Shown here piece by piece: positions 1 through 64,000 of a stretch of 64,000 nt of DNA. The notes under the pieces were generated by a model, which did not search any database, was not told the DNA's origin, and was given only the letters and a program-made list of their open reading frames with translations. A program made the position numbers and the translations under genes. Each line of letters begins with the position of its first letter. Position 1 is the stretch's first letter. Origin of the DNA: a virus; IMG/VR virus record IMGVR_UViG_3300035698_012128, positions 30,672-94,671 of that record. One strand, given 5' to 3'.

Positions 1-101
1 TATTATATGGGGGTATTGGTTCTCAGATTTAGATACTGATGAGAGAGAAAGTTTGGGTGATGTATTAGATGATGAAATACAAAATAGAAAATAAATTAAA
101 C

Positions 102-175
102 ACGTGCGAATGTTCCTTGGCTTGGCGAATTGGTCTCCAAAACCGATTGGGTTGGTTCGAAACCAACCGCACGTG
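102..175 (+). tRNA. tRNA-Trp(CCA)
   Basis: Acceptor ACGTGCG/CGCACGT, anticodon arm TTGGT-CTCCAAA-ACCGA, T-arm GTTGG-TTCGAAA-CCAAC; D region atypical. Confidence 0.85.
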
Positions 176-201
176 CTGGTAACAGTAAATAATTATAATT
201 T

Positions 202-459
202 ATGAAAAACAAAAAATCAAAACACCTTAAAGAAGGTCGTACAAAAGGTAATAAAAAACCCAATGCAGAAACAAGTAGACAGGTATTACCCCCACCACCA
301 CCAAAACCTCCATTAAGTAGAATTACAAGAGAAGGAGTAATTAATACTTGTGGGATCTGTCATTCATCTGTTATAAAAGATGGGTTTATGGGTATGATTG
401 GAAGTTACGTATGTATTAATATAGAATGTAAAAATAGTAAAACATGGATGGTGAGATAA
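202..459 (+). CDS. hypothetical protein, polyproline tract and C-terminal Cys cluster
   Basis: PPPPPKPP; CGIC...CINIEC. Confidence 0.6.
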   Translation: MKNKKSKHLKEGRTKGNKKPNAETSRQVLPPPPPKPPLSRITREGVINTCGICHSSVIKDGFMGMIGSYVCINIECKNSKTWMVR

Positions 460-576
460 ATGAATTAAAAAACAAAACGTTAGAGTTGAAAAACAAAGAT
501 AAACCTACTATTAACGAAGTAGAGAATATATTAACTATAGTAGAAAAATTGATCGAAAAATTAAAAGTTACATTAA

Positions 577-1437
577 ATGATAATAAGTTTTAGTGGTAAA
601 ATTGGAAGTGGTAAAGATGAATGTGGTAGAATAGTTCAATTATTAACAGCAGATCCATATGATGACCCTGAGTTTTGGAAGGATGTTCTTGACCATCCCC
701 TGTTAATGCTAGATGAGTGGAATGGGAATTTTGATTTTGGTCCATTTAAAAACAAAAAATTCGGAGGAAAATTAAAAGATTGTGTATGTTTATTATTAGG
801 TTGCACAAGACATGATTTGGAAGATATAGAATTTAAAAACAAAGAATTAGGAGAAGGATGGTGGAAATATAAATTGCATGATGGAAGTGTATACAGATTT
901 GTAACTAAAAATCAGTATATGGAATCAAAAAATGAAAATAAATTTATAATTAAACTTACTCCTAGACTTTTCATGCAATTATTAGGTACTGAAGCAGGGA
1001 GAGATATAATCCATCCTGATATATGGGTTAATACTCTAATGGCTGAGTATAATAAAAATACATATATACGTTACAGAGAAGATAATACTACTTTACAAAA
1101 ACTTGATCCACCTAATTGGGTAATTACAGACTTAAGATTTATAAATGAGTTTGATAGAGTAGAAAAAGAAGGTATTACTATTAGAATTAATAGACATATA
1201 TCCCTACGGTATCCTGAACAATGGAATTTATATAAAAATAAAGATGATTTTGATGAAAAAGATTTCCTTAGTATATTAAAGGATAAAGATTTCGAATTAT
1301 ATGAGGTAATAACACATAGGGGAGAATGTGAATTAGATGATTGTTTTGCCTTCGATTATATAATCCAAAATGATGTAACCAAATTACAATTATTTAATGT
1401 TATTAAACAAATATTAGAAAAAGAAAAAATAATATGA
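577..1437 (+). CDS. deoxynucleoside monophosphate kinase
   Basis: SGKIGSGKD P-loop, TPRLFMQLLGTEAGRD, ITDLRFINE, typical of phage dNMP kinases. Confidence 0.85.
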   Translation: MIISFSGKIGSGKDECGRIVQLLTADPYDDPEFWKDVLDHPLLMLDEWNGNFDFGPFKNKKFGGKLKDCVCLLLGCTRHDLEDIEFKNKELGEGWWKYKLHDGSVYRFVTKNQYMESKNENKFIIKLTPRLFMQLLGTEAGRDIIHPDIWVNTLMAEYNKNTYIRYREDNTTLQKLDPPNWVITDLRFINEFDRVEKEGITIRINRHISLRYPEQWNLYKNKDDFDEKDFLSILKDKDFELYEVITHRGECELDDCFAFDYIIQNDVTKLQLFNVIKQILEKEKII

Positions 1438-2231
1438 AAATATCACATGAAGTACCTTTATATCTACTAGAAGGTAGTAGGAATTTTAACGATTACCATT
1501 ATTGTTTGCCCCATTTTGTAAGTAATAGTATTTACAAAGAATTTTATGTAGCTGCTTCGAATAATGAAGAATTTACCATATTGGATAATGGTTTGTTTGA
1601 GGGCACTGTAGTTAATGATGCTGAATTAATTAAACTCATAAGTGATATTAAACCTGATATTTTTATAATACCTGATGAATGGAATGAACATCTTATATCT
1701 TCGGCTAATGCCAAAAGATGGGTAAATAATCATAAAAATAGAATACCCGATAAAACTAAACTAATGGGGGTACTACAAGGTAAAACCTATGCAGAACTTT
1801 TGTTGTGTTATGATTTATATGTTATGTTAGGGATTACACATATAGCAATCAATCATTCTTCGGAAGGATTTTTGGATCTGAGTAATAAAACCCCAAATAT
1901 AGCTTACAATAAGATGGTAGGAAGGAATAGATTTATGACCCTACTAGAACAAGATGATAATTTTAATCCAGATTTTTATTATCATCTATTGGGGATTAAT
2001 TTAAGTCAGGAAGGTCAGTTGTTAAGTAAATATAAATGGGTTAATTCAATAGACACATCAAATCCTATAATATATGCTATAACTAAAGGTAAGTATCCAC
2101 ACCATTTAGGTGGGGTTATAGCAAAACCTTCAACTAAGTTAGAAGCATTTTTCTACGATCACAGACATGATATTATCCATGATAATATAATATATAACGT
2201 AAATCAATTTAAAAAATCAATTAATGGGTAA
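1434..2231 (+). CDS. TGT/DpdA-fold (7-deazaguanine transglycosylase-like) protein
   Basis: ILDNG, IPD, VLQG, HLLG, SIDTS in TGT-barrel order; overlaps queD. Confidence 0.65.
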   Translation: MKISHEVPLYLLEGSRNFNDYHYCLPHFVSNSIYKEFYVAASNNEEFTILDNGLFEGTVVNDAELIKLISDIKPDIFIIPDEWNEHLISSANAKRWVNNHKNRIPDKTKLMGVLQGKTYAELLLCYDLYVMLGITHIAINHSSEGFLDLSNKTPNIAYNKMVGRNRFMTLLEQDDNFNPDFYYHLLGINLSQEGQLLSKYKWVNSIDTSNPIIYAITKGKYPHHLGGVIAKPSTKLEAFFYDHRHDIIHDNIIYNVNQFKKSING

Positions 2232-2691
2232 ATTTACAGCAGAGAAAGTGTTTGATGGGTACACTACATGTTTTAGACAGTGGAAAGCCGTAAATACTCA
2301 TTGCAGTTTCTTACATGGTTATGGTGTATCATTTAAAGTATGGTATGAAGGTGAATTAGACTCTAATAATTGGGTATTTGATTTTGGTAGGGCTAAAAGA
2401 AGTGAGATAAAAATACAAGGTAAAAATCCCAAAGAATGGTTAGATTGGTTGTTAGATCATACTACTATAATAGCTAAAGACGATCCCGAACTAGGGGTAT
2501 TTTACGGATTAAACCATAAGAAAATTATACAACTAAGAGTAGTAGAAAATGTAGGTGCTGAGCGTTTTGCCGAATTTCTATATCATAAACTTAATGATTG
2601 GGTTGTAGAAGATTCTAATGGGCGTGTAAAAATAACGAAAATAGAATTTAGAGAAAATAACAAAAACAGTGCAACATATTATGGTATATAA
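2224..2691 (+). CDS. queD: 6-carboxytetrahydropterin synthase
   Basis: HCSFLHGY, LDH, GAE motifs. Confidence 0.9.
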   Translation: MGKFTAEKVFDGYTTCFRQWKAVNTHCSFLHGYGVSFKVWYEGELDSNNWVFDFGRAKRSEIKIQGKNPKEWLDWLLDHTTIIAKDDPELGVFYGLNHKKIIQLRVVENVGAERFAEFLYHKLNDWVVEDSNGRVKITKIEFRENNKNSATYYGI

Positions 2692-2830
2692 CAAAGAAGT
2701 AAACCCTCATTTCCAAGACGAATTAAAAAAAGTATTAGATAAAATATATGATAATAGTTCTAATGTTAGTTATAAAACCTTAGGTTATCTAAAAAATATA
2801 AGTAATAAAAGAACGATTATGAAATAAATT

Positions 2831-3049
2831 ATGGGACAAATTAAACAAGTATTAGATTTTTTAGATAGAAATATTTTGGTGGGGGATCAGGTAGTATATA
2901 CTACTTCCTCATCAGGGTGTTTACAATTAGGTAAAATTCTAGACACAAGACCAAATAAAGATGGTTTTGAGTATGGGGAAGTTAAAGTTATTGGCATACA
3001 TAACACTAAGGCTGGTTGGACTTACTCTGATAGATGTTATAGATTATGA
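2831..3049 (+). CDS. hypothetical protein
   Basis: Co-directional ORF overlapping the next gene. Confidence 0.6.
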   Translation: MGQIKQVLDFLDRNILVGDQVVYTTSSSGCLQLGKILDTRPNKDGFEYGEVKVIGIHNTKAGWTYSDRCYRL

Positions 3050-3471
3050 ATGAAAAAACAAAAACGATGATAATATCCGGATTTCCAGGAATAGGTAAAT
3101 CTTACCTATTTCATAACTCCTCATTAAATATATTAGATAGTGATAGTAGTAATTTTGATAAAAAATATTTCCCTGGTAATTACATAAAACACATAAAACA
3201 CAATATTATGCTTTATGATGTGATATTGGTGAGTAGTCACGGTATTGTACGGGAAGCTCTTGTTGGGGAGAAAATTGAATTTCTTTTGGTTTACCCCAAT
3301 ATCGACATGAAGGAGGAATTTATAGAAAGATACAAACTCAGAGGAAATAATGAGGGTTTTATTAATCTGTTGGATGTTAATTGGAATGATTGGATTACAC
3401 AAATGCAAAAACAAGATAGTTGTAAAAAAATTGAGTTAAGCACCGGACAGTATTTAAGTGACGTAATATAA
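3046..3471 (+). CDS. P-loop nucleotide-kinase-like protein
   Basis: IISGFPGIGKS, DSDSS, R-GN lid-like motif. Confidence 0.7.
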   Translation: MNEKTKTMIISGFPGIGKSYLFHNSSLNILDSDSSNFDKKYFPGNYIKHIKHNIMLYDVILVSSHGIVREALVGEKIEFLLVYPNIDMKEEFIERYKLRGNNEGFINLLDVNWNDWITQMQKQDSCKKIELSTGQYLSDVI

Positions 3472-3523
3472 GGATTAGCCTATATCCTAAACATACCTGG
3501 CAAAAACAATTATAGTAAAAACA

Positions 3524-4387
3524 ATGAAAAAAGAAAATGTTGTAGTCTCACTTTCTGGTGGGATGGATTCGAGTACCTTATTATTAAAAACTCTGGTAGA
3601 GTATAACAATGTAACCGCAATTAGTTTTGATTATGGGCAAAAACATAGGATAGAATTAAACAGAGCACAAAAATTAGTAGATTATATTAATTATACCAAG
3701 ATTAAAAAAGATGCCGAGGAACGTAATGTTTTATCCTATGTTCCTATTAAGTATCAAGTTATTAAATTAGATGGGTTATCAAACCTACTAGAATCAAATT
3801 TAGTAGAAGGTGGAGCAGATGTTCCTGAAGGTCATTATGAAAATGATAACATGAAAGAAACTGTTGTTCCTAACAGAAATAAAATGTTTTCATCAATAAT
3901 CCAAGCTATTGCTCTATCATTAACAAATAAAACAGGTCATGGTTGTGATATAGCATTAGGAATACATGCAGGTGATCATGCCGTCTACCCAGATTGTAGA
4001 CAAGAATTTAGAGACGCAGATGATCATGCTTTTAGAATGGGTAATTGGGATGCGGACGAAGTTAATTATTATACCCCATACCTTAACGGTAATAAATTAA
4101 GTATATTGAGAGACGGTCTTGAATTATGTAAGACGTTAGGATTAGATTTTGATGAGGTTTACCGTAGGACTAATACATCTTATAAACCATACCCTAGTGG
4201 TAATAGTGATTATAAATCCGCTTCTAGTGTTGAACGTATTGAAGCTTTTATAGCTTTAGGTCGACCTGATCCGGTACAGTATGAGGATGAAACAGGACCT
4301 GTGTCCTATGAAGTTGCAAGATTATCAGTAGAAAAGGTATTAATTGAAAAGTGTGAGGATGAAATTTCCTCATTATATTTGTACTAA
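3524..4387 (+). CDS. queC: 7-cyano-7-deazaguanine synthase
   Basis: SLSGGMDS, FDYGQKH, VVPNRN, HAGDHAVYPDCR. Confidence 0.92.
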   Translation: MKKENVVVSLSGGMDSSTLLLKTLVEYNNVTAISFDYGQKHRIELNRAQKLVDYINYTKIKKDAEERNVLSYVPIKYQVIKLDGLSNLLESNLVEGGADVPEGHYENDNMKETVVPNRNKMFSSIIQAIALSLTNKTGHGCDIALGIHAGDHAVYPDCRQEFRDADDHAFRMGNWDADEVNYYTPYLNGNKLSILRDGLELCKTLGLDFDEVYRRTNTSYKPYPSGNSDYKSASSVERIEAFIALGRPDPVQYEDETGPVSYEVARLSVEKVLIEKCEDEISSLYLY

Positions 4388-4671
4388 TGAAATTAAAAAA
4401 ACAAATAACCTCTATAGAACATCAAATAAGTAAAATTGAAGGGGAAGTAGAAAACTTTATAACAAAACACGTTTATGGTTTTACACAACCTGAAATGAAA
4501 ACATTATTACAATACTTCCCCTCATGTGATATTGCTCGATATAATGATGCTATGATAGGTAATACTGGAATGTTTATAGATGGTGAATTTATCACATACC
4601 GTGTAGATGTAATAACAGCCTTATATTGTGGTTTAGAAGACAGAAGTAGAAATTTTTTAGAATTTGATTAA
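4387..4671 (+). CDS. hypothetical protein
   Basis: Stop/start overlap in operon. Confidence 0.6.
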   Translation: MKLKKQITSIEHQISKIEGEVENFITKHVYGFTQPEMKTLLQYFPSCDIARYNDAMIGNTGMFIDGEFITYRVDVITALYCGLEDRSRNFLEFD

Positions 4672-4865
4672 TGGCAAAACTAACAAAAGTAACAAGATTA
4701 GAAGTAATTAACCACCAAGATGGTATAGGAAGAGAGTACACCAAACATAATTGTGAGAGTGTAGAAATTAGCTTACAAGACGATGGTAGAACATTAAAAG
4801 TATTTATAAGTAAAAAACAAGATTTAAATGGCAGAATTCTCAAAACAATATTTAGAAAAAAATGA
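4671..4865 (+). CDS. hypothetical protein
   Basis: VTRLEVI...SLQDDGRTLKVF, a recurrent small phage protein pattern. Confidence 0.6.
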   Translation: MAKLTKVTRLEVINHQDGIGREYTKHNCESVEISLQDDGRTLKVFISKKQDLNGRILKTIFRKK

Positions 4866-5073
4866 TCAAGGTAATGTAAAACCCTCTATTGACATAGATC
4901 TTATAGGTGAAGGGTTGGTACATGATCAATGGACCTCAGCCAAATGTGATGGGTATGGTTTCATTGGTATCGCAAAGTTAAATGGTAATTTATTATTAGC
5001 TATGCCTACCGGAGGGTATGAAGAAGGTGATCCTCTAGTACAATGGTTTCCATATTCTGATATAGTAAAATAA
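4828..5073 (+). CDS. hypothetical protein
   Basis: Co-directional ORF. Confidence 0.55.
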   Translation: MAEFSKQYLEKNDQGNVKPSIDIDLIGEGLVHDQWTSAKCDGYGFIGIAKLNGNLLLAMPTGGYEEGDPLVQWFPYSDIVK

Positions 5074-5216
5074 TGAACGAAATAATACATAGTATGCACC
5101 ATTTACTTGGTATGTGTGGGGAATCTCACCTTAACATATTCACTTTTATATCTAGTGAATCTTCGAATTTCTTTCATATATTAAACCGAATAAAAAGTAT
5201 AATAAATGGATTTTGA
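5073..5216 (+). CDS. small His/Cys peptide (47 aa), not in ORF track
   Basis: MNEIIHSMHHLLGMCGESHLNIF...; ATG overlaps the previous stop. Confidence 0.5.
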   Translation: MNEIIHSMHHLLGMCGESHLNIFTFISSESSNFFHILNRIKSIINGF

Positions 5217-5288
5217 TAAAGTAGTAATAAATCCAAAGTAGCATTTATGGTTTATCTCTACTCTTGTATATTTATCATCAAAAAATAA

Positions 5289-5936
5289 ATGAATAAAAAT
5301 ACAAAAATATATGCTGTAATTAATTGTTATAATAATTATAATGATGTATATGTAGGTAAAACAATAAACAATACTAGAAAAAACGATCATAAGATAAAAT
5401 ATGGCTATAATATCGATTTCGTGGTGTTAGATGAAATTAGTGGAACAGATAGAAAAGATTGGAAACCATTAGAAACTTATTGGATACATCAATTCTATCA
5501 ATGGGGTTTTAATGTTCAAAATAAGCAAATGATTGGGGGTTGTGGAGTGGAATTTCATTCACAAGAATCCAAAAATAAAATAAAATATTCTAAATCACAA
5601 AAGCCCCACCCACTACTAAATTTAAAAATTGATAAATATTATAAAGATATAATAAATATGTACACCATGGGGGTATGTCCCTCGAATATAGGGTTAAAAT
5701 ATAAATGTCATAGTGATGTTATTAAAAGGGTTTTGAAGAGTAAGGGTGTGGAGTTAAGAAGTGCATCTGATTCCCAAAAATTTAGAAGTGGGGAGAAGAG
5801 GAGAAAAGATTTATGGGGTAGTATGAATAATATATTAGACTTACATAACAAAGGTGAAAGTTATACTTATATTGGGAAATTGTATAATACCAGTGATGTT
5901 CAAATAAAATTAATGATAAATAAAAATAGATTATAA
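5289..5936 (+). CDS. GIY-YIG-like homing endonuclease with C-terminal HTH repeats
   Basis: IYAV...VYVGKT, conserved E..WI, two HTH-like segments; free-standing before queE. Confidence 0.7.
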   Translation: MNKNTKIYAVINCYNNYNDVYVGKTINNTRKNDHKIKYGYNIDFVVLDEISGTDRKDWKPLETYWIHQFYQWGFNVQNKQMIGGCGVEFHSQESKNKIKYSKSQKPHPLLNLKIDKYYKDIINMYTMGVCPSNIGLKYKCHSDVIKRVLKSKGVELRSASDSQKFRSGEKRRKDLWGSMNNILDLHNKGESYTYIGKLYNTSDVQIKLMINKNRL

Positions 5937-6739
5937 TGGATTTCGATAAAATAGTACCCGTATTAGAGTTATATGGACCTGTGATACAATCAGAAGGGAG
6001 TAAGGTTGGTATACCTCACATTGTTGTTAGAACTACTGGTTGTGTTATGAGGTGTCATTTTGGTGAAGGTGGGTTTTGTGATTCATGGTACACTAGTATT
6101 CATCCCGAAAAAGGTAAATACACCATGAATGATATAGTAAAATTCATGATGAAATTTCCCGAATGTAATCATTTGATGTTGACCGGTGGTTCTCCTACTA
6201 TGCACCCCCAACTATGTGATACGATTGTCCAATATTTTAAGAACTTCCATAGAATTACTGATGATAATGGAACTATTATTCGTGAGGGGGTTGTAACCTT
6301 AGAAACTGAGGGTTCTCATATTATGGTGACTACATTTCCTATTGATTTGATATCACTTTCACCTAAATTCTCCAACAGTATTCCGGTTGAAGGGATGATG
6401 ACACCAATAGGTAAAAAAGTAACAGCTGGTATGGTGAGGCAACATAAAAAAAGTATGAGTAATACTAGAAATATGAGAATATTACTAGATAATCATACCG
6501 ATTACCACTTTAAACCTGTTGTAAACCCTACAGAAATGCCAGAGGTATGGGATGAAGTACTTGAAATGATTGAGGAGTTAAACATTCCCAAACATAAAGT
6601 ATGGATAATGCCTCCTGGAGATACTAAAGAAGAATTAATTAGGATATATCCTATGTTAATGGAATTCTGTGCAGAAAATGGATATAATTTTACAGGTAGA
6701 GATCACATTATTGCCTTTGGTGATAAAAGAGAAGTATGA
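5936..6739 (+). CDS. queE: 7-carboxy-7-deazaguanine synthase (radical SAM)
   Basis: IQSEG, RTTGCVMRC...CDS, LTGGSP, LETEG, SLSPK. Confidence 0.88.
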   Translation: MDFDKIVPVLELYGPVIQSEGSKVGIPHIVVRTTGCVMRCHFGEGGFCDSWYTSIHPEKGKYTMNDIVKFMMKFPECNHLMLTGGSPTMHPQLCDTIVQYFKNFHRITDDNGTIIREGVVTLETEGSHIMVTTFPIDLISLSPKFSNSIPVEGMMTPIGKKVTAGMVRQHKKSMSNTRNMRILLDNHTDYHFKPVVNPTEMPEVWDEVLEMIEELNIPKHKVWIMPPGDTKEELIRIYPMLMEFCAENGYNFTGRDHIIAFGDKREV

Positions 6740-6796
6740 TGATAAAAGATATATTGATGTGGGTAAGAATGTGGGTACTATCTTTTTGGGTATAAT

Positions 6797-7051
6797 ATGA
6801 TAGAAAATTCAATGATGCCATTTACTAGATTTGAGACTAAATTGAAAAAACTAGGTATAAATATAACGTGTTGTAGTAATTACCCATGGGTGTATTTATT
6901 AACAGTAAATGGAGAAAAAGTAACAGAAAAATTCCATTCAAAGCACAATTTTACATTAGGTTACTATCCTATAAAAACAACAGAAAAATTTAAATTTTCA
7001 AATATCGATCAAATTTTTAAAACAATAAGAAAATATGTTTATAATAATTAA
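6797..7051 (+). CDS. hypothetical protein
   Basis: NYPWVYL motif, co-directional. Confidence 0.6.
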   Translation: MIENSMMPFTRFETKLKKLGINITCCSNYPWVYLLTVNGEKVTEKFHSKHNFTLGYYPIKTTEKFKFSNIDQIFKTIRKYVYNN

Positions 7052-7238
7052 TAATATTCTTACTTACATAAAATTAATCAGGGGTTTCATACGATTATGG
7101 ATATTCAGTTTCTGCCCCCAATGTAATAGCTCTGCACCTGAATTATATGATTGTAAGGTGTGTGAGTGGCCTCCTCCATATTCATTTTATGGAGATAAAT
7201 CACTAAAATCAAAAGCTTGGGGAAAATATATAAAATAG
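7035..7238 (+). CDS. small zinc-ribbon-like protein
   Basis: CPQC...CKVC. Confidence 0.55.
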   Translation: MFIIINNILTYIKLIRGFIRLWIFSFCPQCNSSAPELYDCKVCEWPPPYSFYGDKSLKSKAWGKYIK

Positions 7239-7645
7239 AACAAAACAAAAAAATGAAATTAAATAAAAATACACAATTTAAATTTATCTTAAGACTGAAT
7301 GAGGGGAGTTGGGGTAGTATGAGAAAAGGTGATACTACTGAAGCTACTATAAATTTATTAGATGATTATAATGGGTTAGCCCGATTCCCTATTGATAAAA
7401 GATGGGACATAATGCACTGCGAACTTGTAATTGATGAGGAATCAATGTATGGGGATGAGGAAGTAAGTTGTGTGGAAGAAAAGCCATGTTGTAACGATGA
7501 GCAAGTAGATGAGTTAGTAGAAGAAAAATTATGTGATGAAGACATATATGATAACATTTTGGGTCGTGAAGAAATAGAAAAACAAGAAGAAGATATTCTG
7601 GATATTTTTAAGCAGAATTTTTTCATCAGACAAATTTTGTCATGA
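7217..7645 (+). CDS. acidic hypothetical protein (start probably about 7253)
   Basis: Co-directional ORF. Confidence 0.55.
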   Translation: MGKIYKIEQNKKMKLNKNTQFKFILRLNEGSWGSMRKGDTTEATINLLDDYNGLARFPIDKRWDIMHCELVIDEESMYGDEEVSCVEEKPCCNDEQVDELVEEKLCDEDIYDNILGREEIEKQEEDILDIFKQNFFIRQILS

Positions 7646-7857
7646 TCTACAAAATTAGATTGATAATTCTTTTAATTTAAGGTTTCTTTCGTATATTTAT
7701 GGTAGTAAAAAATAGAATAAAATGTCTAATAATAGAAAATGTAATTTTAGTATAATTTGTAGTGTGAGCTATTCGAGCTTATCACCGCAGCATAATTATC
7801 CTAATATATATACAGAGACTTAAGACAATCAAAATACATAATGTTTGTTGGTAAATT

Positions 7858-7882
7858 TAGGTCTCATTTGAGACCTATTTTT
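7858..7882 (+). terminator. intrinsic terminator
   Basis: TAGGTCTC-ATTT-GAGACCTA followed by T run. Confidence 0.7.
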
Positions 7883-7967
7883 CTGTCTAAAAGGTAGTTT
7901 TAATAAAAGTTTCTTATTATATTTAGTAATAAGAGTATAGTTAATTGACGTATTAGAAATTTGTAAT

Positions 7968-8055
7968 AGAGGGCTGGCAGAACTGGCACAATTGCACTAG
8001 TCTTGAAAACTAGAGACCGGTAAACGGTTTATGGGTTCGAATCCCATGCCCTCTT
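7968..8055 (+). tRNA. tRNA-Ser(TGA)
   Basis: AGAGGGC/GCCCTCT, CTAGT-CTTGAAA-ACTAG, long variable arm. Confidence 0.95.
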
Positions 8056-8061
8056 CAATAA

Positions 8062-8132
8062 TGCCTTGTAGTGTAACGGCAGCACGCGTGGATTTGGCCC
8101 TCGCAGCATGGGTTCGAATCCCGTCAAGGTAT
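8062..8132 (+). tRNA. tRNA-Gln(TTG)
   Basis: TGCCTTG/CAAGGTA, loop ATTTGGC, TTCGAAT. Confidence 0.9.
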
Positions 8133-8133
8133 C

Positions 8134-8282
8134 TAAGTAGTAGAACAACTGATAGTTCAGCTTGCTAACAGATAAATTAAATTATAAGTCTGGTAAACAG
8201 GTTCAAAGTAGTTGAGAGAGGTTTAATATCAATAGTACGTAAATTCAACTTTGTGGTGTAGGTTTGAGTCCTACCTACTTAA
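8134..8282 (+). ncRNA. tRNA-like RNA with expanded anticodon and variable regions
   Basis: Acceptor TAAGTAG/CTACTTA, D-arm GAAC..GTTC, T-arm GTAGG-TTTGAGT-CCTAC, about 100 nt between D and T arms. Confidence 0.6.
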
Positions 8283-8302
8283 AACATTAATTAAAAACAA
8301 TT

Positions 8303-8623
8303 ATGGCATTAGATTTAGAAGTACTAAGAAAAAAACTAGATGATGCTTTAGTATCAGAAACAAAAGAGAGTTTTGAAAAATGGTTCGAAAAAACTAGAAT
8401 TGAAACTACTGAAAAAGATGTATTGAACCGTAACTACCATTTTCATATAGATGGTAATAAGTTAATTATCCAAAATTATTCTTATATGGATAGTGGGTGG
8501 TATGTAGAAGTAGATAGAAAAAAAGTATCGTTATATGAAGTATGGGAGGGTAATAAACCTCAAAAATACGGTGATTACGATACCATTTTAGAAGCTTTAA
8601 AAGATACGGTTAATTTAAGTTAA
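8303..8623 (+). CDS. hypothetical protein
   Basis: ORF inside tRNA array. Confidence 0.6.
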   Translation: MALDLEVLRKKLDDALVSETKESFEKWFEKTRIETTEKDVLNRNYHFHIDGNKLIIQNYSYMDSGWYVEVDRKKVSLYEVWEGNKPQKYGDYDTILEALKDTVNLS

Positions 8624-8672
8624 GTTATGAATAGTTTACTAAACTTCTATTGAAAATAAAAAGTTTAAAATT

Positions 8673-8751
8673 CGGAATGTAGAGGAGTCAGGTTTATCTC
8701 GTCTGCTTTGGGAGCAGAAGCACGTGGGTTCAAATCCCGCCATTCCGACCA
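8673..8751 (+). tRNA. tRNA-Pro(TGG), encoded CCA
   Basis: CGGAATG/CATTCCG-ACCA, TCTGC-TTTGGGA-GCAGA. Confidence 0.95.
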
Positions 8752-8757
8752 AAAAAT

Positions 8758-8833
8758 GCCTTCGTAACTCAGTTGGTTTCAGAGTACCGTGCTTTTAACA
8801 CGGGAGTCGGGAGTTCGAATCTCTCCGGGGGCA
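8758..8833 (+). tRNA. tRNA-Lys(TTT)
   Basis: CCGTG-CTTTTAA-CACGG, canonical cloverleaf. Confidence 0.95.
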
Positions 8834-8896
8834 CTAAAGTAGTATACGTTATGAGTCAAACAAACTTCACAGTAAATGAGATTAAAGAGTTAAAAT

Positions 8897-8971
8897 GCTC
8901 CCATAGCTCAGTTGGTATAGAGCGCTGATTTTACACGTCAGAGGTCACAGATTCGAATTCTGTTGGGAGTA
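8897..8971 (+). tRNA. tRNA-Val(TAC)
   Basis: CTGAT-TTTACAC-GTCAG. Confidence 0.95.
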
Positions 8972-9047
8972 CGAGGCGGAACGAAAACCGAAAGAAAGAA
9001 ACAGGAAAAACTTCGTGAGTTGTGTATCTCATTAAAAATCCACAAAT

Positions 9048-15621: not shown

Positions 15622-16884
15622 ATGTTTGGAATAGATATACCAACAATAGAAGATATAGTAAATTTTGTCAAAATTCAAATGACAACAAATCAATGGTTCC
15701 AAACCGTTGGTTTCTTTGGAGTTTTAGCGGCAGTATGGCAGTATGCCAGAGCATGGCCTTCATATATATGGACCCGAATAAGAAGGAAAATAGTATTTAC
15801 AGCACATATAGAGCAATATAGTGAGTTTTTTAAATACATGGAGAGGTATATTGATGATCACTACAAAAAATCATATAGGAATGTAGAGGTGTTAATTAAA
15901 AGACAACCAGCTCAAGAAGTATTTATTATAGGTTCAGATAATAACGAGAAAAATAAAAAAAGTTTAGTATATAAACATTTCCAAGATTTGTTTTTTATAC
16001 CCATTGGTCTTACTATTCTTAAAATTAGTAAAGATAGAGATAAACTAGAAAACGCTCACCATATAGATACTACTTTTATAAATAGTTACACTATAACTGG
16101 ATTATTTGCTCAGAAATCAATAGATGCATTATTAAAGAAAATATATGATTATAATATTGATTTAGAAGAACAGGAAGAAAATAGAACAAGAATCCACATT
16201 CATAATAAAGATTATTGGGAACCTATAAATAATATTGTCCCTAAAAATTTAAATAATATAATACTAGAAGGTAAACAAGAATTATTAGATGATCTTGACG
16301 CATTTCATAGTAATAAAAAATGGTATACGGATCGAGCAATTAAGTATAGTAGAGGTTACCTATTTGATGGTGAACCTGGTAATGGGAAGACATCATTAGC
16401 ATTAGCAATAGCCAAACATTACAATAAAGATATATTCATACTGAATCTGAATCAAGTAAATAATAGTGAATTGATATCATTATTTTCAGAAATAAATAGA
16501 GATTCATTACTATTAATAGAAGATATTGATGTTTTCTTCCAGCATGATAATACTCGAAAGTTAAGTAAGGGAGAATTAGATTTCTCAACATTACTTAATT
16601 GTCTTGATGGGGTATTTAGCGCCGATGATATTGTAACCATATTTACAACAAATCATAAAGAGGCATTAGATAGTGCATTAACTAGGAGTGGGAGAATTGA
16701 TTACCATAAAACTATAAATAACCCTAAATGTAAAGAGGTATCAGAGTACTTATCTATATTTTACGATACTGATATTAAAGTGAAAGTGGATAATAAAAAA
16801 TATTGTATGTCTGATATACAGAATTTTTGTTTATCGTTTAAAGAAAATCCGGATGCAGTTATTAGTATAATCAATAAACAATAG
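15622..16884 (+). CDS. BCS1-like membrane-anchored AAA+ ATPase
   Basis: N-terminal TM, RGYLFDGEPGNGKTS, IEDID, LLNCLDG, TTNH, RSGRID. Confidence 0.85.
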   Translation: MFGIDIPTIEDIVNFVKIQMTTNQWFQTVGFFGVLAAVWQYARAWPSYIWTRIRRKIVFTAHIEQYSEFFKYMERYIDDHYKKSYRNVEVLIKRQPAQEVFIIGSDNNEKNKKSLVYKHFQDLFFIPIGLTILKISKDRDKLENAHHIDTTFINSYTITGLFAQKSIDALLKKIYDYNIDLEEQEENRTRIHIHNKDYWEPINNIVPKNLNNIILEGKQELLDDLDAFHSNKKWYTDRAIKYSRGYLFDGEPGNGKTSLALAIAKHYNKDIFILNLNQVNNSELISLFSEINRDSLLLIEDIDVFFQHDNTRKLSKGELDFSTLLNCLDGVFSADDIVTIFTTNHKEALDSALTRSGRIDYHKTINNPKCKEVSEYLSIFYDTDIKVKVDNKKYCMSDIQNFCLSFKENPDAVISIINKQ

Positions 16885-16933
16885 CTTTCTTTCGTATATT
16901 ATAATAATTAAAAAATAAATAAATAAATATATA

Positions 16934-17623
16934 TTGGAAAATAGAAGAAAAGAAACAGACCCTAGATCCTTAGAAATTTCATCTAATGGGAACTCGAACG
17001 GGCTATCTAATATCCCTACACAAACTCAATCTCAAAAAGATAAGATGATTAAGAAAGCATCAAAGAAATTTGGTGAATTTTTAACTGAGTTGGGAGTAGA
17101 TTGGGAAAGCGATCCTAATAGTGCTGAAACACCCCAACGTGTGGCCAAAAAATATGTAAATGATTTATGGGCTGGGAGGTATGAATCACCACCTACTATT
17201 ACAAGTTTCCCAAGTGATGGATACACAGGTATGGTTTTAGAGGCAAATATACCTTTAACTAGTATGTGTTCACATCATCATGAATCTATATTAGGGGTGG
17301 CTCATGTAGCTTATATACCTGGGGGTGACAATAGGGTTATTGGGTTATCTAAAATTAATAGGTTGGTTGAGTATTTTGGAAGAAGAGGAGCCATTCAAGA
17401 GCAGTTAACTATGGCTATACATAATGCTATGGATATCGTGTGTGAAGGTAATATAGGAGTAGCTGTTAGTGTTGTTGCTAAACATCAATGTGTATCTTGT
17501 AGAGGAACTAAACATCAAGGTGCTTCTATGGTAACCAATCATATAACTGGGGTTTTTAAAGAAATAGCAGAAGTAAGAAAAGAGTATTTTGATTCTATTA
17601 TGATGTCTGAAAATTTAAAATAG
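16934..17623 (+). CDS. folE: GTP cyclohydrolase I
   Basis: TPQRVAK, SMCSHH, GLSKINR, QEQLT, HQCVSCRG. Confidence 0.93.
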   Translation: MENRRKETDPRSLEISSNGNSNGLSNIPTQTQSQKDKMIKKASKKFGEFLTELGVDWESDPNSAETPQRVAKKYVNDLWAGRYESPPTITSFPSDGYTGMVLEANIPLTSMCSHHHESILGVAHVAYIPGGDNRVIGLSKINRLVEYFGRRGAIQEQLTMAIHNAMDIVCEGNIGVAVSVVAKHQCVSCRGTKHQGASMVTNHITGVFKEIAEVRKEYFDSIMMSENLK

Positions 17624-18064
17624 ATGAAATATAAAACAAAATATGATTGGGATTGGATTGAAAGTGCTTGTGCATTATTAGCTAAATCTGCTTTGGCAAA
17701 TGATATTAAATTTATATCGGGGATACCAAGAGGAGGACTTATTCCGGCCGTTATAGTTTCTCATAAAACCGGTATTCCATACCACCCCTTTGGAGAATTA
17801 AAGTCTCTTACTGATATTGAGGGTGTAGAAAAGCATAATATACTTGTGATAGATGACATAGTAGATAGCGGAAGGACTATGAGTAAACTTGATAAAGAAT
17901 ATATAACGGCAAGTTTGGTATATGTAGAAAACAAATTGTTTACCCCTTATATTTATTATTTCACTAAATATAGCAAGGATTGGGTTCAATTCCCGTGGGA
18001 GATCGATAGTTCAGAAACAATTCAAGATTATTTAAATAAAATAGATAAAATAAAAAATGGATAA
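17624..18064 (+). CDS. type I purine phosphoribosyltransferase (Gpt-like)
   Basis: GIPRGG, LVIDDIVDSGRT, WVQFPWE. Confidence 0.88.
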   Translation: MKYKTKYDWDWIESACALLAKSALANDIKFISGIPRGGLIPAVIVSHKTGIPYHPFGELKSLTDIEGVEKHNILVIDDIVDSGRTMSKLDKEYITASLVYVENKLFTPYIYYFTKYSKDWVQFPWEIDSSETIQDYLNKIDKIKNG

Positions 18065-18596
18065 TAATAGTAAATTAAGAATTTTAAGAGACATAAAACA
18101 GAATAAATATGTACCATTTGTCACTGAAGTGGAGAAGTTTAATAATAGTATGGGTAAACCAAATAACAATACCCCGAACATCCCTAACATAAAAGCTTGG
18201 GAATTTGTTTATAATTTTATTATAGAGGAAAATAATGAATACAAAGAGGCCTGTATTGATAAAGATATTGTGGGTGTTTTAGATGCATTATGTGATATTA
18301 TATACGTGGGTGTTGGTAATTTAGCTATGTTGCACGGCCTTAAAGATAAATTAATACCGGCATACGCCGAAGTTCAAGCATCTAATATGTCTAAATCATG
18401 CACTACAGAAGAAGAAGCCGCAGAAACTGTTAAAGAAAGGAGTGAAGAATTGCAAGTTGATTGTCATTACGAAAAGGTGGGAATGCACTGGGTAGTTTAT
18501 AGGAGTAGTGACAAAAAAGTGATGAAAAGTATAAAATACTTTGCACCAAACTTGAAACAATTTTTCACACAACAAGAATTAGATAATATAAAATAA
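18057..18596 (+). CDS. MazG-like NTP pyrophosphohydrolase
   Basis: EENNEY, DALCDIIYV, EVQASNMSK, KVMK. Confidence 0.85.
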   Translation: MDNNSKLRILRDIKQNKYVPFVTEVEKFNNSMGKPNNNTPNIPNIKAWEFVYNFIIEENNEYKEACIDKDIVGVLDALCDIIYVGVGNLAMLHGLKDKLIPAYAEVQASNMSKSCTTEEEAAETVKERSEELQVDCHYEKVGMHWVVYRSSDKKVMKSIKYFAPNLKQFFTQQELDNIK

Positions 18597-18616
18597 TTTA
18601 TTACTGTTATATACAC

Positions 18617-19882
18617 ATGAATAATAATAAAAACACAATATTCGTACAAATAGCATCCTATAGAGATCCTGAATTATATAATACATTGACTGATCTGTTG
18701 GAAAAAGCAAAATACCCCAATAACCTGCATGTATGTGTCGCCAATCAATTTGGTAGGGAAGATTCTGATGGTGATTTAGATGTTTTTCGCAAGATGAAAA
18801 ATTTCCTTATCATGGATATACCCTGCAGCCAGTCAAAAGGAGCTTGTTGGGCAAGAAACACGATCCAACAAGAATATGATGGTCAAAAATATACATTACA
18901 GTTAGATTCCCATCATCGATTTGTTGAAGATTGGGATGTTAAATGTATAAAAATGATTAAGGATTTACAAAAAGAGGGGAGTGAAAAACCACTATTAACT
19001 TCATACTTACCATCATATGATCCTGAAAATGATCCGAAAGGGAGGGTAATGGAACCTTGGTGGATGCAATTTGATAGATTTATACCTGAAGGTGCGGTAT
19101 TCTTCCTACCAGCAAATATACCAGTCGAGAATAGAAATAAACCAATTCCCGCCAGGTTTTACTCTGCTCATTTTTGTTTTACATTAGGACAGTTTGCCAT
19201 AGAGGTACAACATGACCCTGAATTCTACTTTCATGGTGAAGAAATAAGTATAGCAGTTAGAGCTTACACTCATGGGTATGATTTATATCACCCTCATCAG
19301 ATTATAGCATGGCATGAGTATACTAGGAAAGGTAGAACTAAGCAGTGGGATGATGATAAAGATTGGGGGAAGAAAAATACATTATCACATAAAAGGAATA
19401 GAATGTTGTTTGGGATGGATGGTGAATGTTCACCATGTGAACAAGCAACCTTAGGAAGATTTGGTTTTGGCATAAAACGAACATTAGATGATTATGAGAG
19501 GTATGCTGGGTTAAGATTTATGGATAGATCAGTTCAAATGTATACTGTTAACAATTATTTTGCCCCAAATCCAGTTATAGACGATTACGAAGAATACAAT
19601 AATTCATTTATCAATTTATTCAAACATTGTATAGATGTAGGGTTTGCTCAAGTCCCTAAAAATGATTATACATTTTGGGCAGTAATATTTGAGGATAAAG
19701 ATGGTAATTCATTATATAGAGAAGATGCAGATGAAGTAGAAATTAGAAAGGTAAAAAATGATCCTGATGGGTATTGTAAAATATGGAGGACATTTAATAC
19801 AGATATTAAACCACATAAATGGATAGTTTGGCCTTTCTCAGCTGAAAATGGTTGGGAAGACCAAATAACCGGATTATTATAA
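18617..19882 (+). CDS. GT60-like GlcNAc transferase
   Basis: TIFVQIASYRDPEL, GACWAR, LQLDSHHRF, FHGEE. Confidence 0.8.
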   Translation: MNNNKNTIFVQIASYRDPELYNTLTDLLEKAKYPNNLHVCVANQFGREDSDGDLDVFRKMKNFLIMDIPCSQSKGACWARNTIQQEYDGQKYTLQLDSHHRFVEDWDVKCIKMIKDLQKEGSEKPLLTSYLPSYDPENDPKGRVMEPWWMQFDRFIPEGAVFFLPANIPVENRNKPIPARFYSAHFCFTLGQFAIEVQHDPEFYFHGEEISIAVRAYTHGYDLYHPHQIIAWHEYTRKGRTKQWDDDKDWGKKNTLSHKRNRMLFGMDGECSPCEQATLGRFGFGIKRTLDDYERYAGLRFMDRSVQMYTVNNYFAPNPVIDDYEEYNNSFINLFKHCIDVGFAQVPKNDYTFWAVIFEDKDGNSLYREDADEVEIRKVKNDPDGYCKIWRTFNTDIKPHKWIVWPFSAENGWEDQITGLL

Positions 19883-19883
19883 T

Positions 19884-20768
19884 ATGAGAGGTAACACAGT
19901 ATTTGTAACATGCATATATAATAATTTATATGGTACTGAACTTGGAGGTAGAAATAATAGACAACATCATTATTTTCACTCACTGAACAATATTATAAAG
20001 AAGACCCCAAATTCAGATTTTATAATATATACCTCACCTGATGAGTATGAGGATATAAAATTATCATTCCCTTATAATAATTGTAAAATTCAACAGTATG
20101 ATCTGAATAATAATTATTTCCAAAAAGAGTTTGATAAATACAAAGACAGAAAATCGGCACAGACATCAGATAGATGCTTTGAAATACAATATTCTAAATT
20201 CTACTGGATGTATCTCGCCCTATATGATGAAAACATATATAAAAATATATATTGGATAGATGCGGGATTAAGCTATTCTGGATTAATACCTGATAAATAT
20301 CTAGAATGTAAAGGTTTAAGTTGGGGGGGTGATGATTACTACAAATCAGAATTATTTAACGATAAATTTACTTCCAATTTAAATAAATTTACAAAGTCAA
20401 AAATCCTATTTATTGCAAAAGAAAATATGAAAAATTTCTGGAGTCAGGAAATGGTAGAATATATGGATTATGATCAACAACACCATATTATTGGTGGATT
20501 ATTTGGTGGGAGGAGATCGAAAGTATTAAGTATGACTGCAGGTTTGATACCTCTTATTAAAGCAAAGATTAATGAGGAGAAAACCATACAATGGAGTGAA
20601 GAGCAATTCATGACATTGTATTATTATCTTAACAAATCTAGAGCAAGAATAAAAACATTTGATACTTGGTGGCATGAAAATAATTATGCTAATGCAGAAG
20701 AGATACCTTCTGATATATACTTTAGTGATAAAAAAAGTTTCTATAATATATTAGAAGAATTACAGTAA
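19884..20768 (+). CDS. HtrL/YibB-like glycosyltransferase
   Basis: WIDAG, GGLFGG, EEQ. Confidence 0.7.
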   Translation: MRGNTVFVTCIYNNLYGTELGGRNNRQHHYFHSLNNIIKKTPNSDFIIYTSPDEYEDIKLSFPYNNCKIQQYDLNNNYFQKEFDKYKDRKSAQTSDRCFEIQYSKFYWMYLALYDENIYKNIYWIDAGLSYSGLIPDKYLECKGLSWGGDDYYKSELFNDKFTSNLNKFTKSKILFIAKENMKNFWSQEMVEYMDYDQQHHIIGGLFGGRRSKVLSMTAGLIPLIKAKINEEKTIQWSEEQFMTLYYYLNKSRARIKTFDTWWHENNYANAEEIPSDIYFSDKKSFYNILEELQ

Positions 20769-20774
20769 AATAAT

Positions 20775-22433
20775 ATGAGTAAAACAACAATAGTAACCTC
20801 TTTATATGATTTAAATAGAGGTGATTTAGATAATAATTTTAAACGCTCATTCGATGATTATGTAAATAATTTTAAAAAATTACTACTAGGTGATTATAAT
20901 TTATATATATATTTGGATCAAAAACTAGCAGATGAATTATCATTAATATTAACAAGTCCTAATATCTATCTGAAGATAATGGAGTTAGATGAATTGAAAG
21001 AATGGTTTGGGTTTTACAATGATGTTAATGAAATTAGAAAGAAAAATGATTGGAGATCACAGGCCGATTGGTTAAAAGATTCACCCCAAGCTAATTTAGA
21101 TATGTACAATCCATTAGTTATGTCTAAAATGTTTATGTTGAATGATGCTAGTATATATAATCCTCACCAATCTGAATATTTTTATTGGATAGATGCGGGT
21201 ATAAGTAATACTGTTCATCCCGGTTATTTCTATCACGATAAGGTATTTGGTAACTTAGAAAGTTATATTAAAAGTATAGACAATAAATTTACTTTTATAT
21301 CATATCCTTATGAAAACGATGTTGAAATTCATGGTTTCGAAAGAAAAGGTATGAATATATTCTGCCAATCAGACGATATAAATTATGTGTGTAGAGGAGG
21401 GTTTTTTGGTGGTAGGAAAAAAGAAATTAATGAATTAAATAGTCTGTATTGGAGTTTATTAAGTGATACTTTAGATAAAGGATATATGGGTACTGAGGAA
21501 AGTATATTTACCATAATGTCTTATTTATCACCCCATAACATACATAGATTTGAAATAAGTGGGGATGGTTTGGTTTGGCCCTTCTTCGAGTATATTAAAG
21601 ATAAAGAATGGGAAGATGTAAAAGTTGAGCATCCGTATTTGTATATATTAACTTATAATTCTCCAAATCAACTTCAAACATTACTTAATAGTTGTATTGA
21701 TTATGATCCTCAATTAATGGATATGAACTTGGTATTAATCAATAATTCAACAGATAGAAGTTTAGATGATAAATATAATGACATATGCGTAGCTTATGGT
21801 ATCGAAGAAATAAAATACGATAATATTGGGATATGTGGTGGACGGCAAGCAGTAGCCGAACATTTCAATAATACAGGATCTGATTTTTATTTGTTTTTTG
21901 AGGATGACATGAATTTTTACATAGAAAAGCCACCAAAACCATGTAAACTCGGGTTTAATAGATCGACACCTAATATTTTAAATCGCATATTAGAGATAAT
22001 GATCAAAGAAAAATATGACTTTATTAAATTATCATTTACCGAATTTTTTGGTGATAACTCGGTTCAATGGGCCTGGTATAACATACCTCAAGAAGTAAGA
22101 GATAAATATTTTCCTAATCAAAATAAATTACCTGAACATGGTTTGTCTCCAAATCCTCCATTAGTAGAATTTGATAATATTAATTTTATACATGATTTGG
22201 GGTATGTGAGTGGAGATGTTTACTATGATAATTGGCCTGCTATGTTTTCGAGAGAGGGGAACAGAAAAGTATTTTTAGAAACAAAGTGGGCACATCCATT
22301 CGAACAAACATGGATGTCTTATGTATTTCAGAAACAACAAGAAGGTGAAATAAATTCAGCAGTATTATTATTATCACCAATAGAACATGATAGATTTGAA
22401 CACTATCCTGCAGATGAAAGAAGAGAAAATTAA
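20775..22433 (+). CDS. HtrL/YibB-like domain fused to a GT-A domain
   Basis: TTIVTSLYD, WIDAG, RGGFFGG, GTEES; second half FFEDD. Confidence 0.72.
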   Translation: MSKTTIVTSLYDLNRGDLDNNFKRSFDDYVNNFKKLLLGDYNLYIYLDQKLADELSLILTSPNIYLKIMELDELKEWFGFYNDVNEIRKKNDWRSQADWLKDSPQANLDMYNPLVMSKMFMLNDASIYNPHQSEYFYWIDAGISNTVHPGYFYHDKVFGNLESYIKSIDNKFTFISYPYENDVEIHGFERKGMNIFCQSDDINYVCRGGFFGGRKKEINELNSLYWSLLSDTLDKGYMGTEESIFTIMSYLSPHNIHRFEISGDGLVWPFFEYIKDKEWEDVKVEHPYLYILTYNSPNQLQTLLNSCIDYDPQLMDMNLVLINNSTDRSLDDKYNDICVAYGIEEIKYDNIGICGGRQAVAEHFNNTGSDFYLFFEDDMNFYIEKPPKPCKLGFNRSTPNILNRILEIMIKEKYDFIKLSFTEFFGDNSVQWAWYNIPQEVRDKYFPNQNKLPEHGLSPNPPLVEFDNINFIHDLGYVSGDVYYDNWPAMFSREGNRKVFLETKWAHPFEQTWMSYVFQKQQEGEINSAVLLLSPIEHDRFEHYPADERREN

Positions 22434-22450
22434 ATTATAAAATTAAATTA

Positions 22451-24238
22451 ATGTACCAGGCAATATACACCAATTCTTACCAAAAAACAGGTATAAATAG
22501 TTATGTTAGAGATGATAAAAGAGGGTGGTTAACATTCCAGTATAAACCTTCTATTTATAAAGTAACACCTAAGGGTGAATTCAATACATTAGATGGTAAA
22601 AAAGTTGATAGAGTTGATAGTCAAGTATATAAATGGGATAAAAATAAAAACCCACATGATTATTATGAAATAGATATACCTTGGGACACTAGAGTATTAG
22701 TTGAAGGCTATCTAGATCAAGATGAAGCACCTTCATTCCATAATATAATGTTCTTTGATATTGAAACAGAAATATTAGAGTCTTTAGATTTTGATAGTAT
22801 AAGAAATGCTGATAAACCAATAACATCAATAGCATTGTATGATGTCAATGCTAAAGAATATATTTGCTATGTGTTAGATAGTGAAGAAATAATGGTAAAT
22901 AGAAATTTAGATGGTAAAAAAATTATTAGAGCGAACAATGAGCAAAAGATGCTCGAGATGTTTTTAGAAAAATGGGTAGAAATAGACCCAACTATAACAT
23001 CTGGATGGAATAGTTATTTTTTTGATATCCCATACTTATATTACAGAATGAAACGTGTTCTCGGAGAAAAACAAGCATCACGTTTATCACCTATAGGTAT
23101 TATAAAAGAACAATATAGAGAAGGCTCTGAATTAATAATTGGTGGTGTTAATCATTTGGATTATATGTTGTTATTCAAGAAATATATAACAAAACAAGAA
23201 CCATCATATGCGTTAAATGCCATAGGTACTAAATACGTTGATTTAGGTAAATTAGAATATGAAGGTTCATTAGATAAACTTTTTAGGGATGATATAGATA
23301 AGTTTATTGATTACAATATACGAGATGTTGAAATATTAAAGGTGTTGGATGAAAAAATGCAATTTATATTATTAACAGTTAATATATGTCATTTATGTCA
23401 TGTACCTTACAATAATATATACCAAGCTACTTCATTAAATGAAGGTGCTATACTAACTTACTTAAAACGAAAAAATATAGTATCTCCAAATAAACCAACT
23501 ACATATAATCCTGGACTAAAGGAGTTAAATAAAAAACGTGCAGAACAACGATATAGTAACGGAGAAATAACAACAGAAGAACGAGACCGAATATTTGAGA
23601 TAGCAGATTATGCTGGTGGTTATCTACTAGAACCAGTACCTGGGTTGTATGAGTGGGTATCTGATTTAGATTTTACATCATTATACCCATCTATAATTCG
23701 TAATTTAAATATGGGTATTGAGACCCTATTATTTAGGGTTAAGAATAAAGATAAATACGACAATCAATTAGGATTGGATGATTTAAAACAATACCCCCCA
23801 GATGATATAGCTACCATTGAGAAAGTAGATGAAAAGTTTAATATTGTATCATCCACAATACCATACGGTACTTTAGTAAAGTTGATCGAAGATAATAAAT
23901 ATATAGTATCAGCAAATGGAACTATATTTAGATCTGATAAAAATAGTGTTATAGTTGATGTATTGAATGATTGGTTCAACAAAAGAAAACATTATAAAAA
24001 ACTTATGAAAGAATCTTACAAAGCGGGAGATAAGGAAAAAGGTGAGTATTATAATAGATTGCAATTCACCTATAAGATTAAGTTGAATGATGTTTATGGA
24101 GTTTTTGCTCAATCAGGTTGGAGATATACTGATGGTAATTTATTCATAAGTAAAGCGATTACATTAACCGGTCAAAGGTTAACCCAAGAAAGTATAAAAT
24201 TTGTTAATAACGAAATAAATAAAGAATTAAATGAGTGA
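22451..24238 (+). CDS. family B DNA polymerase, N-terminal part (exonuclease, motifs A and B)
   Basis: FDIET, GWNSYFFDIPY, YNIRDV, DFTSLYPS, KIKLNDVYG. Confidence 0.93.
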   Translation: MYQAIYTNSYQKTGINSYVRDDKRGWLTFQYKPSIYKVTPKGEFNTLDGKKVDRVDSQVYKWDKNKNPHDYYEIDIPWDTRVLVEGYLDQDEAPSFHNIMFFDIETEILESLDFDSIRNADKPITSIALYDVNAKEYICYVLDSEEIMVNRNLDGKKIIRANNEQKMLEMFLEKWVEIDPTITSGWNSYFFDIPYLYYRMKRVLGEKQASRLSPIGIIKEQYREGSELIIGGVNHLDYMLLFKKYITKQEPSYALNAIGTKYVDLGKLEYEGSLDKLFRDDIDKFIDYNIRDVEILKVLDEKMQFILLTVNICHLCHVPYNNIYQATSLNEGAILTYLKRKNIVSPNKPTTYNPGLKELNKKRAEQRYSNGEITTEERDRIFEIADYAGGYLLEPVPGLYEWVSDLDFTSLYPSIIRNLNMGIETLLFRVKNKDKYDNQLGLDDLKQYPPDDIATIEKVDEKFNIVSSTIPYGTLVKLIEDNKYIVSANGTIFRSDKNSVIVDVLNDWFNKRKHYKKLMKESYKAGDKEKGEYYNRLQFTYKIKLNDVYGVFAQSGWRYTDGNLFISKAITLTGQRLTQESIKFVNNEINKELNE

Positions 24239-24431
24239 TAAAGAACATTTAAAGTGGATGTATAATAAGTTATCCAAAATACACGGGGAACATATTGGGT
24301 TTGACTACATGATTAAATTTAAAAAAATTATTGATAATTATAATGTACCACAACTCATTGGTTTTGAAGAATTTTGGGTATTAGATGAAGATGGTAAATT
24401 AGATAGAATGGAAGAAGCTGATGGAAAATAA
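24231..24431 (+). CDS. small ORF between the polymerase halves
   Basis: Overlaps both neighbours. Confidence 0.55.
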   Translation: MSDKEHLKWMYNKLSKIHGEHIGFDYMIKFKKIIDNYNVPQLIGFEEFWVLDEDGKLDRMEEADGK

Positions 24432-25308
24432 AAGATATATTATAACAAGTGATACAGATTCATTGTTCTTCGAATTGAAGGACTTGATATTGAAACAATG
24501 TCCTGATATTGATATTAATTCAAGGGAAGATGTTATACCCATAGCACTAGATATAACAGATAAATATCAGAAAAAAACTATACCATTTTTAGAGGAACTG
24601 TCTAGTTCTTTATTTAACGTACCTAATAGCTATTTTGAATTAAAACAAGAAGTGATATTAGAACGTGGTTATTTTTCAAAGAAACGTAGATATGCCCAAT
24701 TTATAGTTAATAAAGAAGGCATACCAACAGAAGAATTAGATATGAAGGGGTTAGATTTAATGAAGTCTAATTTCCCTAAAATATTTAAGGATTTTGGGGA
24801 ACAATTATTAATTGATGTATTATATGGTAAAACAAAATTATATGTTGATAAAAAAGTACTAGCGTTTAAATCATCTATTAAAACAATGGATTGGAAAGAA
24901 CTACTCAAACCCACAGGATTAAAACATTTGGGTAAGTATATAGCATCCCCTCCCGAACCAGGTACTATATTTACTAAATTAAAAAGTAGATGTCCTATCA
25001 ACACACGATCCGCTATATACTATAATGATTTAATGAAATTTCACGGTTTAAACAAAATGTATCCATTATTTAATATAGGTGATAAAATGTATATTAGTTA
25101 TTTAAAAAATAATGAGTATGGTATTAAATGTATAGGATTTAATGGTTTTGATGATCCACCATTAATAAAGGAATTAATTAGTAAATATATTGACAAAGAT
25201 GAATTATTTGATAGTGCATTGAAGAATAAAATTGAGGGATTGTATAGTGATTTAAGCTGGGGTGTACCTGTATGGAACGAGAGATTTAATAAATTTTTTA
25301 AATTTTAA
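24421..25308 (+). CDS. family B DNA polymerase, C-terminal part (motif C, thumb)
   Basis: TSDTDS, KKRRYA, MKGLD. Confidence 0.92.
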   Translation: MENKRYIITSDTDSLFFELKDLILKQCPDIDINSREDVIPIALDITDKYQKKTIPFLEELSSSLFNVPNSYFELKQEVILERGYFSKKRRYAQFIVNKEGIPTEELDMKGLDLMKSNFPKIFKDFGEQLLIDVLYGKTKLYVDKKVLAFKSSIKTMDWKELLKPTGLKHLGKYIASPPEPGTIFTKLKSRCPINTRSAIYYNDLMKFHGLNKMYPLFNIGDKMYISYLKNNEYGIKCIGFNGFDDPPLIKELISKYIDKDELFDSALKNKIEGLYSDLSWGVPVWNERFNKFFKF

Positions 25309-25356
25309 AATTTTCTTTATTATATTTAATTATATTAAAAAAATAAAAACAAGATT

Positions 25357-25557
25357 ATGGAATTAGAGATAGTAAATAGTGAAGATAAAAAAAGTGATGA
25401 AACTAGGTCAAATAAATCTTTAATGGAAATGGTGTATATTAAAGGTATATCAACTCAAATAGACGAAATGAAATTCCCAAGAATTTCTAATTTAAATAGT
25501 CTATTAAATCAAATAGGTTATGAAATAAAAGAAATCAAGGTAAATGAAAGTAAATAG
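25357..25557 (+). CDS. hypothetical protein
   Basis: Follows promoter motif. Confidence 0.5.
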   Translation: MELEIVNSEDKKSDETRSNKSLMEMVYIKGISTQIDEMKFPRISNLNSLLNQIGYEIKEIKVNESK

Positions 25558-26308
25558 TAACCAATTATTATCAGTAATTAATAAATGCCATCTCAATGGA
25601 TTAACAACAAAATTTAAGATTAAAATCAAAGATAATGTATTATCCATTAATTTTCTCACAAATAATAATGAGATTGTTGGGGAGGTGATATGGAACGGTG
25701 TGCCATTAGATGATGCTATTTTGGGTATCGTTAATAGCGATGTTTTATTAAGTATATTAAAATCTGTAAAGGCTGATGGGTTAGTTGATATAACATACAA
25801 ATCTGTAAATAATAAGATTAATAAATTAGTATTAGCATCTGATATATTTAAAGCCTCATATGTTACAGCCGATGTGCTATTAATTAAAGATTCACCTGAA
25901 CCTATGGTTCCTGAAGATTATGATTTAGAGTGTGGGTTAAGTGAAGAATTTATTAATAATTATCATAGTATATCAAAAATTATAGGTTCAGGAGAAGAAG
26001 ATTTATGGGTCAGTGTAAAGGATAATAATCTGACATTTGCTTTAGGAGCCGATAATGCTTATTCTAATAATATAAATATTTCATTTCCTGTTAACTGTGC
26101 TAACATACCAAAAATATTATTCCCGTCTCTGCAAGTTAGGAATATATTTAATTCTAATAGTGATTTAAACCCTCCATTACTCACATTGTATGGTGATGGG
26201 TTGTTAGTATTAAATTATCAACTAGGGGATCTAGAATCAGGAGAAGACGTAAATAGTTCCATTTCATCACTGTATTACATATTAGCTAAAGAAGTTATTA
26301 ACGATTAA
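25544..26308 (+). CDS. probable sliding clamp (gp45/PCNA-like)
   Basis: 254 aa, two-domain alpha/beta pattern, next to polymerase and near clamp loader; inferred from context. Confidence 0.55.
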   Translation: MKVNSNQLLSVINKCHLNGLTTKFKIKIKDNVLSINFLTNNNEIVGEVIWNGVPLDDAILGIVNSDVLLSILKSVKADGLVDITYKSVNNKINKLVLASDIFKASYVTADVLLIKDSPEPMVPEDYDLECGLSEEFINNYHSISKIIGSGEEDLWVSVKDNNLTFALGADNAYSNNINISFPVNCANIPKILFPSLQVRNIFNSNSDLNPPLLTLYGDGLLVLNYQLGDLESGEDVNSSISSLYYILAKEVIND

Positions 26309-26371
26309 TTTTTATTATAAAAGTTTCTTTGTATATTAAAGTATAATAAGATAATAACAAACAAACATTAA
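26309..26371 (+). repeat. 63-bp promoter/leader repeat, copy 1
   Basis: One mismatch to the copies at 50593 and 51913. Confidence 0.9.
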
Positions 26372-26380
26372 ACAAAAAAA

Positions 26381-26713
26381 ATGGATAATCAAGAAAGCAA
26401 TTTACCAAAAAGAAGAGGAAGAAAAGCAGGTGATACAAAAATCATTTCTAAAATCATTGATCCTTCTTTAGCACCGTATGAAATACATATCGAAGAAAAA
26501 GGATTTAATGTAGTCGACAGTAGAAAAGGAGATAGTAATGGGTTTGTAGGTGCTTTCACTAGTGTTGAGTATGCTGTTAAGAAAATACTAGATTTTAATG
26601 TAGCTAACAAAGGTAAAACATATACTATGACCGAGTATATTAGAGAAATTAAAGAAGTAAATAAACAATTAACAAGGATAATAAATGGGGAGGAAATTAA
26701 AAGCACGGAATAA
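26381..26713 (+). CDS. hypothetical protein with KRRGRK AT-hook-like motif
   Basis: LPKRRGRKAG. Confidence 0.6.
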   Translation: MDNQESNLPKRRGRKAGDTKIISKIIDPSLAPYEIHIEEKGFNVVDSRKGDSNGFVGAFTSVEYAVKKILDFNVANKGKTYTMTEYIREIKEVNKQLTRIINGEEIKSTE

Positions 26714-26963
26714 TAATGTAATATGTACTACATTAGATCCGAAAAAATTTAAAAAAGTTGGTGCTATCATAGTTCCGGATATGGGGAGGGAAAAACCCAT
26801 GTTCGGAGTTATAGTATCCAAAGGTGAGTTAGTGACTAATTTTAGTGTGGGGGAGGAAATATTGTTACCTAAGATAGGAACCATGAGGTTCGAATTTGAA
26901 AGTCAAGAATATTACTCTATCGAGGCCATAAATATAACAGGAGTAATAACAGAAGAAAAATGA
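26685..26963 (+). CDS. groES: co-chaperonin GroES-like
   Basis: GAIIVPD mobile loop, GVIVSKG, VGEEILL; directly before groEL. Confidence 0.75.
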   Translation: MGRKLKARNNNVICTTLDPKKFKKVGAIIVPDMGREKPMFGVIVSKGELVTNFSVGEEILLPKIGTMRFEFESQEYYSIEAINITGVITEEK

Positions 26964-28555
26964 ATAAAATAAAAAAAGGGAATGACGCCCGTAAGTCAAT
27001 TATTGATGGTGTAAAAATAGTTAGTGATGCTGTAGCGGCAACACTAGGACCCTCAGGTAGAAATGTTTTATATATGGATAACGGAGAGGTTAAGTCTACT
27101 AAAGACGGGGTGACTGTGGCTAAAAATATTCATGGGGTTGGCGATCCTTCCACGGATATGGGGATTAATTTAATTAAACAAGCTTCTATTAAAACATTAA
27201 ACGCAGTTGGTGATGGTACTACAACTACCACATTGATTACTAAAATGTTGGTAGAAGGTGGATTTAATAATTTTGATATTAAAAATAATCCCAATGAGAT
27301 AAAAAACAAACTCCAAGAACAAGCCCAAAAAGTAGATGATTATTTAGTATCAAAAACAACACCAATTAAGAATAATGCACAAATTAAAAATATAGCTACT
27401 ATTTCAGCTAATGGAGATGCATTTATTGGTGAGTTGATTACTCAAGCCATTACTAATGTTGGAATAGACGGGGTAGTAAATGTAGAAATTTCAGATTCTG
27501 GAGAGACTCATTTGGAAAATGTTGAAGGTATAGTCTTAGAAGATGGATTTAAATCCATATATTTTGTTACTGACAACGAAAGTATGATGTGTAAATATAA
27601 TGATCCTATAATATTATTATATAATGGGAAACTAAATTCAGTAGAATCATTATTACCATTAATGAACCATTGCTCTGAATTAGCACGACCGTTAGTAATT
27701 ATAGCAGAAGATATTGAAGGCGAAGCATTATCTACAATGTTGATGAATAAAGCTAAAAATATATTACCATCAGTAGCTATTAAATTATCAGATTATGGTG
27801 ATAGTAGAGCGTTGGTGATGGAAGATTTAGCGATTATGACTGGGGGGATGGTAGTAGATCCTAAAAGAGGACATGAATTATCAGATTTTGATGTCACCTG
27901 GTTAGGTAGTTCTCGAAGTATTAACATTGACAAGAAAAGTACAATAATTATTGATCCTAAGGGTGGTAAAGAAGCTATAATTGATAGGCAAAATCAATTG
28001 AAGACATTATTGGATAATTCTGCATCAGGTTATATGACTGAAAAACTACAAGAACGTATTGGAAAGTTGTGTGGGGGTATTAGTATCATACATATATGCG
28101 GTGATAGTAGGATTCAAATGAATGAAACTAAAGATAGAGTAGATGATGCATTACACGCAACAAAAGCGGCTATTGATGAAGGTATATCCGTAGGTGGTGG
28201 TATCGCTTTATTTAATGCTGCTCGTGTGATAGATATTATTGAAGAAGATTCAATTATGTATTCGGCTTTATTGTCTCCTTTTAGGCAAATACTTACTAAT
28301 GCTGGTTATACAGAAACAAGCATTAACTTTTACATAGGAGAACTTACTTCCCACCCAAGCCTTGATGTGGGTGTTGATGTTATTAATGGTGGTTTGATTG
28401 ATTATATGGACCGAGGTATTGTAGATCCTACTAAAGTGATAAGAACGGCATTAAAGAATGCGGTATCAATTGCTACTACAGTATTACTTACTGAATGTAT
28501 CATAGTGACCGAAGAATCAGAAGCACCAAACAATCTACCAGAATTTAATTTATAA
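26960..28555 (+). CDS. groEL: chaperonin GroEL
   Basis: TLGPSGRNV, KDGVTVAK, GDGTTT, DRVDDAL.ATKAA, GGG, IVDP. Confidence 0.95.
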   Translation: MNKIKKGNDARKSIIDGVKIVSDAVAATLGPSGRNVLYMDNGEVKSTKDGVTVAKNIHGVGDPSTDMGINLIKQASIKTLNAVGDGTTTTTLITKMLVEGGFNNFDIKNNPNEIKNKLQEQAQKVDDYLVSKTTPIKNNAQIKNIATISANGDAFIGELITQAITNVGIDGVVNVEISDSGETHLENVEGIVLEDGFKSIYFVTDNESMMCKYNDPIILLYNGKLNSVESLLPLMNHCSELARPLVIIAEDIEGEALSTMLMNKAKNILPSVAIKLSDYGDSRALVMEDLAIMTGGMVVDPKRGHELSDFDVTWLGSSRSINIDKKSTIIIDPKGGKEAIIDRQNQLKTLLDNSASGYMTEKLQERIGKLCGGISIIHICGDSRIQMNETKDRVDDALHATKAAIDEGISVGGGIALFNAARVIDIIEEDSIMYSALLSPFRQILTNAGYTETSINFYIGELTSHPSLDVGVDVINGGLIDYMDRGIVDPTKVIRTALKNAVSIATTVLLTECIIVTEESEAPNNLPEFNL

Positions 28556-28911
28556 TGGGACATTTACCTGAAATGGAAGGGGTGATGAAAAAGTGTTGTG
28601 GGTTATGTCCCTATAGTAGGGAGGGCACATTATTTTTACACCCGGAAAGAGCAGAAGAATTTGCTTATCAAGCTGACAACCCATATAATGATTTTGTATG
28701 TCATAAAACTGGTGTTGATTATGAAGGGAATGATTTTGATCATGATGGGGATATCGTTAGGGGTGTTAAGTCTTTAACGTGTATGGGTTTTGCCTCCATG
28801 CAACATAGTATTAACAATGGAGATAGTAGCTTTATAGTAGATATTGATGCCTTTGAAGATACTTGGGAAATGATAGAGTACCATACAGAAGCATACGATT
28901 CTAAACAATAG
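28555..28911 (+). CDS. Cys-rich hypothetical protein
   Basis: CGLCPYSR...FVCHKT...CMG. Confidence 0.6.
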   Translation: MGHLPEMEGVMKKCCGLCPYSREGTLFLHPERAEEFAYQADNPYNDFVCHKTGVDYEGNDFDHDGDIVRGVKSLTCMGFASMQHSINNGDSSFIVDIDAFEDTWEMIEYHTEAYDSKQ

Positions 28912-28961
28912 GTTATTTTCTCATGTATATTATTATATATTTTTAATTTAAACTAAAACAG

Positions 28962-29864
28962 ATGAAGGAATTATGGGTCGAGAAGTATAGACCGTTTGTA
29001 TTATCAGATTATGTTGGTAATACAGATATAAAAGATAAATTTAGTAAGTATATAGATGATGGGGTCATACCCCATCTTCTGCTATATGGTATACCAGGTA
29101 CTGGTAAAACAACGATGGCTAAAATATTATATAAAAATATTGAATGTGACCATTTATATATAAATGCATCGGATGAGAATGGAATTAATACTATACGAGA
29201 TAAGGTAAAAAATTTCGCATCATTCTCTAGCTTCAAACCACTCAAAATAATAGTGTTAGATGAGGCTGATAGGTTATCACCCGAAGCTCAAGATTCATTG
29301 AGGAATGTAATTGAAACATTTTCTCAAAAAACACGATTTATACTGACGTGTAATTACATAGATAGATTAATACCGGCATTACAATCCAGGATGCAATCAT
29401 TCAAAATTGAAACTTTAGCTAAAGAAACTATATTCGCCAGGGTTGAACACATAATGGGTGAAGAAGGGATAAAATTTGAATTTAAAGATTTGGTATCTAT
29501 TATAAAGATACATTATCCTGATATTAGGAAGATAACAAATACATGCCAGAAATATTCATTAAATGGGAGGTTAGATATATCTTCATTGTCCCATGGTATT
29601 GATATAAACTATATATCAACAGTAATAAAATCAACAAGTACTAAATCAAATAAGTTTATAAATATCAGAAAGTATATAGCTGAAAATAATTTGAGGGATT
29701 TTGCCTTGGTATATAATGAATTATTTAATGATATAGAAAATATATTCCCTGGTAAAGAAGCAAATGCGTGTCTTGTTATAGCTGAATACCAATTCAAAGA
29801 TATTACATCTACAGATAAAGAAATCAATGTTATGGCTATGTTCAGCCAATTAATACAATTATAA
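28962..29864 (+). CDS. clamp loader ATPase subunit (RFC small subunit/gp44-like)
   Basis: LWVEKYRP, GIPGTGKTT, LDEAD, QSRM. Confidence 0.92.
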   Translation: MKELWVEKYRPFVLSDYVGNTDIKDKFSKYIDDGVIPHLLLYGIPGTGKTTMAKILYKNIECDHLYINASDENGINTIRDKVKNFASFSSFKPLKIIVLDEADRLSPEAQDSLRNVIETFSQKTRFILTCNYIDRLIPALQSRMQSFKIETLAKETIFARVEHIMGEEGIKFEFKDLVSIIKIHYPDIRKITNTCQKYSLNGRLDISSLSHGIDINYISTVIKSTSTKSNKFINIRKYIAENNLRDFALVYNELFNDIENIFPGKEANACLVIAEYQFKDITSTDKEINVMAMFSQLIQL

Positions 29865-29937
29865 TTTTTTATTATAAAAGTTTCTTTTTAAATTAAGGTC
29901 TAATTAAAAATACAAAAAACAATTAAAAATTGAGTTT

Positions 29938-30288
29938 ATGGCAGAATTAAAAAACAAAGGAACATTTGCTAGTATGCTGGTGCGTACAAATTCCAAACTA
30001 AGAACAGACAGAGGTCTTATCATAGTTGGTGCTACTGAGAAAAGTTATCGTAGAACTATTGAAGATTTGCAAGATGAGATGGACAATTTAACAATTGATC
30101 AATCTAGTATGATGGATATCAATCCTGGTAATACTCAGACTATCATAAACCCAACAGATTTTGATCATGCGGGTTATGTTAAAAGGGATTTGGAAATGGG
30201 GATTAGAATCAGAAATACCCAGATTAAATTAGAGGTAGCAAAAGAAAGATATGAAGCATTATTTACAGCACAAAAAGAAGAAGAATAA
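29938..30288 (+). CDS. coiled-coil hypothetical protein
   Basis: First gene of a promoter-led three-gene unit. Confidence 0.65.
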   Translation: MAELKNKGTFASMLVRTNSKLRTDRGLIIVGATEKSYRRTIEDLQDEMDNLTIDQSSMMDINPGNTQTIINPTDFDHAGYVKRDLEMGIRIRNTQIKLEVAKERYEALFTAQKEEE

Positions 30289-30290
30289 TT

Positions 30291-31151
30291 ATGGGATCAG
30301 GGGGGTATAATTTTAACAGTAGAACAGCAAGAATAGATGATTTAGGGGTGATGGACCTAAGTATCGAACAAACATTTAAAAGCAGGGAAATACATGAATC
30401 CATGAAACCTGAAAATGCTTTGTTAAGAGAGAGTAGAGACTCTGACAATCATCCTAATAGTTTTCCAATCGTTATTGGATTAGATGTTACAGCATCCATG
30501 GGAAACATACCAAAACATTTTATGGATCATGGGTTACCAAAAATAATTTCTGGTTTGATGGAGGTAGGTATACCAGACCCACAAATATTACTGTTAGGTA
30601 TTGGAGATCATAAAAGTGATAAATCACCACTACAGGTAGGTCAATTTGAATCTGCTGATGAAGAGATGGATATGTGGTTAGAAAGAATATGGTTAGAAAG
30701 TGGTGGTGGTGGTAATGGTGGTGAATCATACAAACTAGCATGGTATTATGCCGCTAACCATATTGTGACTGATGCTTTTGAAAAACGTGGTCAGAAAGGT
30801 ATGATTATTACTATTGGTGATGAAGCGGCTCATGATGTAATCCCAAAAAGAGAGATAGAGAGGATATTTAATGGGAAGTTGAACATTGAAGATAATGATA
30901 ATTTGAAGACAACCGCAGAACATAAGTGGGATCTATTCCATATTAATGTAGCTGGTACGTACAACACTCAATACTCACAACCTTATTGGGATAAGGAGTT
31001 AGGAGAACGAGTAAAACACATCGAGGATATAAACGATATACCAATGATTATCAAGCATTTAGCTGTGGGTGTTTATGAAATCAATAACCCAGTTGTAATG
31101 CGGGGTGCTCCTGTACATCCCAACCAGGAGGATGAAGAAATTATTTTGTAA
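30291..31151 (+). CDS. vWA-domain protein
   Basis: MIDAS-like LDVTASMG, GGGG, TIGDE. Confidence 0.8.
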   Translation: MGSGGYNFNSRTARIDDLGVMDLSIEQTFKSREIHESMKPENALLRESRDSDNHPNSFPIVIGLDVTASMGNIPKHFMDHGLPKIISGLMEVGIPDPQILLLGIGDHKSDKSPLQVGQFESADEEMDMWLERIWLESGGGGNGGESYKLAWYYAANHIVTDAFEKRGQKGMIITIGDEAAHDVIPKREIERIFNGKLNIEDNDNLKTTAEHKWDLFHINVAGTYNTQYSQPYWDKELGERVKHIEDINDIPMIIKHLAVGVYEINNPVVMRGAPVHPNQEDEEIIL

Positions 31152-31158
31152 TTAACTA

Positions 31159-31184
31159 TGGGGGTGTAATTTTATACACCCCCA
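31159..31184. promoter_or_regulatory. intergenic hairpin
   Basis: TGGGGGTGTA/TACACCCCCA. Confidence 0.55.
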
Positions 31185-31200
31185 AAACCAAACAAACTAC

Positions 31201-32358
31201 ATGTCTAAAATAAATATAACTGTAGGCTTAGCTTATGGTGATGAGGGTAAAGGTATGGTTACTAACTCTCATTTCAATGATGGTTCTAATCATTTATCAA
31301 AAATTGGGGTTAGATTTAGTGGCGGTCATCAAGCAGGCCATAATGTTGTATTACCTAATGGTATAAAACACATCCATTCCATTTTTGCTAGTGGTGCTAT
31401 TTCAGGATATGAAAGTTACCTTACAGAGCATTGTGTATTTTGCCCGTTATCTCTACAAATAGAAAGCGCGATAATAAAAAGTAAGATTGGGAAGAAACCG
31501 AAAATATCAATTCACCCATTCGCTATGTTGGTAACTCCATTTGATATTGTATTTAACAAATTTAAGGAAAAATATCATAATATTCAAACATCTTGTGGTC
31601 AAGGTATAGGTGCAACCATGGAAAGGAATATACAGTCACATTATAGTTTGAGAGCGGTAGACGTATTACACCCACACGTTTTTCTAAGGAAGTTATCTAA
31701 TATTCAAAAATACTATAGTGATAAAATGGAAGAGTATGGAACCACTTTACATGAATGGATTAATGAATTTAATATGCTTGAAGAGATTGATGAATTCAAG
31801 AGCAAATATATGAACGATTGGCAACTAAGAGACTATAGTATGTTAAGCGGATATAGCCAAATAAACTTTGAAGGTAGTCAAGGATTAATGTTAGATCAGA
31901 ATTTTGGTATATTTCCTGAGGTGACATATGCCAATACTACTATCAAAAACGCATTGGAAGTACTTGATCATATGCATTCAGTAGATAGTTTAAAAGTATG
32001 GAACTGTAGTAGAGCATATACGACTAGACATGGTGATGGTTACATTAATGGTCATAGAGATATTGAAGTAGGAAATGTAAGTGAAACAAACCAAGATAAC
32101 GAAAATCAAGGAAAATTTAAAGTGCGACCATTAGACTATGATGTATTAAATTACGCACTCAAGGTAAATGGTACTTTACTAAAGGGATGGGTAGCTGGTC
32201 ATAAAGAATTGGCTCATGGTCAATGCCCACTATTCCTGTTAGTTATAACATGCATGGATCACATTCCGATAGACACCTTTGATGAGTGTAAATTACCATC
32301 ATATGTTTTAGACGATATATATTATTCTGATAATCCTCTCAGTACAATATATAGATAA
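31201..32358 (+). CDS. divergent adenylosuccinate synthetase-like protein
   Basis: GDEGKG, GGHQAGH, EGSQG.MLD, AYTTRHG. Confidence 0.85.
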   Translation: MSKINITVGLAYGDEGKGMVTNSHFNDGSNHLSKIGVRFSGGHQAGHNVVLPNGIKHIHSIFASGAISGYESYLTEHCVFCPLSLQIESAIIKSKIGKKPKISIHPFAMLVTPFDIVFNKFKEKYHNIQTSCGQGIGATMERNIQSHYSLRAVDVLHPHVFLRKLSNIQKYYSDKMEEYGTTLHEWINEFNMLEEIDEFKSKYMNDWQLRDYSMLSGYSQINFEGSQGLMLDQNFGIFPEVTYANTTIKNALEVLDHMHSVDSLKVWNCSRAYTTRHGDGYINGHRDIEVGNVSETNQDNENQGKFKVRPLDYDVLNYALKVNGTLLKGWVAGHKELAHGQCPLFLLVITCMDHIPIDTFDECKLPSYVLDDIYYSDNPLSTIYR

Positions 32359-32421
32359 TATAAAAGTTTCTTTTTAGATTAAAGTGTAATAAAAAATAAT
32401 AAATTTAACTAACAAAAAAAG

Positions 32422-32802
32422 ATGAAAAACTTAACAATGTTCTTATTATTAATTATGTCATTCCAAGTGTATGCTTTTGAAAGTATGCCGAATGATACCG
32501 TAACTTTAACGACGTATAACGCCGTACCTGGACAAACTGATGACACCCCTGATATTACAGCTTCTGGGTTTAAACTCGATTTGATTAATCCATTTAAGCA
32601 TAAAATAATTGCTGTAAGTAGAGATTTGCTAAAAATATATTCATATGGTGATAAAGTAAGAATCACAGGTACTAAAATATATGATGGTATTTACTATATT
32701 GAAGACACCATGGCCAAACGGTGGGTAAAGAGAATAGACATTTTAATAAATATAAATGGATATCACACAAGATTAGAACAAATAATAATTACAAAAATAT
32801 GA
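32422..32802 (+). CDS. secreted 3D-domain (MltA-like) peptidoglycan protein
   Basis: Signal peptide, QTDDTPDITASG, AVSRD, EDTM, RIDI. Confidence 0.8.
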   Translation: MKNLTMFLLLIMSFQVYAFESMPNDTVTLTTYNAVPGQTDDTPDITASGFKLDLINPFKHKIIAVSRDLLKIYSYGDKVRITGTKIYDGIYYIEDTMAKRWVKRIDILININGYHTRLEQIIITKI

Positions 32803-33170
32803 GATTGATCAACAACAAAAAACCATTTAAAGCACATATAATCGATGTGTTCAACAACTCAGTAAAGGGTGGACATTTAGTCCACCCTAACGGGTTCAGT
32901 ATTTCATTAACACCGGGAACTTTATATAGGACCTTAAAACCAGTATTAACAAATGAAACACAAAATATGGGTTGGCAGAGTGGTGTGAGGTTTGTTAAAG
33001 AAGATATAGGACCTGAAGTGATAATTCCCGCAGATGCTACTATAAAGAAACCAGACACAATAGCTGGGATAACTGATAGATTTATCTTGCCTTTTCCTTG
33101 GTATATTATATTGGGGAGATTAATACTCCTTTATAAAAACCCAACTTACAACAATGAAAAATACATTTAA
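32721..33170 (+). CDS. hypothetical protein (start probably about 32799)
   Basis: Co-directional ORF. Confidence 0.5.
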   Translation: MGKENRHFNKYKWISHKIRTNNNYKNMRLINNKKPFKAHIIDVFNNSVKGGHLVHPNGFSISLTPGTLYRTLKPVLTNETQNMGWQSGVRFVKEDIGPEVIIPADATIKKPDTIAGITDRFILPFPWYIILGRLILLYKNPTYNNEKYI

Positions 33171-33173
33171 ATT

Positions 33174-33545
33174 ATGAATGATTTTAATAGGTCAAAAAAT
33201 AAATTCAGAATTGGCTGGCGAAAGTTTTGGAGATCAAAAGTTAAGAAAACTGAATATGAAAGAATAATAAAAAGTATTATATCAGGATATATTTCATTTG
33301 AACATTGTATAATTATTCAATCTGATAATTACATTATTAAATTAGATGATAATATAATTGTTATTGATAGATACGAAAAGAGCGTTAAAATGGCTATTAG
33401 TGATATGTATACCGAAGTCAGTATTAGTTCACATACCTTAGATGAAATTATCCATGATGTTGATAAAAGTGTTAAATTATATATGAACCAGATAATAAAC
33501 ACTCTTAACGACGTTAGAATATACAAATTAAAACAACAATTTTGA
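33174..33545 (+). CDS. hypothetical protein
   Basis: Co-directional ORF. Confidence 0.55.
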   Translation: MNDFNRSKNKFRIGWRKFWRSKVKKTEYERIIKSIISGYISFEHCIIIQSDNYIIKLDDNIIVIDRYEKSVKMAISDMYTEVSISSHTLDEIIHDVDKSVKLYMNQIINTLNDVRIYKLKQQF

Positions 33546-33546
33546 A

Positions 33547-33798
33547 ATGAGTAAACCGTTAGATATATTAGATTTAAACGATTTGTATTGCGAGAATGAA
33601 ACCTGCATGAACATTATATTTGAACAATTATACACATTGAAAGTAGTTCCTAAAATGCTAAGTGGTACTGGGAAAGATGAAATAATTCCCGTCCCAACAT
33701 GGGAATGTTCTTCATGTGGTACTATACAACTTTCATTATTACCAAAACCTACCCCTAAAAAAGGTAAAGTAATACCTTTTCCCTCTAAAAAACAATAA
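33547..33798 (+). CDS. zinc-ribbon protein
   Basis: CENETC...CSSCG. Confidence 0.65.
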   Translation: MSKPLDILDLNDLYCENETCMNIIFEQLYTLKVVPKMLSGTGKDEIIPVPTWECSSCGTIQLSLLPKPTPKKGKVIPFPSKKQ

Positions 33799-33802
33799 AT
33801 AA

Positions 33803-34255
33803 ATGACAATATTTGATTGGTTAGATCATATATCTAATACTAAACGTAGTTGGGATTCATTTACTGAATCAGAACAGAATACTTTTAATGCATTCATGAT
33901 TAATCGTTTCATAAGTATGGAACCTAACTACGTGATATTGATCAATTACATTAAAAATCTTGGGTTGTCAAATAAAAATTTATATATAACTTACATACAA
34001 TTACTCCCGAAAGGTAAAAAATTTTATAAATATATAAAGCCTACTAAAAGTAAATGGAATAAAGAACAAATAATGTTTGTAGCTAACAAATTAGAATTAT
34101 CTAGTAGTGATATTATATCATATCTCGAAGTAACAGACGGAAAATTATTACTAAAATCAACTCTTAATGAGTTAGGATATAATGAAAAAAATACCAAAAA
34201 TACTAAAATTAATAAGGGAGTTAAAAACTCCAAGACCACATTACAGAAAAAATAA
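33803..34255 (+). CDS. probable clamp loader small subunit (gp62-like)
   Basis: IFDWL..I, FMINRFISM, K.FYKYIK. Confidence 0.65.
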   Translation: MTIFDWLDHISNTKRSWDSFTESEQNTFNAFMINRFISMEPNYVILINYIKNLGLSNKNLYITYIQLLPKGKKFYKYIKPTKSKWNKEQIMFVANKLELSSSDIISYLEVTDGKLLLKSTLNELGYNEKNTKNTKINKGVKNSKTTLQKK

Positions 34256-35120
34256 AGTATTATCATTTTCACAATTCAGTAAATATAATACATGTAAACA
34301 TTCATGGGAATTACATTACGCTAAGAAATTAAGCGTATTCACTGACTCCATACATACAGTATTTGGTACGGCAATACATGAAACTGTCCAAAGTTACGTA
34401 TCCACCATATATAATATAAGTGGGACATTTGCTGATAAAACAGATCTTAACCAATTGTTTTATGACAACTTAGTTAATGAATATAAAGCTAAGGTCACCA
34501 AAAATAAAGGTGTACATTTCAGTAATAATGATGAATTCTTATCCTTCTATGAGGATGGAGTCAACATAATGAATTACATTAAGAAAAATCGTAATCTTTA
34601 TTTTCCTAAACGTGGTTACCATTTAGTGGGATGTGAATTCCCTGTACTCCAACTAGTAGATGGGAATAATGAAAAAATTCAATTCTACGGTAGTATAGAT
34701 ATTTTATTATATGATGAACGTTTAGATAGATTTATAGTAATTGATTTAAAAACATCAACACGTGGTTGGAAAGATTATGATAAGAAAGACAAGAATAAAA
34801 CAGACCAATTATTATTGTATAAGATCTTTTTAGCACAACAATATAGTTTAGATGTTAATAAAGTTGATGTTGAATATGTTATATTAAAACGTAAACTAAT
34901 TGAGAATTTAGACTATCCACAAAAACGTATACAATCTTTCAAACCTGTAGATGGTAAAACATCAGTAAGTAGAGTACAACGTGAATTTAAAGAATTTGTC
35001 GAATTTTGTTTTAGTGAAGATGGTAAACCATTAGATAAAACATACATGAAAGAACCAAGTGAGTGGAATTGTAGATTTTGTGAATTTGGAATGAATGAAA
35101 TGTGTGATAAGAAAAATTAA
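34182..35120 (+). CDS. Cas4-like PD-(D/E)XK nuclease
   Basis: SFSQ..YNTC, GTAIHE, GSID, IDLKT, QL.LY, CRFC...C. Confidence 0.85.
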   Translation: MKKIPKILKLIRELKTPRPHYRKNKVLSFSQFSKYNTCKHSWELHYAKKLSVFTDSIHTVFGTAIHETVQSYVSTIYNISGTFADKTDLNQLFYDNLVNEYKAKVTKNKGVHFSNNDEFLSFYEDGVNIMNYIKKNRNLYFPKRGYHLVGCEFPVLQLVDGNNEKIQFYGSIDILLYDERLDRFIVIDLKTSTRGWKDYDKKDKNKTDQLLLYKIFLAQQYSLDVNKVDVEYVILKRKLIENLDYPQKRIQSFKPVDGKTSVSRVQREFKEFVEFCFSEDGKPLDKTYMKEPSEWNCRFCEFGMNEMCDKKN

Positions 35121-35170
35121 CGAATATATTTTTGTTATATATTTATATACGAATAAAACCGTATATAAAA

Positions 35171-35377
35171 ATGAAAGGAAGTAAAAATACAGAATTAAAA
35201 CGAACGAGCCTCATGGTTCATGAAAAAATGTTTGATGATTTTAAAACAAAATGTATTGTTGATAAATTTAATCTGCAGAAATTATCTAATAGAGCGATGC
35301 ATATGTATTTAGAAAATGAAGAATTTAGAGAGTTGATAAGAAATTATAATAAGTTAATAACATCAGGTAGTTTATAA
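35171..35377 (+). CDS. small ribbon-helix-helix-like protein
   Basis: RTSLMV strand then two helices; ATG start preferred over upstream TTG. Confidence 0.55.
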   Translation: MKGSKNTELKRTSLMVHEKMFDDFKTKCIVDKFNLQKLSNRAMHMYLENEEFRELIRNYNKLITSGSL

Positions 35378-36760
35378 ATGAAGAAAGGTTATATAGAAAA
35401 AGATAAGAGAAAGACCATACTATTAATATGTGACGATATTAGAGATACCTCAGGTGTCGCCACTATGGCTCGTGAGATAGTAATGGGAACATGTCATGTA
35501 TTTAATTGGATTAATTTGGGGGGTAGAGTCCAACACGAAGATGTTGGTAAAGTATTAGACCTATCTAATGATTTATCAAGTATAAATAATATACCAGATG
35601 CTAATGTATTAATACACCCAGTTAATATGTTTGGTAATATTGAAGATGTGAGAAGAATATTAAATATACATAATGTTGATGGGATGATGATTTTCACTGA
35701 TCCAAGATATTTTGGTTATATATTTGATAACGAACGTGAAATTAGAAAAAGAGTACCATTAATGTATTACAACATATGGGACAACATGCCGGTACCTACA
35801 TATAATAAATCATTTTACAATTCATGTGATGCTTTATTCCCTATATCCAGACTAACAGAATATATTAATAATAGTTTGGCTACAAATGATCAAATAATAA
35901 AATATATACCTCATGGTGTTAATAAAGAAAATTTTAAACCACTACCTAATTCAGACGAATTAAAATTATTTCGTAAGAACATATTGCGAGGTCTAGACCC
36001 TGAATTTGTGTTACTATTTAATTCAAAAAACTTACTGAGAAAGAATGTTCCTAACACAATAAGATCATTCCATCACTTTCTTAATAATAATAGTCTTAGT
36101 GATGAAGAGAAAAAAAATTATGTACTATTATTACACACTAACCCTGCAGATAAAGCTGCAAGTAATTTAGTAGCAGTATGTGATTCAATATTTGGGGAAA
36201 AAGCATGGCTGGACAATATAGTATTCTCAACTAGTAAATTATCAGTTGAAGATATGAATATGATGTATAATATAGCTGATGCTACAATATTACTGTCAAA
36301 TACTGAAGGGTGGGGCTTATCAGTTAGCGAATCAATGATGGCTGACACGCCAGTTATTGCAACCGTAACAGGAGGGTTAAAAGATCAAATGGACCTCAAA
36401 TATATGGGTGATACTTTAACATTAAAACAAAATTCTGAATTAGGAGAATCAATTAACTTTGAATGGACTCAGCATGGTGGTTGGGTTATACCTATTAATC
36501 CCGTATCTCGTGTTATGGTTGGTTCTCAAGTCACACCATTCATATATGAAGATATAATAGACATTAAAAAGGTTTCCCTAGCAATAAGGGATATGTTTTA
36601 TTTTGTCAAAAACGAAAGCGTGGGTGGCAGTCGTGAGTGGTTATTAAGAAATGAAAGTAAACTAAATGCAGAAAGTATGTGTAAAGGTTTTATCGAAGGT
36701 ATAAATGAAACATTAGATAAATTCACACCCCGTTCTAATTTTGACATGATTAAAATATAA
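35378..36760 (+). CDS. GT4 (GT-B) glycosyltransferase
   Basis: IPHGV, RKN, EGWGLSVSESM, TGGL.DQ. Confidence 0.88.
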   Translation: MKKGYIEKDKRKTILLICDDIRDTSGVATMAREIVMGTCHVFNWINLGGRVQHEDVGKVLDLSNDLSSINNIPDANVLIHPVNMFGNIEDVRRILNIHNVDGMMIFTDPRYFGYIFDNEREIRKRVPLMYYNIWDNMPVPTYNKSFYNSCDALFPISRLTEYINNSLATNDQIIKYIPHGVNKENFKPLPNSDELKLFRKNILRGLDPEFVLLFNSKNLLRKNVPNTIRSFHHFLNNNSLSDEEKKNYVLLLHTNPADKAASNLVAVCDSIFGEKAWLDNIVFSTSKLSVEDMNMMYNIADATILLSNTEGWGLSVSESMMADTPVIATVTGGLKDQMDLKYMGDTLTLKQNSELGESINFEWTQHGGWVIPINPVSRVMVGSQVTPFIYEDIIDIKKVSLAIRDMFYFVKNESVGGSREWLLRNESKLNAESMCKGFIEGINETLDKFTPRSNFDMIKI

Positions 36761-36763
36761 AAA

Positions 36764-38017
36764 ATGAAGAAAAGTTGTATAGTAAGTTGTCCTATAGATT
36801 GTTATGCCGGTTATGGTGCCCGATCTAGAGATTTTGTTAAATCATTAATATATCAACGCGGTCATGAGTGGGATATAAAAATCCTCCCTCAGCGGTGGGG
36901 TAATACATCACAAGGTTATTTAGTTAACCATAACGAGCAAGATTTGCTGAGTAGAGTATTAAGAAAAATGGAGTATCAACCTGATATTTGGTTTCAAATC
37001 ACAATACCTGAAGAATTTAATCCCGTAGGTAAACACTTAAATGTAGGAGTAACCGCGGGAATTGAAACTGATACATTCCCACCTAGTTGGTTTGAGGGTA
37101 TGAATAAAATGGATGTAAACATAGTATCATCTAATCATTCTAAAGACATGATACCTAAAGGTGCTGTTACTAAACCCGTTACTGTGTTATTCGAGGGTGT
37201 TGATTTAAGTAAATACCACGTGTCATTTAATAAACATGACACTGAACTGAATAAATCACTAGATACCATTAAAGAAAAGTTCTGCTTCCTATTTGTAGGG
37301 CAGTGGTTACCTGGTATAGAAGGTGAAGATAGGAAGAATATACCATTAACTGTAAGATTATTTTTGGAATCGTTCAAAGATAAAAAAGTACAACCCGCTC
37401 TTATATTAAAAACTAATATGAAGAATCCATCAGTTGGTGATGCAAATAATATTAAAGATATAATTGAAAGGATAAAATCAACCATAAGGTATAGTAAATC
37501 ATTACCTAATGTATACCACATCAATGGTAATTTGGATGATAGTAGTATGAACGAATTGTATAATCATATTAAAGTCAAAGCGATGATTAATTTAACCAAA
37601 GGTGAAGGTTTTGGGAGACCATTATTAGAATTTAGTACCTTAGGTAAACCTATAATAACTACCAATTACTCGGGACATACCGATTTTATAAAACCAACAC
37701 ATAATACGTTGTTGGATGGTAAAATGACTAAGGTTCATCCATCAGCTTCTAATAAATGGATATTACCTGAATCTAAGTGGTTTTCAGTTGACCCATCCCA
37801 AACTTTTAATGTACTGTGTGATATATTTACAGATTGTAAAAGCTATAAGAAAAAATCAAATCTCAGTAAGAGTTTTGTAATACAGAATTTTTCTTTACAC
37901 CATATGGGAAGAATGTTAGATAAAATTTTAAAAATATATACTCCAGAAATACCAAATGAAGTAATAATGGATATGAGTAAATTACAACTTAAAAGGGAAA
38001 TACCTATAGTAAAATGA
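36764..38017 (+). CDS. GT4 (GT-B) glycosyltransferase
   Basis: RKN, GEGFGRPLLE, YSGHTDF. Confidence 0.88.
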   Translation: MKKSCIVSCPIDCYAGYGARSRDFVKSLIYQRGHEWDIKILPQRWGNTSQGYLVNHNEQDLLSRVLRKMEYQPDIWFQITIPEEFNPVGKHLNVGVTAGIETDTFPPSWFEGMNKMDVNIVSSNHSKDMIPKGAVTKPVTVLFEGVDLSKYHVSFNKHDTELNKSLDTIKEKFCFLFVGQWLPGIEGEDRKNIPLTVRLFLESFKDKKVQPALILKTNMKNPSVGDANNIKDIIERIKSTIRYSKSLPNVYHINGNLDDSSMNELYNHIKVKAMINLTKGEGFGRPLLEFSTLGKPIITTNYSGHTDFIKPTHNTLLDGKMTKVHPSASNKWILPESKWFSVDPSQTFNVLCDIFTDCKSYKKKSNLSKSFVIQNFSLHHMGRMLDKILKIYTPEIPNEVIMDMSKLQLKREIPIVK

Positions 38018-38415
38018 ATGAAAAAGTAGAAAAATGTGAACTTTGTAAGAAAGAAGGAGCATATCGAATATCAAATAAAGGGATGTGGAGGAAATCATGC
38101 TATTTTTGTGGGTATGAAACTTCAAACACATTCAAACTTAATAGTAAAGAACTATTAAGTCATATCAAAACATTACCTGAATTATCTAAATCACTTAAAC
38201 GGTATGGTGATGATGGATATGTTTACTTTCCAGTTAATATTATTACTGAAAAGTATATGGTATTCGCCGATAGTATATCGAGTGGGTATTGTTGGAGATT
38301 TGTGCCTCTAATAATAGATGAAACTACAAAACAACCTCGTGCGGTATTTGAATCTTCAGTAACGTACCCTATAGATAATTTTTTCCAAATAATCCCACTT
38401 TTAGATAATGAATAA
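38014..38415 (+). CDS. zinc-ribbon hypothetical protein
   Basis: CELC...CYFCG. Confidence 0.6.
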   Translation: MNEKVEKCELCKKEGAYRISNKGMWRKSCYFCGYETSNTFKLNSKELLSHIKTLPELSKSLKRYGDDGYVYFPVNIITEKYMVFADSISSGYCWRFVPLIIDETTKQPRAVFESSVTYPIDNFFQIIPLLDNE

Positions 38416-39037
38416 AGTATCATACGCAATTACAGTTAAAGATGAAATTGATGAAATTAAACATCTCGTTGATTTATTGATCAATAATAAGCGAGTAGAG
38501 GAAGAGATTGTAGTAATGATGGACAATGATGGGAGTGAAGAAGTCTGGGAGTATTTACTATCTGTTGAAGATAAATTAGGTATAATTAATAGATTAGTAT
38601 TTAATAGTGATTTTTCTGAATGGAAAAATAAACTTAACACATTATGTAGTGGAGAATGGATACTTAATATTGATGCTGATGAATTCATACATGAAGAATT
38701 AATGATCAACATGCCTACTCTACTAGAAAATGCTTCGAGAGAAAATATAGACGCATTTTCGTTATGTAGGAAAAATTTAGTAAATGGTTTAACAGCAGAA
38801 TGGATAAAAAAATGGAAATGGAGTGTAAACGAAGAAGGCTACATAAATTTTCCAGACCGACAATTTAGATTATACAAAAATACAAATGAAATTAAGTGGG
38901 AAGGTAAAGTACATGAAAAATTGGTTGGATATAAAAATTTCCATAACCTTAACGACCATGATTCACTATGTATTAGACACTTTAAACAAATTGATAAACA
39001 AATCAGACAAAATAAACTATATGAAGAAATTAAATGA
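38408..39037 (+). CDS. GT2 glycosyltransferase
   Basis: DFS..KN, IDADE, VHE. Confidence 0.85.
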   Translation: MNKVSYAITVKDEIDEIKHLVDLLINNKRVEEEIVVMMDNDGSEEVWEYLLSVEDKLGIINRLVFNSDFSEWKNKLNTLCSGEWILNIDADEFIHEELMINMPTLLENASRENIDAFSLCRKNLVNGLTAEWIKKWKWSVNEEGYINFPDRQFRLYKNTNEIKWEGKVHEKLVGYKNFHNLNDHDSLCIRHFKQIDKQIRQNKLYEEIK

Positions 39038-39569
39038 TATATATGCCAATTGGAACAGTTCTGATGGGCATGGAGATAAGGGTACCGCTCATTCATATAT
39101 AGAAATATATGAGCAGATCATGGAGTTATATAGAGGTAAGAGAATAAATATACTTGAAGTAGGATTAGCATATGGTGAATCATTAGAATTATGGAGTGAA
39201 TATTTCGGATCAAAAGCCAAAATATACGGTATCGACATCCGTGATACCGAAATTAAACCATATTTGGAAGATGAACGTTTTAAAATAGTAATTGATGACG
39301 CTACCAAACCTGAAATATTAAAGAATTACAAACGTAACAGATTTGATATAATAATTGATGATGGGAGCCACAAATTGCAGGACCAAATTGATACATTTAA
39401 TATATTCAAACCCCGAATGAAAGTAGGTGGTGTTTATATAATTGAAGATGTTAGTAATATTGATGACGTCGGCAATCAATTTAAATCATTACATCAAGAT
39501 TGCACAATAGTAGATAGAAGACGCATAAAAGGTAGGTTTGATGACGTGTTGGTTCTCTACAAATTTTGA
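39021..39569 (+). CDS. class I SAM-dependent methyltransferase
   Basis: LEVG, GIDI, IIIDDGSH, GGVYIIED; ATG at 39021 preferred over 38886. Confidence 0.85.
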   Translation: MKKLNDIYANWNSSDGHGDKGTAHSYIEIYEQIMELYRGKRINILEVGLAYGESLELWSEYFGSKAKIYGIDIRDTEIKPYLEDERFKIVIDDATKPEILKNYKRNRFDIIIDDGSHKLQDQIDTFNIFKPRMKVGGVYIIEDVSNIDDVGNQFKSLHQDCTIVDRRRIKGRFDDVLVLYKF

Positions 39570-39629
39570 TTTTAAAAAGTTTCTTATTATATTACACTAT
39601 ACGAGTAAAAATAAATTATAATAAATGTT

Positions 39630-40223
39630 ATGAAAATAAGAAACCACAGAAACCGTAGTTGGTGTTTTTACCCGAATGATAATTCGAATATTGTTAACAA
39701 AAGTGCCTATATTTATAAGTATAAATCTGATCTTATGAATTTTTTAAATTCTAACATAGAAGGAGCTGTGAATGGATTAGTCGTGTTAGAAGAAAAATCA
39801 TTTAATCGTAGCGGGAGGATTAGATCGTGGTTCGTTTGGTGCAATAATTACAAGGAAGATAATGAAAAATTAAAGGTAAAATTGATCCAACAAGATTTTA
39901 GAGGTCATAAATTCTTCATTAGTAAAGAAGGTAGAAAAATTGATAAATATTCAAAGAAATATTTTGCATTTTCCGGTAAGGTTATAAATTTAATGTGTAG
40001 TATTGGTGATGATGGGTTTGTATCTAAGAATAAAGCACAACGTTTACTAAATTTATTTAAAAAAAGAGGATTTAAAGATTGGGAAGTTAATGATGATGAT
40101 GATAAACGATACATTGAATATCATATTGATAGAGGTATTGGTTTCTATCATTGGTCAGATAGATGTAATTGGTTGAGGACTAAAACTGTAATAGAATATT
40201 TAAAAAGAAAAGATTTAATATGA
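39630..40223 (+). CDS. hypothetical protein
   Basis: Own promoter motif, inserted in the GT cluster. Confidence 0.6.
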   Translation: MKIRNHRNRSWCFYPNDNSNIVNKSAYIYKYKSDLMNFLNSNIEGAVNGLVVLEEKSFNRSGRIRSWFVWCNNYKEDNEKLKVKLIQQDFRGHKFFISKEGRKIDKYSKKYFAFSGKVINLMCSIGDDGFVSKNKAQRLLNLFKKRGFKDWEVNDDDDKRYIEYHIDRGIGFYHWSDRCNWLRTKTVIEYLKRKDLI

Positions 40224-40966
40224 CGATAATATATAGATTATCAAGTGGGGGGTACCAAAAAGAAAAACCAGACTACATAAATAATATGTCATGTTTAGGA
40301 AACACATTTACTACATTGAGGGGTGGGGATGATAATATTATTATCATAGCTGACAAACTGAAAGATGATGAATTATCCCAAGTAAAGGATTTAATGGGAG
40401 ATTTATATGAAGGAGACAAAATCATAGAGGTGAATGAAGGTAATGGTGCCTCAACATTTAGATTAGCATTAGATGAAGCACTTAAACTACCAGACGATAT
40501 GATAGTGTATTTTGTTGAGAGTGATTACATACATAGAATTAATAGTATGGATATAATTCAAGATGCCATTAATATAGGTGCTAATTATGTAACACTTTAT
40601 TTACATCCTGATAAATTTATCCCACCAAATCTGGGTGGTAATCCGTTAGTATCAGAAGATGGTGGTTATCCTACTAAAATATACAAAGGTAAATGTGGTT
40701 TGTATGGTATATTTGATTCTACAACAATGACATTTGCCGCTGAGGTAAAGACATTACGTGAAGATAAAACCATAATTGATAAACATATATCGGGAACATA
40801 TCCTGCAGATGCTCCTATGTTTTGGGAGCTAATGAAAGAAAAACAACGAATGCTATTATGTCCTTTAACTACATATAGTACTCATGGTGAAACTAGATGG
40901 ATGGCACCGTTAGATATGGTAGATTCTGGTGATTTAGTTGATGAGTGGGAAAGTTATTTAAATTAA
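40220..40966 (+). CDS. GT-A fold glycosyltransferase
   Basis: YFVESDYIH, STTMTF, STHGE. Confidence 0.7.
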   Translation: MTIIYRLSSGGYQKEKPDYINNMSCLGNTFTTLRGGDDNIIIIADKLKDDELSQVKDLMGDLYEGDKIIEVNEGNGASTFRLALDEALKLPDDMIVYFVESDYIHRINSMDIIQDAINIGANYVTLYLHPDKFIPPNLGGNPLVSEDGGYPTKIYKGKCGLYGIFDSTTMTFAAEVKTLREDKTIIDKHISGTYPADAPMFWELMKEKQRMLLCPLTTYSTHGETRWMAPLDMVDSGDLVDEWESYLN

Positions 40967-40975
40967 ACATAAAAA

Positions 40976-41758
40976 ATGATAAAAAATTTATCAGTTATAA
41001 TACCTACGTATAAAGAACCTGAATATTTAGATTTATGTTTGAAATCATTAATTGATAATCAAACGGTTAAAAATGAGATAATTGTCGTGGTCGACGGCTT
41101 TTATGATCTTAATAAGAAGGTTTTAGATAAACATTCATCCCATATAAAAACTGTAATATTTAATAACAATCAAGGATTAAGTAGAGCAACTAATATGGGG
41201 GTTTATAATGCTTCGAATGAGTATGTTATGGTTATTAATGATGATAATGTTGCGGGATATAATTGGGATAAAAAATTAATACAGTATATTAATTCGTGTT
41301 GGGATAAATATGATATATGTTTATCCCCTAATCAAATTGAACCTAACCCCAGTATATTTAAACAATTTATTATTAAGAATTTTGGTCAAACTGCTGAGTC
41401 ATTTGATTATGATGCGTTTATAGCGTTTACTAAAGCATCTCGTGGTAGTATTAGTTCCGAAGGTTATACACTTCCTTTTGTAGTTAAGAAAGAAATATAT
41501 TTATCAGTAGGAGGTTGGGATGAAACATATCCAGGACCGTATGTAGTAGATTTAGAATTCTTCTATAAACTACAATTACAGGGCATTAGAATGTTAAGAA
41601 TGTATAACAATCCATTCTACCATTTCAGTGGTAAAGGTACTATAGATATAGATAAACGCACATCTGAATTAAAAAGTTGGGATTGGTTTTACTACAAGTG
41701 GGGTAAAATGGCAAAGAGAAACACATATAATAAAATAGAATTAATAAGTAAACAATGA
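40976..41758 (+). CDS. GT2 glycosyltransferase
   Basis: SVIIPTY, VVVDG, INDD, VGGWDE. Confidence 0.88.
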   Translation: MIKNLSVIIPTYKEPEYLDLCLKSLIDNQTVKNEIIVVVDGFYDLNKKVLDKHSSHIKTVIFNNNQGLSRATNMGVYNASNEYVMVINDDNVAGYNWDKKLIQYINSCWDKYDICLSPNQIEPNPSIFKQFIIKNFGQTAESFDYDAFIAFTKASRGSISSEGYTLPFVVKKEIYLSVGGWDETYPGPYVVDLEFFYKLQLQGIRMLRMYNNPFYHFSGKGTIDIDKRTSELKSWDWFYYKWGKMAKRNTYNKIELISKQ

Positions 41759-42111
41759 AATTAAATATAGATAAAGAACTTAAAGAACTGTTAGATAGTG
41801 AGACTAGAAGTATAAACCCTAAATTAATAATAGATGTAAACAATAACCCAACTAAAAAAGGAATCAAAGTTCAGTTTAGGATGCCTAGTAACATGGATGA
41901 TATAAAAAAAGCAGAAATGACTACTAAGTTAAAAAGTAAATTGAATGGTGGTTTAGTAGAATTAGGATTAAGCGCAGATGAAGATATTGACGTACCATAC
42001 GAAGATGTAATTGGTTTTACAATATACTTATCACAATTTAAGGTTTTAATTAAAAATATTTTAACAAATCAAAACAAAGTAACAAATGGCGAGAAACCGA
42101 TGGGTACCTGA
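41755..42111 (+). CDS. hypothetical protein
   Basis: Operonic ORF. Confidence 0.6.
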   Translation: MKLNIDKELKELLDSETRSINPKLIIDVNNNPTKKGIKVQFRMPSNMDDIKKAEMTTKLKSKLNGGLVELGLSADEDIDVPYEDVIGFTIYLSQFKVLIKNILTNQNKVTNGEKPMGT

Positions 42112-42379
42112 TTTATACTTTAATACAAATTATAGGATGGAGGATATTAGTGGGGATCTGAGTGAAATAATACATAACAGTATGTTAGATGGTATTAAAG
42201 AAGGAATTAAGAAAGGTACCAAAACAGCTAAAATTATAGAAATAAACTCATCAGGCAATATTCTAGGTTTACATAGAAGAAATTGGGATGTAATTATGGC
42301 AAAACATGAAGCCGATTTAGTTACAAAAGAAGACTATCAGAATGCAATTTTAATCAGAGATTTAAGAAAAAAAATATAA
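42086..42379 (+). CDS. hypothetical protein with C-terminal UVR-like motif
   Basis: EDYQNAILIRDL. Confidence 0.55.
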   Translation: MARNRWVPDLYFNTNYRMEDISGDLSEIIHNSMLDGIKEGIKKGTKTAKIIEINSSGNILGLHRRNWDVIMAKHEADLVTKEDYQNAILIRDLRKKI

Positions 42380-42381
42380 TT

Positions 42382-42843
42382 ATGGACCCAGAAAAACTAA
42401 ACCAAATCCAAGACAGTTTAACCGAATTGATTGGTGTAGATACTGTTATGTTGAGGAGATCTAAAACACAAGAAGACGAACAACGTGGTATTTTTACTAA
42501 AACTATTCTACTAACCCAATCTAACTTTAGAAAAACAAAATTAGCTAAAAACCAATTAGGGATTGATTTGATTGGATTCAATGAATCATTTTTCACAATG
42601 GTAGATAATCTGATAACACTAACGTACAGTGCGGGTTTAGCCAAATTTATATTACCTTATTGTTATGATATATGGGATGTGGATGATAGTGGTGACTCTA
42701 TTATTATAGGGGATGATGGCCAATCATATAAGATCCACAATCCTGAAGATTTATGGAATTTTATGAAAACTATGATATCATATCACCAAAATGTAATCAA
42801 AAATCCAAAAAATGGCAAGAGCAAAACCAATATCGAGGAATGA
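42382..42843 (+). CDS. hypothetical protein
   Basis: Operonic ORF. Confidence 0.6.
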   Translation: MDPEKLNQIQDSLTELIGVDTVMLRRSKTQEDEQRGIFTKTILLTQSNFRKTKLAKNQLGIDLIGFNESFFTMVDNLITLTYSAGLAKFILPYCYDIWDVDDSGDSIIIGDDGQSYKIHNPEDLWNFMKTMISYHQNVIKNPKNGKSKTNIEE

Positions 42844-43459
42844 TTGCCTTAGGGCAATGAGGTATACTAAATCTAATTTAGCAGCATCCAAACATTTGGG
42901 ATGTTCATACCAACATTATAAGAGATTTGCTAAATCATACAAAGTTAACATTACAGGTGATGAAAATAGCCAAACATTATTTGAACAGCATTTAAACCAA
43001 CAAGGTAAAGGTATACCAAAATTCTTACCTAAAAATAAAAAATACCCAGCTATTAAAAAGATAGTAGAAACAGGTATGGGTTGGGAATCATTTGCTCTCG
43101 ATAAACTAAAAATAGCAATAATACATGAGGGGTTATTAGAAGATAAATGTTGTAATTGTGGGTTTAATGAACGTAGAGTTATAGATTATAAAATACCATT
43201 ATTAATATATTTCAAAGATAGAAATAAAACTAACTGGAAGTTAGGAAATTTAGGATTTCTTTGTTATAATTGTTATTATTTAACAATAGGAGATGTTTTT
43301 GATGTAAAAGAATTAAGAGAAATTGAAGAATTAGGAACACAAGCACCAACTGATACACCCACGTGGGAATTAGATGATGCCACCTTAGAAAATATGAAAA
43401 TGTTAGGTTTAATAGATGAGGAAGAAGAATTAGGGAGTGAGTTTATAGATAAAATTTAA
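42812..43459 (+). CDS. HTH plus degenerate HNH-fold protein
   Basis: SNLAASKHLGCSY; CCNCG...NWKLGNLGFLCYNC. Confidence 0.7.
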   Translation: MARAKPISRNDCLRAMRYTKSNLAASKHLGCSYQHYKRFAKSYKVNITGDENSQTLFEQHLNQQGKGIPKFLPKNKKYPAIKKIVETGMGWESFALDKLKIAIIHEGLLEDKCCNCGFNERRVIDYKIPLLIYFKDRNKTNWKLGNLGFLCYNCYYLTIGDVFDVKELREIEELGTQAPTDTPTWELDDATLENMKMLGLIDEEEELGSEFIDKI

Positions 43460-43473
43460 ATAAAAAAGCAAGT

Positions 43474-43686
43474 ATGATGTATTATGTAGTAAAAGTAGTT
43501 TTCACAGTAGAAGATGATAAGGGAAAAGTAAAAAAACAAATTGAATCGTATCTAGTCAATGCTATGAGTACAATTGAAGCTGATACTAGGACAACTGCAT
43601 TTCTAACAGAAAGAGGTGAGCTGGGTTTTGAAGTTAAATCAGTTAGTAAAAGTGCCATTTCTACCGTTATTAATGATGACAAGTAA
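43474..43686 (+). CDS. DUF4494-like protein
   Basis: GKVKK..E.YLVNAMS.IEA, a Bacteroidota-type family. Confidence 0.65.
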   Translation: MMYYVVKVVFTVEDDKGKVKKQIESYLVNAMSTIEADTRTTAFLTERGELGFEVKSVSKSAISTVINDDK

Positions 43687-44050
43687 AGAATTCAAACCAC
43701 TTATTCTAAGATGTAATCAGATAAATGCCATTCATGATGTCATCATGGACAATGAATTATCGATATCCAAAAAAATCATAGAAGGTGTTAAGTATTGTTT
43801 GGACAATAAACTAAATGATCTTGAAGTATGTACTTATGTTAACAAGATGGGTAATCTAATAAACCAACAACCCATCTCTATCAGGAGAGATAACTTTAAA
43901 TCAATTATATCGAATCAAATAACAATATTCGAAGACCATAATGAATTTGAAATATGTGCTGATCTTCTGTTACTACATGAGCGTGTAAGTACAAATAATT
44001 TAGATATCTGGATAAAAACAAAGTTAGAGGAAGCCTTAATGGATTTTTAA
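43616..44050 (+). CDS. hypothetical protein (start probably about 43673)
   Basis: Operonic ORF. Confidence 0.55.
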   Translation: MSWVLKLNQLVKVPFLPLLMMTSKEFKPLILRCNQINAIHDVIMDNELSISKKIIEGVKYCLDNKLNDLEVCTYVNKMGNLINQQPISIRRDNFKSIISNQITIFEDHNEFEICADLLLLHERVSTNNLDIWIKTKLEEALMDF

Positions 44051-44090
44051 TAGTATATTACATATTTATCACAAATAAATATGATATATT

Positions 44091-44702
44091 ATGAGTTTAA
44101 AAAATTTTCAATTAAAAATAGGAACATCCCCTGATGGTGTATTCGGACCCAACACATTAAAAAAAGCACAAATACATTTAAATATAAATGATTTTGAAGC
44201 CGCTCATTTCTTCGGTCAAACAGGACATGAAACCGCACATTTTAAAACATTTAGTGAAAATCTTAAGTATGGCAGAAGTGGTTTACTAAGATATTTTAAA
44301 AGTTATTTTGATCACAAAAATGTAGATTTATACACTAGGCATGCCGTAAAAATAGCAAACCGAGTTTATTCTAACAGGATGGGTAACGGTAATGAAGCTA
44401 GTGGGGATGGGTGGAAGTATAGAGGTAGAGGAGCTCTTCAATTAACCGGGAAATATAATTACAAAGCTTTTAGTGCTTATATTAAAGACCCATCGATAAT
44501 GTATGATCCTAATTTGGTGGAATCCAAATATTCTTTTGAATCTGCATTATTTTATTTTGATGAACATGGTATATGGGATATATGTAGTAGAGGTATAGAT
44601 GATGATACTATAAAAAAAGTAACTAAAGTAATAAATGGTGGTTATAACGGATTAAAAGATAGAATAGTCTTAACTAATAAGTATTATAAGTATTTGAATT
44701 AA
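44091..44702 (+). CDS. GH19 endolysin with N-terminal peptidoglycan-binding motif
   Basis: DGVFGPNT; FFGQTGHET; RGRGALQLTG; INGGYNG. Confidence 0.9.
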   Translation: MSLKNFQLKIGTSPDGVFGPNTLKKAQIHLNINDFEAAHFFGQTGHETAHFKTFSENLKYGRSGLLRYFKSYFDHKNVDLYTRHAVKIANRVYSNRMGNGNEASGDGWKYRGRGALQLTGKYNYKAFSAYIKDPSIMYDPNLVESKYSFESALFYFDEHGIWDICSRGIDDDTIKKVTKVINGGYNGLKDRIVLTNKYYKYLN

Positions 44703-44906
44703 TATGTGATGAGAAAAATTATAAATAGTCAAGGATATACATTGAAAGAACTATCTAATCAAGTAAGTAAAAAAATGACTATGAAAACCCATATTAGTAA
44801 AAAAACTTATAATAGAAAGATAACTAAATTTAGATGGAAGAATGCAGTATAAAAATTTGTATAATTAAAAATTTCTTTGTATATTAAGTCATAATAAAAA
44901 ATAAAA

Positions 44907-46162
44907 ATGAATATTACTCACTATTTTAGTTATATCCCACTTATAATTGTGTTAATTCTATACATTTCATATAGAGTTAGAAGAGGTAGTGATGGTGATG
45001 ATGTAAATATGATAAACCTTCTGAAATTAGTTATTCAAGAACTAAATAAAGATCTTAAGACATGGGGTTTTGTTGATATTATAAAACTAATGCTCATAAT
45101 GGGTAAAATAAATGAGGATGAATGTGGTAAACTATTGCATTTTATCAAAGATAATAAACCATCGAAACATACCCACCCTACATTCTTTGAGATACATGAT
45201 TATGATGAAAATTGGTGGGATGGAGATGATGATCGGGTAAGAATACTTTTTATTCAAATGTTAATAAATAAACTAGAAGAATCATGAAAGGAATATATTT
45301 TTTGCTGTGGTGGTTAATTAAATTTGCCGCTGGTTTTTTCGCAATTATGTTTGGAACAATGGCTTTTTTCGGACTTTTAGCTGTTTTAGTACACAAATGT
45401 CAATGATATTAAATAGTAATCACTCGTTGTGTAAAAAATTAAGATCATTAGAAGTATTTCTACTAGAAAACAACATCACAGTGGGTTGGAATGGATATAG
45501 TCTTATAATTAGTGATGATGATGATGAAGCTAAAATATCGAGTTGTGATACCTGGCCTTTAGATACCATAGATGGAGTTGATAGAACTAAATTGGTGATA
45601 GAATGATAGATAATATAATAGTAACAGGTAATATACACCTACCTCATGTTTCAATAAACCCAAAAGAAGTATTAATAGCCATGCGTACTCAATTGGGGTT
45701 CGGTAAAGAATGTTGGTTGACGATTATTCATGGTAGTTATTATAAAGTATATAATGAGCAATATACACAAGGTGATAAGAACCATTCAATATATATAGAT
45801 GAAGAATTAGGTGAAACAATCTCTCACCTCGACAGCTTAATCCATTATTTAGATAAACATGAGGTGGTAAATTAATTTAAAAGTTTCTTTGTATATTAAG
45901 TTATAATAAAAAATCAAATATGTTTTTAACAGATAAGCAATGTGCTCAATACGACTATATTCCAACAGGTGAAGTAGAAATGGATCTAATCATTACCCAA
46001 AGAGAAGTAGACCAACTTCAATCCGAAGTAGATGCTTTAAGAGGAGATATGATGGGGAATAGGATAGAAATATACATGAGGGAAGGGAAAATATCACAAC
46101 GATCAACATTTATATCTAAGTTAACTTCAATTATATCATACAGAATTAAAACCAAAACATAA
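44907..46162 (+). other. run of small accessory ORFs (44907-45287, 45397-45606, 45603-45875, 45920-46162)
   Basis: Short co-directional ORFs behind promoter motifs. Confidence 0.55.
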
Positions 46163-46292
46163 AAACACTACTCGGAGAATATTTAGAAATACTGAGTGAT
46201 GAATTATCAGAAATAGATATTTTAGATATAACCACTACAGAAAATATTGGTCAAATGGGAGGTGTTCATGATGATACAAAAAGTGAGATAAA

Positions 46293-46754
46293 GTGAGCAT
46301 GTCACAACTCTACCCATTATGGGTAGATAATTTAAATAAATACAAAAAAATAATGGATAACGTAAAAATATTTAATAATTTACTAGAATTAAAACCTGAA
46401 GATCAACTACACAAACACTTTAATTTTGATGTGGTTAATGGGGGTAAGTGGGAAACTGTTAAAGGAATCCCACGATGTGGTACATTTGGGTGTTTAGCTG
46501 GTGAACTTCCTCAATTTTCTAAAGAATGGGCTTTTGATAAGGGTAATTTAAGATGGAGAAATATTAATACGTCGATGGGTCATGCTTTATCCGAATTTTT
46601 TAATTTACCATTGAATTGCATAGATGCTATATTTTACCCTAACTCACAGGAAGAATTGGGGTTAGTTGATGTAGGGGAAGAGGCAACGCTAAAGGAAGTG
46701 CAACATAACGCTAGATTAGTATTGGATGTAATTAAAAAGAATGGATTGTATTAA
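46293..46754 (+). CDS. hypothetical protein with CGTFGCLAG motif
   Basis: Start probably about 46353. Confidence 0.6.
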   Translation: MSMSQLYPLWVDNLNKYKKIMDNVKIFNNLLELKPEDQLHKHFNFDVVNGGKWETVKGIPRCGTFGCLAGELPQFSKEWAFDKGNLRWRNINTSMGHALSEFFNLPLNCIDAIFYPNSQEELGLVDVGEEATLKEVQHNARLVLDVIKKNGLY

Positions 46755-46770
46755 CTAAATCAAATATATC

Positions 46771-47178
46771 ATGTCAAAAAAGAAAACAAAAAGTTATTTA
46801 ATTGAAGTTGAGAATGAAATAAAAAATATTAAAAAACATATACCTCTTGACCGTAGGTTACAACTAAATTTTGATACATTAAATCCTGCATTCCAATCTG
46901 ACTGTATATATGGACAAATGTATGGGGATTGTAATAATAATGAAGCTGTCCAAGCCATACGGATATGTGGGTCTACTAGTAAATCATTTACCTTATTGTC
47001 TAGACCTATAAGTGATATAGAAGAAATACCCCCCAGAACATATCCTTACTCTCACAGCTTCCTAGAACTTGCTAGTTTTAGTTACCTGGAACATTATATC
47101 TATAATTCCCCACAGGACAATAATAACATTATAGATTTTCTGAAAGGAAATACTGATTTTCTTATTTTAAGTAAATAG
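46771..47178 (+). CDS. hypothetical protein, paralog of 48404-48832
   Basis: LNP....CIYG.MY...LEHYI shared. Confidence 0.7.
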   Translation: MSKKKTKSYLIEVENEIKNIKKHIPLDRRLQLNFDTLNPAFQSDCIYGQMYGDCNNNEAVQAIRICGSTSKSFTLLSRPISDIEEIPPRTYPYSHSFLELASFSYLEHYIYNSPQDNNNIIDFLKGNTDFLILSK

Positions 47179-47188
47179 AAAAATAGCT

Positions 47189-47392
47189 ATGGCATTAATA
47201 ATAACAGCTAAAACAGATACACCAACCATATGCAGTGGTTGGTGTAGTAACTGTGGTGGGTATAATGAAGTACTATCTCAAAAAAAATACACAAGATGTA
47301 AATTATGTATGAGTAAGATGTACCATATTGGGGGTTATACTGTGGTTATTGGACTCGTTGTAATGTCAATATTAATAAAATATATGCTATGA
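47189..47392 (+). CDS. zinc ribbon with C-terminal TM helix
   Basis: CSNCG...CKLC. Confidence 0.55.
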   Translation: MALIITAKTDTPTICSGWCSNCGGYNEVLSQKKYTRCKLCMSKMYHIGGYTVVIGLVVMSILIKYML

Positions 47393-47532
47393 ATAAAAAT
47401 ACAATCAATAAGTTATTTTTTTTATTTTGTGCGCTTTTAGGAACTATCATAATGTTGGGGTTTATACTACTAGATAAATTTTAAAAGATAAAAGTTTCTC
47501 TATATATTGATTGTAATAAATAAAAAAACATT

Positions 47533-48285
47533 ATGACAAGATTAGAAGAGTTAGAAGAAATGGAAATCTCCATCAAAACAGAAAAATCTTTATTATTCGA
47601 TGAAAACAAATATGTATTGGCTAAGTCAATCCGTATGGAGGAGTTAATTAAAGGTTTAAAAGATATCAATTATAGAGGTAGTGTACTCGAATCTATATTT
47701 ATGGATCTCAAGAAGGAATACCCAGATCACATAACAATAAGCCCACCATCCAAATCCAAAATTACTAAGTCTGAAGAAGACAACTTATTATTCAGTGAAG
47801 AAGAGTGGGATAAGAATGGAAGTACGGAAACACCATTATTTAAAATTAAAGGAATTTATCATGTATTTAATTACCGCGACATAGCAGAAGGGAAATTTGT
47901 AGGGTCCTCAATTCCAGAATGCCAGTATCGTTTGTACAAGATTGATTCTGCTATAAGTAAATTAAAAGAGTATATTAGTAGTACAATAAAAAACCAACAC
48001 AAATATGCTGAAATGGAAATGATTGGGGATGAATTGATCGGGAATTTTGAAGTTAAATTTCCCAACATACTTACCATTGAGAAAACCTTAAGGTGGAACT
48101 GGAATAAGCGTACTAAATTTAAAACCCTACATGCCAACATCATCATCAAATTCAACAATACTAATATGGTTGAGATAATGTATTGGGGTAATAAATCATG
48201 GAGTATACATAGAGTGGTGGAAAATAAAAAGAAAGTAGTAACAGAAGAAGAAAAAATAACAAAATTGGCTAGTTATGCTGATTGA
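47533..48285 (+). CDS. hypothetical protein
   Basis: Follows promoter motif. Confidence 0.65.
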   Translation: MTRLEELEEMEISIKTEKSLLFDENKYVLAKSIRMEELIKGLKDINYRGSVLESIFMDLKKEYPDHITISPPSKSKITKSEEDNLLFSEEEWDKNGSTETPLFKIKGIYHVFNYRDIAEGKFVGSSIPECQYRLYKIDSAISKLKEYISSTIKNQHKYAEMEMIGDELIGNFEVKFPNILTIEKTLRWNWNKRTKFKTLHANIIIKFNNTNMVEIMYWGNKSWSIHRVVENKKKVVTEEEKITKLASYAD

Positions 48286-48320
48286 AAGAGAAAATATCAC
48301 ATAACGTTTATTATACAGTT

Positions 48321-48353
48321 AGACCCTATATCTTATAGATTTAGGGTCTTTTT
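48321..48353 (+). terminator. terminator fused to the next promoter
   Basis: AGACCCTA...TAGGGTCT-TTTT. Confidence 0.65.
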
Positions 48354-48403
48354 ATTATAAAAGTTTCTTTATATATTTAATTATAATAAAAAAACAAATC
48401 ATT

Positions 48404-48832
48404 ATGAGTGAAGTAAACAAAATATCTAACACATCGATACCTGACACATACATAGATGATGTTACTAATGAAATTAATAATATTAAACAGTATGTTCCCT
48501 TGGTAAATAGGAAATATCTGGATATTGACCGTCTTAATCCAAATCACACCAGCAAATGTATTTATGGATTAATGTATTTATATTGTTACTCAGGCGAAGC
48601 AGAGGATGCCATTAGAAAATGTTGTAAAGCACAATATTCATTCTCACAACCAGTATATGATAGTGCATTAAAATCTTATCCTGCTAGGGATAGGAGTTTA
48701 TTTTCTAATTCATTTTCATGTTTGGAACATTATATAGTCGCTTTCCCATCACAAAATAAAGATATTATTAGTTACATAAAAGATGAATTAGATGAGCTAC
48801 CTGAATTGACTATGGAAATTCTCATAAAATAG
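48404..48832 (+). CDS. hypothetical protein, paralog of 46771-47178
   Basis: Shared motifs as above. Confidence 0.7.
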   Translation: MSEVNKISNTSIPDTYIDDVTNEINNIKQYVPLVNRKYLDIDRLNPNHTSKCIYGLMYLYCYSGEAEDAIRKCCKAQYSFSQPVYDSALKSYPARDRSLFSNSFSCLEHYIVAFPSQNKDIISYIKDELDELPELTMEILIK

Positions 48833-48881
48833 GATTTAAGAAAGTTTCTTTATATATTAAATCATAATAAAAAATAACATT

Positions 48882-49821
48882 ATGACATTACACGAAATTA
48901 ATTTAAAATTAGATCAATTACATCATTATGTACATCTTGATAGAATCAAGGTCGTAGATAAAGATGAAATCAGGTATGATGATTATCTAGAATTGGCAAG
49001 TGGTGATGTAGATTTAGGACGCATACCGTTTTTTGCAGTTAAATGTACATTCAAGTTAAGTGCTGTAAAAAATACTACAGGATTTATTGTTATAAAGTTA
49101 GAGTACAAGTATGAACACTTTAGTGGTGGTACTAATGGAGTAACACTACACTTTAAAAGTATAGATGGTGGGAAAACATTCGAAACAGCTTAAATAATAA
49201 TAAAACAAACATTATGATTAACGAAGCATTATTGAAATCAGTACGTAGCGACATGAAGAAAGCTATGGATGAAGTAGGTAAAAAACACAGCATTATATTC
49301 TCCATAGGTGTTATGTCATATAACGCTACTGAGTTTTCATTCAAAACCAACTCTACAGTATTAGGGGGGAGGAATAGAGGGGATTTAGCACGTGATCTAT
49401 GGAATGAGTGTTGTGATGGTTATGATTTAAAACCAGAATGGTTTGGGATGAAAGTTGTAGTTAGTCCTACAATATCAGGTACAATAATAGGTATTAAACC
49501 TAGAAGTAACAAATACCCTATACTAGTTGATTGTGGGGGGGGTAAAGTGTATAAATTGAGATCGTATACTGTTATACAACAATGTAGTAAATTATAGTTA
49601 TTATGAAAATACAACAAATTACGAATCGAAGTAGAAGAGATTTTACCGCAGTAATGGAATGTGAACACTGTGGAGATACGATTGTAAATAATAGCGGGTA
49701 CGACGATGCGTACTACCATTCGAAAGTTATCCCTTCTATGAAGTGTAGTAAGTGTGGTGAGAAAGGTAAAAAAGATTCCATACCAGCGACCCCCAAATAT
49801 GGTTCTCACGAAATTATCTAA
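48882..49821 (+). other. three small accessory ORFs (48882-49193, 49214-49597, 49603-49821 zinc ribbon)
   Basis: CEHCG...CSKCG in the last. Confidence 0.6.
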
Positions 49822-49838
49822 AGTAAACTAATAATTAT

Positions 49839-50168
49839 ATGAAGATCAAGAACATATTCCCTTTAATTACAATTATGTCACAAGATACAATAAATAAATC
49901 AAACATTATGGATCATAATGATTGTATCGGTCACCACCACCTCAAAAAAGGTCTGAGTGACAATGGTGTAATTGGTGTTGAAGATTGGGAAATTAAGTGG
50001 GGTGTATCTGCGGGGTACATAAGAGATATAAATACTGGTGAGATCATGTGTCTTCAATCCCAATATGTGGATGTAGAAACAAATAAAATAAAACAGTATA
50101 ACATGCTAAAGGCTAAAGCGGGAGATGATGTTATATTTGATACGCTATTTAAAACGATTAAACATTGA
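49839..50168 (+). CDS. FP-TQ-CIGA family paralog (divergent)
   Basis: IFP...SQDTIN...CIG...W. Confidence 0.6.
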   Translation: MKIKNIFPLITIMSQDTINKSNIMDHNDCIGHHHLKKGLSDNGVIGVEDWEIKWGVSAGYIRDINTGEIMCLQSQYVDVETNKIKQYNMLKAKAGDDVIFDTLFKTIKH

Positions 50169-50378
50169 TATGCCCTACACATTGACAACTATAGTTACAA
50201 ATAAAATATTTGGTAACGAAATACTATTAAATACAGAAGCCCAAGTAATGCATGAAGCATTGCTAAGACAAGGTGATACAAGACACAGTACCGAAATGTC
50301 TGCTAATTTTAACCAAGCTGTCAAAAACGAAGATACTATGTCAATATTAAAAAAGAAAGTATTAAAATTAAGATTGAT

Positions 50379-50582
50379 ATGAAAAATAAAGAAAACACAC
50401 ATAGGCCATCTCGTAAGAATGCCGGGAGGTATATGATATTTATGACCTTAATAAGTGGTTTATTGGGTGGATTATTTTGGTACAATTTAAACTTTGAGGT
50501 GGCTTGTTTTACTTTACTCTTAGTGATTATTATGTTATTGTTATCAATCAGATATAACCAATATCTGATAGCATCCTTATAG
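50379..50582 (+). CDS. small two-TM membrane protein
   Basis: Two hydrophobic segments. Confidence 0.55.
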   Translation: MKNKENTHRPSRKNAGRYMIFMTLISGLLGGLFWYNLNFEVACFTLLLVIIMLLLSIRYNQYLIASL

Positions 50583-50592
50583 ATTTAGGGTC

Positions 50593-50655
50593 TTTTTATT
50601 ATAAAAGTTTCTTTGTATATTAAAGTATAATAAGATAGTAACAAACAAACATTAA
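50593..50655 (+). repeat. 63-bp promoter/leader repeat, copy 2
   Basis: Identical to 51913-51975. Confidence 0.9.
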
Positions 50656-50656
50656 G

Positions 50657-50953
50657 ATGAGAAAATACAAAGAATTAGTCAACAATCCACCCGAAATAAG
50701 TGTACCAAAAGTTTGTAGAGAAGTAATATTTGGTGTAGTGTTTGAGATAGGTGATATCACAAATTTAATCAGATTTAAGAAAAATGTAGAAGGTGATTTT
50801 GTGATAAGTGGTGGTGGTTTATTATTTAAAAATTATAGAGGTAATTATGAAAGATTCGAACTTGAATGGGCCGCTGATGAGGGTGAGTGGGATTATGTTA
50901 TGAGATTAATTAATTCAGGACCTATGCAAATCGATTACGTTAGATTTAGATAA
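50657..50953 (+). CDS. hypothetical protein
   Basis: Directly after the repeat. Confidence 0.6.
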   Translation: MRKYKELVNNPPEISVPKVCREVIFGVVFEIGDITNLIRFKKNVEGDFVISGGGLLFKNYRGNYERFELEWAADEGEWDYVMRLINSGPMQIDYVRFR

Positions 50954-50964
50954 AAACAATTAAC

Positions 50965-51273
50965 ATGGAAGGTTTAAAACCAATACAACATCTGTTTCCC
51001 GTTACTGTAAATGTAACACAAGAAATGATAGATAAAGGTAAAGCGAACATTACATCACCCTCCCATTGCATTGGGGCAATTGCTGTAAGAAAAGTAATAA
51101 CAGATAATAGATATGTATCATGGGCTAATAGTTGTGGATGTATAGAAACAAGAGATAGTTGGCCACACTATTATTTCCAGATACAATCATTTGATGCTAT
51201 TACCCATCTACCTGTAGTAATGGAACACATTATATCACCTCAAAACATAATATTAAAAGAATGGAAGATTTAA
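50965..51273 (+). CDS. FP-TQ-CIGA family paralog
   Basis: FPVTVNVTQEMID...CIGA. Confidence 0.8.
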   Translation: MEGLKPIQHLFPVTVNVTQEMIDKGKANITSPSHCIGAIAVRKVITDNRYVSWANSCGCIETRDSWPHYYFQIQSFDAITHLPVVMEHIISPQNIILKEWKI

Positions 51274-51572
51274 AACCAATACAACATCTGTTTCCAGCTA
51301 CAATAGAAATAACACAAGAAGTGTTGGATAAAGGGAGAGAAAACTTAATGGACTGCAACCATTGTATTGGAGTGGTCGCCTTAAGAACAATAATAACAGA
51401 TGAAAGGTATATATCATGGGCTGGATATAATGGAAGTATAAGGCAATCAGTAAGTTTGAATATTGAGTACTTCAATGTACAATCATTTAATGAGGATGGT
51501 ACTGAATTAATATATATGGAATCAATTAGAGAACCACAAAAAATAGTAATAAAACCATGGAAAAAATACTAA
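51261..51572 (+). CDS. FP-TQ-CIGA family paralog
   Basis: FPATIEITQEVLD...CIGV. Confidence 0.8.
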   Translation: MEDLKPIQHLFPATIEITQEVLDKGRENLMDCNHCIGVVALRTIITDERYISWAGYNGSIRQSVSLNIEYFNVQSFNEDGTELIYMESIREPQKIVIKPWKKY

Positions 51573-51889
51573 AAAATCTATTCCCAGTTACAGTACAAAT
51601 AACTCAAGAACAAATAGATAGAGGTAGAGTACACATATATTCTACTACAAGATGTGTTGGTGCTTTAGTCCTTAAATCAATTGTTGGGGATAGAGCTGAT
51701 GTATCATTTGGGTGTAGTTCAGGTACTGTTATAAAATTAGATGGTTCTGACTGTTGGACGGTTAATGTGAAGAAGGATGGTATTAAATTCGACATGATGG
51801 AAGTGTTAAAACCAACTACAGTAACATTCGAACTTTATCAAACTGATATGGGAAGAGTAGACACATTTTCAACACACTTTACACAATAG
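51557..51889 (+). CDS. FP-TQ-CIGA family paralog
   Basis: FPVTVQITQEQID...CVGA. Confidence 0.8.
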   Translation: MEKILKNLFPVTVQITQEQIDRGRVHIYSTTRCVGALVLKSIVGDRADVSFGCSSGTVIKLDGSDCWTVNVKKDGIKFDMMEVLKPTTVTFELYQTDMGRVDTFSTHFTQ

Positions 51890-51912
51890 TGGATCAAATT
51901 TAGATATAATAG

Positions 51913-51975
51913 TTTTTATTATAAAAGTTTCTTTGTATATTAAAGTATAATAAGATAGTAACAAACAAACATTAA
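51913..51975 (+). repeat. 63-bp promoter/leader repeat, copy 3
   Basis: Identical to 50593-50655. Confidence 0.9.
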
Positions 51976-51976
51976 A

Positions 51977-52285
51977 GTGGAGGAAAAAACAAAACAAGAA
52001 CTTGAAATTAGTAAACATTTTCCTGCTACCGTAGAGGTAACACAAGAAATGATTGATAAAGCAGACATTTATCATAAAGAAAAATGTATAGGAGCTATTG
52101 TACTAAAGAGCATATTGAAAGATGTAGTAGGAGAAGTACAAGTAAGATGGGGTAGTTATTATGGAAGTGTAGAATTCAACAACCGTGGTTATCTTCAATT
52201 TGAATCATTTAATGAAAGTGGAAAAATAAGGGGGATGATGAATATAAAACACCCCACAACAGTTGTAATAAAAATAAATTACTAA
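51977..52285 (+). CDS. FP-TQ-CIGA family paralog
   Basis: FPATVEVTQEMID...CIGA. Confidence 0.8.
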   Translation: MEEKTKQELEISKHFPATVEVTQEMIDKADIYHKEKCIGAIVLKSILKDVVGEVQVRWGSYYGSVEFNNRGYLQFESFNESGKIRGMMNIKHPTTVVIKINY

Positions 52286-52307
52286 CATCATTAATCATAA
52301 AATAAAT

Positions 52308-52697
52308 ATGAAACATTCAACACAATTATTCAACCACCTCAAATCAATATATCATAACATTATTGCTAAACCTAAACCATTACGTCCACGTATAGTTGAT
52401 ATGTTCCCTGTTAAGGTTAGAATAACACAAGATATGCTTGACAATAATGATAGGTTAAATATCACAGATTGTGTTGGAGCTAAAGTACTAAAAAGTATAC
52501 TTGGTAATGATAGTAAATTAGATGGTAAGATCACACCATATTGGATTAATAATTCATGCGACATATACTTCGAATACCCCAATCATAATAAATCGAATGA
52601 AAAAGGTATTAATATAGGTTCGTTTGATGTAAATGATAGAGAGGTATATATATTAGATCTTCATGAACCATGTGATGTTATATTTAAAGTTATATGA
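52308..52697 (+). CDS. FP-TQ-CIGA family paralog
   Basis: FPVKVRITQDMLD...CVGA. Confidence 0.8.
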   Translation: MKHSTQLFNHLKSIYHNIIAKPKPLRPRIVDMFPVKVRITQDMLDNNDRLNITDCVGAKVLKSILGNDSKLDGKITPYWINNSCDIYFEYPNHNKSNEKGINIGSFDVNDREVYILDLHEPCDVIFKVI

Positions 52698-52739
52698 ATG
52701 TGAATCCAAACACATAATATTATTTCAGAAAAAAAAACA

Positions 52740-53099
52740 ATGAACATACCACAAATACTCAAATCAATAAGATACATAACCAGACACAGCACCAGACAAG
52801 ACATGATGGATAAATTCCCATTAGTCATAAATGTCACCCAGAAAATGATCGACGCTGGTAGGGGAAAAAATATAATACAAAGTACGAGATGTGTAGGTGC
52901 TCAGGCGTTGAAAAGTAAGTTAAGTGGATGGGGTGGTTGGCATATAAGATGGGGTGATAATCAGGGTCATCTAATATATAGATCCGACCCATTTCATCCT
53001 AAAAAATATATAACATTAGGATCTGACACCAATATGATGATGGTTAAAAAACCATGTACTGTTACATTTACTCTTAGCACACCCTCAAATTTAAATTAA
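52740..53099 (+). CDS. FP-TQ-CIGA family paralog
   Basis: FPLVINVTQKMID...CVGA. Confidence 0.8.
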   Translation: MNIPQILKSIRYITRHSTRQDMMDKFPLVINVTQKMIDAGRGKNIIQSTRCVGAQALKSKLSGWGGWHIRWGDNQGHLIYRSDPFHPKKYITLGSDTNMMMVKKPCTVTFTLSTPSNLN

Positions 53100-53459
53100 A
53101 TGAAACACCTTGTAAAGTATATTAAATCATTATTAAACATTAAACCTTCATTAAACACCCAAAGGCAAAATATAATCGATATGTTCCCAGTTACGGTTCA
53201 TATAACGCAGGAAATGATCGATAGGAGTAATGTGCGGGATTTTAAAAATTGTATAGGAGCCATTGTTGTGAATGAAGTTATTAAAGATGTGAAAGGTTGG
53301 TCATGTGGGTGGTTTGATATTTTTGGAGATGTGAGTTGTGATTTTGGATCGAGTGAATATGACATACGTATTGAATCTAAAAATGTGGGTGGAGATGAGG
53401 AGTTTTTGGGTATGATAAGTGTTAAAAAACCATGTGATGTTATGTTAGTAGTCGAGTAA
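53100..53459 (+). CDS. FP-TQ-CIGA family paralog
   Basis: FPVTVHITQEMID...CIGA. Confidence 0.8.
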   Translation: MKHLVKYIKSLLNIKPSLNTQRQNIIDMFPVTVHITQEMIDRSNVRDFKNCIGAIVVNEVIKDVKGWSCGWFDIFGDVSCDFGSSEYDIRIESKNVGGDEEFLGMISVKKPCDVMLVVE

Positions 53460-53480
53460 CCAAATTAAATATTAAATTAT

Positions 53481-53852
53481 ATGAAACGCATAATAACATA
53501 TTTTAAATCATTATTGCACATTGATCATCCATTAAATAACGAAATGATTTCATTGGATGTACAACGACAAAATATAGTTGATATGTTTCCGTGTACTGTA
53601 TATGTGACACAAAATATAATTGATAATAGTGTATTATGTAGCTCAAATAGATGTATAGGAGCTAAAGTTGTGAATGAATTCCTTAGAGATAATTTGGGGT
53701 GGAAGTGTCAGTGGATGCGTAGTTGTGGTACTATATATGATAGTACCAATTCTGTAAATATATATATTGAATCCAAAAATATGAGTGGATGGGCTATTGA
53801 TATGATGGATATTACCGAACCGTGTTATGTTATGTTAGATGTAACCGAGTAA
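53481..53852 (+). CDS. FP-TQ-CIGA family paralog
   Basis: FPCTVYVTQNIID...CIGA. Confidence 0.8.
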   Translation: MKRIITYFKSLLHIDHPLNNEMISLDVQRQNIVDMFPCTVYVTQNIIDNSVLCSSNRCIGAKVVNEFLRDNLGWKCQWMRSCGTIYDSTNSVNIYIESKNMSGWAIDMMDITEPCYVMLDVTE

Positions 53853-54340
53853 GAGGTGTAAAGGTCGTTTATTTCCGTAAATCGAGCAAAGGTGCATGTA
53901 ATTGTAATGATTATGTGCATTTTTTGTTATAGTTTTTTTCATACAATGTGTGGAATATAATATAATGTGTGATATAATAAGGTAATGTGATTGTGTTAAT
54001 GTAATATAGTATATGGAATGGGTTAGGGTGTGGGTGTGGTGAGGTGTGGAGATCCGCATTAATTTTGTCCCCCCCACTCCTATCTATACACTCGTACTCG
54101 TATATACTTATTAGGACGTTGATAATAAACGTGCTATATTTTTTTATGGGGGTAGGCACCCACATGATGTGGAATTCCACATACAGATACCTACATCATG
54201 CATAATATTCTGTCACAACGTGAATAACCAGACGAAAATACTGTGAATTGAAACATTTGTGACGGTAAGGTTAAGAAGACATTCATCATATGCGTCATTT
54301 ACAGCAGAAGATTCTGTTACAATAATTTTTTTTATGCTTG
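53853..54340. other. long non-coding region with G/T skew switching to a C run
   Basis: TGTG-rich tract, C7 run, CTCGTATATAC, palindrome TGTGGAATTCCACA. Confidence 0.55.
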
Positions 54341-54351
54341 TTTTTTTTATA

Positions 54352-54377
54352 GTTTCTTTGTATATTAAAGTATAATA
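54352..54377 (+). promoter_or_regulatory. representative phage promoter GTTTCTTYGTATATT-n-RTWATAAT (about 27 copies in window)
   Basis: Same motif about 30-60 nt upstream of starts at roughly 7682, 7909, 9471, 12293, 13451, 25311, 26323, 32366, 39579, 44871, 45883, 47494, 48363, 48844, 50607, 51927, 55210, 55611, 55947, 56655 and on the - strand near 59215 and 61165. Confidence 0.85.
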
Positions 54378-54387
54378 AATAACCAAA

Positions 54388-55932
54388 ATGTACAATATGG
54401 AAAATATAGCATTAATAAAAGAGTTGGTAATAAAAGAAATGGAAGAAATGGCATCCATCAAGTTATTAAATGTACTGCACGGTCGACTTCACTTAAATGA
54501 GATAGCAGTGTTGGGGGATAACATATTAGTTGCAAAAAGTTGGAACGAAGATACTAAATTATCACAAATATCAGTTCTCATCGACAACATAGAATTGAAT
54601 GTATTTAGAGAAGAACAAGTGATACGTAAAGTTGTTGATCATTATTATGCTATACCTGAAGCTGTTGGTGTTGAAGTTGAATATGAAACTCATATGTAAT
54701 TATTGCACGTTTTTTTAATATTTTCTTCGTACATTATGGTATATTAATAAATAACAAATGTTAGACTTAAAAGTTTTAAAAGTAGGTGATGTTGTAAATG
54801 CCAACAGAACAATATGGTATTCCAACAAAGAATTATTATTGAAGGAAGGTTACACAGATGTAGAACCTGTACCTCCTATAATCAAAAAAGGTAGGTTTAC
54901 AGTAATAAAACATATTGATATGGACAACCTAACAGTTGATATGAAGGAGGGTACAGCCATTCCTATTAAGTGGTTCAATTCTACTGAATATCACCTAAAA
55001 TAAACAAATAATGAAAGTTAAAGACGCAATCAAGTTATTGTCAGTAAAAGACCCAGATGCCGAACTTATAATCCAGAGTATCGATCCTAATGCTACCTTC
55101 ACTTACTCAATTACTAAAGATTTAATATTTTGGAATTCACATGGTGAAGGAAAAGAATACAGTGGTAAAAACGTAGTTATTGTTAATGTGAGTGTATAAA
55201 GGCTTATTAGTTTCTTCGTATATTTAATTATAGTAAAAAATTAATAAACATTATGTCAAAATTAGAAGCAAATAAGAAAAGTATTATTATTTCACCAGTT
55301 GACGGCGGAATTCTATGTTATTCAAATACATTGAATATTCAAGAACTGAAAGAAAAGCATAATATAATTGAAGAACCTGAAAATGATGCTTTCTTCGGTG
55401 AATTTACATTCGATGAATTAATTATTAGATTGAGAAGTGTAGATGCTGATTACTTTAATTAAAAAACAAACAACAGCAGGTGTAATACCTGCTGTTAATA
55501 TAATTATGAGATTCAAAAAATTTGAAGATATGTCAGACGCCGAACATAATATACTAGGAAGTATTGTTATAGCCGCTGTTGGAATTATTATGATGTTAAA
55601 TATTTAATAAGTTTCTTCGTATATTAAATTATAATAAAAAAATAATAATGAAAAAACTGAAATTCACTTCCAAAGGAAAAAAATTATATAAGCATGTGCA
55701 TCATCTGTTTGATAAAACAGACATGGCATTCAGCGACTTAGAAGAAAGATATCAAGATGTAGCATTTCTGTGGATTATGATTAATGAAACAGTTTTGGAG
55801 AATAAATTGAAAGATATCAAATCATATGCTTTACAGTATGATGAATTGAAAGAATACAGTTCAACATCTGTTAATGAAGCAATAAATAAAGGATTAAAAG
55901 CTGGAAACATAATTTTATTAAATATAGAATGA
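54388..55932 (+). other. small promoter-led ORFs (54388-54699, 54758-55003, 55011-55199, 55253-55462, 55648-55932)
   Basis: Nearly every ORF has its own promoter copy, suggesting early genes. Confidence 0.6.
55472..55496. terminator. hairpin, possible terminator
   Basis: AACAGCAGGT/ACCTGCTGTT. Confidence 0.55.
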
Positions 55933-56019
55933 TTTGATATTATAAAGTTTCTTCGTATATTTAAGTATTATAAATTTTTAAACAATTATTAAATTTTTTA
56001 CAATTAAACAATCAAACAA

Positions 56020-56478
56020 ATGAAAAATTCTAAAAGTAAGTCTGCTGTTAAAGAAAATGTGAATGTTGAAGCAACTGTTGAAGCTCCAAAAGTGAACATA
56101 GTAAAGCAAATTCCGATGAAGAAAGCATCACCTGGAAGACCTGTTAATAAGAATTCTGTAAGACAAATACGTCTTGCCGACATTGCTGAAAGAAAAGAAA
56201 ACGGAACGTTCGGAAGAACCGGTAGACCTATTAATCCGAATTCAGTAAATCAAGCAAAGGTTAGAGCAACAGCTGAAAGAGTTGCAAACGGTGAAGTAAT
56301 TACTAGAGGAAGGCCGATTGATAAAACTTCAGCAAGACAAGTGTTTCTTGATGACATTGCAGAAAGAAAAGCAAACGGAACCTATAAATTAGGAAGACCT
56401 GCAGGAACAAAAAACAAAGTAGTAGAGATTGTTGAAGAAGCTGACATGATTGAAATGTCAGAGCAGACAGTAGATTAA
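56020..56478 (+). CDS. basic repeat protein with four GRP (AT-hook-like) motifs
   Basis: PGRPVN, TGRPIN, RGRPID, LGRPAG at about 29-aa period. Confidence 0.75.
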   Translation: MKNSKSKSAVKENVNVEATVEAPKVNIVKQIPMKKASPGRPVNKNSVRQIRLADIAERKENGTFGRTGRPINPNSVNQAKVRATAERVANGEVITRGRPIDKTSARQVFLDDIAERKANGTYKLGRPAGTKNKVVEIVEEADMIEMSEQTVD

Positions 56479-56508
56479 GAGTAACAGTCGATCAATTAAA
56501 AACAAAAG

Positions 56509-56645
56509 ATGCCTTAAATGTTAAAACGTTTAAGGTATTTTTTTGTGAATTTTTAAAGGTATGCCTTAAATGTTAAAACGTTTAAGGTATTTTTTTGTGA
56601 ATTTTTAAAGGTATGCCTTGAACGTTGATACGTTTGAGGTATTAT
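56509..56645 (+). repeat. 52-bp tandem repeat of terminator-like hairpins (two exact copies plus a variant)
   Basis: ATGCCTTAAATGT-TAAA-ACGTTTAAGGTAT-TTTTTT at 56509 and 56561; variant at 56613. Confidence 0.9.
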
Positions 56646-56692
56646 TATTTATGAGTTTCTTTGTATATTATAGTATAATAAATAATTAAAAA

Positions 56693-56902
56693 ATGAATAC
56701 ACTTAAATTACTTACAATTGAATTACTTACAAAGAAAGAACAAAATGAAATAGAATTAAAAGTGGAAACATTTTTAAATAAATCTATTTATGATAGCCTG
56801 CTTTTAAGTAATGATTCTGAAGACATTTTTACTACTAAAGAAGAGGCTGTCATTAACTGTATTATAAAAACATTGGAAGATAAAATAGAACAATTTAAAT
56901 AA
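56693..56902 (+). CDS. hypothetical protein
   Basis: Follows promoter motif. Confidence 0.55.
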   Translation: MNTLKLLTIELLTKKEQNEIELKVETFLNKSIYDSLLLSNDSEDIFTTKEEAVINCIIKTLEDKIEQFK

Positions 56903-56911
56903 ATAAATAAT

Positions 56912-57280
56912 ATGAAAAATGTAACTGTTAATAATATTAAATATAGTGAAGCCCAGCTTCAAAAAATTAGAAATAGAAAAGAATTCACTACAAGAAGTCT
57001 TCTAGTGAAGCATGATGTTGAGAATGAATTCAATAGATTAAGTAATCTAAAAGATAAAAATTACAAACTTAACATTCACTACAATGACATTTATGCTATT
57101 AAAGGTGGGAATGTAAGAAGATTAAAATTGTTTGTAAACAATGATGTAAGATTAGAATTGCCGGCCATTAAAAAAGCAATTGAAAGTATGCCTAATAGAG
57201 GTTTTACAGTTGAATTTAAAGATCATAGAGACAAAGCATTTGGATGTTACAAAATAATTAAAATAACAGGACGAAATTAA
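56912..57280 (+). CDS. hypothetical protein, last + strand gene
   Basis: Followed by terminator. Confidence 0.6.
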   Translation: MKNVTVNNIKYSEAQLQKIRNRKEFTTRSLLVKHDVENEFNRLSNLKDKNYKLNIHYNDIYAIKGGNVRRLKLFVNNDVRLELPAIKKAIESMPNRGFTVEFKDHRDKAFGCYKIIKITGRN

Positions 57281-57304
57281 ATTAAATTGTTGCTGTTAAA
57301 AAAA

Positions 57305-57338
57305 AGATGCGGCTGTTAAAAAAACAGCTGCATTTTTC
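57305..57338. terminator. bidirectional terminator at strand convergence
   Basis: A-run, ATGCGGCTGTT/AACAGCTGCAT, T-run. Confidence 0.75.
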
Positions 57339-57340
57339 TA

Positions 57341-64000: not shown

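Follow-up and report, generated by a model that had tools for sequence, protein, structure and literature searches.

A 149-nt element with the shape of a tRNA lies on the plus strand at positions 8134-8282 of the window, that is, of the whole 64,000-nt stretch of DNA analysed here. On its sequence and fold, it is on balance probably a genuine gene, specific to its lineage, whose product would be a tRNA-like RNA that does not decode and is released by RNase P. This reading is supported by the 16 core pairs, all of which are Watson-Crick, in a frame absent from all 40 simulations; by the position of the element, flush with a tRNA-Gln on the array strand and with no terminator before the next genes; by the established existence of such RNAs in phages T4 (rnaC/rnaD) and T5 (RNA1/RNA2); and by more oversized frames in the window itself (60769-60892), in relatives and in Cellulophaga phages. 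It is weakened by the orphan status of the element, by the z scores of the whole fold (-0.56) and of the variable arm (+0.54), by inserts of background composition and by the A that follows the discriminator.

The source is an uncultured phage, represented by a 94.7-kb IMG/VR virus record which is ~58% complete and has a G+C content of 30%. Its tRNA set, as called by ARAGORN, comprises 25 tRNAs serving all 20 amino acids, plus a tRNA with the anticodon UUA. The latter (14184-14258; 55.9 bits against the Rfam tRNA model, also called by ARAGORN) would be a reader of the UAA stop codon. Other genes of the phage encode a family B DNA polymerase, GroEL, a PurZ-like enzyme and glycosyltransferases, and a radical-SAM match is located at 5936-6739, upstream of the tRNA array. 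The PurZ-like adenylosuccinate synthetase homolog is found at 31201-32358 of the window (phrog_1211, E = 4e-48). Cultured relatives are all distant: the ATPase of a Tenacibaculum phage is 38% identical, and tRNAs of Cellulophaga phages are ~85% identical to three tRNAs of the present phage. These similarities weakly suggest a host among the Flavobacteriia.

Within the array, the element is preceded on the same strand by tRNA-Ser(UGA) at 7968-8055 and tRNA-Gln(UUG) at 8062-8132, both called by ARAGORN and scoring 50.3 and 48.1 bits, respectively, with the Rfam tRNA model. The discriminator of tRNA-Gln is position 8132, and the single base C8133 separates it from the element, in agreement with the original prediction, which had placed the start 1 nt after this tRNA. 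This junction is the tightest of the array, in which tandem tRNAs are elsewhere spaced by 5-15 nt. In 24 out of the 25 tRNAs (7968-15083) a C directly follows the discriminator, against a C frequency of 0.13 on this strand, and about half of them run on as C-U-A-A-A. This suggests that the C-U-A-A-A trailer is a shared 3′ processing signal of the array tRNAs.

The 5′ core of the element (8134-8159), read from the sequence, contains the first acceptor strand, U8, A9 and the D arm. The acceptor stem joins TAAGTAG (8134-8140) to CTACTTA (8275-8281) by seven Watson-Crick pairs and is followed by the discriminator A8282. The D arm has a 4-bp stem (GAAC/GTTC) and an 8-nt loop, AACTGATA, whose numbering is A14 A15 C16 U17 G18 A19 U20 A21. 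Next comes an enlarged anticodon arm (8160-8203; RNAfold), where the stem GCTTG (8160-8164)/CAGGT (8198-8202), with two G-U among its five pairs, encloses 33 nt. Inside, the arm shows a 5-6 bp stem, a 4x5-nt internal loop, a 5-bp CAGAU/GUCUG stem and a 14-nt loop composed entirely of A and U; folded alone, it reaches -7.1 kcal/mol (z = -1.65). The variable region (8204-8257) has 54 nt, with U8257 at position 48, and RNAfold places in it a 6-bp hairpin, AGTTGA/TCAACT (8210-8215/8245-8250), with a 29-nt loop. The last part (8258-8282), to which the Rfam tRNA model aligns, consists of the T arm, GTAGG-TTTGAGT-CCTAC at 8258-8274 with a 5-bp stem, the 3′ acceptor strand and the discriminator.

The original prediction had described a "tRNA-shaped RNA with inserts", and this label is right. 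The perfect 7-bp acceptor, the D arm and the T arm that it listed are all in place and entirely Watson-Crick, and its two further features, namely a GCTTG/CAGGT stem around about 33 nt with a CAGA/TCTG hairpin and an AGTTGA/TCAACT hairpin in the variable region, are likewise present (8160-8202 and 8210-8250, respectively). The five-arm cloverleaf is the unconstrained minimum-free-energy fold in RNAfold, with an energy no better than that of shuffled sequence, and the variable arm alone is no stabler than its shuffled counterparts. The core has 35% G+C as compared with a mean of 50% in the array tRNAs, and the inserts, at 31%, are at background composition. The intact core at this G+C content fits base pairing maintained in spite of mutation pressure towards A/T. 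No protein-coding frame covers the element; a 45-aa frame (8031-8168) touches its first 35 nt only and lies mostly over tRNA-Ser and tRNA-Gln.

The frequency of such frames was determined by scanning the window and Markov-simulated windows for frames of 95-220 nt with all-Watson-Crick helices of 7, 4 and 5 bp in tRNA register. Strict frames appeared 0.20 times per simulated window, and none of the 40 simulations gave one with the T-loop motif. In the real window there is exactly one strict frame with this motif, and it is 8134-8282. Moreover, the helices and core contacts of canonical tRNA (Rfam RF00005) are complete, with 7+4+5 Watson-Crick pairs, and the tertiary contacts U8-A14, A15-U48, G18-U55, U54-A58 and G53-C61, together with A21, can all form. 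The outer elbow pair is A19-U56 in place of G19-C56, so both sides have changed. The same combination of a UGAU D-loop and a UUUGAGU T-loop occurs in a normal tRNA-Met of an unrelated viral contig, and thus the A19-U56 elbow is a workable variant.

A chance resemblance within A/T-rich spacer DNA would agree with the unremarkable total folding energy and with the abundance of looser frames, since 39 were observed against 27 expected when G-U pairs and any loop sequence were allowed. Against it stand the simulations of the strict frame, the exactly flush position on the array strand and the full set of tertiary contacts, and such an origin is extremely unlikely. A part of the acceptor stem may be there for another reason, because its 5′ strand overlaps the motif AAGTAGTA, which also follows tRNA-Lys and tRNA-Leu(UAG).

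As encoded, the element has no capacity for decoding. A 5-bp/7-nt anticodon arm with U33 is absent, as the stem encloses 33 nt and no alternative arm exists in the element; without a 7-nt anticodon loop, the reading of a codon is impossible in this form. In accordance with this anatomy, ARAGORN at default settings makes no call on the element, with or without introns, and the Rfam tRNA model (RF00005) gives 17.1 bits over 8205-8282 only, below its gathering threshold of 29 bits. The base after the discriminator is A, in contrast to the C of 24 out of the 25 array tRNAs, and because of the missing C the 3′ maturation of the element may differ or fail.

Several other identities were tried and rejected. 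Against a tmRNA, including a small one, A3-U70 stands at the third acceptor position instead of the tRNA-Ala-like G3-U70, and neither the tmRNA mode of ARAGORN nor Rfam gave a tmRNA match on the element. With the YrlA Y RNA model (Rfam RF02553) the score is 16.2 bits (threshold 69), from a weak match spanning the T arm of tRNA-Gln and the D arm of the element. A paralog of one of the tRNAs of this phage was also sought, and the best candidate was a weak similarity to tRNA-Arg(ACG). Finally, removal of the interval bounded by a putative target-site duplication, AAGTAGT, restores no tRNA.

The original prediction had proposed, as one alternative, a tRNA gene with an intron. In its fullest form the gene would be interrupted twice and spliced to a decoding tRNA, for instance one resembling Tyr(GUA) after removal of 8167-8192. 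There is a parallel in the oversized tRNA genes of Lak megaphages, which were read as intron-bearing and include a tRNA-Tyr(GTA) (bioRxiv 10.1101/356790), and ARAGORN with relaxed thresholds returns a Leu(CAA) with a 62-nt intron. Yet at default thresholds the program makes no call even with introns allowed. The predicted excision yielding CTGTAAA is possible on paper, but it has a non-canonical 33/34 position and leaves the 54-nt variable region in the product. When all 845 single excisions giving a product of 70-95 nt were enumerated and run through ARAGORN, 130 passed with 11 different anticodon calls, which places the signal in the frame and not in any one splice. The bulge-helix-bulge is absent, as the two sides of the 4x5-nt internal loop are directly opposed. 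At 33 and 54 nt, the inserts fall well below the size of group I (~200 nt or more) or group II self-splicing introns, and the intron families of Rfam have no match. Neither RtcB nor a tRNA splicing endonuclease (PF01139 and PF01974, both searched) was found in the 94.7-kb record, which is 58% complete. In addition, a normal tRNA-Tyr(GUA) is already present at 9048 (ARAGORN) and the element has no C74. The intron alternative is thus left with no specific support, and we regard it as very unlikely.

The transcriptional context is that of a short unit inside the array. A promoter-like 28-nt motif (7902-7929, plus strand; repeat family D8) is located upstream of tRNA-Ser, and a terminator-like hairpin (7858-7877) lies just before it. 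The A/T-rich motif, similar to AAAAGTTTCTTATTATATTTAGTAA, occurs in four copies (7902-7929, 9464-9491, 12287-12314 and 14469-14496 of the window) ahead of array transcription units, and it is probably a phage promoter. No terminator was found within the unit formed by tRNA-Ser, tRNA-Gln, the element and an orphan ORF of 106 aa (8303-8623, plus strand), whose start lies 21 nt beyond the element and which probably shares its transcript. The ORF product has no homolog among 5.8 billion proteins and no family match, and ESM Atlas was uninformative.

It is established that RNase P recognizes the acceptor/T stack and the elbow. A single precursor would carry tRNA-Ser, tRNA-Gln, the element and the 106-aa ORF, and the element would be a substrate of RNase P through its 12-bp acceptor/T-arm stack and intact elbow. 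Cleavage between C8133 and U8134 would create the 5′ end of the element, and the same cut would trim tRNA-Gln to U73-C74. A 3′ cut after A8282 would then part the element from the mRNA of the ORF. The expected product is a released RNA of ~149 nt that lacks a 7-nt anticodon loop.

The same steps could be the whole purpose of the element, if its tRNA shape acted purely in cis by recruiting RNase P and a 3′ endonuclease and the excised RNA had no role. Such a signal would give tRNA-Gln its 3′ end and the ORF mRNA a defined 5′ end, in line with the tightest junction of the array on one side and the close start of the ORF on the other, where neither a Shine-Dalgarno-like sequence nor a promoter is found between the two. 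Other tRNAs of the array, in contrast, directly precede ORFs or spacers with no such helper. Furthermore, an acceptor/T minihelix would suffice for this purpose, so that the D arm, the elbow contacts and 98 nt of inserts would have no explanation. A purely cis-acting role is accordingly judged improbable.

For the tRNA-like RNA reading, the function would be exerted through the top half of the tRNA, by occupying a protein that recognizes the tRNA shape, for instance an enzyme of processing, modification or defence, and the two A/U-rich arms would serve as appendages specific to the lineage. A more specific version holds that the top half, with its A19-U56 elbow, is a selected mimic which titrates a host enzyme that recognizes the tRNA shape and not the anticodon, its RNase P cleavage being coupled to the 3′ maturation of tRNA-Gln. 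We put this forward as a doubtful proposal; the target could be a maturation enzyme or a defence toxin directed at the acceptor or the elbow. The original prediction had also considered a tRNA mimic serving as decoy for anticodon nucleases. The mimic part fits the anatomy, whereas the decoy part is unlikely, since the RNA presents no anticodon loop to such nucleases.

The main rival to the tRNA-like RNA reading is a non-functional tRNA remnant. In this case, insertions in the anticodon and variable loops would have produced a decaying pseudogene, perhaps still cut by RNase P as a by-product. A remnant would account for the absence of conserved relatives, for inserts with background composition and no significant stability, and for the loss of the array's C74 signature. 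Other tRNAs, besides, already serve all 20 amino acids, and pseudo-tRNAs are annotated within such arrays in phage records. Decay at 30% G+C, on the other hand, should bring G-U pairs or mismatches, but the core retains 16/16 Watson-Crick pairs and the full set of tertiary contacts, one of which, A19-U56, has changed on both sides. Two independent large insertions next to an untouched frame are unparsimonious, and useless DNA tends to be deleted from phage genomes. Overall the pseudogene is a serious but rather unlikely explanation.

The element is an orphan, with no relatives in any of the collections searched. A blastn search against 50,697 phage records yielded no homolog. Exact patterns of 21-33 nt from the T arm/acceptor, the D arm and the adjacent tRNA-Gln were run against IMG/VR, JGI metagenomes and GTDB genomes, and their only match fell in an unrelated tRNA-Met, within its T arm. 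Searches anchored on the proteins of neighbouring ORFs found no homologous locus, although an identical copy of one neighbouring ORF is present on a 2.8-kb contig. A related polymerase is carried by 11 viral contigs, at 38-65% identity. Against 10 out of the 11 polB relatives (~60% identity, nearly whole), blastn-short and nhmmer retrieved ordinary tRNAs only, and a single-sequence covariance model of the element over 577 kb of collected loci likewise gave only ordinary tRNAs, at no more than 28 bits. Finding no homolog, and hence neither covariation nor a sign of conservation, counts against the tRNA-like RNA reading, and by itself an element without relatives cannot reveal the function of such RNAs.

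The kind of RNA is already known from T4 and T5, and the element is a new orphan member of that class. The class is operational and not a homology family: it comprises RNAs of ~115-150 nt in phage tRNA clusters, flush with a tRNA and with an acceptor/T module but no anticodon loop, and the element has all of these features. In T4, rnaC (139 nt) and rnaD (119 nt), the species 1/2 RNAs, are non-decoding genes of a tRNA cluster with a size similar to that of the element. T4 rnaD starts 1 nt after tRNA-Arg, just as the element does after tRNA-Gln, and rnaC has a canonical T arm beside its 3′ end, comparable to that of the element. However, rnaC shows an imperfect acceptor-like stem and no clean D arm, whereas the cloverleaf core of the element is complete. 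The T4 genes have no sequence similarity to the element, and they are annotated as small stable RNAs while the element is known from DNA alone.

In T5, RNA1 (144 nt) and RNA2 (125 nt) are annotated in the tRNA region as "tRNA-like stable RNA with unknown functions". They share with the element an acceptor, a D arm and a T arm, the last two separated by large inserts, but no sequence homology. The D arm of RNA1 is of Leu type; that of the element is of the class I type (4-bp/8-nt) with the A19-U56 elbow. In bacterial-type Y RNAs of the YrlA group, the tRNA-like module is circularly permuted relative to tRNA. YrlA (Rfam RF02553) is a non-decoding mimic of the acceptor/T/D module of tRNA, a feature also seen in the element.

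Devoto et al. (bioRxiv 10.1101/356790) described "enigmatic introns" in oversized tRNA genes of Lak megaphages. Like the element, these genes of phage tRNA arrays exceed the length that tRNA finders accept, and their anticodon region contains additional sequence (bioRxiv 10.1101/356790). Conservation of the Lak inserts extends across cohorts, and their boundaries are defined by variants in which the insert is present or absent (bioRxiv 10.1101/356790); the element, in contrast, has no relative, two inserts and no unique excision.

Oversized tRNA-shaped genes are frequent in phage tRNA arrays and are skipped by annotation tools, and their function has been unexplained since the stable RNAs of T4 and T5 were described. 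The element adds an example with an unusually complete tRNA core, with all tertiary contacts and a compensated elbow, and with a core that is intact in spite of a very low G+C content.

A second oversized tRNA-shaped RNA, of 124 nt, was identified by its frame at 60769-60892 of the window, on the minus strand, where neither ARAGORN nor Rfam makes a call. Its T arm is canonical (GTAGG-TTCGATT-CCTAC), its D loop contains GG, and the anticodon loop is replaced by a long branched arm; it starts 6 nt past the stop codon of an ORF and has a C after its discriminator. Among the relatives, a tRNA-Leu-like frame occurs in RNAs of 126-158 nt at L028:4768-4924, L051:559-716(-) and L047:4146-4271(-). A hairpin is inserted in their D loop, and two of them have a variable arm of ~75 nt. 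Homology between the RNAs of L028 and L051 is clear, 5 of their 41 pairs being compensated; the RNA of L047 scores 30.8 bits against the Rfam tRNA model. Homology of the element to the 60769-60892 frame or to these Leu-type RNAs was rejected, since only the generic tRNA frame aligns.

Two further A/T-rich oversized tRNA frames, of 141 and 116 nt, are unannotated in the Cellulophaga phage phi4:1 (NC_021788, about 90991-91131 and 91135-91250; L062:7789-7929 and 7933-8048). They follow the last annotated tRNA in tandem, preceded by a promoter-like TTGACA, and are identical in phi17:2 (L063). Beyond the generic tRNA frame they have no homology to the element, and coming from cultured phages they are better experimental material than the element itself. 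A 99-nt tRNA frame with canonical D and T arms and a disrupted anticodon region is also present in two relatives (L024:5662-5760 and L026:2892-2990(-)). At the same array position, after tRNA-Glu and just upstream of tRNA-Gln, the relative G007 has a tRNA-Phe(AAA) according to ARAGORN.

A phage-encoded tmRNA is located beside the tRNA genes of relatives with ~60% polB identity, at L024:6599-7002, L026:1688-2053(-), L028:5563-5967, L046:3191-3553(-) and L050:19270-19676(-). Their tag peptides are alike, for example DNELSTMTFDDLMSFVGADYALAA. No tmRNA was found in the present record, which is 58% complete.

Structured spacers were also noticed in the arrays. The spacer between tRNA-Leu(UAG) and tRNA-Thr of the window (13559-13706) has a closing stem of 13/15 bp, AAGAAAGTAGTATAG/CTAGACTACTATCTT, and no T arm. 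This stem includes AAGTAGTA, the motif which opens the 8134 element and follows tRNA-Lys. In two relatives, a conserved spacer of ~95 nt comes after tRNA-Thr (L033:2050-2145(-) and L043:10845-10948). Because it opens with GGTGGTAG and ends with CACC, it is probably another structured RNA.
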